Made by a program: the position numbers and the translations under genes. Under the pieces are notes generated by a model. That model did no database searches and was not told the origin of the DNA. It was given only the letters and a program-made list of their open reading frames with translations. From NCBI GenBank assembly GCA_900088475.1, contig FLMG01000154.1, positions 1 to 64,000 of the forward strand: DNA of 64,000 nucleotides, written 5' to 3'. The stretch comes from Hyphochytrium catenoides. Taxonomy: Eukaryota; Protista; Hyphochytriomycota. Shown here piece by piece: positions 1 to 64,000 of this stretch (positions are counted from its first letter, which is position 1; each line of letters begins with the position of its first letter).

Positions 1-488
1 CCATCAACGCCGGCCCAGGCAGCAGCTGACGACCACCGACCGACGAAGGAAGAAACTGATGATTGATGATGCTTCAAGATGCTTTCATTGGGCTGCTGAC
101 ACTTCCTTGGGTTGATTGTTAGCAGTAGTGGCAGAAGAACTGGTCGTGCTGCTTGAACCAAGGCTGCCTTAGTTAAGACGGGCGGCGTAGTAAGATTCCT
201 CCACAATAACAATTCGAGCGTCTGATGATTTGAAACAACATCACTCTTCATCATCAGCTGCCGCATGTACTAGTTGACAACACTGGAGACGATCCGATAA
301 CGTTGCTGCCACATCGTCATCAGCGGCTCTAGCGAGAACAAGGGATAACGCTGAAGTAAGAGCTACCTTCAGCCCTTTCTTCTCCTCATAGCAGACGGTG
401 TCTGAGGAGCTTGGTTCAATAACTCTGGATACCCTCCGCGTTGGCGTTAGTCGGCAGCTTCGAGCCTCTCCTCTCCAACAACGAAAGC

Positions 489-2138
489 ATGAATGCGGAA
501 TCTGATACTACCCTTGTCTCCGCAAGAAAAAAAGTCACTGAAAACCTCCACACCGACCTTCCAAAAGAGGAACAAACGGTGAAGGCAATTGGTGTCGTCC
601 CGCACTTAGAACAGCAGGATGACGGATATCATGGACCTGAAGAAGGCAACCAAAGCCCGCCTGACAGCCTCGCAGCGGCGGAAAGCCAACAGTCCGGAGG
701 ATGTTGCCGCCGAAGGCCACTGTGCTCTTCAAGGCTTCGACTTTGGCTATCATGGTCCTTTCTTATTATTGGCGTCATTGTGGTGCCAGTAGCACTTACT
801 GGGTGGTACGTACGGCAAGTCCTGGCCCACACTCCTGCCTGGCTGTCAATGACAGGACCCATGGCTAATGATCCGATCATATTGGACGCTATGGTCAGCA
901 AATTCAGCAGCAAGTTGCTTAACGCGACCCTTAGCCTCTCTGAAACTATTGGTGTGGATGCTGGGCTGTGTCCGCCTTGTATAGGAGTCTCCCAGCTGAT
1001 AAAGCTTGCTGTATGGCAGATAGTACGCTCTTCGCTCTTCCAGACAGCATGGATTGAAGCAAACACTTTGGCGCACAAGATCTTCGTGGCTATCCTGACT
1101 GGCAGAGCTGACCGCCTTGAAAAGGCCGCCATTATAGCTTCAGGCATGGATGGTGGTGTCCTTAATCTAAACCTCTCTTCCATCGCCCAGAGCGTGTCTA
1201 CAAAGCTAGAAGAGCGCGGCTTTCGGAATGGCTCTTTGCTGGTAAGGGCGGTAGATTGGGTAGCACCTCTGGCAAACTCTACGACTCTGAAATCAAGCCA
1301 GGATGCCTTCAACGCTGCGATGAAGGCAACAGAAGCTGTGATCGCCCTTGGCGTCCTGCTTTTTGTCATTGCTTTGGTGCTGGCCCCTAATCGATGGCAG
1401 GGGGCAGAGAGAGGACTGCTGGCTGTCGCCTTCGGGAGCGCGATCATCGCTATACTATGTGGCATCATCTATATCGCAGAAGTGGACTTCCTGCATAGTA
1501 GTCTAGGTACTGCTGCTTCCATGCGTATCCAGTACTGGTTACTCTTGCCCCTATCGAGAACAGCTGCGACACTCTATTTGGTGATGGCCGGAGTCTACCT
1601 TCTCCTCGTGGTCTTCGGCTATCCATTGCTAAGTCGATATGTGATGGCGAAGAAGAGCAGCGAGGAGGCGGCCTTGCAGTCAGAAGCCGATCGACTATCC
1701 TCCCTGGGACACCGTAATGAGAGACAGCCGTGGCTCGTGCGTCTCTCTAAGCATGCTTTTGAGTTTGCTATCACTGGGGTGCTGATCCTAGGAGCTGTCC
1801 TTGTCCTGCTCAGTCCTCCCACCAAAGAGCAGTTTGAGAGACTACTAGAGGCTCTTGCATGCTACTTGGCTCTCATCCTCATTCTTGTGATAGCTGGACG
1901 TGTGTGGCCCTCGGTGGTCGCCTGGTGGAGGAAAAGGAAACAGGAGCAGAAGAGCCAGGAGGAGGAAGCCAAGGTGGACGGAGAAGGTGGCAAGGGGCCA
2001 TTTATGAGCTTCGCAGAGGACAAGGAGAATGAGGCAGTGCTACGAAGCAGCCAGGACCGGGATCAGAATAGGGCTGATCGGACCAAGCTAAATAATCCCG
2101 AGAACCAGGGCGACGCTGTCGCTCTTATGTCACTATGA
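489..2138 (+). CDS. Intronless multi-pass membrane protein resembling actinobacterial integral membrane proteins
   Basis: Single ORF with first ATG at 489 (549 aa) and about 7 hydrophobic segments. The segment ALTGWYVRQVL..WLSMTGPMANDPII..VRSSLFQTAWIEANTLAHKIFVAILTG..LNLNLSSIAQSVSTKL recalls a Streptomyces/Mycobacterium membrane protein family (from memory). Confidence 0.75.
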   Translation: MNAESDTTLVSARKKVTENLHTDLPKEEQTVKAIGVVPHLEQQDDGYHGPEEGNQSPPDSLAAAESQQSGGCCRRRPLCSSRLRLWLSWSFLIIGVIVVPVALTGWYVRQVLAHTPAWLSMTGPMANDPIILDAMVSKFSSKLLNATLSLSETIGVDAGLCPPCIGVSQLIKLAVWQIVRSSLFQTAWIEANTLAHKIFVAILTGRADRLEKAAIIASGMDGGVLNLNLSSIAQSVSTKLEERGFRNGSLLVRAVDWVAPLANSTTLKSSQDAFNAAMKATEAVIALGVLLFVIALVLAPNRWQGAERGLLAVAFGSAIIAILCGIIYIAEVDFLHSSLGTAASMRIQYWLLLPLSRTAATLYLVMAGVYLLLVVFGYPLLSRYVMAKKSSEEAALQSEADRLSSLGHRNERQPWLVRLSKHAFEFAITGVLILGAVLVLLSPPTKEQFERLLEALACYLALILILVIAGRVWPSVVAWWRKRKQEQKSQEEEAKVDGEGGKGPFMSFAEDKENEAVLRSSQDRDQNRADRTKLNNPENQGDAVALMSL

Positions 2139-2788
2139 CGTAGGAGCAGGTCTCTCCGTCCAACGAACATAGCTTCCCTTCCTCCTCTCTGATCTCTAAG
2201 TCCTAATTCCGTCCTCCGGAGCTGCAGGCAAGAGATGTAGGCGTGCTCAAGTGCATGCACTCTTCTGTCAGACCTAAGTAGTAGCGGCAGCACCAAGCCA
2301 CTTCTCCAGGCCAAACTGCTGGCAAAAGGGAGGGCTACTTCTCAACTAAGTAACTCAATGGCATTGCTATCAATCAGGCTATGTTTCTATCGTCACCCCT
2401 TGAGTCAGCTGCACTAAGCCCATTCATGGTCAAGCGTGCTGAGAAGTGTCGCAGTGTCGAGGATCTTTATAGTCACAGCTTTTGCTCTTCTAGGAGCTTC
2501 CAAGGTGACGATAGAAGCCTAGAATAGATTCATAGCGCCGAATCTGAAGAAAATAGATTAGGCTATATAGCGATAAGACCGAAACTAAATGTACGATGAC
2601 AACAGAATCTGTAAGGTTAATTTAGGATGAGGTCATGATGAGGTCATGATGTACTTCGTCGATCGCCCATCATCCTTACTTCAAGAGAACACGAGGCTCA
2701 TCAATCGTTGAGCACGGAGCTGCGGCACAGAAGGTGTTGCAGGGCGTGTCAAACCGCTAGGGAGGAGCACAGGCTCAACGCTGTTAGG

Positions 2789-5681
2789 ATGCATGCGGCT
2801 GGGAAGACCAACGACCGGAAGAGACAGCGGCAAGAGTCTTCTTTTGCAGTCTTGACTGCCGTTCCTCTTGAGCTCTTGGTCAAGATCTTTGAAGCCTGTG
2901 ACTTGAGCTCCCTTCGGGCTGTTGCTTGCTGCTCTGCGTATTGTTATCATTTCCTCCATGACAATGAGGATGTCTGGCGCAAGGTATTCCTGGCAAGCAC
3001 GAAACACAAAGAGGCCATGCCGACACGCGGAGAGCTGCAGAAAATTGGTTGTGAGGTGCGTGACAGCCCATCTTTACCGACAGACAGTGGCAAAGAAGAG
3101 AAGAAGGGCCACGTGCAAGGGCTTAGATTACGCTTTTAACCACTAAGCGGTGAGCAGAGGGCAAAACAGAGAGAAAAGATATGGAAGGTGAACAAGGAAG
3201 GATAGCGTGCTAATAAGAGCCGCCCTAGAACCACAAAGAGCAGAAAGACGAGGAAAAAGGCTGCTTGGTAGTCCCCCAGAGGAAGACTATCAGAGGCAAC
3301 AAGGGTTAGAATAGAGGCCAAAGGACGTTAACGCCAGCAGTATATATATCAACCCCTGACCTGCCTCTCGTTCCCTCCCTTTCGGCCTATAGGAGGAGGA
3401 TATCGACTATCGCAAGCTCTACTTTGAGCTAGCATCAACCACACGGTGGCTGGGTGTCAAGAACTACCTCTGTCTAGATAAAAAGAGTTCCAAGCTTCAG
3501 GTGCGGGGTCGTGGGGCAACCTGTATGGACGTCTTGGACCGAGTAGTAGCTGTCGGAACAGAGGTGACGCAGTAGCACAGGTTGCTTGCAATCTCCACGC
3601 TTTATGTGCAGTCTCCAAGAGCTTTTGGGATCACTGACTCTGGCTTTATCATCCTTTTCGACAAAGCTCTTCCTCTTTCAAATTACCTTATCACACTTTA
3701 TCCTTCCTCGTTGGTCTATTGTCTAGTTCCTACAGCGATGCTGTCCGGTCGTTTCTCAGCCTCACCTTTTGTCGCCCAGAGCATTTCTCTACGTGAATAT
3801 TCCTTCCCGCCAAAGCTTCAGCTTTTGTCGGAAGACTGATGTATCGGCGCTGATTCCATGTCAGGGAGGCGAAGTCTTTCTTTGGGAAGATCTCCGTCTG
3901 GATAGAGGGAGCACTTTCTCACAAGATGCGAAGAGGAGGGGAGACATTTCCGCAACGCATAGGGCCTACCTAGGAACCGCACCAGTACGTCTTAGTACTT
4001 ACCGAGTATTGATTCTCCAATCACTATCTTGCAGGGACACTGCCCATTAAACTCTCTTCTTTACTCTGTACGCTTCCTTTTGGCGCTCGTTTGGATCGTC
4101 GTCCACAAAACTTTCGCTCCTTCCGCCTCCTCTCTCCGAACAGCTCGGCCTCTAAGCCACTCCTTGAACCTCATCGATCTGGACTAGGACTCTGCCGCTC
4201 CTTCGCCTCACTTTTTGCACACTGACGGATTGACCTCGTCCCTATATTGCTTCTCATGCTTCTCCAGCTCCAGCAAGTCCATTTAAACCGTCACACAGTG
4301 CTCTGCGTGGCGTCCGATGGACTTGTGCACGTGCTGAGTCGTCCTCCAAACTTTCGCCTGTTACGGCGTTTAAACCTTCACTGCAATGTCATTGGCCTGG
4401 CCCAGCGAGAGGACTGTCTGTTCTTTCTAACGCCAGACATGCAGACTTTGGACAGAAATGGTGCCAGGATTGCTGTCTATGACCTGTAAGCAGGTGACCG
4501 ATTAAGGTGTACAGCGTAACGAAGGCTCACTTTCTCTGTCCTTCCTATTGGCCTTCTCCACTGTTTAGTTACTCCGGCTCAAGACTCTATGACTTTTGTT
4601 GCGAAAGCGCAGTCGGTATTGTGTGTGGGACGGGTGTCTTTAGTCCATCTGTGGTCCTTGTGGGAGGGGAGAAGTCTGGAGGAGAAGCCCTAATCCATTT
4701 TGAGGCGGTCAGCCGGGAGGCAGGTGAAAGCTCTAGCTGGGCCTCTGCCAACTGTCAAGCGAGTGGAAATCCGATACAAATCGGGGCAGGACGGATTGTC
4801 TCTTTCCGCTCCTTAGTTTGCGAGTCGACTGGCTCCACGCTCCTGGTAGTCGCTACGCTGGAAAGGGAGGTTCTCGGGATAAGTCTTGAAAGTAAGCAGC
4901 ATGTCCATCTCTCTACCTTATTGTCAACATGGTTCCGTGTCTTTGCCTTCATTACTTTTTGTCAAGCTCGCTCTAGATAACCCTTCGATCGCTCATAACC
5001 ACTATGATCATTACTCCTTCTTGCTCGTTTCTCCCTCCTCTTCCTCTGAGTCGCTCCTGCGCTTGGCTCCTTTGCTCTTGATCTGTCCTCTATACATCTC
5101 AGGCCCTCTATCTCTTGCGTACCCATCTGTGCATCTATTGGTCTATTACACTGGCTATGTTGGCTCACTATATTGTGTCCTGAGTTAGATTGACCCATTT
5201 TCTTTCTCAATACCCCGCCTTTTCAGCCTACCAGCCGCTGTTTAGGTTCGCACAGCCCACCCGAGGCGTACTTGCCGACCTCTTGGGCTCGCTTGTCCTA
5301 CTTCCCCGTCTTGGGTTCCTAATGATGGTCAGAGAAAGAAGCTTCGTAGAGTTGCTCGTGGTCCGTTTGCAAGCAAACCTCAATAGAAAGCCAGAGCGAA
5401 GGAGGGCTCCACCCTCACAAGCTGCTCCGTCATTCTCAGGCCAATGGGGGAAGGAGGGACAAGGGCAGTCTCCCAGGAATGGACTACGTCCTCCACCTCA
5501 GCTTGTGCGTCGTTTGGACCTTTCAAGCGCAGTGCAGGACATTCGGTTCTATGGTCGTGGCACTTTGGTCTTGTGTCGCTTTCTTAATGGATCAGTAGCA
5601 GCTGTTAACTTGTCAGACAGTGGCGACCGGCGCATCATGCAGCTCAAAGAGTCATTGCAGGTGGCGTTGGCAGGAGAATAA
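2789..5681 (+). CDS. F-box protein with WD40-like beta-propeller C-terminus (multi-exon)
   Basis: F-box motif LTAVPLELLVKIFEACDLSSLRAVACCS...VWRKVF. Later exons have propeller-like strands (ATCMDVLDRVVAVGTE|GGEVFLW, VLCVASDGLVHVL, IAVYDL). GT-AG introns; internal exon boundaries approximate. Confidence 0.7.
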
Positions 5682-5941
5682 CGCAGTCTGTCTGTGGCTC
5701 TTGGATGTAAAATAAAAGTTTCAGCCTTGTACACAGAGCCTTGCTGTCTACTATCACACAGAAAAACTCCTTACTGGTTATCGCTCTCTTCAAGCCTGTC
5801 CCTCCTCCTTCTTCGCCTGTACTCTTCTTCTAGATGTGAATCATGGGCGCCCTCTACATCAGGGTCCAGCATCCCACATCTATAGCTCCGTTCCTGTACA
5901 TTCTCTAATCTCTGGATCCTCTTTCACTTGTAAGTGAGTGT

Positions 5942-6251
5942 CTACTTTGTCCTGGTCGTCGTTCTCGCCTTGATTTGGTCGTTCCACCTGTCCCGCTCTT
6001 CGTCCGTGAACTCCGTCGTAATGGTAGACTTGTTTCGATCATGGCGCCACCAAGCGTAAGCAATACTACCCGCGAACACCCACGCGGCAGCCCTGGTAGA
6101 AGATGCCCATTGATAAGGGACTGTGTGCGAAAGAGAGAAAGCTCCAGGACAGCACGAGCGCAGCTTGCGGACCTATTCTGTCCTAGATGAGTTGTTCCTA
6201 CCTGAATGCAGGGGAGCTATCAGTTCGCAGTCTCTTCAAGAGTTTGTCCAT
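5942..6251 (-). CDS. 66-aa single-TM microprotein, two exons (absent from the ORF track)
   Basis: Exon 1 6251-6202, GTAGG...TACCAG intron 6201-6093, exon 2 6092-5942. Gives MDKLLKRLRTDSSPAFRAAAWVFAGSIAYAWWRHDRNKSTITTEFTDEERDRWNDQIKARTTTRTK*. Confidence 0.65.
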
Positions 6252-6489
6252 TGTCTGCAGTCAACTGCCGTTCACTGCGTCCGCCTTGCCACCCACGACG
6301 TGTCGGTCTCTTTCTCTGTTGACGTTGTCCTACTTACTGTCTTTGTCAAAGCGCAGCGGGCCAAGTACTCGATAGTCAGGATCCGTTCTGCAATTCACCA
6401 GAGCTGGCATGCAAGCGGGCAGGTGATGGTGTTGGCATAGATCGGAGGAGGCGAAGAGGACGGTAACTGGGAAAGAGGGGTAAAATAGA

Positions 6490-6612
6490 AGAGAGGGAGA
6501 GAGAGAGAGAGAGAAAGAAAGAGAGAGAGAGTGCGAAAGAGAGAGAGAGAACAAGGAAGAGAGACAGCGACTGAGAGAAAGAGAAAGGAGAAGAGAGAGA
6601 GAGAGAAAGGAG

Positions 6613-6646
<34 letters not shown>

Positions 6647-6687
6647 AGAGAGAGAGAGAGACCCAGAGAGAGAGAGAGACAGAGAGT
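6490..6687. repeat. Imperfect (GA)n microsatellite / purine tract
   Basis: About 200 bp of GAGAGA with interruptions, directly visible. Confidence 0.95.
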
Positions 6688-7984
6688 GGACAATTCTGAT
6701 TGAGGGCAAGAGAACGAAGCCTGTCCTTTGTCTTTTGTCTTTGGTGATGACCTGCTTGAGAAAAGAGAAGAAGTTCCAAACAACAAATAACCAAGGACCA
6801 AGGAGAGTTTCTTCATCATCAGAAGGATAACTACTGTTTAGATTACTGTAGGGGATCCTTGTCTCGCGAATAAGACGTGACAAATTGAATCATATACCCT
6901 TAAAACAGGTAATATATTCTGTATCCAAGTTTTGTTGACATGCGAGAGAAACCTGCACTAAACAATATAGCTATCCATAATAACCTTCTATAGACACCAT
7001 ACATTCTGAATCCAGCGGGGTTTAGAGGTTCCCCAGAATAAGAAGCGGCACCCGAAAACGACCGCTTGCTGGAGGGACTAATAATCCAGGTCAAGGCAAA
7101 TGATGAAGCGTTGCGATCAGTTTCTTAGCTTCTTAGAGCTTTGCTGCAGCTTTTTGCTGCCGCGTCTGCACTATGAGAGAGCGAGAGAGCTCTACTAGCG
7201 GCTCGGGATGGGATGCTAGCGTGACTGTCAGCTCCTCACTCCTCACTATAAAGACGCAGCTACAAGGCATCGAGCTCCAGAAGATCACTCTTGGATGATG
7301 GAAGAAGCTCAGAGGAGGGGATGCCTACTCTTTGCTGCTCCATCAGAAGAGTGGGAGTCAAAGACGGTACGTGGTATGGTATAGTACGGGTGACCTCTCT
7401 CAAAAGCGTTGCGTCTGCCTATAAGCTCGCATCTCAGGGCGGTCATGATGCGTCTCTTCTGGCTTTTGTCCGGGAAATGACACTTCTTTCTGCGCCTCTA
7501 TCAAGATCTAGCTTGAAGAACTTTTCTCGTCTTGCGCTGATTGGAAACTAGAGTAGTAGGTAAGGACTTCCGGGATGGACGCGTATGACAAGCAGGCTTG
7601 GACATCAAAACGGTCTGAGTATGGCCGATGGAGCGGGAGAGACAGCTATTGATCATCAGATCTTGGCAGCTGCCTCTGGTGATGTGAAGGCTGCATCACT
7701 AGCTTGGACGGGGTAGGCTGATGGGATTGAGATCCGCCAACAGGAAGAGTCGGTTGGACACTGGGGCCTGCGCGCTGCAGGCTATGGGCGGTTTCTCTCT
7801 TTCGATAACTCTCTTCTTCAATCTCATTGTCCACTACCCCGACAGTTCCCTGTCTCATCATCACATTTGTCCTTAGTGTCATCGCGGTCCTACCTCTTGC
7901 TTTCTCCTCTTTCTATCCTCACCCATCCCGGATCCCCCGCCTCAAGGCATATTAGCTTCTCAAGCCATTGAAAAAAGAGCAGAG

Positions 7985-10900
7985 ATGGTGAAGCTCACTG
8001 CGCTCCTTTCCTTCTCCTCTTCGTCTCCAAACGCAAAAAGCTCAACTCCCAGTACCTCTGCTGAGGGGGAAAAGAGAGATGAGACAGTTCAAAGCCAACA
8101 AACGAAGGACGAGAAGTTTGGTATTTCAACCAAGAAGACGGAGCAAGCAACAACGGAGGAGACGCAAAAGATGGCTGGGATCGGAGAAGCATCAGGTGGA
8201 GGAAGAAAACAGAGTCTCCTACCGAGCGGCGTCCCTTCAGACAGTGAGGAGGAGAGCAGCAGCAGTGAAGACGACGACAGCAGCAGTGAGAGTGATGAGG
8301 TGGATAGCAAAGGGAGGAAGAACCAGAAAAGCAAAGAAAGAAAAGGAAAGGGGGGGAAGGAAGATAGCACCTTTGGTCCTCCTCGAGGCTCCGTGTTGGA
8401 CTTCATCTTGCCGTCTAGCCGCACTCCTGAGAAGGCTGCAAGACAGGCAAAGCAGCGGAAGCGCCTGGACGTCAGCATCTCAGACTACGCGGGCAGGGTA
8501 TGTCTTCCTACTATCTCACGCTCTCCCACCCTTCCCCCATCCTTTCCGATGCTGTGCTGCCAGTGTTCGCCGACTCGCTGCTGAACTAACATCGAGCCCT
8601 AGGCTTACTCCCTTACAGCGCTGACTCCACTACACTTCTGTTGCCTCTTTTCGCCGTCACGACGGCACGGGCTCCTGTAGCCTCGTTGCTTCCCAAATCT
8701 ATCTCTCGCTTGATTATTGTTCAGCCTCTGTTCATCTGTTACTCTTCTCGTCTGCTCCTTCTCTCACTCCCTCTCTGCTCTTTTCATCTCTCTGTCCGTT
8801 CTCTAGCATTGCCCTCCGCTTTCCTTCCCAAAGTCGATGCTTGTCTAATCTTCTTGTCTCTGCTGCCCTCACTCCCTTATATCTTCGACCTACAGCTAAG
8901 CCCACAAGAACTATTTAACAAATTTGACGCTGATGGATCAGGGCAAATTGACTTCAAAGAGTTCTCCGCTATGGTGGGACGAAGGGAGGGCTTCTATGGT
9001 CTTCCTTCTTCTTCCTGGTTACGACTACGAATGCTACGTACTAGGGAACACCTGTATAATAGCGACGTCTGTTTGCTCCTTTGCTCTCGTGCTGTCCCTT
9101 TCGATTAGACTTTGCTATTTATCCCGCACCACTCCTCCATCCTTGCCTGTTTTGGTCTTTTGCAGCTCGAAGAACTAGGGCTAGAGCTGCCTGAACTAAA
9201 GAGGAAGCGATACTTCAAGGTACATAATACTAATAGGCCTTACTTGTCTCCTTCCACTTGACGTTCCATCGCTCTTTATCAGAATTTCTTGACCGCTCGA
9301 TGCTTCCAGGGTTATCTTGGGACGTCCTCTAGAGCAATAATACTGATCTTTATCGTCTAACAATTATCCGACATTCTTCCTCCTCCTTTCTATCTTTTTA
9401 TTTCTTCTCTCTTTCTCTCTCCTTTTTTGCTCCCGTCTCTCCTTCTTCTGCTCAGTAACGTTGGCTCATTCATCATCTCCTTTTTTTGGTCCTCATAAGA
9501 TCGCCAACCGCGATCCTTCAGGCAGCACAGGCCTCGACATCATTGACTTCCAGATGGTGCTTTACATGTGTGACCCTTACAAGGGCAATCCCTACGGCTT
9601 CAGTCCACCCAACTTCAATGGTTTCTCAGCAATCTTGTCCTTAGCACTTCTTCCCACTCCCTCACCTTCTGGACTTGTACGGCCGTCCGTGCCATTTTTA
9701 TAAAGTTCATTATAACTCTCTCCTTCCCCGTTCAGAACCGATTCCAGCAGCTCAGCTCCTCCTCGTCGCGAGATCTCGTTCTCGGGCATCTCAGAATTCA
9801 ACGGCCTCTTGCCCATTTGCTTGTCTCAGTTGTCTACCCACTCCATGCATTCGCAGTCTCTTTCAGAGCTTCCTAAGTTGTGTGCATCATCTTTCATACG
9901 TGATCGTCTGACATTGATCCTGGTCGCAGGCCCAAGGGATGCCTTCTTCATTGCTGACTTTGACGGCGGAGGCTCTATCACCGAGGATGAGTTTGCGGTA
10001 AGCACCAAAAATATGAGACAGTCTGTTGATACCTCCCACAAGAAGGCCGGGACGACGGAGGAAGCAAGGGAAAAAACGCATGGCTTTTGAATAATTAGAA
10101 GGCATGACAACACTTTGATCTTGTCAGGATGCTATGGAGGTGCTGGGCTTTAGGCTAGAGGACGAAGAACAAGAGAAAGTCTTCAAGCGATACGATGAGG
10201 ATGGTATGGATACGATCTACATGGCCCGAAGCCTCCACTCTTCCTTATCAATAATTCCGCGTGTGTCTGGTGATTTTTACCACAGTGGATGCTTCTCTCT
10301 CTACCGTGGTCTCTTCTGACTGAGGCTACGGTTCGTTCTAGAGTGCATGGTGGTGCAGTTTTTCTTCTCGGGAGTGTTGTTGTCGGTCTCAAAATAGCAA
10401 ACTTGTCGCTATTACTATTATCTCTGTGGCACGGTGGGCGGCCAGCTCCCTGAATCCTACTCTGGCATGGACAGATTCACCTAAATCAGCACTTTGTCGT
10501 GTCTTCTGTCTCCGTGTTTATGCGTGGACTCGTTGCTGGTGCAAATAGGGAGTGGAAGTATAGAGTACAAAGAGTTCAAGAACATGTGGTAAGAAGAACG
10601 AAGCAAGCAAAAGACATTCCCTAGCCAATGGGTCACTCAAACGCTCCATATCTTCCTAGTGCGGATCAGACAGATAGTGACGGGCGACTTGAGAAAGATT
10701 GAAAGCAGTGGTCTTTCTGCGGTCAAGCAAACCTTCTCAGCTACTCAATCTTTCTTCTTTTCGCTTTTTAGGCTAGACGTAGTGGATCTGAAAGTGGAGC
10801 TGCTGCGAAGAGAGAAAGCCGTCCCTGCCGACGCGTCCAAAACCACACTCAAGGTTGTCTCTCTCCTCTCCTGCTCTATACCCATCTATGACTTCTCTTC

Positions 10901-13900
10901 TTACTCGAATGCAGCAGCCCTACTTATTGTTGCTCGACTCTTTTTCAATTCTATCTCTCTTGGGTCCCTCCTTCTTTCACTTTTAGTCGATGCTCAAAAC
11001 CGCCGTGGACGAAGAAGACGAGCTTGAGGACCAGGTGCTGGTGGAAGCTAAGTGGTGGAGAGAGCTTCTACCTGAAAAGCACGAAAGAGAGNNNNNNTTA
11101 TGCGGGCCATTGATGGCGCTGGGCAGGTTTATCTTTTCGGGAAGGGGGCAGGTGAAGAGCTCTACACCGTCGAGGAAGAGCACTTCCTCCCGCTCCCGGA
11201 CGACCCCCCGCACATGGAGCTTCTGTATGCGCTCTGGCGGACCAGAGTAAAGCCTGGGAGTATCAAGGTCTAAATTAGCATCCGTCCGGACAAGGATAAG
11301 AAACTCTCTATTTCACTGTGTTCGTCTCATGAACGTCGAATCCTTCTCTCCTCTCTGCCTCCCTATCCCGCTGCCTTTCTCTCCTTGTTACTTTCTGTGT
11401 TCAACATATTCCTCTATCGTCTCTCTTCCCTTCCACTGCGCTTATTCTCATCCTTTCCTATTAGGAGGCAGCAGTGAAACCTCCGCTCAAACTCAAAGCG
11501 TTTGGGACGAAGCCAAAGAGCAAGGATGAAGAGGCAGATGAAGAACAGAGGAATAGAGAAGAAGAAGAGCGGAATAGGCAGCAAAGAGAGGCAATCCCGG
11601 CCAGCTTTAGACCTAGAGAGAGTAAGGAAGCATACTGCAACCTTCTTTGTCTGCTGCCGCTTTCTTTCCAACCCTTATCTTCCTGCCTTTGTTGCTCTTG
11701 TCTCGTGCTAATACACTGCTTTTCTTCCCTATTATCTTGTCCATCTTGGTTTTCGCTTCTTCACATCATCTCTGTTTAGAAAGAGTTAACAAGCCGAAGA
11801 TGACGGTCTTGCCTGGAACGTTGCGGGGGCTGAGAATTAGCCACGTGTTCCCGAATGATCCAGAGGAAGAAGATGGAGACGTGCGGCAGAGAGGCAGTGA
11901 CGGGAAGGCGGTTATACCTTCCTCCCTTCTGTTGGCCTCTAGAGGCAGAAGTCCTGCGGGCAAGCAGCACAATGAGGGCAGAGGCTCCGTCCTCGAGGTT
12001 GCGGCTCCTTCTCTCCTCCGTCTCCCTACCGCAGATGAAGATGAGGAGGGTGTATCCAACCAATATTCCGCAGAGAAAGAAGATGATGGAGTTGCCTTTC
12101 GCGGACAGTACTTTGTGGAACTTAACGCCTCACAGACTCTCTTCCGGGCCTGGGGCCGAGAGGTCCATCAAGCAACAACCTCAGGGTCTGTCGCTTTCTT
12201 TCTAACGGAAGAAGGCGCCCTCCTCCTGACAGGTATTTACTCTTTGCTTTCTCTCTCCCTACTGTCTTCTCTCCTCCTCTCTATCCCCTATTCCTAAAAC
12301 TCATCTTCTCCTCTCTCTTTTTTTGGTTTCTGCGCAGCAACAGTTCCTTCGTGTCTAAGCGGCTTTAGTTCTTTTCTTCTCTTTTTCCTTCATTATCTAC
12401 TTATATATCTCGTCTCTTCATCCTCCTCCTTCTCTGTTGTTGAGAGTATGCTATCATCTCCATCTCTTCTCCTCGCACCCGGATCCCTTTTGCTGCTTTT
12501 TCTTACAGTTGGGTTCTTCTAGGGGGTCGGAAAGTTTGGTGGATGAAGGGCATCTCGCCAAGTGGAGAAGATAATGTAGAGAAGAGAAGAAGAGAAGTGG
12601 AAGCCAAAGAGAGAGAAGAGGAAGATCAAGATAACAAGAAGCCATCTGGAGGTGGTGCAGCAGGGGCGAGAGTGTCTCCAGCAGAGGCTACTGAACAGAA
12701 CAATGGAGATAAAGGAGCAAAGCCTGCAGAAGAGGAGACAATCCAGGAAGAAGAGAAGGCTCCAATGTTCACCCCTCGAACAAACTTGCTCCGTGGCGGG
12801 CCTGCAGGTTTGGATGAGGTCAGTAGGCGAACTCAGAGTAGAGCTTGCGTTTTTAACGAAAGAGGGGGAAGTGGAGGGGAAGAGGCGGGACGAGCTGTAT
12901 TATCATCAAGGAAAGAGAGCAATCGATTAAGGAGGAAGTACAATCTAGAGTTAAGTATCTTCTCTCACTCTGTCTTTCCCTCTGATATAAGGAGGACATT
13001 GCTGCTCAACTGCGGAAGAGAGAAGAGGATCTTCAAGCTGCTCAGCTGCGGGAAAAGGAGAGTCTTTATGAGCGGTGAGGACCTAACCCTTAAGTTCTCC
13101 CCTCCCTATCGCTGCCGCTACCCCCTCCTCCCTTGAAAGCTGCCTCACGTTTGTCTAGGTTTCTTTCAAGCCTTCACCACACCATATCTTTTCCTCTTGT
13201 CGCAGGTGCTCTCTCTCTCTGTGCCTCTCTGTCTCCCTCGGTCTCTCTCGGTCTGTCTCTCTCCTCCTTTCCCCCAATATCTGATACGTTCGCCTTATCA
13301 CAGTCGCAAACTTGTGATCCAGTACTTTGACTGCTGGTACCCGCCTATGAGTTACGCTACGCGGATGGAGTTCATGGAGAACGTACTCATGAAGGAGCTT
13401 GATTACGACGAGCTGACAGAAGCGCTAGAGGTCATCATCTCCCTCCTCCTCTCTCTCTTTCTTTCTCTCTCATTTACGCCTTCTCTCCTTGGTAGCTGGC
13501 TCCTGCGTGATTCGGTACCGTCTGTCTCTTTCCCCCCCTGCCACAGTTGCTGCATGTTGTGATAGCACTCTCCAGTTGCCTGCCCTTGATCGCGTTTCTC
13601 TCTTGCTTGGTCTGGTGATCTTTACCCGTCTGTGCGCCTTCGTCTATCACCAGAGGCGGAGAGGGAAATCCTCTAGCATGCGAAAGTTAAGGATTGCAGA
13701 GTTAGTAGAAGAATTGAGTCACTGTCTCATTGCACAGGTAGGCCGTCCGTCCTTGGGGTGTACTTCTTCTCCTTCTTTAAAGGACGAAAGCTGGCCCCCT
13801 ATCACAGGCTCCTCCGTCACTCACGAGCCCATCTAACTCTCTCTCTCTGTTCCTCTCCCTATTTATGTGGCTCTTCCTCTCTCTCTCTTCTTCTCTTCCT

Positions 13901-16900
13901 AGCACCCCAATGACCTGGTCTACTATCATTGCTGGATCCGTGTATACTCCTCTTTGTCTGGGCACTAATATGATGTCGTCACTTATACGTGTATTGCTTG
14001 ACATCTGCTGTCTTGGTCAGGTGGAGGTGCTGGGTCCTGAAGGCAATGAAGAAATGAAGAAAATCGAAGAAGGACTCAGAGTAAGACCATGCCTAACGCC
14101 ATGCTTAGACTCTGTCGTGCCCTGGTTGCTTTTAGTTCTTATTTTTGCCTATTCCTTGATAGGAATCGGCTGAAGTGAGCCAGCAGCTGAAGAGAAGTCG
14201 AGGCTTCAAGGAGGAGCTGAAAAAAAAGTTCGAAGAGAAATGGCCTCGAGTTGCAAAGTTCATGCAGGAGAAGGAGGAAGAAAGACTGAAAGAACAGAAG
14301 CGGAAAGAGGAAAGACGAATAGCAGAAGTTGAGGAAGATTATCAGCGGGCCGTCAGGCAGAGAAAGAGGTACAATTTCTCTTTGTCCCTTCTTCACTACC
14401 TCTGCATGCTGAGTGTCTTCGACCTTGGTCTTTTAGCATCTTCTGTCTCTTCGGAGGCCAATGATTACCTTACGCTCCCTCCTCTTCCTCTCGTCCGTAC
14501 TCTTGTTTCGTGTTCTTCAGTTTTCTCACAAAGGCTTTTGTCTTTTGTCTTTTGCTTTCCTTTTCTATCCCCGCTCCTAGGCGAGGCGTCTCTCTCTCCT
14601 CACCTACCAACCAAGGGATCAAAGCTTTTACTCCTCTAAGCTTCAGAGGCAGTAAGGCACTTGTAGGGCCCGAGAAAGGACAGGATGAGGAGGCGTCAAT
14701 CTCGTCGCAAAGTGATAGGATGCCTTCTAAGCGGATAGTGAAGGTACGTCATCACTAACTCCCTTACCTCCTAGATCTTTGCCCTTGTTATCTCTTCTCT
14801 GCTTCGTGTCGTCGCTAGATCAACAACTTCCTCTCATTCTGGACTCTCTTTTCTGTTATAATAACCTACTGACTTTCTTCTTCTCTCCCACCTTTCTTCC
14901 TGCAAGGTTGATGCCGGGCTGCACCACGCTCTCCTGTTGTCTTCAGAGGGAGGAGTGTCCTTCTGGGGTTCGGGAGTCCTCTCACAGGTCCCCTCCTCTG
15001 AGCACGCCAGGGAAGAGGAGGGGCTATCGATGCTCTCTTCTAGTTCTTCATCGGCTACCATAAATTCTACTAGAGAAAAAGCCACAGATAATGACGGGCG
15101 GAGCAACAACGAGAGGCAGAAAAAGCGAAAGGAGAGGGCTCGGCGTTGGCGGTTGGAGCTGGCCGAACCTGAACCAGTAGAAGCTTTGAGAGGAAGACAT
15201 GTTTCGGAGGTTCATTGAATCTCCTTTTCACCCTTTCTCACCTACTACCTTGTAGTCCTCTTTCCTTTTTCCTCTGCCTGTCAATCCCAGCACTTTCTGC
15301 TCTATTTCGTCTGGTCACCTCCTGATCCTAGGTGCTAGACCACCTCCCTTCACTTTCTTCTTATTTCCGCTGCTGCTTCTCGTTATGCATAGATCTCTTG
15401 TGGCAGTTCGTTTTGCGGCGTGGTGGATGCCGACGGCTCTCTCTTCCTCTGGGGAGCAGCGGCTGCCGGACAGCTTGGCCTGGACTTGCAGGGCGAGGAT
15501 CTCACCTCTCCTATCTGTGCATTCGAAGCAGTTCCTCCTTCCCTCGTCCGTCTCTCACTTGGCGGGAATATTAGAGGTACACCGCTGTTTTGACGCCATC
15601 CTCAGTAGCATTGTCGGTTCCTATCTTCAGCAGCGGACGTCTTCTATTCCCTGCTGTCGTCATTTGTGCTAAATCTGACTATTGTCGTTGTTGCCTTTCG
15701 TGTCCTGCCTCCACCAATAATGGAAATTATCCTCAAGTCAATAGTCACTCTTCCTCTATATCCTTTCCCCCTGCCCCTCCCGCATATTCATTTGCAGCCC
15801 GGAAGATCTCATGTGGAGCACTGCACTCGGCTTTAGTCACGGACACAGGCACGATCTCTCTGAAGCAGATCAGTACCTTGTTTGCTCATCTACCACCACC
15901 TGTCTCTCTACTCCCCTGAATGGGCGTCTCTTCTTATTACTTCTTTCATTCTACTGTCCGAAGCTGCATGTCACATCTTCCTCAGCTCGTTCGGTCCAAA
16001 TCTTACCCGCGATATGTCTAGGTTTGCTCTTTGTCTGGGGTTGCACGGATACTGGTCGATTAGGTAACCTCTAATAGTGCTGGAACCTAAGAGGAAGTCA
16101 AGGACCTCTTTCTGAGAACCTTCGTTTGTTCTTGGCCCATGCTCTCCGGCTTCTTTATTCCTCAAGCGTCTGCTGGCTTAACCCCATTAGTAGACAATGC
16201 TTCTTCCTTCCTGAGAATTGTCCCCTATGTACCCGATTTTCTGTCTTAGTACATCCTGCTGAACGCTTTCGCCCTAGGTTTGGACTTCGATAACCTTCCC
16301 TCCAACCTCGCAACGCCTGTTCCCGTGCCCTCGGACTGCTTTGGGAACGAGAGAGTTGCCGAGGTAAACCCCTCAGCAGTATCATGTGTGTGTCCATGTA
16401 TCTATCTTGAGAGGCAAAGGGGTTGTTGTGAGGTTGAGATAAGCGGAGCCGAGGAAAAGACTTAACCTTGAGAGTGAGAATAAGGCAGAAAGAGCGACAC
16501 GAAATACCTAGAAATTGTCTTGAAACGTAGGTGTCTTTTGCGGGGCTTGTCTAAGGTCTGAACGGGGGTAAGGTAGCCATATTAAGAAAGATAAGGAGGG
16601 ATCAAAGGAGGGTTACAGACGTCCCCACGCTCTGGGTCTGACCTCAACAACTTCTTTGTCTTTGTGCTGTCAGGTGTCTTGCGGTTATGTGCAAACGCTA
16701 GTTGGTACGGGCCTTCTTCCTCCTCTTAGCCTCTCTTTCTCCGGAGCTCGGGTGTTGGGGGAGGGGGGGAGACATGCTTCACTGATCCTTCTTTGGGGCT
16801 TTCTATGGGCACTCTCCCCTTCAGGAGCCCCCCCTTCTACTCTTGCAATCTGTTCCTTCGCGGTCCACTTTATCTCTACTATCCTGTTCTGACCATAGCA

Positions 16901-19900
16901 CTTAATCAGCCACCGAGGTGTATGAGAGATTGGAAGGCGGTGTATCTGTGAGACGCGGGGGTAAGCTATATGCTGCAGGCTCTGCTGCTGCGTTAGGTCG
17001 TCCACAGAAGCGGTGGGAGGCTGTCCGCAGTTTGGATGACAAGCGGGTTATCGCAATTTCCGCGGGGCAGGGACACCAAGGTAAGCCAAAAAGAAAGAAG
17101 GCAACAATGCTTGGATGCAAAAGTCTCCCCACTAATTGCAGTGTAGCTCTCGGTCCTTGTTCTCCCTTCCTCTCCATAGTTAAACCAGTGTGCCTCCTTA
17201 GCTGTGGTCATCCTTCCCCGTCCTATCAATAGGCATTTGCTACCCCTTCTCTCACTCTTTCTCCTCCACGTCCTTTCCCTAGTCTTATGGCAGTTCTCAG
17301 TTCCGTCACTTTCATCTCGCTGTCTGTTTTTACGATCCATTTTCTTCCCCTCATCTCCTGGGTTTGTGGTCAAGTTCATCAGACCTAACCTTCCCCTATC
17401 ATGTCTTCGTCATAATATGTTAGGATGTGTGACCGATGATGGGGAGCTGTATACCTGGGGGTCCAACATAGCGGGCTGCTGCGGTCTCTCCACTTCAGTC
17501 CTTTTTGCTCCTGAGCCGTGCCTCGTCTTTGCCCTCTATAGAGCTCCAGAAAACATTTCTCTCCTCTCGTCTCCCCTCTATCGGAAGAGGGAAAGAAAAG
17601 GACTGGAAGAGAGTAGCGAGCAGGGAAAGAGCACGCATCAAAATGAGAGAGAGAATATGAAGGAAGGAAAGCAGAACCCTGGAGAGGCTTTGCCGCACAC
17701 ATCAGAGAATTTAGTGCAGAGGGAAGAGGCAGGAAAAAAAGGAACGTTTCCCAAACCTGCATGTTCTCAGTCTTCCACCTTTCGGCAGAGAGACGCTGCT
17801 TTGGCTCTCGATGGAAAGAAAGGGGGAGAGGGAGAAGCTTGTTGCACTCACACGCAAAGAGATGCATGTCCGTGGTGGCAAGTAGATCTTAAGGCGAGAT
17901 GTACCGTTGCAAATATAAAGGTAAACCAGGTTGGGGAGTGGGAGACTTCTTTTAGGTAAACTCTAGCGCTTTATTAATTAGAGAGTAAAGCAGGACAACA
18001 GAGACCAAAAGAGGACATCTGCCAAAGAAGGAGACGGCAACATGGCGCAGCGAGAGAGGGAAAGACAGACGGAGTGTGAAACCCCAATGGGCGAAAGGCG
18101 ATGATGGTGGAAACGGTGCATATAAGAGCTTGCACATGAGAGGTGCCGAGCCTTAATCATCATCACTTACTCTTCCGTCTTATTAGGTATGGAATCGCAC
18201 TGACAGTGCAAGGGAGGCGCTGTTCCCCTTCTGGATTTTCGTCTCTCTAGTTCCTTTGGACCCCAGAGGCTTGGGTCTCCGAAGTCTAGAGGAGGCCAGA
18301 GAGAAGAGCCTCCTCTCCCGAAGGTTTGACATAAGTGACAGTGAAGGAGAGAGGCTCATAGAGTGGCATATGGAAGAAGAGACGGTCGCGAGATACGTCA
18401 GGTACGAGCTGGGTGGCCAGCGTGGACAAGATGAGGAAGAAGCGTAATATATTTTATATGTTTATCACTGCTCTCTATTTGCCAAGAGGCATCTGGCGTT
18501 TGAATAATTTCTTACCCTCGTCGCAGAATTCAGTGCGAACGGACAACATTCCTGCACCTAGCCCAAGTAGAAGTCTTTGGATATAGAGAAAAGGAGCCCT
18601 GTAAGGCCTATTGCTTGCCTCTTTCTTTGGACATCCTCCTCTGGTCATACCTGAGGTCGCTCTTTCTCTTTAGCCTTCGAGTTTCCTTCTTCCCATCATC
18701 TCAGTGTCCGCTCGTCGATAAGGAGTTAGCACATGTACCTAACCTCTTTCCCTGTCTGTTCCCCGACGCGTTATGCTGTATCTCTATTTAGACTGTGGAA
18801 GGGTCACTAACGTCCACTGCGGCCCGGGCGCTACCGTCGCCATCTTGGGTGCGCTCAGGGACCAAAGGTACGGAGAGATTTGCGATGCGCAGCTTCTCAA
18901 ATCATTCATTTCTGCGATGACACCTGGGCTGCGCCACTGGTAGCCTGAGTAGGCTCTTGCCCAGTATCCGCACTAAATAAATAGGCAACTCTATGCCGTC
19001 TACGCTTACGCAATGTCCTGGTTCTCCCTTCCATGATGAGAGGGCGTGGTCTCCTCTTGTTGATGCCGACTGAGGCAACTATTTTGCTATAGTTCTACCA
19101 TCGCTGTTCTTCTCTTGGTGCTAACGCTTTTAGTCTTGCCTGACGCCTCTTTGCTGGCTACTTTATTGAAGTGCTCTAGAGCGGCGATACGTCCAGGCGA
19201 TCCAAGCTGATGCGGATAACGCCCTTATATTAAGATATCTGCCTGTATATGAAGAGCTATATAACCGGTAAAGGCCTTGTTGCCCGCATCTTCTAGTCCT
19301 GCCTTTGATGACATCCTTGCTCTGCGCGGCACCTTGTCGCTTACCCTTGCTCCATCGGATCTTCTCACGTGATGTCGTATCTGTTCTCTCCCGGTCAGGC
19401 TGGGAAGAGGAACAAAGGAGACCGCTCGAGCCAAACAATGCTTACTATGTATGGGAGCACAGCGGTCAGTAGTTCCTTTTTTTCGTCTTATCTGTAGTGA
19501 CTCCTAATGCGGGCTATTGGCTGGGCTACACTTTGTCTCTTTTCTTCTTTTGCAGGTGCGAGATCTGCAACCTGGAAGTGCTACTGGGGAATACAGTGCT
19601 CAGTAGTGGGGACTTCAAACCTAAGCAACTCAAGGTTCACTCGGTTCTTTCCGTTATCTCTGACCTCTACTGACGCTTCTGTCAAACTTTAACTTTGGAC
19701 TTCTGCAAATGAGCCACACTTCGTGTGCTGCCACTAGAATGCATGGCGACCCTACTGACGCTTACTGCCGTCTCTCTTCTGGCAGGAGTTAATACGCGAA
19801 GTCTTGGCATACGAGCCTCCCAAGCCTCAGCTGCAAGAGAAGAGGGTAGGCCCTAACTCCCATTTTGGCACTATGATGCTGCTAACTCTATTCGCGGGCC

Positions 19901-20006
19901 TCTTTGGCTCCAGGCTCAAAGAGGAAGTATTTTAGATCAACTAGCTTCGAAGATTAAACGACTATCTGCTGGCCAGATTTTTCCAGACCGTAAGAGCGAG
20001 AGGTAG
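7985..20006 (+). CDS. Large multi-exon protein with EF-hands, RCC1 repeats, coiled coil and an F-type lectin (FTP/F5-8C-like) domain
   Basis: EF loops DADGSGQIDFKE, DFDGGGSITEDE and DEDGSGSIEYKE. RCC1 motifs ISCGALHSALVTDTG, FVWGCTDTGRLG, VSCGYVQTL and ELYTWGSNIAGCCGL. Lectin motif SQSSTF..AALALDG...CTHTQRDACPWWQVDL...IKVWNR. Probable last exon ends DRKSER* at 20006. The N gap at 11092-11097 falls in an exon. The start codon is tentative. Confidence 0.8.
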
Positions 20007-20156
20007 ATCACTTATCTACATCGCATAGGGTGTTCGAAGAGGGTTCTTGGCAGGGACAACAGATGGACCTATCATAGCAGCATAGATGAGAACCCTTGCC
20101 CTTAAGAGAAAAGCAAAAAGCAAGCGATGGTCATGTTTGCTAGTACATCCGATGCC

Positions 20157-21393
20157 TCATTCCCCGCCACCTTCCTGGAGACATTCAGCTAGAAGTAGCA
20201 GATAGGCCAGAACATATGTTGTGGCATACCGAGGAACGGAAATAGCCCGCTCAATGATAATTACCCTTGAAGCGGACCTCTTTGGCGTGCCAAAGCCCCA
20301 TTCTGAGCCCGTCAATCACAGTCATAGTTCGTAGAGCTATCTTATAGTACTCTTGGACGTAAGCCTTAGCCTCGGTAGGCAAGCTAACCACCAGCATCTA
20401 GGGAAAATGAAAGTGTCAACTTCTTATCTTCGGTATGAAACAGAGAGGAGCCTGCAACTCAAAGGGATGTGATAAGGTAAACTTTGCCCCATCAGTTTAG
20501 ATCGACAGGATCGAGATCAATCGTATGGCAAAGATGAAAGGCGCTTTGAGAATAGGGACCACATCAGACTATTATGACGGGACAAAGGTCCCCTAAAACC
20601 TACACTGAAAGTCTTACCTGCTCCATAATCCTGAGGATATGGCCAATGCTGAACGTCTTCTGAGACGAATAAGCGGAGACATCTCTATCTATCTTGCATA
20701 GATGACAGAACTTCAAGTCTAAAAGCAGCAGGGACAAGTATAATAGCGGCCCTCTGACCGCATTTCCACCGTGGTCTCTTCCAGAAACCACTCTCGCTAG
20801 CTCACGATAGACTGCGAGAAGTTCTTGTGTGCTCTCTTCAATGGCATCTCCTCGCACTTCATTTTCTCGAGGAAGATAAGACAGCTCCGGAGACCCAGCC
20901 ACTTCTTTCCACTTTGGCAGGAATTCTTGCAAAGCAGCAATGAGAACTGAAGATTGACAAATCTCCCCTTGAAAAGCAAACCCCTCAGACTCTTCTCCTT
21001 GCTCTTCTTGGATAATCTGCCCAAAGATGAAAGAGCGGTACTTCCAAAGAGACTCATGACCCGGAAAGTTAAGAATCCACTCCGTGCTCCGAATAATCTC
21101 CAGGAGATGAAGAGAGATTGGTATAGAAGGGGCCACTACGTCGGGGAAGATCAAATGTGTGGCTTGTCCTTGTCGTCTCAGCCACTCCGAAATGGTCTTT
21201 CTGGTCTTCTCCTCGCACTGAGCAGCTTTACTCATATCTCCTCCTCTGTCGATCCAGTAATAGTAAGAGGGCAAAAGCTTGGCTAGCAGAAGTTGGCGGT
21301 AATGGATGGCGGAATAGTCGGAAACATGGCGATCAACCCATTGAGCGTTGAGGTCAATCTCGTCAAGAAGCTGTCACATCCACATAAAGGCCA

Positions 21394-21424
<31 letters not shown>

Positions 21425-22939
21425 GGATAAGAGAGGATCGGTGTTCATCGAGGCAGAAGTAGCCAAAGGATGACGGAGGTAATAAGGGCTAGAATTTCTT
21501 GTATGAGGAAAGACTGCACCAGACGTGAAGAGCAACCCAACAATGGGAGGCAAAGGAGCCAGGCCAGTTGTCTAGCTTACCATGTCTAGTGTGATGTGAG
21601 AGCAGATCCAATAGCGGTGAGTCCAGGCGTAGTAGTTGCGCGGGTACATGTCCGCCACACGAGAGCAGAGATCTAGCTCTCTTCCCAGTAAGGACCGCAT
21701 CAGCTCTCGATGTTCAGAATCCTCTGGCGCTCTACGATCTGTTTCTTGGGGCTCCAGTTTTGCCGCATTCTCTCTTTGAGGCTGAGCTACCTGGCCTTCT
21801 GTCTTTCCCTCGTCCAATAGCCTCTTGATGCACCACTTCCTTGAAAGCGCACAAAGTAGGAAAGAAAGATCAATCATCAGGCAATAACAAGGAGATGCAA
21901 GATACCAATGTGTGCCAACCTATGAGACCAGGTTTCTGGGCTCTTAGGATGTTTTGAGAAGATGAGCGAGCAAAGGCGAATATCCTCTTCAGCATTCTGC
22001 TCACTAAGAACAATAAGCTCCTTTCTACAAAGAGGCATCGAAGGTATCAGCGGAAGGTGGGTCAGTTGAATGACGCAGGTAGGCGGGAAACCCTTAGTCG
22101 CAGTAGGAAGGCCTAGTAGAAGGGTTGGCGGGTGGACGGAGATAAATAAGAGCGGCCAGAAGAGGAGAGACAACGGACCAGGAAGAGGCTAGTTGACGGA
22201 TATTGGCTTCAGAGGGAAAGGTGTCAAGCTATTCTTCGTCGTCGTAGAGGCCCGTCGGAGAGCACCGCTTCGGGCAGGTAAGCTATGTACCTCAGATTCC
22301 AAGCGGCGTGATAGTCTGCATTGACGAGTAGGACTGCGCGGGTGCAAGAAAGAAGCATCTTCGCGCTATCCTTGGTTTCCTGCAGAGCACAGCGACAGGT
22401 CACTGCAGAAAAATGAAGGCAACCAGCATAGTAAGGATGCCCACGACATGACGGAGATGCGAGAGGAAATACGGAGGAGCTGGCAGAAGACGAGGAAGAA
22501 TCAAGAGGGAGCAACGAGGGGCTCGTGACGAACCTGACCGGAGCATCCACTTTTCCATGCAGCTCTTTCATGATGCAAACAGGTCAGAGCTGCCCTGAAG
22601 AAGTCAGGAAGGTGTTGATAGGATATTCCAAGTTTGTGATCCACAAGAAGGAAGGCCTGGGCGCCTTCCATTATATTTTCCTCCTTCTGACCTTCATTCT
22701 CCTCCGCTTTCTGCGCTGTTGGGACAAAAAGCCCAATTTCATTGCTAAGGATAAGAGGCAGGAAGGATGCAAGAGTAGACCTCAGCCTCAAATACTAGGG
22801 TGAAGAGCGAGAAGCTGCGCAGAGAAAGCAGCGAAGGCGGCCCAGCCATATGCAAGTGATCGGAATGTGGGAGAGGGAACACTCACATCAGCGGGTCCTC
22901 CAAAAAGAGGTCATCCAGCCTTCTCAACAGATCGCTCAT
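20157..22939 (-). CDS. PTAR1: Protein prenyltransferase alpha subunit repeat-containing protein (PTAR1-like, GGTase-III alpha)
   Basis: MSDLLRRLDDLFLEDPLI|NEIGL, FLLVDHKLGI, TRAVLLVNADYHAAWNLR, KHPKSPETWSHR, YPRNYYAWTHR, FPGHESLWKYR. The 3' end is approximate. Confidence 0.85.
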
Positions 22940-23831
22940 AAGGAAGTCATTCAGCTCTAGACGCTGCAGTCAAGCAACCCGAGGAATATACAGACAGTCA
23001 CTAGGATGGCATTTACTCTCTTCCTTGCTCCTCCTCTGGTTGCGCGCCTCACGGCTAAGTGGACTGATCTACTGGGAGCTCAATCAATAGCGTAGTCTCT
23101 AGGAACCCTTCACAGATTGTGCTTTGGGTCGTTCTTTCGTATGCTATTGACTCTGTGTCTCGGTCTTTGCTGGTCACTCTCTCATCCAAAGGTGCATGTG
23201 CCGATCATCGCGTGGCAGCAGACTCAAATGATGACCTTATAAAGCCAATTTCTGGAGGATCTCGAAGATGCAGATCGGCTGTTTCCCATAGTTCGTCGCT
23301 ACAGTGGCTGAATCTCTAAACTGTCGCTGTTCTAGTACAGTACTTAGTACACCTTATGCTTTCTAAACAGGCCATAGATATCACTGACTTCCCATTGTTG
23401 TCGCATAATTGCTTCTCATCACTTGAAGACATCTATCTCATCACTTTTATAAAACGATGAAAGGGCAAGCGAGCGACACAGAGCCAGCGCTAGAGCACCT
23501 GTTGGGGCATCTCAAGGAAAGGATCTAGAAGGTGCTGCAAGACGCAACTGGGCTGCCCTATGGTCGAGCGTCAATAGAAATAAATAATGCTTATTGTTAG
23601 TGAAACAGGGCTCATCTCCATGCTAGGAAATAGCTATAGGTGTCTTTCAGCTTTCGCTGGGGTGTCTGATGCTGCACAGACCGAGGAAACATAAAGGAGT
23701 TGGCAAGCGACGGTAAGAAGAGGAGCAGATAAGTGAAGAACTTCTGGAGGAGAACATGACCGCGAGGGCACTGCTCAAATCGTAGAAAAGATGGCACAGG
23801 GTAGAGTACAGGGCAGACTGGGATATCCTTC

Positions 23832-25106
23832 TCAGATAACCTCAATTTCTGAGGACGAGTAGAACTCATAGGAGGTATCCAAAGGCTCCATGAGCTCGTA
23901 GACAGGGGCTTGACGCTCAAGAGCCTGGAAGAAGCCCACACGCTCAAGTTCTTTCTGAAGCCATACGAAGCCTAGGCTGACGACAAATAGCCCTTGGAAC
24001 AATGCCAACAGAGCCGACATTTCTTCCGATAGGCCCTTATTGATGGTCACTCCTGAGACAAGGACTAGGAGATGGAAAGGAATGAGAGTGAAGGGAAGAA
24101 TGTCAGCAGACGTAGGTTACGTGGAAGAGCCTTCAAGAGTCAACGCTCACCAAGTAGGTCAAATGTCCCATGGACGAATACTGCAGGCAGGAGTATCTTT
24201 CTCCACGTTTCAGCACCGTGGAGGTCCTTGCCAATTAGACCGGCAGCAGTGAGAGCTGCACAGAGGCAGTGTAGAGGCAGGGAGACAATACTCCGCACTC
24301 CCGCTACGAGTGATTGCGCCTGTAGACCATGCATTGCTGACGAGTACCCAAAATTTTCCATCACAGCGAAGCCACAGCCTGCCGCTACAAAGTAGACTAA
24401 AGTCGCTACCGGATTTCTATGATTCGTAAAGGTGAGATCCGTTGGTTGAGTGACGTCGTAAGGCGATCTACTGCATGTGGCCACGGCACTCTTGACGCTT
24501 TCTTCGACCAATGCAGCTACCGCGTAACTTTCTAAAAGCAGAAATAAATAGAAACCAAGATTGTGCTTGAGATTGAGATCAGAGAGACTGCTAATAGTCT
24601 CCGCCTCTGTATCCGGGTCATGCAATTGCTGCATTATGCTGGGAAGTTGGTCCCAGAAGCATATCATGCCCAATGGGATAGTGACAAACATCTCCAGGAG
24701 AGACGCGAAGATCACCCCAGGTATCAGACCCAAAAAGAACATCTTGACCAGAGTGTCTGCCGACACGAGTTCTCTGTCAAGTGCAAAGTTAAGGTACGTC
24801 CGCCTCCCAAAACCTGACTTCTGACTAACGTGTTACCTGCAATGTCGCCAATAGCCGAAGAAGACAAGCAAGCCGACCGGTAAGGCCACCAGCAAAAGGA
24901 CAATGACGTTCTTAACATTCTCCAGAAGACTCTACATGGCGGATAAAGAGTTTGCCGCTAAGTGTTAGCAATGATGAAGCTCTGGTTAAAGTCCCTTCCA
25001 AACGTACCAGGACGACGGCGGTAGCGAGGAGAGTCAATAGAAAGACTGAGGTCCTTGAGAGATCCAAGGATGATCTACCCTTGTAATGCATACAGGAAAG
25101 CAGCAT
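23832..25106 (-). CDS. PrsW-family (M82) intramembrane glutamic/metalloprotease, 4 exons
   Basis: All four family motifs present: ALVEESVK, GFAVMEN, PLHCL and VHGTFD. Multiple TM helices. Introns at about 25006-24933, 24836-24775 and 24150-24053 keep the frame. Confidence 0.8.
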
Positions 25107-25999
25107 GGTGCCGCTATCCTTGCTATGTCGAGAGCGAGATGGGACGCGGTGGTATCACCCGCGACAATGCCAGGCCTCCCCCCAGCACAGACTATCGTGC
25201 TACCCACAATGTCACTTCTGACGCCTGGGCAGCTCTGCAAGTAGAGCCCGTCCAGGCTTCAGTCAGTTCTTGCCTCAACAGCCGCTGGCTCTAGCAGAGC
25301 CCAAGTACTTGAAGAAGCAGCAGTTGGAGATTGATGAAGCGTGGTCCGATACCATTGAACGCAGCATGGCCCCTGTGACTCTTCATAATCTGTTTCGCGG
25401 TTTGCAGGGTATGTGCATCTTATTCTGTATCTCTTCCCGTCTCTGTTTGTCGCTGGCTCATTCTCCGAGATCTTTGGCCTGTCTATTCTCCACCTGTGCT
25501 CATGGTGCTTCACGTGGTTCCCTTACATTCAACTGCACGAGGACGAGGAAGAACAAGCCTGTGTCATTATTCAGCGGCCGCCCTTGTGCAAAGCACTTCT
25601 ATATTCCAACCTCCTTCCTCATCAGGGCAACCCTCCTAATATCTCTCTCACACACACAACATGGCTTCTACCCAACGTATCCCAGTTTATTACCAAGCTA
25701 CCAGAACTCACACAATCAATTGAACTCTCTGTCTCACCCTTCGTTACCTTCCAAGAAAGTACTGTACAAGGTTCGTACCACCTGTGAGACACTCTCCAAA
25801 CTGCCTAAAGGTTACCGGTAACGCTAACTGACATTCACTCTGTCACTCACTGGACAAGCACTCCTCTCTGAGTCTCATACAAGTGCTGAGGACGGAGGGG
25901 CTATGATGATAGAGACGACTATATGCAGATCATAGACGACACGGAGTATTATCAAACTCTTCTTTATCCTGAGGGTGCAACCTCAATTGTTTTCTTCCT

Positions 26000-27120
26000 G
26001 CTGTGTTGTTCCAACAACCACGCTCGCATTGGATACTGAAAACTCCACTTTTCATCAGCAGTTAATAAGCTTCTTCTGTCCATCTATGGATGATAATAAT
26101 ACTCCGAGAAAAAATCGACGAGTAGCATCATGGTCTTCTTCTTCTGGGCGACGGAGCAAGAATCGACCAGGACCATAGAAGAGGGTATAACTTTATTATC
26201 TGCAGACTTCTTTCGGTCTCTGACGAAGTAGAGGCACTGCAGGAAGCGTGGAAGAACAAGTAGGTAGTACGGGTAATGACAATAGTAGCTAGTACGGTAC
26301 ATGCGGCAACTGGTTGCTCTTTCACCGCTCGTCACTTCCTCAGGGTTCCTACGTGTGATGGAATAGATGTCCCAAAGGGCGAGGATACGTCTCTTCTGCT
26401 GGTTGGTCGTTGTTAAGCGAGTATAGCAGTGGATCAATGGGGCAAGGACTACTATCGTCTTTTTCCATAGAAAGTGGTCTGCTTTTGTACCATGATGAGG
26501 GCTTCCTCTTATTGATTAGTGGCGTCGCCCGCCTTACAGTTACTGCAACCGGGAATGTTAGCAGCGGTCAGAGCTTCCAGAGGATGCGGCTGCATAGGTA
26601 ATACTTTAACCTTTCCCTCCTTGTTGCCTGTCTGCCATATTTTCGCCTCCGCAAGAAGTAATCCTTTCGCCATAACACTCCCGGTGTTAGCTCTAGAGTA
26701 GATACTACCAGCAGGTTCATGAGGCACGTTCTGTCTACCGTCGTCAAGAAGAACGAGTAGACCACCAGACTCCATGTTGGAAGAACTCCTACCTCGCAAA
26801 AGCGACTTCACCAAGTTTGGCTCAATCCATCATAAATCAGAATGATAGCGCCGCCGCCTGCGTTCTAGTGGACGAACAGCTAGCTGATGCGTTCTAGTAT
26901 GCATTTCTTACTCTTCTCAGACTTTTACCAACACCACCTCGCCCGTCTCCAAGGACTCAATTGTCTGGCATACATACGGGCATTCAGCCGCCTTTAACAC
27001 ACTCTAGGTCTCTTCAGCCGTCTCCGGCATCCTAGGTCTATTCTTGGGTCGGCTCCTGTATAGAAGGTTGCTCTGTCTATTGCTTGATTGATACACCTTT
27101 CAGCTTGGCAGCGCCGCCTG
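26000..27120 (-). mobile_element. Possible degenerate MULE-like DDE transposase relic
   Basis: Broken-frame fragments in MULE order: RNRPRMPETAEE, FMMD/(F)EPNLVKS, WRK..LRRRK and LWDIYS. Many stops and frameshifts; no TIRs found. Confidence 0.25.
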
Positions 27121-27489
27121 CGCTCATAGCCAAAAGAGGAAGAAGAGCAAAGTGGACGGAGCGTGAAGTACGACGATAAAGGCTACCGATTTTGCTCCAG
27201 GGGGAGATTTGAGTTGTGGAGGCAGGTCGAATTCCTCCTTTCTCTGCAACAGATAGATTTTGAGCTCTACTCTCGGCACCGGACTCCGAGAAATGGGTTA
27301 GAGTTTGTAGTGGTTAATGGGCCTATGAGGAATATCGGTGGGGTACATTATTTCGGAGTCTCTACCAAGATATTGCCTCTTCAGAGCATCGCTTTGATCG
27401 ATAGGAACGGAGATCTTGCCGGATATCGGAGATCAGAACCACCTCGGCAAGCCCCACAACCCTTGTTAGAGATTGCCTGCCAATTCAAG

Positions 27490-28604
27490 ATGGAACTTAT
27501 TAATGAAGCCCAGCCCTCGCTGACAGCCGACCTTCAGGATGGCTCCTTCCTCCTTCCAAATGTCAAAGACGTATGTTTCAGCGACGACACGATCTTCGAA
27601 ACCCCTTCATATCCGGTCGGCTCTAACTGCTTGTTACTCTTCTGCAGCCTGCGCTATTCTGTCGCACCAATCTTAAGGTTGGATATCACAAGGATAACAA
27701 TCAGGACCTCAAGTTTGCCAAGGGAACGACGTGTTTAGCTTTTGTCTTCCAGGGAGGCGTGCTCGTCTCAGTTGATTCAAGATCGACTCAGGGACCGTAC
27801 ATTGCCTCGCAGTCTGTACAGAAGGTCATCGAGATCAATCCCTACCTGCTAGGTACTATGGCTGGCGGTGCCGCGGATTGCCAGTTCTGGGAGAGAAATT
27901 TGGGGGTGCAGTGCAGGTTCGTTACGGACGTGGAAGCGGCTTACGCTGTCTTCGTGCTGACGGCCTTTCGCGCAGGCTATACGAGCTTAGAAACAAGGAG
28001 AGGATTTCAGTTGCAGCGGCTTCGAAGCTCCTTGCAAATGTAATGAATCAGTACCGTGGGTATGGTTTGAGCATGGTATGTGCCTTTGGCTGAGTATCCC
28101 TTGCGTAATGTCGCGGCACTTACATCCTTTTGCCCTTATAGGGAACCATGATAGCGGGGTACGATACAACGGTAGGCTCGACTAGAGTTACATGAGTGTA
28201 TCCCAACTATGGATTTGACCTTCTTTGTCCTTAACAGGGGCCTGCCCTATATATGGTTGATGATGAGGGCACAAGGATAAAGGCTACGAAGAAGATGCCA
28301 CGTTTTTCTGTCGGCTCTGGTTCTACGTTTGCCTATGGTGTCTTGGACTCAGGTTACCGATGGGACCTCACGGACGAGGAGGCTATCAACCTGGGCAAAA
28401 AGGCAATTTATCACGCTGCCCATCGGGATGCATACAGTGGTGGTATTAACAATGGTAAGCTTTACGCGGCCTTTGGTAGGAGGCCATGCATTGTCTAACT
28501 CTTTCATTGCAGTGTACTTGGTGAAGCAAGATGGCTGGAAGAAGATTGGTGCCTTTGACGTCAATGACCTTCACTATGAGTACTCAAAGAAAGATGCCCT
28601 TTAA
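27490..28604 (+). CDS. PSMB5: Proteasome subunit beta type-5 (chymotrypsin-like), multi-exon
   Basis: Propeptide, then KG|[72 protein letters not shown] and HRDAYSGG. Short GT-AG introns. Confidence 0.97.
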
Positions 28605-29171
28605 CCTATCCTTTCCCGTTTATAATAATAGTACGATTATACCTACCACTTGGGTCTATAGACCTCTTAGCAACGTGAAAGTGTTGACATAACTGCAGTG
28701 GGAACATGACTGACGAGTCCACATCCTATGGCGACCGCCACAAATAATGCCGCACAGGGAAGTTGATGTGCCTTCTATCACCAGCGCAGTCTGCCTGCTT
28801 CACTTCGCAGATTTTTTTTATTGTGTAGCCAGTGCTTCTTGGTTTATAAATCAATCATTTCAAGCTCGACACCTAATATTGTCACGTACTTGCATTGTAA
28901 TCACTAAAGCAGCGATCTGTAGACTAGTAGTAATAATTTGTCAGGGTTTAATCTAGCGTATTTCTGACGGTAGGATCCCAACTTTGCCGCTTTTTGAGCA
29001 GCTGTGGTCTGATGGTGAGCTCCAATTTCTCAATTTCTCGAGCTTCATCATCCAGAGCTCATCAGAAGATCAGAACCCGTACTCCGGACGAAGGCTGCCA
29101 CTGCAGTGAAAAAGATGATTGAGAGAAAGCATGTGCTGCAGCTGGCATAAAGATTAAACGAGCAGGGAACA

Positions 29172-32100
29172 ATGCTGGGTAGAGGAAGTCTTGTCGTGAG
29201 CCGTCAGCTGCGTAGAATCCAGTGCAGACAGGCTCCCTCAACCATTCTCCTGCAGTCCCAGGTAGGAGTCGGTTCAAATGGCTTCTCTTAGTCGTTATTA
29301 GTTTGCCAACCTCATTTACCTAATATTGGAATAGTCTGCAGACTTACCAGGCAGAGCACGATGGTACTCCAGCAACGCAGATGTTGGAAGTGAGGTGAGC
29401 ACGTTGATCAACCCGCAGCCTTTAGCAACTGTACTGGCATTTTCCACAGCTCGAGTATCTCTGTCTCTACTCATCACAGTCTGGCTTACTATGTTCTACG
29501 GCACAATCGAGCTGACGATTCTGCCGCTTTGCCACTTGCAGACCGAGCGACCTCGCTATGTGAAGCTCTTCAACTCTCTGACAGGCACCATTGAGGAGGT
29601 CATCCCTCAAAATGGCAAGCAGCTGACTTGGTACAGCTGTGGGCCGACTGTGTATGATCATGCTCACCTTGGACATGCGCGGACATATGTCTGTCTTGAC
29701 ATCCTACACCGGGTCCTGAGAAACGGCTTCGGGTATAATGTCTTCTTGGTTCTTGGGATGACCGATATCGATGACAAGATTGTAAAGAAAGGATGGGTAA
29801 GTGCAAGTTGATTGGAGACATGGACGAGAACGGAGAGATACAGAGGGGGAGGAGAGAATATATAAAGTGAGAGCTTCGTTCTCAGGCGCCTTCGTCTTCA
29901 GGCATGTGCATATACTAGTCGCTGCCTATCGACGTCAACACCTTTAGGCGTTGTGTCTGCTTGATCCTGAACTTAAGTTTTGTCTTCTACCTAGTGCTTC
30001 CTTGTTGTCCTATGCCTCCTTCTCGCTGCCAAATCCTTCGCCAAATCTCCGGTGCTCAGTGTGATCGCTACCTTTGACCTTATATTCTTTCTGCGTTCAT
30101 CTCCCTCCCGATGCGCCGACACTTCCTTTTACCCTAGCGATGTGTCGTCGCTGTTATTTAAATATGCTTTGAGCTGTCATCCGTCCCCTTTGGCGCTCAC
30201 TGTCCGCCCGATTCCTCGCTTATTACTTTCATTGTAGGAGCTTAACGCCAAAAGCAATGCAGACTTTCTCTCCGTGGCTCGAGGCTACGAGCAAAGCTTT
30301 CTGGATGACATGAAGAGGCTGAACGTTCTTCCTCCGGCAGCCATCGTACGGGTCAGTGAGTATGTAGACGAGATCAAGGCGTACATACAGGGCATAATAG
30401 ACCAAGGATATGGCTATGAAGGTACTATCACGTACAGTTTGCCTTTTCCAATTTCTGCATCCTTTTCTGCCTTGTGGCCGACGCCTCTTTGATCTTTCCT
30501 GTCGACGTTGAGGGTTGTCTCCTCCCTTTCTGCCACCTCTTCCCTATCTTGCTCCTTCATCTGACACCTTTGCACCTTGGAATTCACCTCTAGCTAGTGA
30601 TGGCTCGGGAGTGTACTTCGACACGCTGGCTATGGGTCCGCGATATGGCAAACTAAGTTCCCATAAGAGGTGTCACTCTCTCGCTCTGTATGTCACTGTG
30701 TCTGTGCGTAACCCTCATTACTGTTGCCATTGTGTTCGTAGTGCGGATGCAGAGTCTGTAGAGGATTCTGACCGAATAGCCCTGGCAAAGAGAGACCCTC
30801 GAGACTTCGCTCTATGGAAGGTGGGCACCTTGGAACATCTTCTTACATATTTATCATGCAGCATTGCCGTCTCTCACATCTACGTTTTGTCTCCACAAAT
30901 TCCCAGAACCCTATCTTCCTTTGCTTTGCAGAGATTGAGTGGAACGTTCCAACTGCATAGGGCTGTAATATACGTTCTTGCTCCTGCTGCCGTTCTCCAT
31001 TTCTACTTTGGGCCTTGTCTCACCATTAAACTGGCTACGAGCCCTTACTCGTGGTAATCGTCTTAGGCTGCGAAGGCTAATGAGCCCTACTGGCCCTCTT
31101 CGTGGGGCCCCGGCCGGCCTGGCTGGCACATAGAGTGTTCTGCTATGACACATAGCCTGCTGGGCCCAAGAATTGATATGCACACCGGTGGAATTGATCT
31201 CAAGTTCCCGCACCATAATAATGAGGTGGGATGCCTTCCTTAGCGGCTCGCCACCTTCGACACCAAGGCACCTTACCGTCCTTGCTCCCATCCTCCTTCG
31301 GGCAGCAAAACGGGGCCTTCTTCCTTTTGCCGGGTACCTTTGGTCCTGCTATGGTCCTGCTGCTGGGATCATGCAATTGTTTTCTCTTCTTTTCCTTCTC
31401 TTGCTTAGGTGAAATCACTTCCATAGTCTCTCTCTTCTGTCCTGAACCCTTTCCCGAATCACTTGTCGGTCATCCCCTACATATAAAACCTAGTGTTGGC
31501 GTACTTCTTTGAAGCTGTTCCTGCCAATTTGTCTATGGACCTGCCCTCACTCTCTTCCTTCCTTCCTCTGCGACCTGTCCTCAAACTGAGTCAGATAGCG
31601 CAATGTGAAGCACACAACCATGGGGAAGATTGGTGCTCCACCTTCGTGCACACAGGCCACCTATACATAGAAGGCGCAAAAATGTCAAAGTCCCTCAAAA
31701 ATTTTATCACCATTCGAGAGTTCCTCGAGGTAAGAAAATACTCCTTTGGCCGCTGCTTCCGTTCTTCTCTTACACTTAGACACGCATTTGTACGCTCACC
31801 CGTTTGGTCGGCCCTACTCCTACAACCCCTGCATTTGCTAAATCCTGACTCCTTCTATAGCCGGCCAATGAGCTTCATCTGATAACTGTGACAATCAATA
31901 TTCCTTATACTTTTCGTGCAACTGTATGCTTATCTCTCTCTTTCTTATCCCTTGGCTGGCTCTCTGACCGCCGGAGGACATCTTGTGCGCTTTTAGTTCC
32001 CTAAAACCCTAGCTTTTGACCCCTGTCCTAAGACCTGACCATCTAAGAAACCTCTTGACTATCCTACTGACTCCTTAAAGACCTACACACCTCAGCAGTT

Positions 32101-33823
32101 CAGAGTTTTCTGCCTGCTGCATAAGTACCGTGCGCCAATACACTTCTCCGAGGTAGGTGGTCTTCCCCTTCGGAGATGCACAAACCTCTTTGTCAGCAGC
32201 TCCACCCAGTAGCCCGTTATTCTGCTTAAGGTCCTTCTCTCACCAAAGATGGTCCAATAAGTTAGTCTCTCTCGTCTGCTTTCAGAGCCAAATGCAGGAG
32301 GCTTCCAGGGTCGAAACTAAACTCAAACAAGTAGCAGAAAGAGTCCGACATTGCATAGAGGAGGTACTTGATCCACTCAGTCCCGGCCTTTGCTGTCTCT
32401 CGTAATGTCATTTGGTCCGATTTCGAGCGGAAAAGCTTACTACTGACATTCGATACACTTCATGGTCCTGATCTTTCTAGCTGCACAAGCATCAGCCCTT
32501 GTCAAAAAGGTGGCGAGAGACGGAGCGAGAACTTCATAGGGCACGAGAGAAGGCGGAACTGGGCTTCTTCTATTCCCTGGCGGATGATCTGGACACACCC
32601 ACTGCGCTAAAGGCAGTTTTGGCCTTCAGCACCCACTTAAATCAGTACTGCCATGCCGCTTTTACAAACCCAGGTATTACATGTCCTTAAGCGCGATGGT
32701 GGGCAAGGGCTCGTTTGGAGGAAATCAAGCTATTGACAGGCAATAGAGATTAGTAAGCCCTGTGTCCAACACACTAGCACTGGCTAGGGAGGCGCTACAG
32801 ATTATGGCCGTTAGTGGGTGGACTCTATGGGTTGGCCTGAAAGGAGGGACATATACGAGAGATATAGTCAGCCAAGGAGGTAGTCACACTTCTTCGAGAG
32901 AAGCTACCCAAAACCGATAGGCCAGGTCAGGGGCCACGGCACTTAATATACGGTGGAGAGCAGCTGCATAGAGATAAATGAGGTTGTGATAAGGTGGGAC
33001 CCATCGACCTAACGACAACTGCCTCTAGGAGAGACGCCATTGGAACTACTGCAATCCTGCGCGCTATTTCTCGTCCGTGTCTTTAGCCTCCTTGGCCTTG
33101 ATGATGTCGCCGGGGTGATTCATGGCGATCACAGCACCGTAGACAACGAGGAGACAAACCGAGATCTGCTCGACGAGTTCGTATCCTTCCGCGCTGAGAT
33201 ACGAAGACTTGGTATTACCGAGAAGCATAGTGAAGCTGGGCGCAGAGCCCTTCAGCTCTGTGATGGAGTTAGGTAATCTTGATGGCAACTTCGGTTTCCC
33301 CATCACAGTTTCTCTATTGCTTTACCGCTTATTTATCAGCTGTCTTGTGAAGCACTTTACCGATCCTGATCCGCCTCATCTCGTTGGGACAGGGAAAAGC
33401 TGCTGAACGAGCATCATATAGCGGTGATGGACCTTCCTGATGGCACCTCAACATGGGAACGCTCTTTCTCAACTCCGACAGATCAATTTGTGGCTGAATC
33501 TCCTTCTTCTAAAGCGGAACAGCCGAGTTTCTCCCTGGATCCTTCTGAGCTCTTCAAGACAGAAGAGTACCAAGGCCTCTATAGTAACTACGACGATAAG
33601 GTGGGTACCTGGCCGATCTAAGGCTAAACACAATTCCTACGACCTCTGCTAGGCAGCGAGTAAGTGTGCAGGAGTCCAGCGGACTAACCCTTGAATCCGT
33701 AACACACAGGGCATTCCCACCCATGATGCTCAAGGTGAGGTACTCAGTAAGAGCGCCAGGAAGAAGCTCGTGAAGAAGCACGAGAGATACAGCAAGGGCT
33801 GGCAGAGGTCGAAGTCTCCATAG
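29172..33823 (+). CDS. CARS2: Cysteine--tRNA ligase, probably mitochondrial, multi-exon
   Basis: [18 protein letters not shown] (HIGH), [33 protein letters not shown] and KMSKSLKNF. The spliced N-terminus [20 protein letters not shown]...|..RARWYSS is presequence-like. Confidence 0.93.
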
Positions 33824-33958
33824 ATCGAGCTCAAAGTGCACCTTCGACTTTTTCCCTTAGATTCGCCCATTGCACTCTTTATCCCTCCCCCAACATGTCA
33901 GCTTCGCAGTCAATCTAATTGAGGAAGAATAGAACTTTCCACGTAAATAGTGGCGGCT

Positions 33959-35131
33959 TTATTCCTTTTTACCGACTGGGTGCATGCTCCGGTTCCCGCA
34001 GCATTCTGCATTCTCCTTCCACACTCGTTCATCACCCTCGTACTGCTCTAACTTCCAGATAGGCACAGTTCTCTGTATACCAATAGCAGCATAGGGAAAA
34101 CATAAAGAATATGTACCGTGAGTTAGACTATCCCTTGAAAGAAGTACAGAAGACGACAAGTGAGCATATGTGAAGTCTCCATCCCAGTCCACTAGTTTTG
34201 GGGTTGCCCTTCTTCCTCTTTGAATCACTGGGCGACTATAAGATATAAAAGCTTCCTTACCTTGAGCTCGTCAATTGCGAAAGAGACCGCGTCCAGAGCG
34301 TCTCTTCTGTGCGGCGAGGAGATAGCGATAACGACAGAAGCTTGTCCAATGCCCACTACCCCAAGTCGATGATAGAGCGCGATATGCATCACCTCTGGCC
34401 ATTGAGAGCGGATGGCCCTGCAAATCTTCAGCAGCTCTTTCTCTGCCATTGGAACATACCCTTCATACTCTAAATGAACAACTTTTTTGCCTACATAGGG
34501 CAGATGACGCACTTTAAGCGAGAAGTAGAGAAATAGAGACCGTGGGGACAGGAAGGATTTCCACGAGAAAGGAGAGATGGGACAAGAGAGCAGACAAAGA
34601 CGGATGTTGACCGGACCTCCTTGCAAAAGAACCAATGCACGGCTAGCTCGGGAGGAAGACAGAGGAATACAGATAAAGGTCAGAGAATCGAGAATGGTAC
34701 CGCGGAAGTTGTCTCTAGTTGTCCCAATAAAGGTAGCCGTAGCTCCAGTTTTGCCATCTGCCACTTCATCCACTATTTGCTCAACACTTAGAGCTTCTTC
34801 TCCCACCCAGACGATGTCGCGGAAGCCTATCAGGGAAGAAGCCACACAAGCAGAGCAGGAGGATAGTGAAATGGTTAAACGTGAAGGTAGAACTCTTCAG
34901 GGCGCTCGTCAGATCATAGTCCACAAAGAGAGAGTGTAAGCGTCAGGGTACCTGCCTAAGTAGTGTTGGATTATAGGAGAGCTCGGAAAAAAGAACAGGC
35001 ATAGGCTGACTATAAAGAGATCCTTAGGAGGTCATCGCGCTGGCTAATGCAAAAGTCTCCGGCCAGAGTGTGGAACCCACGAGAAGAAGAAGGACCTACT
35101 GATTACCCTTGGTTGTGGCTGCAGACTCCAT
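33959..35131 (-). CDS. MOCS2B: Molybdopterin synthase catalytic (large) subunit, MoaE-like, 164 aa, 4 exons
   Basis: Exons 35131-35107, 34826-34701, 34490-34261 and 34072-33959 total 495 nt. Motifs [33 protein letters not shown] and ELK|[11 protein letters not shown]. Confidence 0.93.
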
Positions 35132-35149
35132 TTTGCCAAAGTCTAGCAC

Positions 35150-35654
35150 TTATCCTCCACTAATGGGCGGTATCAAGGCCACTTCGTCTCCCGTTTTCAG
35201 CGGCACCTCAGTGCTGATATACTCAAGGTTCACGGCCAGGTTGATGGTGTCGACGATCTGGGTGCGCATGGATCAGGTGCAGTTGATATGGGGTAGCGCA
35301 TAGAGCCGTCAGTAGCGTCATAAAAGACCCTTCAGAATGAAGCAGAATGCATGAAGAATGGTCCATCTAGGAATGGGCGAAAGAAATTATCAATGAGCAT
35401 TGAACGTAGGCTACGACGTGGTAAAAAGCTTGCAGGCCGTTGGATCTAAGCCGTCTAGGACGCTGAAGACTGACAATCTCTCAAGACCGCCGTAGCCTTA
35501 CTTCTGCAATGCCTGGGAGAAGTTGCTTCAATTCCTGCCTGAGCGCTCCTGTATTAGCCTTGGCCGAAGGTAGTTGGACTGACTTTTCTCGAACTCCAGC
35601 AAGATCTTTTGCCCTTGCAAAGAACAGAACCTTCACTGTCACTGCGTCGCTCAT
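35150..35654 (-). CDS. MOCS2A: Molybdopterin synthase sulfur-carrier (small) subunit, MoaD-like, 86 aa, 2 exons
   Basis: Exons 35654-35502 and 35257-35150. VKVLFFARAKDLAG...LAVNLEY...GDEVALIPPISGG* ends in the ubiquitin-like Gly-Gly. Confidence 0.95.
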
Positions 35655-36483
35655 CACTACGGCTCTCTTGCTCAGAGGAGGCTCATTGTACAGACACTGC
35701 TTAAACAATGTACAGAGGTGAAGATACCCGACAGTCACCTGGGGGCTAAGACACTATGTTAGTCTTAACCTAGTCTTGACCTCGTCTGTTCAGCGATCAA
35801 ACGCTCTGCACTTGTCCGCAGGTGCTTCTCAGACAAAGAGTCTGACGATCTTCAAATGAAGATTCTGAAGTGCATGATTTGTCAATGGATGACGAGAAAA
35901 TCAACTCTACAGAATCAAACAGATAAATCACAGCTTAGTTCTTTGGGGGTTCTTATCCTCTACCCCATGCATTTGTATATCCCAGCTATTTAGGGTATCT
36001 CCTATTATATTAGAGAGGCAGTAGTGCTTTGAAGCATTGGTATCGCATTTGACTGCCCTTTTGTCCGAGGGGAGCTTTGGATGTGTTGGTTGGGCTGCAG
36101 GAGGAGTTGGGCTGACAGGAGGGAGGGGAGGTTGGAAGACAGGCACAGGCACAGGCAGGAAAAGTCACTCAACAACCTTTCTCATCGCTCTTCTTGTCCT
36201 CGTCAATCAGTGGTGCCTCATCGGGATGTTCCCACTTGTCCTCACGCCTGCCTCTGCCCTTTACATGCGTGCCCTCTCTTGCACCTACGGCCGTAGACTG
36301 AATCTCTTGGTAGTCAGAGTCCAGAGTTCACATCACTCCTAGAAGTGTCACAGACATCCGCGGCGTCTGAGCTTTATACACTGTCGGTCGCAGAGGGGTA
36401 GTCATCTCTTTTGAAGTCTCTCCTCTCTTCCAGGCAGTATCCCACGTGTAGAGAGCGAGAGCAAGTCATAACAGGCAGCGACG

Positions 36484-38195
36484 ATGGTAGGCAACGACGA
36501 AAGCTGGTCTCTTCTAACGTGTAGAGGTTGACGCTAATGCTTCTTAATGATGCTTCAGGGTAAAGCGAAGAAGACGAGAAAGTTTGCTGCAGTGAAGCGG
36601 ATGATCAGCCCTAAGGATCAGCGACTGTAAGTACAAACTATTCACGCCGGCCAGGGCTTGTCAGGCGGATAGAGAAGAGACTGGCAAGTTCGCCTGAGGG
36701 AGAACTCTTGACTGAGTCTAATCATGCCACAGAAAGACGGTCCAGAAGAAGCTTGACGAGAAGAAACAGAAGAAAGAGCAGAAAGAAGCACCTCGTCAAG
36801 TGTAAGATACTCCATTGTCATCCCCCGGTTGACCAGATGTTGTTCCTCCATGTCCTTGAACATTAACTACGCTGCTGTTTCTTGGCCCATTGCTCGACAT
36901 ACCTGTTAGGACTGCCCCTCTCTCGTCTTGGATAAATTGTCTCCTGGGTGTTAAGCCGTGCTCTTTAAGGGCTGCCGTATGGCACCTTGTCGCTGACTTT
37001 TTGCTTCTAATTGCTTCCATCGCTTTTAGTCCGAATGTACTTCCTTTTCAGCTTTGATTCTTCGAGCTAACTCATGGAGCGTATCCTCTTCTTGCTCGGT
37101 GGCTGTCTCTATTCTCCATGGAATCTACAACCTTTATTTCTTGTATGCCCTGCACACATCACTGTTTGCCCTACTTTGATTGTTCGAGCTAGCTCATGGA
37201 GCGTATCCTCTTCTTGCTCGGTGGCTGTCTCTATTCTCTATGGAACTTACAACCTTTATTTCTTGTTTGCCCTGCACACATCACTGTTTGCCCTGCACAC
37301 ATCACGTCCTGCAGCACCCAAACTCCTTCAGTGCTGTTCTTCAACTATAATACCCAGCTCGGGCCTCCCTACTACGTCTTAGTGGACACGAACTTCATCA
37401 ACTTCTCTATTAAAAACAAGCTGGACATTGTAAAGTCCATGATGGACTGCCTTCTGGCGAAGGCTATCCCTTGCATCACGGACTGTGTGATGGCGGAGCT
37501 TGAGAAACTTGGATCCAAGTATAGAGTCGCCCTGAGGTGCGTTTCCACACACAATTTCGTCAATAGTCCTTACTAAGCTTCAAGAAAGAGGGAATGTCTG
37601 TCCTTGGCTTGTCCTCTCATTTGCTTCGGCTGTCCATTATGAAGTTATGATGTCCTAAAACCCATGGTATTTTTATGCTTTGGCTCCGTGTCTTTTGGGT
37701 TGTCCCGTTCTCATCCCGTTAATGCTGTTTCGTCGTTTTCATGGCCTAACCAATTCTTCCGCCCCTCCTGAAGGCTTGCTAAAGACCCAAGGTTTGAGAG
37801 GCTACCCTGCACACATAAGGGCACTTACGCTGATGATTGCCTAGTTGAGAGGGTTCAGCAGGTAATATTTAGGACAGCCTTTACACTTCTGCCCCACTTG
37901 TCTTCCGTGCTCTTGATCGTCAAGCGCTCTATCTTCCGTTTGCGTCCTTACATGCCTCTTGTCTCATCTCCTCAAATATCGCATCAGCCATTCTTCGACT
38001 CTTGATTAACTCTTGTTTCCTTTCCGCTCGTTCCGCGGATTTCCTCTATGACTCCTTCAGCACCGCTGCTATCTTGTCGCCACGTGCGATAAGGAGCTAA
38101 AGCGGCGAATCCGCAAGGTGCCGGGTGTTCCTATCATGTACCTGTCTCAGCACAAGTATGTGATCGAGAGGATGCCAGAGGCTAACGCACTCTAG
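36484..38195 (+). CDS. FCF1: rRNA-processing PIN-domain endonuclease FCF1/UTP24
   Basis: ATG-only first exon, intron 36487-36558, then [42 protein letters not shown] and [19 protein letters not shown]. Confidence 0.95.
37052..37305. repeat. 122-bp tandem duplication plus 21-bp sub-repeat in an FCF1 intron
   Basis: Near-identical copies start at 37052 and 37174; the twin ORFs 37074 and 37196 are offset by 122. TGTTTGCCCTGCACACATCAC is repeated near the 3' splice site. Confidence 0.93.
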
Positions 38196-39132
38196 ATGCA
38201 TAAACCAGCCGGTCAGCTGTATAGCTCTTCTGTATCATAGGCACCTGGTGGTGCTAACCCCCTTTAGAAAAGAGAGAGAGCCCATGCGGCCTTTTTGTGT
38301 TTGTTTGTGAGAGAGAGAGCGACAGACAGAGAGAGAGCGAAAAGAGAGAGAGAGAGAGATAAACGGCCGGAAAGGCAAGTGTTCAAGCCGGGCTATACTC
38401 GTTGCCCCAGAGCAGTGCTATAAGAGTGAACTGCTTCCGCTATCAATAAGCCTTCTGTCATTCACTAGGCTCTTCGCTTAAGCAATCTGCGTAATGCTAC
38501 TAACGAGTTCTTTTCCTTTGTGAGGGAAGTCTCGCCGACTTACAGGAAATGTTTATACTAGCTACCATCTCTTGGACTATTCGCTTTTTTCTAATGGATG
38601 ACATCTTGCAGGCCCGGCGTCAAGAAATCTATGTCCCATGGGCTTGGCAGCTGGTATGAGTGCATCATGCCGCGAGGTCGGCTCAGGGTCTCTCAAACAT
38701 TATCAGTCAGGACCCCTATCAGCGCCGTGACTGCTAGTGTCCCCTACTTTTGAACGCGCAGCTGGGTGCAAGTCAGCTCTTAGCTGCTGGACTTCCCTTG
38801 AGAGCTGGTATATTGAAGATTTTGGCCTAACGGCTGGCGATAGTTTTGTACTCCGAGGCTCTGCCTTGCAGTTGTTTGGGGGTGGCCAACGTTATTACGA
38901 TCAAGGCGCTCTATCTCTGATCAAGCAACTTATCCCAGCATCGGCGTCACAAGTCGAAAAAAGAGCAAGAAACGCTAGCCGCCCTCGCGATCCTCAGTCA
39001 TCTCCTTGTTCGTCTGCTCCTATAGCTTGGCTTATTATAAACAGAGCGTCATTGCCTTCTCTTCTCCCTTCTTCCTCTCCCTCTCATCTCTGCCCTCTTT
39101 CTCCTCCTAAAGAAAGTCCTCCTCTTTCCTGC

Positions 39133-40074
39133 CTAGAGACCCTTTGAAAACGCCAACTTCCCCATATTGAGCAAGCCCGTGGCCTTCCGAGTAATCTGGA
39201 AAGCTCTCTCAATCACTCCGATCAAACACCGCGTTGGAATGCGAGATATTTCATTATCCGCACGGAGATCGAGCAGTTTCTTAACGCAGGCTTTCTCTTG
39301 GTCGGTCAAGGCCACTTCTTCATCAGCAAACAGGGAATCAAAGTCCTTGGGACTTAGATAACGTGGCACTACCTTATTGCGAAGAAGGTAGAGGTCTTCG
39401 GGCGTACTGGCGCCATTGAAGCAAGACACTAACCATCGCTTATCGAGAGTGCCGAGATCCTCCTTCTCTAGCACCAGCCGTATCAACCCGACAACCAGTT
39501 CGTCTATTGAGTAGCCTTTGCGTAGAACCATTTCTCCAGTTCTGGAAAAAAAAAACTTTCCCAGAGGAATGTTCTCTTCATCCTCTTCGTTCAAAGTCAT
39601 GTCAGGACTATATGACCTAGTCCTAGCAGGTGTTGCGGCCCTTGCGAGCAACAAAAGCTCATCCGCTAGCACACCATCGAGGTCGCTCGGTATGAAGGTT
39701 TTCTTCCCTACATCGACATGGTCAAAGTCGCTATACAATTTCTCGATTTGCCCGAGAATTTCAACAAGTGATGGGTTGACCAATGCGGACGTAACCTTGG
39801 TATGCCTGCTTACAGCATGTTTCATCAGTTTGCAGCACTTACGCGCTGCCAAAAGGTGTTGCATGACATCAATTTCTTTGTCGAAATCTCTTCTGCCATC
39901 CACTGAATAAGCCAAGCCGTAACCAGGAGCAGAAGCGATGGCACGATACACTGTGTTCCACACAGCATCACGCAAACCCATGAGATCAATAGTGGTGAGC
40001 TGACGGCTCTGGATAGGGTTTGGTGTCCCAGCGAGCACCGACCCATTATAGCGTCCCCTCTTGTGCTGCTCCAT
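39133..40074 (-). CDS. Intronless hypothetical protein (313 aa from first ATG)
   Basis: Long uninterrupted ORF with globular composition; no recognisable motif. Confidence 0.55.
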   Translation of the reverse strand: MEQHKRGRYNGSVLAGTPNPIQSRQLTTIDLMGLRDAVWNTVYRAIASAPGYGLAYSVDGRRDFDKEIDVMQHLLAARKCCKLMKHAVSRHTKVTSALVNPSLVEILGQIEKLYSDFDHVDVGKKTFIPSDLDGVLADELLLLARAATPARTRSYSPDMTLNEEDEENIPLGKFFFSRTGEMVLRKGYSIDELVVGLIRLVLEKEDLGTLDKRWLVSCFNGASTPEDLYLLRNKVVPRYLSPKDFDSLFADEEVALTDQEKACVKKLLDLRADNEISRIPTRCLIGVIERAFQITRKATGLLNMGKLAFSKGL

Positions 40075-40298
40075 GATGTGAAGGAGAAGCAATTATTCTT
40101 CCGATAATAAGGTGTGTGCTAACTGCTGACGATGGTCATTGCCAAAAAATAGCGAGGCTCTACTCCTCAACTACCATGTCTTCTTCGCTCGCGGATCGAG
40201 GAGCTGAGATCTACCATGTCCGCAGTTATTAGTTGGGGAACTAGACCTTAGCTCTACGGGTCTGCAGAGCTCAACTGTGTGCAACAACAGCGGATTGG

Positions 40299-40361
40299 NN
40301 NNNNNNNNNNNNNNNNNNNNNNNNNNNNNNNNNNNNNNNNNNNNNNNNNNNNNNNNNNNNN
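40299..40361. other. Assembly gap (63 N); a second 6-N gap is at 11092-11097
   Basis: Runs of N in the sequence. Confidence 0.99.
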
Positions 40362-41145
40362 ACGGCAACGTCGCTAACGGCAAGCAGAATCATGCCGCTA
40401 ACGATAAGGCTGAAGACTCGAGTGCATATACCAACTCTTCTGACTCATCAACTAACAACTACAAGAAGAGTGAACAACCTCCTCTTCTTCTTCTTCTTTC
40501 CCTCCTCTGGACCTCAGCATCATCGATCAGAAGCAGCAGCAATTGTTGACGCACTCCTTGTCATCTTGGACAAGACAAGAAGCACAGAACATCGACCTTG
40601 AAGAAGTGCCAGTGCCAGGTCTCACTCCTATTATTATCGTCAAACACTCCTCCTACTAACTACGGCCCCGATTCATTCCTGTAGATGATAGATTCTCTTC
40701 TTTCAGATTCTGTCAGCCCACCCCAGCAACCGCAGATGAGGAAGCCCACATACTAATACCTTACTAGTTCGGCTCTTAGAAGGAGCTCTAGAACTCGCTC
40801 AAAGCCTCAGTATGTTACGCTCAGAGGGACTATTATTATTCTGAACGCAACTGTTGTGAGTACTGGATTCCTCGGAGTTCTAACCTCCTATAGTGTTTGA
40901 CTCTCTGTGCGTGCCTTGTTAGTAGAGCTTCAGCTTGTCGTTAGCGGCATGAATCTGCTTCATATGAGGCAATCCGGGATATTCAGTAATCAATGAGAGA
41001 TACAAGAGGTAACTGATTCTCTGACCAGCCCTTCTGGAGGAGGTCTGGGTTGATGAGGAGCGTTCCGTCTTCCAGTTCAGAGGTTGCACCCCATCAATCC
41101 TGCCGTCAGCCCTGCACGACTTCCATGTCCGCTTGCAAACCTCGG

Positions 41146-41146
<1 letters not shown>

Positions 41147-41214
<68 letters not shown>

Positions 41215-41232
41215 TTTCTCTCTCTCTCTCTT
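41147..41232. repeat. (CT)n microsatellite upstream of BCKDHA
   Basis: Direct CT run. Shorter (GA)n tracts occur at about 21401-21426 and 38270-38360. Confidence 0.95.
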
Positions 41233-41398
41233 CACTGCTCGTGTCTTCAACAACACTTTCTGCCCCTAGACGGCCCAGATTGTACTCCAAAGCTCATCAC
41301 TCCTCATTTTCCATCCAGTCCGGGTTCGTCGTGGTTCTAGAAGTAGCGGAGGATTCTCACTGTGCTGAACGAAGGCCAGGAGCACGAGCTCTGAGAAA

Positions 41399-44300
41399 AT
41401 GTCAAGCCTGCGACTGCCATTACGTTTGCTTGCCTCTGCTGGGCGAACGCGAGGCTTACTTCGCAAATTGCCAAGCCAACATGCTGCCGCTATGTCGTCC
41501 ATCGGTAAGTGCTGAAGGTGGACTCAATCTCTATCTCCACCCCCGGCGGTATCGTGTCTAGCATCTTTCTGTCGCTCTTGGACATATCTTGAGGTTTCTA
41601 ACCTCATCTCCTCATCACATCCTCCACTTGAATGCTATCCTCTGTCGACCTGGCCTTCTCTCTTTCTATAGGTTGTCTTCTGTTTCCAATTCCTAATCTT
41701 TGTCGCGTCTGTGCCGTTAGCCGCCTTAATCTGGCTTCTGTTCCTTCTGTGTTCTGATAATCCTCTCCTTTGGCTCTGCCTTTCGCGCAATGTTTCCCAG
41801 CCAACTTTCCAGGCGGGCAAGCTGTGAGGCTGGTAGAGAAGCTGGAGATCCAGGTGCCATCTTTCGAAGAGCGCATCCCAGCTTACAGAGGTAGGAGAAC
41901 ACAAAGAGCATCATCTTTAAATACCGGCATTCTAACTGCGGTGTGCACATGGCAGTGATGGACGAGGATGGGTCAATAAGGCCCGGTGCCACTGTTCCAG
42001 AGGTCCGTCTCTGTCTCTCTGTCTCTCTCTCCCTCTCTCTGTGGCCTCATTTCGTTGTGACCTCCCTCTGGATAATAGCTGCTCATCTGGCTCACTTGCG
42101 GTGTCTCTCTGAATCTTTCCACTATACAAGATTCAAAGGCGCTTCTATCTTGTGGCAAGCAAAGCGACAGCTTGGCCTCTTTTCCTTACTCATCTTTCTG
42201 AAAATACTTCTTTCATCATCTTCATCATCCTTCGAGGGCCCTGGCGTGTTTGCTGATATTCTTGGTACTCATGTCTTGACAGCTTTCAGACGATGATCTG
42301 CTACGAATGTACCACGTGATGGTCCGCTTACAGAACATGGATCAGATTTTCTATGATGCACAGCGACAGGTGCGACGACCCAATACCGTTCTCAACTCTA
42401 CGCATCATGCTCCTCCGCTTTCCAGCCCCTCATTGTCTGTTTCTCACACTGAGATCTAGTTCTTCCTTTTTTACGGCTCGTGGAACTGATGAAGTGCTTC
42501 ACATGCTGACCTCGCTCTGCCCTTCCCATACGACCCTCTCCGGCATCGAAACAGGGAAGAATCTCATTCTATATGACAAGCATGGGAGAGGAGGGCACAC
42601 AGATCGGCAGTGCCGCTGCCATTAGCAATCGTAAGTGTTGGGGCAAGATAGGGATGGGATGTGATGTGAACGAATCTTCTAAAGTCAAGCGTATATGAGG
42701 TTCGAGAGGAGGAAAGAGAATATAGAGGGCTATCTGAATACAGGCGGAGAGGGCTAGAGAGAGATGAAGAGCCTGTGGAAGCGTGATATGAGGGTGCCCT
42801 GAAGGCATGATAAGGTGGAGTCAGTAGACCGCTGTCCATAGACTATGAATTGACAAGTCTTCTGTTGGCATAGAGGACACGGTCTTCGCGCAATATCGCG
42901 AGCCGGGCGTTCTCATGTGGAGAGGATTTACTCTAGAGCAGTTTGCCGACCAGGTATGGGGCTCCAGCTTCGTTAAATCCTTCGGTGTTCCTAGGTCTGC
43001 TCCACGCTCTTTCTAAAGCACGTCAAACGACTAATTCTCTACCTCTTCCCCGCTGTGTCAAGTGCTTTGCCACCATTGATGACAATGGCAAAGGACGGCA
43101 GATGCCGGTACATTATGGTTCGAAAGCTCTGAACTATCAGACGATCTCTTCGCCTCTGGCCACACAAATTCCTCAGGTAAGAAAATCTAGCTTCGCTCTG
43201 CAGGAGAGGGAGATTTTGTCACCTTTTCTATCACGATTGCCAATAGTAGCGGTAAATAATCACCAATGGCTGCTCTTCTCCTTTCTGGTCCATCTCTGCT
43301 GCTCAGGCTGTTGGTGCTGCTTACGCCGTCAAGCTGTCGCCCCAGGCGGGAAAGCAAATCGCAGTGTGCTACTTTGGAGAGGGGGCAGCTAGTGAAGGAG
43401 ACTTTCATGCTGGTGCGACAGATCACTTGAGAAACGCGCGTTACGATCTTTTCCTTGCTTTCCTCGTTTGTTACGTTTCGCTTTGCGCTCTCTCATTGGC
43501 GGTCCGTCTGTCTCACCGTCTCCCTGTCTACTCGGAGTGGAATTTGACTGACATGAGACGTTGTCGAATGCTTCTACCTACAGCACTAAACATGGCTGCG
43601 ACGACCAAGAGCCCAGTCCTCTTCTTCTGTCGAAACAACGGTTACGCTATTAGGTATGTCAGCTCTTGCTGGCCCTCTCCTTGCATTTCCTACGAGCACA
43701 TGAGTATAGGGTCTGTCGGGAAAATGGGCTCACTTCCCACGGGTCATAGAGGTTTTCCTTACGTCTCTTTGGCCGTCATTCACCTCCCTCTGTGTGTTAC
43801 TCCTACGGGTCCCCACCCCTGTTTTCCTTTCTCACTCCGTTCTTTTTCATTCCCTTCACAGTACCTCTGTGGTGGACCAATTCGCAGGAGACGGCATCGC
43901 TTCCCGTGGCGTCGGCTACGGGATGGCGGTCGTCCGGGTTGATGGAAACGATATCTTTGCGGTCTATAACGCCACTAAGGCAGCGAGGGAATACATTCTC
44001 CAGACAGGGAAGCCCATTCTTTTAGAGTCGATGACGTACAGACAGGGTAAGTAGCACTGGACCACAGCCGCTCTAGGTTCTCCAGCGCTGTTGACCTATC
44101 TGTCTGGCCCCTAACTTTGCTCTGCTCACCCTCTTAGGGCATCATTCAACCTCTGATGACTCGACACGATATCGCGATGTATCTGAGATCAAAATGTGGA
44201 AGGACAAGCACTGCCCCGTCAACAGAATGAAGAATTACCTCATTGTAAGAGCGAAACGGCAATTGGGAGAGGGAGGACTGGGAGGAGAACTAAAAATTAG

Positions 44301-44746
44301 GAAAAATTTAAGGAAGCTAGACGTGTGATATTCATAACACTTTTTCAGGCCAAAGGACTGTGGAGCGATGCTCAGGAGCAGACTCTAAGAGACGGAGAGC
44401 GACAGAACGTCCTCACCGCCATGCAACAGGTAACGAGTCCGCATTTGGGACTGATGGTTCCTCTTCACTCATCATCTTGTGTTGTCACTCACTCTTTCTC
44501 ACTTCCAAGGCTGAGAGAAAGGAGAAACCACCAATGGACTCTCTCTTCGAGGACGTCTACAAGGAAAAGCCAGCCCATCTCCAGGTAAGTTGCACTTGAA
44601 ATCTTGACGTTGTCTATGCCTCAATCTATGGCTCATTCCTCGACCGCTTTCTTTCGCTTTGTGTCGTGGTACACCAGTGGCAAGAGAAGAAGATGCTAGA
44701 GCACGTTGCCAAGTACCCAGATCACTACACGATAGGAGGACACTAA
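41399..44746 (+). CDS. BCKDHA: 2-oxoisovalerate dehydrogenase E1 alpha subunit, mitochondrial
   Basis: Presequence [23 protein letters not shown]. Motifs [67 protein letters not shown] and GHHSTSDDS. Confidence 0.96.
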
Positions 44747-45094
44747 ATGTATATTATACAGGATACGCTGTGTGTCAATCATTTATACTTCCACTAAGAT
44801 CTCTCTTTCTAATCTGCCTCCATTATATGGAGCATTATTGAGAAGCTCTTGGGGACTATGCACATATGGGCCGAGGGTTTCATATAAAAATGAGTTGATT
44901 GGGTCTCGCTTTATGCATGCAAATACGTTGAGACCATCTTGTGCTGCCGGAAGAGCTAGCGCAAGCAGGCTTTCAAAGTTCGAAGGCACGTAGATAGAAG
45001 AAGTAACTCCAGGCTGGAGGTTGGAGTTTCGATAGCTAGCTGTTAGTCTTCTCTTTGTGTGGCCGGCATGGCGATGTTTAAGGGCTTTCCACGT

Positions 45095-48000
45095 TTACCT
45101 TCCCAGCGCAAGGGAAGATATGAACTCCATAAAGGAGGGATCATCTGTAGGTGGGAAGGAGTCCGCGATGGTCTTCAAGTTCCCTTGTAGCCGCGAGGGC
45201 ATCCATGGTAGAGCATCGACACCATCCACAAAAAGATCTTTATGCTGGGGCGCAAGTCTAAAGGGGTAGGCAGGGTTATAGAAGGTTAGCCTAGGCGAAG
45301 CATCTCTCAACTCAGAAGAGCACAAAAGAGTGCAGAGGTAATAAAATTAAGGGCTGCAAAATCGACTTCTCCCTGCATCTGCTCTCCAAAAATTGATAAG
45401 AGGAGATATTCCCCGGAGCAAAACCCTACCAAACAAGGGGTGAACAATAGAGCAGCAGACGGTAAAAGCTCCTTGACTGCAGGTTGAACAACTTGCAAGA
45501 GGACCACACCTGGAGCTTATAAAACGTAGGTCAGAGCCATCCGGAGACAAACGGCGCATTAGAGGAGGACGTAGACGTTTCTCAGTCATGCAATCCACCA
45601 GCTGAGAGATAATGGGCTCTAAGCTTGCGCTAATCTTGCTCTGGTGCTGACTCTCCCTCGTCCGCGGTGGCTTCATGAAGATATGTACCCCAGCATCAAG
45701 CACGATCAAGGAATCCTCTGCAGACAGTAAAGATAGTGTAGAAAGCGGTAGGGCATCCGCCTCCTCCAACAAAGTTGCTGATTTAGAGAGTACAAGCAGA
45801 CATGGAAGTAATTTAGCAGGTGAGACATTGAAGGATGGCATCATCTGTATAACAGCACTATTCTTATAGGGGTCACAACAGACAGTGAATGAGAGGACAA
45901 CCCGAGGAGGCAGCGAATTGAGCAGAATAGGGGAGTTAAGGAGGTGCTCAAGAGCAGCCACCCTAGTTCTCACCTGGTAGCGTATCGGCTTCCCTCGCGG
46001 CATTAAGCAGGAACTCTGGGTTGAAAGAGTAGAACTTGGGACATATAACTCTCAGGGCAACTTCCTTATCCAAGTGCCATATCACATGGCGAACGTAGCT
46101 CACCTCATCTGAAGGACAAGAGACAAAACAGGGGAGAATAAGTTGCAGAGACAGACAACATCAACGTACTAGAACAGTTTAGCTCACACAGTTTCCACAC
46201 CTGAAGGTGAAGCGGCAAACAGAGGTGAACGCAGCAGATGGAAGACAAGCCACGGGAGCTCTTTTAGAGAAGCCGGGAGAGAGTTTATGAGTTCCACCGA
46301 AGAAATGGAGGAGAATGGCAGTGATGCTTCTATCCCAGCTTCTAAGGGTCTCTGCGCCTAGGTATAGATGCAGCAACAGGATATAATGGGAGCAGGGGAG
46401 AAGGAATGAGGGGGAAAAGCTCACAAAACTGAACTTAGAGATAACCTGACATTTGCCTAAAAAAGGACATGCGTACAAAGGACCAGTGTACTTAAGGTAC
46501 AAGTGACAGAGCAAGTATGGCTAGAAGGACGCGTGTGTGTGGTATGCCCTCCTGACCTCATGCACCCTCTTCCAGCCGTCTAAAATGACCCTAAGGGTGT
46601 TTTTCACGAAGAGGACAGCCAAGGCATTGCCTGGAGGATAAAGCAAGTCAGAGAGGTCTCTCGCATATTCCCCTAATCAGCAATAGGCTAAACAGATGGC
46701 AGTAGTGCAAAGAGTCGGCAACGACACTGCCTTTCAAGTGACACGTTATCGGGGTGTCTCTGAGCACGTATAGAGCAACAAGGATGGGGCATGAGCAAGA
46801 AAGGCCTAAGAGAGAACGCAGACCTTTGCTCCAGGCCTTGCTCTCTAGGGCGATACGAACTGCCGTTCTTGCCATAAGCCAGGCTATCGTGTGAGCCGAG
46901 AGGCGCTCATACACCTCCAAGGGATCTTGTGAAAAGGCCAGGGTCTGCGTCAACCAGTAGTAAACTGGAACAAAGTGCTCACGATCACCGCAACCTTCCT
47001 TCCCTGTGATTGCCACTTGAAAGCAATGTTCGTCTTCATTTGCGTCATCTTCCTCCACCATAGTTGAAGGCGAAGGACTGCGACCATTAAGTGAGGTCTT
47101 TAACTCTACATGGAGGGTCTCGTCCGGATCTAAGGATGGCCAGAGAAGAGTGTAGTTATTTACGGTCTTCTTATCCCCTGGTCGCCGCTGGCAAACTGAG
47201 AAGCTTTCTTCTTCGCCATGGCCCTCTATGGGATTCATCCAACTGGAGAGAGACCCGAGGTGGCGAGTGAAATACGACCAGAATCCGGCGCCTGCTGTTT
47301 GGTTACAGTCAGAAGGGCAAACAACAGCCGTGGTAACCCAATCTAGAGAAGAGAGCCTGGCCCAAGGCTGGTCATGGTGAAAGCGCAGAATAATGGATGA
47401 TGAGCCAAGAGAGCAAAATAAACTTAGCAAATAATTGAGGTACCTGGGTGCTCGGACGTTTCGGACATAGCTTCTGGTGTCCCTAGCACGTACGAGTGAA
47501 GTTAAAAGGCTGGCTAGCTAGTAAACTTGATAAGAGATGGCTAGAAACTGCTCCTCTGCGAACAGAGATCTCTAAAACGTTCCGTGTTATGTGTCATGTC
47601 ACCAACATCCATATTTTCCAGTCCACCGAGCGGGTGATCCTAACCTAACTTACGTACCTTGTTCAGTAAGTGTCGCAGCTACTAAGCGCTTAATACGGAG
47701 AACTTTAGGCAATCTGATCTCCACAGAGACGGGGTCGAGGCGAGCATAACTCCAACGTAGGTTCGTAAGGCATCGCTCCACTTCTTTCTGGTTCTTTAAG
47801 GACGAAAGCATATAAAGTGCGCCGCCTGTGCCTTCCACAGCCCCTGACAGGGCGCGGATATTGAAGAAGCTGGAGCCTCCGCAAATAATGTCTGTGATGA
47901 CTCTATTCTCTCTGCTGGCTTTTGAGAGGCTCGAGTAATAGAGCTCCGCCTACTGACACCAGAAAGTAAATGAGCCACGGGCCTAATAGAATGCTACGCA

Positions 48001-49855
48001 TAAGAACAGCACTGAAATGTACCGAAGCTCAGAACGGACACCCAGGCAACAGCAAAGTGGAGATATGAAGACTTCGCGACGGCATGAGCTGTTGAGTTTG
48101 GGGATGGCTACCTCCTCCGTCTCGGGATCTTGTTCCACATCACCTGATGGCCAGATGTGAGCCTCGGTCCTGCCTCTGCCATAGTTACAATGCCCCTTCG
48201 TAATGGCGAGTACCCTACCGAACCCTGCTGAAGCGTGGCATTAGAATACCGGGGGGGCCAGGGGCCAAGAGGAAGAGAGAAAAAAGAGAAGAGAGAGAGA
48301 AGAGGGAGGGAGAGGAGTAACCTTGAGCTTTCAAGATTTGATGGGAAGACGGTCATGGGATGGTTTTCCCACTACACTCTTTCACCTGCATCAGAAGGTG
48401 ATGATGATGCCCGAGAAGAAAGATTTGTGGCTATCTCCAATGCTCTTCCCAGGGCCCGCGGAACTTCGTCTTTCAGCGGGTGGCAGCGTTGAGCGGAAGC
48501 ATCTGCCAATGAATTGAGAGCCTGCAGAAGCTGTGGGCGAGCCGTTGAGCAGGGTGCTGTGATAGGGGCTGTGCCTACAGTCGAAGCCATGGAGGGTGGT
48601 GGCCAGGTAACGGACGGGAATGCTCAGAAGCAGCGAAGAGTCCCGTGGCAAGCCCCAGGGTAAAGAGAGACAGTGCACCAAGGAAGAAGGAACTCTTTCA
48701 AAGTAGCAGAGAGGGAACTGTCAAAGGAAGGCAAGCATTGAGTGCCAAGAAGCAACCCGTGTCAACCTTGAAAGAGGCAGAGCAGGAAAGGAGTTAGCAA
48801 GCCGAAGCAAAACAGTCAACAGTACTATCATCAACGATGACAAACGAAGGGAAGAAAAGGGGAGGATACTTCTTCTTTGTACATCATCTCGCTCTTGCCT
48901 TGTCCTTTTTGGATGACTTCCCAAGCCACCACCGGGATGACACGCTCCTCTCTCAACTCTAGCGCTCGGACCACAGAGGAGAACGTCAACAAGCTAATCT
49001 TAGGATCTCCCAGCTCGATCAGGAGCTCGATCAGCTTGTCTACTCCGTGGCATACGCCTCTTACTTCATCAGGAGAGAGCGTCTCGTCCACCACCAGCAC
49101 GAGGTTCGAGCAGGAGATAGGACATGACCGTGTAGAGGCAGAACCTATGTAGAGGTGATAAGTGCGGAGTAAGTGAGCAAGAAGCGGGAAAGTGAGACGA
49201 AAGGAGGGAAAGGTTGATAGATCAAAGAAGTGAGATGGGGTTAAGATACAAAGAGTTCTTCACTAGCCAGACCAGCAGGACGAGATAAGGAGCAAGGATC
49301 GACTGTCCTGGGCTCCTTGGGAGACTATAGGGCTTGGCCTCCTTCTTAGACTATAGGGGTTGACCAAGAAGGATCGGCAGCCATAGAGGGCCATCGGTGA
49401 CTATGTATCAGCTTACTCTGTCTCTGCTGGCCTCCACTATTGCTGCCGTGATGCCCAGAGCCATAGAAGCACCAGTCAGACACTTTCCTCAGCTCTGGGA
49501 AGAGCTCTGCAAAGCTAGTATGAGTCTTCCTATCGAGAAGAGCCGGCGACCAGCGAGGGTTCACGGCGTGACACACCGCACAGGCCCAAGATCCGACAAC
49601 GCCATCCACAACGCGACATTGCCCGCTAATAAAAGCACCACAGGCGGAGCACGAGGGCGGAGCTCCGGAGCCATCAACTCCCTGAGAAACGTTGTGAACG
49701 CAGGGGATGTTGGCCTCATTGCTCTGGGTACAACTGGCAAGGCCTACAGCGGAGAGAGGAGAAAGAATAAAGCCGAATGGAAAGGAAAGGTCTGAAGTGG
49801 ACGAGGCAAAGGGAGAAGGAAAGCAATCGCTAGTAAGCTGGAGTGCGTCTGCCAT
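45095..49855 (-). CDS. Divergent Sec23-family COPII coat protein (zinc finger, vWA trunk, gelsolin-like)
   Basis: Zn finger PPSCSACGAFI..WACAVCHAVN, trunk LVLVVDETL and PRALGRALEIA, gelsolin LIVLDAGVHIF, and GSDLRFISSR|LAPQHKD. Both ends approximate. Confidence 0.8.
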
Positions 49856-50677
49856 GTTCCTACGCCCACGAGAGCCTTCCACAGTCTCCTTGTCCCTCAT
49901 TGTCCGAAGTACAATCTCCACCCAGATCTAGTTCTAGGCGCCATAGCAGTACGAGGCCGCGGATCCAGCTCCTAGGATCTTATCATCAACATGGAAGCCT
50001 CAGATATGAAGATCCGATGAGATTTCTCTCTCTCTCTTGAACTTCAACAGCTTCTTCAATGTACTCGGGACGTTAGCGGCTGCATTAGGCTCAGCTAATG
50101 AGCATTCTGATGAGAATCTGAAGTCCCTTTCCTCCTCCTCCTTATCGGGAAGGCAGAGACCGGCGCTCGATGGGAGGAGGGGCAGATATGTTTGATTGAT
50201 AGCTTCAATGGCCTTCTACATCGCGTACAACGCAATGTGAGAGACACAATGAGGTGTTTATTGGTCCCCTGATGATGGTTGAAGAGCTTGTGCTGCACTG
50301 CAGCGAGGGCGACGATGATATGTAGAGCAGCTATTGCGTGGGAGCAAAAGAAGAGAATCTGCCAGCAAGCAACAGCATCGCTTTGTTGAGAATGTATTAG
50401 CGTTACTTGAGCGGAATAAACCAGTGTGTGACCGTCAAGGAGGTGAAAGGTTAAATAAATATGAGCGAGCGTGGCCTCCTACGCCAGTAGTCAGAGCTTA
50501 GGGGACATGGGCGGGCCATCAACAGTGGATCCCACAGCTCCGACCAAAGCTCCTTGCCTGCAGGTAGGACTTCAGATAGCCGCGCGAGCTTTTCTCTTCT
50601 TAAGTGTCACGCGCATCTGCAACGCCAGACATCATGTGCTGCTGTTGCCTAGAGACGTTCTTGAATGACCAACCAGG

Positions 50678-51625
50678 CTATAAGCCAGACCTGTGAGGGT
50701 TCGTGCTTATCTCTTCCTGCTGGCACATTCTATAAAAGGAGGCAGTCTTCCTTGTGATGAGGTCTCTCAGTGCCAGGGAACCAAAGAGCAGCTCCATCAC
50801 CTGCCTCCCACGGTCCCAAATGTTGAGTTAGAATGAGGAGGTGATAGCGCTACAGAGGATCAGAAAGCGAGACCGAGCAAAGGAGCCAAAGCCTAGAGTG
50901 AGCTGTGCTCAAAGTCAAAATATATCAGGAGGAAAGTGGGGATACAAGGCATGTCCTTACTCTAATCTTCGTCCTCCTCTCGTCTAGCACTTACCAGGAA
51001 GACGATAAAGATGGTGGAGGCAATAGAGTCCAAAGGGAAGAGATTTTCAGCAAAGAATCCCAAGAAAAGTGTGAAGGGCAGCTGCAGGAGAAGGGAAAGA
51101 CCTAGAAATCCTATCAGCTGAGGGGTCTGCAAAGCGCGAGAGGCCACTGTTAACTATTGCCTAGAGGAGCTTATCAGGGACTGGATGCCTACGTACTCTT
51201 TGCTGCAAGTTCCCTTTGTACCCGAACCAAAGACGAACGGCATCGGAGAGCAGGGCCGCGCAGAATACTGGGACTTGTAGTGATCGATTGATGCCGTGAT
51301 AGTAGACATAGTTGAGCAGCTAGGGAACACCATAGAGAGGAAACCTATGAGACGAACGGAGACCAAGCGCGGGAGAGAACATGAGGGGAAAGATGGAACC
51401 GGAGGCCGTGGCTTTACCTTGTACCGGAGAACGGCTGCGTAGGAAACAAAGTAGAGACATGAATAGACCACGTTGAAATAAAGTAGCACTTGCAAGGGAA
51501 GGTTGGAGCCATTTGCGACGTAGAGGACTGCCACGAAGAGAGAGCGCGTTATTCAGATGATCACGTTCAGGTACAAACTCAAGAAGGGATGGCTTACGTG
51601 GCTTTTTTACACCCGCTCTATTCAT
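50678..51625 (-). CDS. TMEM17: TMEM17/TMEM216-family ciliary transition-zone membrane protein
   Basis: SNLPLQVLLYFNVVY, RLWFGYKGNLQQR|TPQLIGF and four TM segments. The 3' end may extend further. Confidence 0.8.
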
Positions 51626-52374
51626 TGTAAGCGATGCGGCTGACGGAGAGGCTTGGAGACTAGTCTAAAGCGGACGCTTGAATGCCCAGTGCAATTGCCG
51701 CTCTCTCTCTCTGACTCCTTAGCACCATGAAAGCCCGGGCCATGGACTGAGTCTTCTAAATCGATCCAGACTCACAACCATTACCTCCAGCTATAGTCCA
51801 CGGAGCCCATAAGGTAATCAACTAGCAGCCTTACGTGCTGAAGGCCCCTCAGGCGGCGGCAGCGACACCGGACCTTCCTTCTGCATAGGTCGACAGCATG
51901 AGTGCATCACTCCTAGAGTCTCGAAAGACGGCGATCGCTCAGCGCGGAGGCAAAGAGACAAGCATCAGCAGACCCAATAAACCCAATAATATCTCTGTCG
52001 TTTCGTCCGTCCCGTGGAATCAGAGATATGATCTACAATCAATAATCATTAATGGCGTCATCATCATAGTGACCTGCAGAACTGCAGAATAGAAGAAGAA
52101 ACTCGTTATCTGAAAACTTCAAATATCCCGTTGTCATGTCAACAGCACTCATCCCCGAGGTGGAGGGTAGAGCCTTGCATGAGGCGCTATGATAAGGGTT
52201 GTAGCGCTTTAAGTGGCTTGAGTAGGTCGGAGTTCCAGCGTTTGCGTGAATGGGGCAAGCTTCTTAAGCCCTCGGCGCACAATAGAAAGCACTATTTGGC
52301 GAGAGAGTAGAAACAGCGTGCTTCACTCCGCGATAGGGTTTCTAGGGGGAAGTGCTCTACCCTGTCAAGGAGAC

Positions 52375-55300
52375 ATGTCTGTCAGATCGGGAAAGGAGCG
52401 TGACCTGGGGAAGGATGTTGTGGTCATTCAACCAGGATCCTCTACTCTTAGGTAGGTCAATCAATCCATTGTGTCACCTTCCCCATAAACAGCATGTTGC
52501 CTTACTGGATAAATCAGAATCGGTTTCGCCTCGAACGAGCGCCCTGTGGCGTTCCCGAGTTGTGTAGCTCGACGACTGCGGCCTGGGGCTGACAAGAGGC
52601 TTAAGAGAAAGCGGCAAAGGTAAGACTGCAAAGAAGAGAAAACAACCTAAGTACCGTGAAGGGGAGAATTGGGACCAAAGAAGATGTGTGGAGCGGCCAA
52701 ATATCAAGTCACAAGCGGAGGAGAGCTATTAGAGTTTGTGAAAGGGCGCTATACACGGAAAGCGGCTGTGCTTCCGCAGCAATGAGAAGCCACCTTTGGT
52801 GGCAGGAAAGTGTGAGGACTCCAAGTGAACCGACTTTAATATAAGAGAAGAAGATAAGCGGAAGTCAACAGTAAAATGAGTCAGAGGAAGCACAGCTAAC
52901 AAAGACGGGAGGAGGATGCCAGGAGAGAGCTCGTGGCACCCTAACCGGACTCCCTCCTGTTCTCCAGAAACCAAGAGATTGACATTGACTCTTTCGAAGT
53001 AGAGATGCTTCTCGCGTCCGGGGACGTAGTCAAGCAGCAGCTCATAGTCAGCAAACAGCTGAGGTCAGACTCATTAGTGGACAACGAAGGAATGAATGAG
53101 GTATCCATAAGGCCAAGGTTGCGTAGTGCGATACAACCTAAGGTACTGCGAATGGCCTAGGTGCGGACAGCAGGCGCTAATGACCAGACTGGAAGCAAAG
53201 ATAGGGAAGAGGCGGACGAGCTCAGGCACTCTCCGTCCGAATCGGCCGGGCAGTGGACAAGTGTAGATATGGAGCCAGACCATCTGTTTGGAGAAGACGC
53301 TGTCAACCTCAGGCCATCGGAGCCGTACATAGTTAGGTATAACACGGTACTCGCAGAATATTACCCTTCCTTTTGTAGACGGGTCTGAGCATTATTTCCG
53401 CATCCGGCTGCTCTATCTTCCTGTCAGTCGTACTTCTATTTGACCTTTAAGCGTGTTTGACATCCTCTCTGCTAGGTGGCCGTTCCGGCGAGGGTATTTA
53501 TCTGGTGTAGGACCTGACACTCAGTACGCGTCAAAGGAGGAGCTATTCCACGACATCGCTGCTCTTTTTGAAGAGGGTCTTGCTCATTGTGGATTAAGCA
53601 GAAAAGGATTACGGCAGATGAAGGTTCTCATAGTAATCCCTGATATTTATGATAAGAAAGAGGTGCGTACTCATGCATCTCGATGGTCTCTCCTTGAAGC
53701 TCACCTTGGTTCCTATGACAACTTATTCTTCAAGGCCCTAGATCTTGTACAGATATGTTCGGACCTTGGCTTCTGCGGTTTTACAATGTTTCAAGAGTCT
53801 GTTTGCACCAGTGCAGGTGAGAATACGCAGTCAGTCCGACGGCTCTCATGTCGGCGCACACGGCGCATACTTGGACGTTCCCATGTTGTCCTCAGTCTCC
53901 CCTCTCGGGCATCATATTTCGATCTCATTCGTCCTCCCTATTTTAGCTGCAGGACTAGTTACCTGTTGCGTTGTGGACGTCGGCTCTGAGTCAACTACCG
54001 TGAGCTGCGTAGACGAAGGCTCAGTGGTTCAAGGTCGGTCACGATCTAGTCTTTCCTCTCCACTAACGTAAAACTCTATACATTGAGGTTTGCACGTCTT
54101 CGGTGGTAGTCAATGGCCCTGCTTGGGCTTGGGTGGATTCTGACGGTTGCTTATTGTTTCACTGGCAGGCGCGAGCTGGTTCTTGCCGTATGGAGGTGAC
54201 GACATCACGAACACATTGTTTGCCCTTCTTAAGAAACAAGAACTCCTTACCTCTCCGTTAAGGGTGCGAACGAAATTTCCTTCTTTGTCACCCCATCTAC
54301 TTTAGTTCCTTACCTACCTGCTATGGCAGGATTTGGACATGAATAAGGAGTACGATCGTGCGCTCTTCAGCACCATCAAGGAGAAACTCTGCCATCTACA
54401 GCAGCCGACCTCTGATCCCGCCATTAACATCTACTACCGAAAAGATGCGTCGAGCTCTGACGATTCTGTGCCCATACATGTGATATCCTCGTAAGCCAGT
54501 GTCCACTCTGCCCCTGGCCGCTATACACTATACCTATATCCCTGCCACAAATGTTGCAGCCTTAGGCTGCTCCCGATTTTCATCTTTAGTGATACCCTGT
54601 CCTGCCGTTCACAGTCGTATTCCATGACCTCCATTCCCCTGAACTAACGACCACCTCCCTACTCACCGCATCTTTTCTGCTGTAGTGAGGACTACGTTAT
54701 AGCAGCGAACGCCTATTTCTATCCTGATGTTCTCTTGAAGTTAGATAACACCTCACGATTTGGCTTCGGCTGGCGCACTCCTGCAACGGAAGGCACTATG
54801 TCGCATGGCATCTCTATAGAGGAGTCTACCTATCCAACCCTAAAGAACCCATCGCATGCAAGGGAGGACGTGCTCCCTTCTCACAGAGCCACCTCCTGGC
54901 CCAACCCAGCTGTAGAACGTCAAGGTTCCTTTCCTGTCCCTTTCTGACTTTCACCTAACTTCTAAAGTCTTCTCCTTACAACGTGCAGAACGGCTGGCAG
55001 CGATGGAAGATGGTCTTTCGCCCTCTCGAAGTGGGGACATGTTCTTTGCCAACAACCTTCTATCAGATGATATACAAGGCAGCGAAGGTCGGACCAAAGA
55101 TATTAGTACAGGATCCTCGTCCACCTAACAAGCTTCTTTTGCAGCCATTGTGGCACAGCAGATGGAAGTTGACACCAGTAAAATAACCATCAAAGAGGAA
55201 GAGCCCGAGGCTCGACCCGCCAAGACAAAGCAAGTCACATCCTTAGACAGCCTCAAAGCCATTGATGAGGCCATCTTCCGCTGTATCTGGAAGACGGAGA

Positions 55301-55854
55301 GCTACAAGACGGACTATAGAAAGAAGTTCTTTCGAAATATCCTTTTCTCGGGGGGTGGATCCTTGGCCAATGGTTTTGCTAGCGTGCTGGAGATGAGGTA
55401 CGTAGAAAGGTGCCAGCGATCCACCAGGGTCACTAGATGCGAAGCTGGTTGCAAGGTCATATATAGCGCCACTAGAAGGCACTTCGAATACTGATCTAGC
55501 ATAGGACAGCGATAGCGTAGTACTATCAACCACAAACGCCAGGTCTAACTTCTGGCCGATCAGGATTCAAGATAGAATCAAAGGAAAGGGGAAGAGCTCA
55601 CCTTTCCCTGTTCGCGTCAAGCACAATCCCCGAAACTTGAGCCCCCAAGAAGCTTCATGGTCGGTTGCCGATAATAAGCTGGCGTCTGATTAGCAGAGTC
55701 TAACCCTAGTCCCTTACTGCTACCCCATCGCTGCAGGAGTGGAGCGGCCATCTTAGGATCACTCGAAAGCACTGCAGAAGTGGTGATCGAAGTGAAAGAA
55801 TGGCAGCAGAAGGGTCAGACTGTCCTTAGGGAAAAACTACCCTTCGCTTGGTAG
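52375..55854 (+). CDS. ACTR8: Actin-related protein 8 (INO80 complex)
   Basis: VVIQPGSSTLR|IGFASN, WPFRRG, LIVIPDIY, QESV, CCVVDVG..TTVSCVDEG, LPYGGDDIT, and C-terminal LREKLPFAW*. Confidence 0.9.
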
Positions 55855-56551
55855 AAAAGCTAGAGGCCTTCAACCTTCTGAAATTTGGCAGGGATTGCTT
55901 GCCGACTGAAAATAGAGCGATACTTAGGAAGGAGGTATCAATGACTATCCCCACATCAAGTGATGATACGGATGTCGTCGTGTACGCAGACGGGATACCA
56001 GCCCAGGGACAAACATCTCTTCTCGCTCATCACAGCCTCCACCTTGGTCTCCACAAGGATCCACCGACATGCTGCTCGCTTCTTCATTTCGCTGTACAAG
56101 TAACAGCGTGTATCCCGTCTCGCATCACGGTTAAGGAACAACCAAGAAACAAGAAATGGTTATTCAGAATAAGTAGGCTAATTGTTCGTTGCATCAGGAA
56201 CCTATACAGTCCTTTCACGGATAAGACACCAAATAAACAGACTGAAGAGCGAAAGGACGTCTTGATGTTACAGTAAGCTCTATGCAATTGAAAAGGGCCA
56301 TAAACTTTGTATGAGCGCGTAATCGCTGATCAGTGACGATGAGACATGAGAGAGCTCCGCCGTCGACCGCTCTGACTACTAGCGCTGTACTTCTTTCCTA
56401 CGTAAGAGTTCTTGCCTATTATACGAGTACTCATGAGAGCTAAGACAGGAAGATACCATCGGAGTTCGCCAGTCTGACGCCGAAGCTGGGGAGGCATAGC
56501 CCGACGTTTCGGTCAAAAGATAACAAGCAAGTAGCTACATTTCTTCACACG

Positions 56552-56931
56552 ATGAGCGACCCTGAACACCAAGAGTGGAAACATATGTTTGGGTGTAAGG
56601 TAAAGACACCCATTGACATGCCAGATGATATCTTCATGGACGCCATCAACGTCTCCACAAAGTATATCAGCGAGCTTCCCGACGCAGACTGGGATAGCAA
56701 AGGCCAAGAGGTAACATTAGAGTAAGAAAGACGCTCAAATCCCAGCTTTCTGAGGCCAGTTCTTACTTGCAGGTAGTCCAGAAGATCAAGAGAGACATGG
56801 ACAATCGATGGGAACGGAACTGGCACGTTGTGGTCGGTCACAGCTTCGGTTCGTTTGTGACGCACGAGACCAAGAGATTCCTCTACTTCTACTTTAACGA
56901 CAAAGCGGTTCTGCTCTTCAAAGCAGGATAG
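56552..56931 (+). CDS. Dynein light chain type 1 (LC8 family), 2 exons
   Basis: [11 protein letters not shown]...|[52 protein letters not shown]. Confidence 0.92.
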
Positions 56932-57143
56932 ACGATGCCGGATACCCTTGTCTGCCTGGATGCGAGAGTCACGTCTGAAGGGCTAGCGAAGGGTGTCGAT
57001 AAATGTGCCTTGTAAACTACGAAGTGCTATCTGTGATTTCTTCTGCTTAAACTCTATAGCACAGCCAACATAGCATGTGGGAACAGTTGCGTTGCCTGGA
57101 ATTTGTGCGCGGACCCTCTCTTTGGGAGGCGAGCTTTCTACCT

Positions 57144-58451
57144 TTAGTCAGTTATGATCACACACTGCTCGCTTCCTGGGTATGATGGTAATTGGAGATT
57201 GTACTTGGACGCAATGGTCCTGGGAGTGCGCCAGACGGTGAGAGTAGCCCATTGCATAACTACGACAGAGATGTACGTACGGTGGTACAAAGCGGCCTCC
57301 TAGGTAATGGTATTTGCCCTTGAATTGGCGAGCACATTCCTTCGGTGCAGTCAGCGAGACCAGCATCTGGGGCATAAGACCTGTCCCGGACATATCGCCT
57401 GAACAGTCGGATTGCATTACAAAAACGTCTGACAACTATCCCCGTAGACTAAACGCGCTAAAGAAGGTACCTTGTTCAACGTCCCATCCGGAAGGGACAT
57501 CAATGGAAGCAATGTCAATTGTATAACGAGTTAACTCCTGGATAACCTTGTCGAACGGAGGCCGAAGCTCTCCCTTGAAGCTAGTTATCTATGAGATTCC
57601 TCGCGGAAGTACTTTTTCAAGATAGTGGCCTTACCTGAATCCGAATATAGCGTCGAGAACCAGGTGATACTCCCTGGCAGCCACCTCCCTAAATTGACTA
57701 GTTGAGGCTTTGACTGGCTCATGTCAATAAGTATATCTTACGCTGACGGTAGCTCGTCAAGCAAAGGAATCTTTAGCTGCTCCAGTTGTGCCACCAGGTT
57801 CTTGAAGAGTGATGTCATGTCAAAGTCAGACTTAGCCACCTGTGCGCGTTATTCTGCCTGGATTCTCACCGCAAACAATGGCTTGTTGGGTCTTTTGGGA
57901 TAAACGACTGTCGGATAGTAGCCAAAGTGCTGACCTGGTTGATTAGTTACACTCTCTAGGAGGAAGAGAAGATGGGCTCACCCAGAGGTGCCTTGCTGCT
58001 ACCAAACCATCACCCCTATGACACAGGCCATAAGTCGATGCTTTGCTGCAGATGCAGGGGTAGGTATCCTTACCCGTTATTGCCAGGCCCGCACACAATC
58101 AAGACCTTCTTGTTGAAAGGATAGCTCTTTTCAATTGCACATGCAACACTGAGGCCTATGACAGCACATTAGCCACTTACTAGATTTGAATTGTCACTAC
58201 TTACCAGCAAGTTCCATGAGCTGGTCAATGGAAAAACCCGGGCTTGACATAAGCTCGACGTCGATGGCTTGCGCTTCATCTTGGTTCAGATACTTCACCC
58301 CAGCGACGGTTGGACAAACACCAAAGTTAGCAGGTCTACCCAAAGCAATTTGGTTGAGCCCCGCCGAGCGAGCTTTGCCTGATATGAGTGACAGATAACA
58401 TATGATCCAGCAAACCAGGACACTCTTGTACACTCCAATAGAGGTGTCCAT
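57144..58451 (-). CDS. NAXE: NAD(P)H-hydrate epimerase (YjeF_N)
   Basis: [70 protein letters not shown] and HYLGGRFVP. Several short introns. Confidence 0.95.
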
Positions 58452-59700
58452 GGCTGATTGACTGGGAGGCTGTATGACTACGAAGCGCTAAAGCGCGCTG
58501 CACATCCCTACCCGCATCCTTCCTTTGCCTTGCGCTTGTAACGAACAGTGTCGAATGTGGAAGATTTCCCTGCTGCACATAACATTGCGTGACAAAGCTG
58601 CCATGGACAACTACGCTTTGCTAAGAAGCTCTTGAATGCTTTGATCTACCTGCACACCGCACTCACACATGGATATCCTCCTTACCAGGTACCTTGGCCC
58701 TTGAGAAGGAGAGGTCCAGACGGTCTCCGGTAGAAGCCCTTTATGAGACAGGCACCACGCAGCATTTATATCCGTTTCTTATTGATCGGTAGCTCGGCAG
58801 ATTGAGGTTTTCAGTCAGCTCGCTTCTTGCTTGATCTCTGTAAAAATGGTCCCCTAGGCAGCCCAGCAGCATGCTTTCTGTTGAGAGTTGGCTCAGATGG
58901 GATTCTTGATTCTTGTCTCGGGTTCTTATTACAAGATCCGTGAAGCCGGTAGCGGTTATTCTGTTGAAGTTGTACTTGAACAGACTGAAATCTCAACTAA
59001 TCATCCTCGCCTTCTGATGATGTTTCTTCAGCTACTTCCACATCTTGCGCTCAAAATATATTCATCTTCAATCGCCAGGACCCAACCGCCAACCGTACAG
59101 ATCACTGACAACAATCGAAGCTTCGTGCGGGCAACAAGAAAGCCACGAGTCCGTGCCACGACCCGTTCACAGATCATAACGCAATTATGTCGAGCTCCTC
59201 TCTTAAAGCGATGATATCTTCAAAATCTGCAGAGCTCCAATCCTCCAGCCTTCAATCGCGAGGCCGTCAATCTCTTACGGCAAGCCGTGGCAGTCGTAGT
59301 ATAAGAAAGAGCCAAGCAGAGGGTAAATCTGTTTATTTACAGAGCTGATCGAGGGGAAAAACGGCTTCGGGCTTTACACTTTATGGAGCTCTTACTGTGC
59401 TTTTTCTGCCTTGATTTGCGACTTCTCCGAGTTCATTCTCGATAGAGGCCGAGGCTTATTGAAAAAGAACCTTTTGATTTGGATTTACGCCTCAGGAGAG
59501 ACTGAATCCGTCGCGAAGACGACGGAATTGGAGCTCCTAAGCGATTGCTTTAGCTTGCGTTGAAGGGATGAGCCCATTCATCCATTTTCCAGCTGCCTGC
59601 CAAGTCCTACTGAACAGTGCACGAGACCGTCCAGCGCTCGTTAACAGACGACCGGGCTTCGCCAGCGTTCCATATAAGAGTCTTAGCTCCCAACCCCGTG

Positions 59701-61635
59701 ATGGCGCGTCTGCAGATATCTAGCAGACAACCAACGAAGAGAGTTGAAGACTCACTGGGTCGAGGTCTGGAATGCAAGCGCTTTCGTCTAATTTTACCAA
59801 AATTGGCCAATGCAGGGAGCTTCAAGACAACGGCATCTTCATGGACTATGGAAAGCGATCGGCCGAGGTCTGAGCAGAGCCTGAATCGAAAAAGTGGTTC
59901 ACTCCAAGGCAGAGGGAATGGGGTCAAAAATGCTTTGGGCTTTTTTGCGTCTGGACTTGTGGACGACTTGTGGCCGCTTATCTTAGATTTTCTATCGGAA
60001 GCCGATCTCTATCACACGCTTGTCGCTGGATGCTTCTTGCCGTCAAACGATAATTTGCCCGAATTGGCGGCAGAGATGTTAGCCTTGCGTCTTCCCCTCT
60101 GTCAGAAGAAATACTATGGCATGACAGACTATCCACCGAGTTGGACTTGCTCCTACTACTTGTGCAGTACTCCGCATAAGCAGAATTTTCTCTTGCAGTT
60201 ACTTTCTTTCCGTTGTGTATGGTGCGGAAAGTCTACGCCCTTCTTGTCGCAGCTCCATTGTCATCGCGTCTGCAAGACGTGCTTCGTCAAGCGAAACCTC
60301 TACCGAGTAATTGAAGAAGCAGCTGCTGCCAAAGTGTGGGCAATGGATTCGGAAGTACTAAGCCAAACTATGCCTTATGTCCAAGTTGAAGACGCGCAGG
60401 GTATGCTATTGGCTGAGGACAATGGGCAAAGCGCTAGCCCTGGACCTCGCTTGTACTCGGTAGTTCAGCTGGAGATGCTAGCAAGGCAGTGGAGGTCCAC
60501 AAAGAGGTTTCGACGGATCTCTAGCAGAAGACGAAACGCCAAAAGGCAGCCATATGTCGTATTGTCTAAATCTAGTAGAATCAAACTCCACAGCTCCGGC
60601 ACTCAGCAAGGCAAGGACTCGAGAGCATTAACAAGGTAGGAATGCCCCATTTGCCACCCAGCAAACTTATGCAGAAAAGCGATTTGACCCAAGGGAACCG
60701 TCAACCCTAGCCTTGCCGAAGGTCCAGCCAACGTTTCGATTTTCGAGAATGAAGATCTCCTAACTCAAGACCAAGTCTCCTGTCTACAAGACTGCGACCA
60801 TCGCCACATTGACCTCAGCTTCATCGGTTTTGAAGCCGCCTGGTCTGCAGGAATACTTGGCGGGCTCGTTTGCTTTGTTGCTCAGCACCCACAAGCCTCT
60901 CGTGTCCTTTCAGGAAACCACCTCCCAGCTACCTGCAAGAGTTATCGGACAATTTCTGAGGCTGTCCAAGGATCCGACGCTGGAACCACAATTCTGGTGG
61001 CAGAAGGCCTATACATAGAGGACGTGGACCTGAACAAACCTCTACGACTTGTCGGAGTGGGAGACGTGACGGTTAGCTCTCATAACTCTGTCACCCTTAA
61101 CGTCACCGCGCCTGGCTGTCTGGTGGAAAACATTACCTTCCAGCAGCATCGAAACCCCTTCTTCGGTGTAGCTTGTCGTGGAAGGAGTGCGTCCCTCTTG
61201 ATGCTTGAATGCGTGGTTTACGGTGAAAATAAGACCTGTGTGGCTGTCTACGAGGGAGCTGAGCTGCGAATGAAGAAGAATCTTGTCCGAGGACCTTGCG
61301 CGTTCGCGGGCGTTGCTGTCTTCGACCATGGCAGAGCTTTCATTGAGGAGAATGAGATCAGGGAGTGCTGCACTTGGGCAGTTCAAGTCGATGGGACTTC
61401 AGAAGCTACAATACGACGGAATTATTTGCATCACTGCTGTGCAGCTCTAGGAGCTGAAGAGTACCCGATATTGAATGAGCGCGAGGACAGCAATGACAAC
61501 GTCGTGGACTGCTGCAACACGATCTGGAACTGCGGTCATGTTAACACCTGGTACGACCAGAACTCTTTCTTGGCCATACGCCCACTCGTACAGCATGTTG
61601 TAGAGCTAACTCAAGCTCCACTTACCGACGAATGA
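59701..61635 (+). CDS. F-box-like + XPA-like zinc/DNA-binding module + right-handed beta-helix (FBXO11/NosD-like) protein, 2 exons
   Basis: The intron 60636-60710 (GTAGG...CCCTAG, phase 2) joins ORFs 59617 and 60997 in frame. Motifs LVDDLWPLILDFLSEADL, CVWC...CKTC, and TISEAVQ..TILVAEGLYIEDVDLNKPLRLVG followed by beta-helix repeats. Confidence 0.75.
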
Positions 61636-61769
61636 AAGGGAATGGCCACTCCGTCAAGCTCTATTAGCTGACTTCAGTGGAACAGTAATAAATTAGTTAT
61701 CGCAGAAATGTCAGCGAGAGCTCAAAACTAAATCTCACATGCACAATCAAAAGAGGAGACGGTTGGCGG

Positions 61770-64000
61770 CTAGACTTCCTTTCTCAGCACTTCCGACTGT
61801 TGCCTTCTGGGCAACAGCGCGGAACCCATGCTTCTCAACGCAGGGATCCCTATCGCGGATTTGCGCTGCCTGCCAGGTACTTGAGCATCAGTGCTAGCCA
61901 CCCCTCCGATAAACTTTTCGTTGCAGGCTTCGATGGCATACTTTATCAGGTAAACCCAGCTGGACATTTCCTCGTGGGACCTCACTGACACCAAGAATGA
62001 CCGTACGTCTTGACAGGCTATCTTGTCTCTGCTCCAACTCTTCACTTCTAATTTAAAACAAAAAGGTCGGCCGGCTGTCTCCGCTGGCACGGCCTCTACG
62101 TTTGCGCCAGCCAGGTTTAGTATGGTACACTTTCCAAGCGTCTGCGACTGGTCTGCAAATAGAAGTGATCAGACATCCTTAGAAAATCAGACAAAGACCC
62201 ACCTAACCTAAGCTTACTTTCGTTCTCATCGTGCTGGAAGATCAGTCTAGAGTTCTGCAGTACAGCCCAACGTTTCTTCCATAGCGGAGCCTTGCTGATG
62301 GCAGAGAAAACAGAAGCTTGCTTCCGTACGGCCACCAAGCCCCCTTTCAGCCGCAACATTGGGGAGACTTTACTCTGATTAACGCCTTCAGTCTTCATGG
62401 CCATGCTCATTCGGGTCTTAATGAAGAACTGCTGCCTCAGCTCTCTGTCTTGCCGCTCTCTACCAGTATGCAAAGAGTGGGTAAGGCCAACAGAAAAGAA
62501 AGTTCGCAGGACTATAACTTACCGATACTCATCTATCCTCTTATTGAGTTTCTCTTGCTGAATAGACAGCATCTGGCAACGCAGAACGTCGTGCAAGAAG
62601 CCGTGCGTGATCTCATACTTCACACGCCCTCCAAGCTGGTGTATAGATGCCGTGCTTCCGGCACACAACTCCACCTGTAAATTGAGGTGTGTCAGAAAGG
62701 GAAGCATGACAAACGTCGCATTGCATGTCGTACCCTTTTGATGAAGTTTAACTTCAAAAGACCCTGAAACTCCTCATCTAATTTGGCGCCATGTGCACTG
62801 ATGGGATACACTGTCTTCAAGAGTTCCAGTTCGAAGCTGGGGCCCAGAAGTGTGGCGGTCTAAATGGACCAGTCGGTGAGATGATGAACAGCTCTGGTTG
62901 AGGTTCATAGGTGCTCACCTTCAGCAGCATACGCTGACAGACCGACAGCTCATCGACCCAAGCGGTAATTACCCCATTCACCACCACCGGCGGTTTTAGT
63001 CCGATGTTCTTAGTGGCTGATTTGCTCTTGTCTGTACTTGTCAGGCCTAGGAGCAGCAGCCTATCAGGCGTGTGGGCAAGTGTCACTTAGCTGTCAAGCT
63101 TGCACTCACCGCCGAGCAAAAGGGCTCCAAGGTGCTGCTGATGTTGGCCTTTCTCTCCACTAACTCTTCTTGGCCTTGTGTTGTTAAAGCAGTCCACACA
63201 GTGACGAACATACTCATTTTCTCCACTGACAAACAACAAAGAAGGGGAATTCAGGACATCCGTCGGAGGGAAAGAGTTTATACAGAAATGAAGAAACTAA
63301 CGGTAGCATCTTCTTGCAGGCATCAGGCGTACAACTTTCACAGAAGGTATAGCCACAGGCCCTGCACTTGTGCTTCTCATACGATCCTTGGAAAGAGAGA
63401 TGGCACTTGTAACAGCAAGCCGCTTCCGACTTGTCGCCCCAGGCTCTTTGCACCTTAAATGTACATTTCATGGTGCCTGCGGGAGAGGATGTTACAGAAC
63501 TGAATCTGAAATCTCTGGCAAACCCCATTATTTCATGTCGATAACGCCCCGAGCACCTACCGTTCTCCTTTTCCAAAACAATTAGGCCATCGTCCTTCAT
63601 CGAGCGCACCAGATATATCAGGAAAAGCGGATTGCCCTGAGACCTGACAAGACAATGCTTGAGAGATGGATAACCAAACACCAGAAAGCAAGTCCACGAT
63701 CAGTACCTCTGAATCAAGACAGAGGTAAGCTCCGCCGGCAACTCTTGCACTCCAAGCTCCTGACGAGCCAGGGCCTCCGCCCTCAATGGTGCTAACGGTT
63801 CAAGTACGGCCGTCTCAGACCGCGAGAAAGACCGGAACAAACTGAAAGAAATATCGATCAGAAATTCTACATTGGGCGGAACGTCGCATCATCAAACCTT
63901 AAAATTTCCCTTAGCTGTCCGGAGGCTCTGTCCGACACCTTTCGTGGCGGCCTCGTAGCTACGATGACCAAAATATTCTTCTCATCCTGGGCTGTACGAA
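61770..64000 (-). CDS. 3' part of a soluble-adenylyl-cyclase-type STAND NTPase protein with FYVE-like and PH domains (5' end outside window)
   Basis: STAND segments NILVIVATRP, LEPL...ELGVQELPAELTSVLIQRSQGNPLFL, VNGVITAWVDELSVCQRMLLKV and YEITHGFLHDVL. FYVE-like WGDK..CYKC..HKCRACG..FCESC. PH motifs WKKRWAVL, FCFKL and EEMSSWVYLIKYAI. Confidence 0.75.

Follow-up and report, generated by a model that had tools for sequence, protein, structure and literature searches.

A two-gene locus encoding both subunits of molybdopterin synthase was analysed on the minus strand of the window, by which the whole 64,000-nucleotide stretch of DNA is meant throughout. The locus is probably expressed as one mRNA, from which the upstream gene MOCS2A (MoaD) would be translated from the first start codon and the downstream gene MOCS2B (MoaE) would be reached by leaky scanning. 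The open reading frames (ORFs), their identity and spacing, the ATG-free interval between the two starts, the neighbouring genes and the reappearance of the layout elsewhere were observed directly, and it is from these that we infer co-transcription and leaky scanning. A single message read by leaky scanning would explain the 18-nt gap between the ORFs, the tiny first exon of MOCS2B, the ATG-free leader, the better context of the downstream start and the recurrence. It is plausible that the locus adds a member to the known class of MOCS2-type bicistrons, as both proteins were identified and the sequence prerequisites for leaky scanning are present.

Gene models of the two subunits

The features of the locus are as follows, in the order in which they are met on the minus strand.

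35655-36546, no strand assigned: divergent intergenic region of about 890 nt, common to MOCS2A and Fcf1 (plus strand; ATG near 36547-36550)
35672-35686, minus strand: candidate mini-uORF ATG AGC CTC CTC TGA (MSLL, then stop), 4 codons, 32 nt 5' of the MOCS2A ATG
35502-35654, minus strand: MOCS2A exon 1, with the ATG at 35654 in the context GTAGTG-ATG-A
35258-35501, minus strand: MOCS2A intron of 244 nt, GT..AG (GTAAGG...CCCAG), with 6 ATGs and 3 initiator-like YCAYTYY heptamers
35150-35257, minus strand: MOCS2A exon 2, with C-terminal PPISGG and then TAA (35152-35150)
35132-35149, minus strand: inter-ORF spacer GTGCTAGACTTTGGCAAA, 18 nt, in frame with both ORFs and holding no further stop
35107-35131, minus strand: MOCS2B exon 1, 25 nt, MESAATTK plus G, start context GGCAAA-ATG-G, donor AGG/GTAATC, phase 1 join
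34701-34826, minus strand: MOCS2B exon 2, without an in-frame ATG
34261-34490, minus strand: MOCS2B exon 3, the conserved catalytic core
33959-34072, minus strand: MOCS2B exon 4, TAA stop at 33961-33959
33958-33963, minus strand: AATAAA, overlapping the MOCS2B stop, the sole sense-strand copy between 35800 and 33500

The MOCS2A ORF comprises two exons encoding 86 amino acids and is closed by a TAA stop at 35150 immediately after ISGG. Its N-terminus, MSDAVTVKVLFFARAKDLAG, agrees with those of MoaD homologues, and a search for an in-frame ATG upstream of 35654 yielded none. The Pfam ThiS family was matched over the full length of the protein (residues 9-86, 5e-14), and identity to named MOCS2A proteins amounts to 46-53%. 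ORF 1 encodes the MoaD/MOCS2A sulfur carrier with its C-terminal Gly-Gly.

The MOCS2B ORF comprises four exons encoding 164 amino acids, with GT-AG boundaries at all introns and a closed frame. It was matched by the Pfam MoaE family at 1e-37 and is 63% identical to oomycete proteins and 56-59% identical to vertebrate MOCS2B. Exon 3 alone matched the human MOCS2B structures 4ap8 and 5mpo (E 5e-25) and is 69% identical to an oomycete protein in a tblastx comparison, and the position of the intron after exon 2 is common to the MoaE genes of Phytophthora and Aphanomyces. Because exon 2 holds no in-frame ATG, a start exon further upstream is needed, and the ATG at 35131 is the only one 5' of exon 2 that is combined with a good donor in the right phase. 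ORF 2 encodes the MoaE/MOCS2B catalytic subunit, downstream of ORF 1 on the same strand. The gene models proposed for both proteins in the initial annotation were thus reproduced, in that the exons could be reassembled, the frames closed and the ThiS and MoaE families recovered. No identical protein was present among the matches returned by homology searches with both window ORFs.

Other connections between the exons were tried and rejected. Five further ATG-plus-GT combinations in the right phase were considered as first exons of MOCS2B, and their donors are poor (for example ATC/GTCGAC, GCC/GTGAAC and TTA/GTGGAG). Direct splicing of MOCS2A exon 1 onto MOCS2B exon 2, which would give a fusion, was discarded on account of mismatched phases (0 versus 1).

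Three DNA sequencing runs contain the locus, and three unclassified runs of roughly 1 Mb under the same species label yielded no sequence that matched it. Relative to the window, the DNA run X2 carries an A>C substitution at 35015, which lies in the first intron of MOCS2B, and an insertion of G after 36532. The X2 contigs split into high- and low-depth variants near the MOCS2B stop (about 33931-34023), which suggests allelic variation around that stop.

Start codons, intervening sequence and transcription signals

Reading of the minus strand bore out the gap of 18 nt that had been claimed between the MOCS2A stop and the MOCS2B ATG at 35131. In the spliced sequence, ATGs occur only at positions 0 and 279, leaving none in the 276 nt between them, as opposed to six in the 244-nt MOCS2A intron and three in MOCS2B intron 1. 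The chance of an ATG-free stretch of this length was 0.8% in a mononucleotide shuffle and 0.6-0.7% in a dinucleotide shuffle, and 1.3-1.9% of all 276-nt segments in the 64 kb are free of ATG, in agreement with the initial estimate of 1-2%. However, the depletion is less striking than the shuffles suggest, because 23-50% of MOCS2A recodings were also ATG-free when synonymous codons were resampled with the amino acids held fixed. An internal methionine is absent from 20 of the 37 MoaD homologues, whatever their gene arrangement. The depletion is real, but it lies at the level of the protein, which has no internal methionine, and is not significant once the protein is fixed. Taken alone, the ATG-free interval supports leaky scanning without settling the mechanism. 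Among bacterial-like moaD coding sequences from metagenome loci (n=55), which hold about three ATGs on average, two are ATG-free, both with more than 70% GC, and none of the 50 with a GC fraction below 0.7 is ATG-free. Of the eukaryotic MoaD coding sequences that stand alone, two could be examined as DNA, and they contain two and three ATGs.

The MOCS2A start carries G at -3 and A at +4, versus A at -3 and G at +4 for the MOCS2B start. These contexts are as first quoted, but their description as weak and strong holds only in part, since the -3 G of MOCS2A is a purine and the context adequate rather than clearly weak; the comparison follows the general Kozak rule, which may not be the consensus of this organism. 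With this reading of the contexts, a stronger downstream start and an interval without ATGs, the latter subject to the effect of protein composition, are the prerequisites for leaky scanning present in the sequence.

Between the divergent Fcf1 gene and the convergent cysteinyl-tRNA synthetase gene, the minus strand carries no unit other than the MOCS2 pair, and 35655-36546 is the presumed promoter region of this pair. The Fcf1/Utp24-like gene occupies window positions 36547-37600 on the plus strand and diverges from MOCS2A. The cysteinyl-tRNA synthetase gene (31493-33621, plus strand) converges on MOCS2B, and its coding sequence can be recognised as far as 33621. In a sense-strand scan of 2.3 kb, neither AATAAA nor ATTAAA was found after the MOCS2A stop, and the placement of the single AATAAA at the MOCS2B stop hints weakly at one unit, as the poly(A) signal may differ in this lineage. 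The candidate mini-uORF 5' of MOCS2A could be relevant only if transcription starts upstream of it.

On the favoured reading, the transcript would run from the intergenic region common to MOCS2A and Fcf1 to a point past MOCS2B, and removal of the four introns would leave an mRNA with MOCS2A first and MOCS2B 18 nt later. Some scanning 40S subunits would initiate at the MOCS2A AUG, with its -3 G and +4 A, whilst the remainder would bypass it, encounter no AUG for 276 nt and initiate at the MOCS2B AUG, with its -3 A and +4 G. A single message would in this way supply both subunits of the heterotetrameric enzyme. Three exon junctions follow the MOCS2A stop, an arrangement that by animal rules would invite nonsense-mediated decay, and human MOCS2 has the same geometry.

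Related loci and alternative explanations

Linked MoaD and MoaE genes were found at three non-animal loci outside the window.

L005, 4612-5618 of a 91-kb GC-rich, intron-poor eukaryotic contig (Logan): MoaD ATG at 4612 and stop at 4962, MoaE ATG at 5001
L012, 24-1056 of a 1450-nt contig (Logan): MoaD at 24-269 and MoaE at 298-1056, separated by 28 nt, the two starts having no ATG between them
L094, 4567-5726 of Porphyra umbilicalis KV919111.1, both genes on the same strand: ThiS at 4567-4875 and MoaE from 5001, 125 nt apart and called as two genes

In all three, MoaD precedes MoaE across a short spacer, and the interval from one start to the other is free of ATG. In L005, the spacer measures 38 nt, and no ATG is present in the 385 nt between the starts or in the 237 nt upstream. 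In L012, which was not counted as a transcript, the upstream start reads TTG-ATG-C and the downstream start CAA-ATG-G. The Porphyra umbilicalis locus lacks ATGs both between the starts and in the 153 nt upstream, which is less surprising at its GC content of 77%; the pair is a candidate for an unrecognised bicistron. By a Kozak-type comparison, the downstream context is the better one in the window, L012 and L094, and equals the upstream one in L005. Three further linked loci from metagenomes (L013, L014 and L023) group with animals in the tree, and of these L013 holds two intervening ATGs and L023 one.

A search of the 4-6 kb upstream of MoaE recovered no MoaD in Phytophthora kernoviae, Aphanomyces euteiches, Ectocarpus, Tribonema or Bolivina, and the Achlya copies of MoaD and MoaE lie on different contigs. 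As the genes are separate in Phytophthora, Aphanomyces, Achlya, Ectocarpus, Tribonema and Bolivina, the enzyme can function without their linkage. The best matches to the window MoaE are from oomycetes and brown algae (58-63% identity), and a quick maximum-likelihood tree placed the protein, weakly supported (SH-aLRT 82), as sister to oomycetes in a group rich in stramenopiles; the MoaE proteins of L005 and L012 fall into the same group. The window organism is likely to be a stramenopile outside the oomycetes, and it might be the hyphochytrid Hyphochytrium catenoides, which the position of MoaE beside the oomycetes and DNA runs dated 2011 and 2017 would fit. On these data, the linkage of MoaD and MoaE is patchy: animals, a red alga and at least three stramenopile-like lineages have it, and in many others the genes have been split. 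The arrangement had initially been described as either anciently conserved or convergent; its presence in L005, L012 and the red alga favours ancient conservation over a one-off event, although adjacency is absent from oomycetes, Ectocarpus, Tribonema and Bolivina.

Several observations were made in passing at other MoaE loci. Three consecutive MoaD-like ORFs lie directly upstream of MoaE in two bacterial-like metagenome loci (L075:1712-2908 and L077:1443-2639). On an oomycete-like contig (L004:5001-6465), an ORF with a CEP19 domain was found just 3' of MoaE. The protein P0020 bears both CEP19 and MoaE domains and is probably a merged gene call.

An account in terms of two separate but overlapping units is rather unlikely. 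Here, the first intron of MOCS2B would hold the ends of the MOCS2A transcripts, and a promoter within either the intron or exon 2 of MOCS2A would drive MOCS2B. The main sequence argument for such an internal promoter is the clustering of YCAYTYY heptamers in the MOCS2A intron: three, starting at 35376, 35361 and 35340, fall within 43 nt (35376-35334) where about 0.3 would be expected, against a window average of 1.2-1.4 per kb, and none is present in the 300 nt scanned upstream of MOCS2A. Under this account, the ATG-free interval would be a by-product of a small methionine-free protein, and the synonymous resampling does remove most of the significance of the missing ATGs. However, a transcript beginning at these heptamers would carry three to five upstream ATGs (at 35366, 35352, 35321, 35301 and 35269) before that of MOCS2B, and the initiator-like motifs are unaccompanied by the flanking-promoter-region (FPR) motif, the combination of initiator and FPR that forms the oomycete core promoter being absent from the entire locus. 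The lack of AATAAA or ATTAAA after the MOCS2A stop also speaks against a separate end for MOCS2A transcripts, and the intronless loci L005, L012 and L094 share the layout, all ATG-free, with no intron that could hold a promoter.

A bicistronic mRNA on which MOCS2B is translated by reinitiation, either after the MOCS2A stop or in delayed fashion after the mini-uORF (35686-35672), with ribosomes skipping the MOCS2A AUG 15 nt past that uORF, is quite improbable. The very short spacer would suit the former and the position of the mini-uORF just 5' of MOCS2A the latter. Reinitiation would not need a first ORF free of ATG, and after an ORF of 86 codons it is normally inefficient. Furthermore, the spacers vary from 12 to 125 nt across the related loci, and no comparable uORF is present upstream in L012 (23 nt available), L005 (237 nt) or L094 (153 nt). 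Readthrough of the MOCS2A stop, giving a MoaD-MoaE fusion that would be cleaved after Gly-Gly in the manner of mycobacterial MoaX, was given very little credence. Natural MoaD-MoaE fusions exist, with PDB entry 9jbd (MoaX) among the structure matches, and MOCS2A and the MOCS2B ATG share a reading frame across a spacer that lacks a second stop. However, an in-frame spacer arises by chance in one case out of three and the frame is not conserved, the spacers of L012, L005 and L094 (28, 38 and 125 nt) being out of frame; L013 has a second stop, and no readthrough context was identified at the window locus.

Known systems and origin of the arrangement

Leaky scanning of one mRNA, the preferred reading here, is the mode described for animal MOCS2, whose bicistronic mRNA is read in this way (PMC9607355, PMC3923131, PMC9370521, PMC2276209). 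The human (MOCS2A/MOCS2B) and Drosophila (CG10238 Mocs2) genes share with the window locus the same proteins, the small-subunit-first order and the use of one strand, whereas the host is an animal in those cases and stramenopile-like here. The human ORFs lie in different frames with a 77-nt overlap (PMC9607355), whereas those of the window are 18 nt apart in the same frame and show no overlap of the human type. The absence of overlap had been put forward as a contrast to animals, a distinction that did not stand, as the animal-like metagenome loci L013 and L023 are non-overlapping as well. Human MOCS2 is known from transcripts and translation, whereas the window locus is described from its sequence. 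According to its RefSeq gene summary, the subunits of human MOCS2 are reportedly now considered to be made from separate transcripts that arise by alternative splicing.

Polycistronic nuclear genes of green algae (Gallaher et al. 2021, PMC7896298; PMC11291117) likewise have colinear ORFs, a short spacer, an AUG-free interval up to ORF 2 and a stronger context at ORF 2. Removal of ATGs and a weaker first context are experimentally supported rules for the leaky-scanning bicistrons among them (PMC11291117). By the general Kozak rule, the window locus displays the same sequence features, with its 18-nt spacer, no intervening ATG and -3G/+4A versus -3A/+4G at the two starts. The green-algal loci belong to another lineage and are backed by Iso-Seq, proteomics and reporters, whereas the present case is described from genomic sequence. 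The molybdopterin synthase pair is not mentioned in the main text of the green-algal survey (PMC7896298).

The bacterial moaD-moaE operon has the same order and adjacency as the window locus, and moaD is directly upstream of moaE in most of the bacterial-like metagenome loci. However, bacterial moaD is not depleted in ATG (2/55, as above) and both genes are translated independently, and, unlike the operon, the window genes contain spliceosomal introns and encode a MoaE that falls inside the eukaryotic group of the tree. Separate genes for the same enzyme subunits are found in plants (CNX6/CNX7), Aspergillus (cnxH/cnxG) and oomycetes, the last of which hold the closest named relative of the window MoaE (63% identity, with an intron position in common).

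Reviews of the molybdenum cofactor present bicistronic MOCS2 as a human or animal rarity and call the far-apart genes of plants enigmatic (PMC9370521, PMC6321594), and a literature search returned no report of a non-animal MOCS2 bicistron. Now that a stramenopile-like protist, a red alga and two more stramenopile-like contigs are seen to share the gene order, a short spacer and an ATG-free first cistron, the origin of the layout becomes a testable question, namely whether an ancestral linkage was split repeatedly or the arrangement converged repeatedly. We tentatively entertain, as a possibility that is somewhat less than even, that the MoaD-then-MoaE bicistron is the ancestral eukaryotic state. 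It would possibly be a relic of a bacterial moaD-moaE operon, with the first cistron purged of AUG for cap-dependent scanning, and would persist today in animals, red algae and several stramenopile lineages after independent splits in plants, fungi, oomycetes, brown algae and others. The shared layout would also place an enzyme that needs its subunits supplied 1:1 on the short list of conserved eukaryotic nuclear bicistrons and would offer a natural test case for leaky scanning beyond animals, green algae and viruses. On the practical side, gene callers annotate one ORF or neither at such loci.

Further from the pair, a multi-exon E1-dehydrogenase gene was located at 42337-44587 on the plus strand, with exons that are individually 65-90% identical to those of the Phytophthora kernoviae copy (L001). 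Its distance from MoaE is less than 8 kb in the window and 2.3 kb in Phytophthora kernoviae, and the orientation differs between the two. This linkage may be remnant synteny with an inversion and could bear on the loss of MoaD linkage in oomycetes. Elsewhere in the window, an ORF resembling PrsW-family intramembrane proteases (24143-24832, minus strand; Pfam 9e-14) and an exon encoding a Sec23/Sec24 zinc finger (49349-49927, minus strand) were observed.
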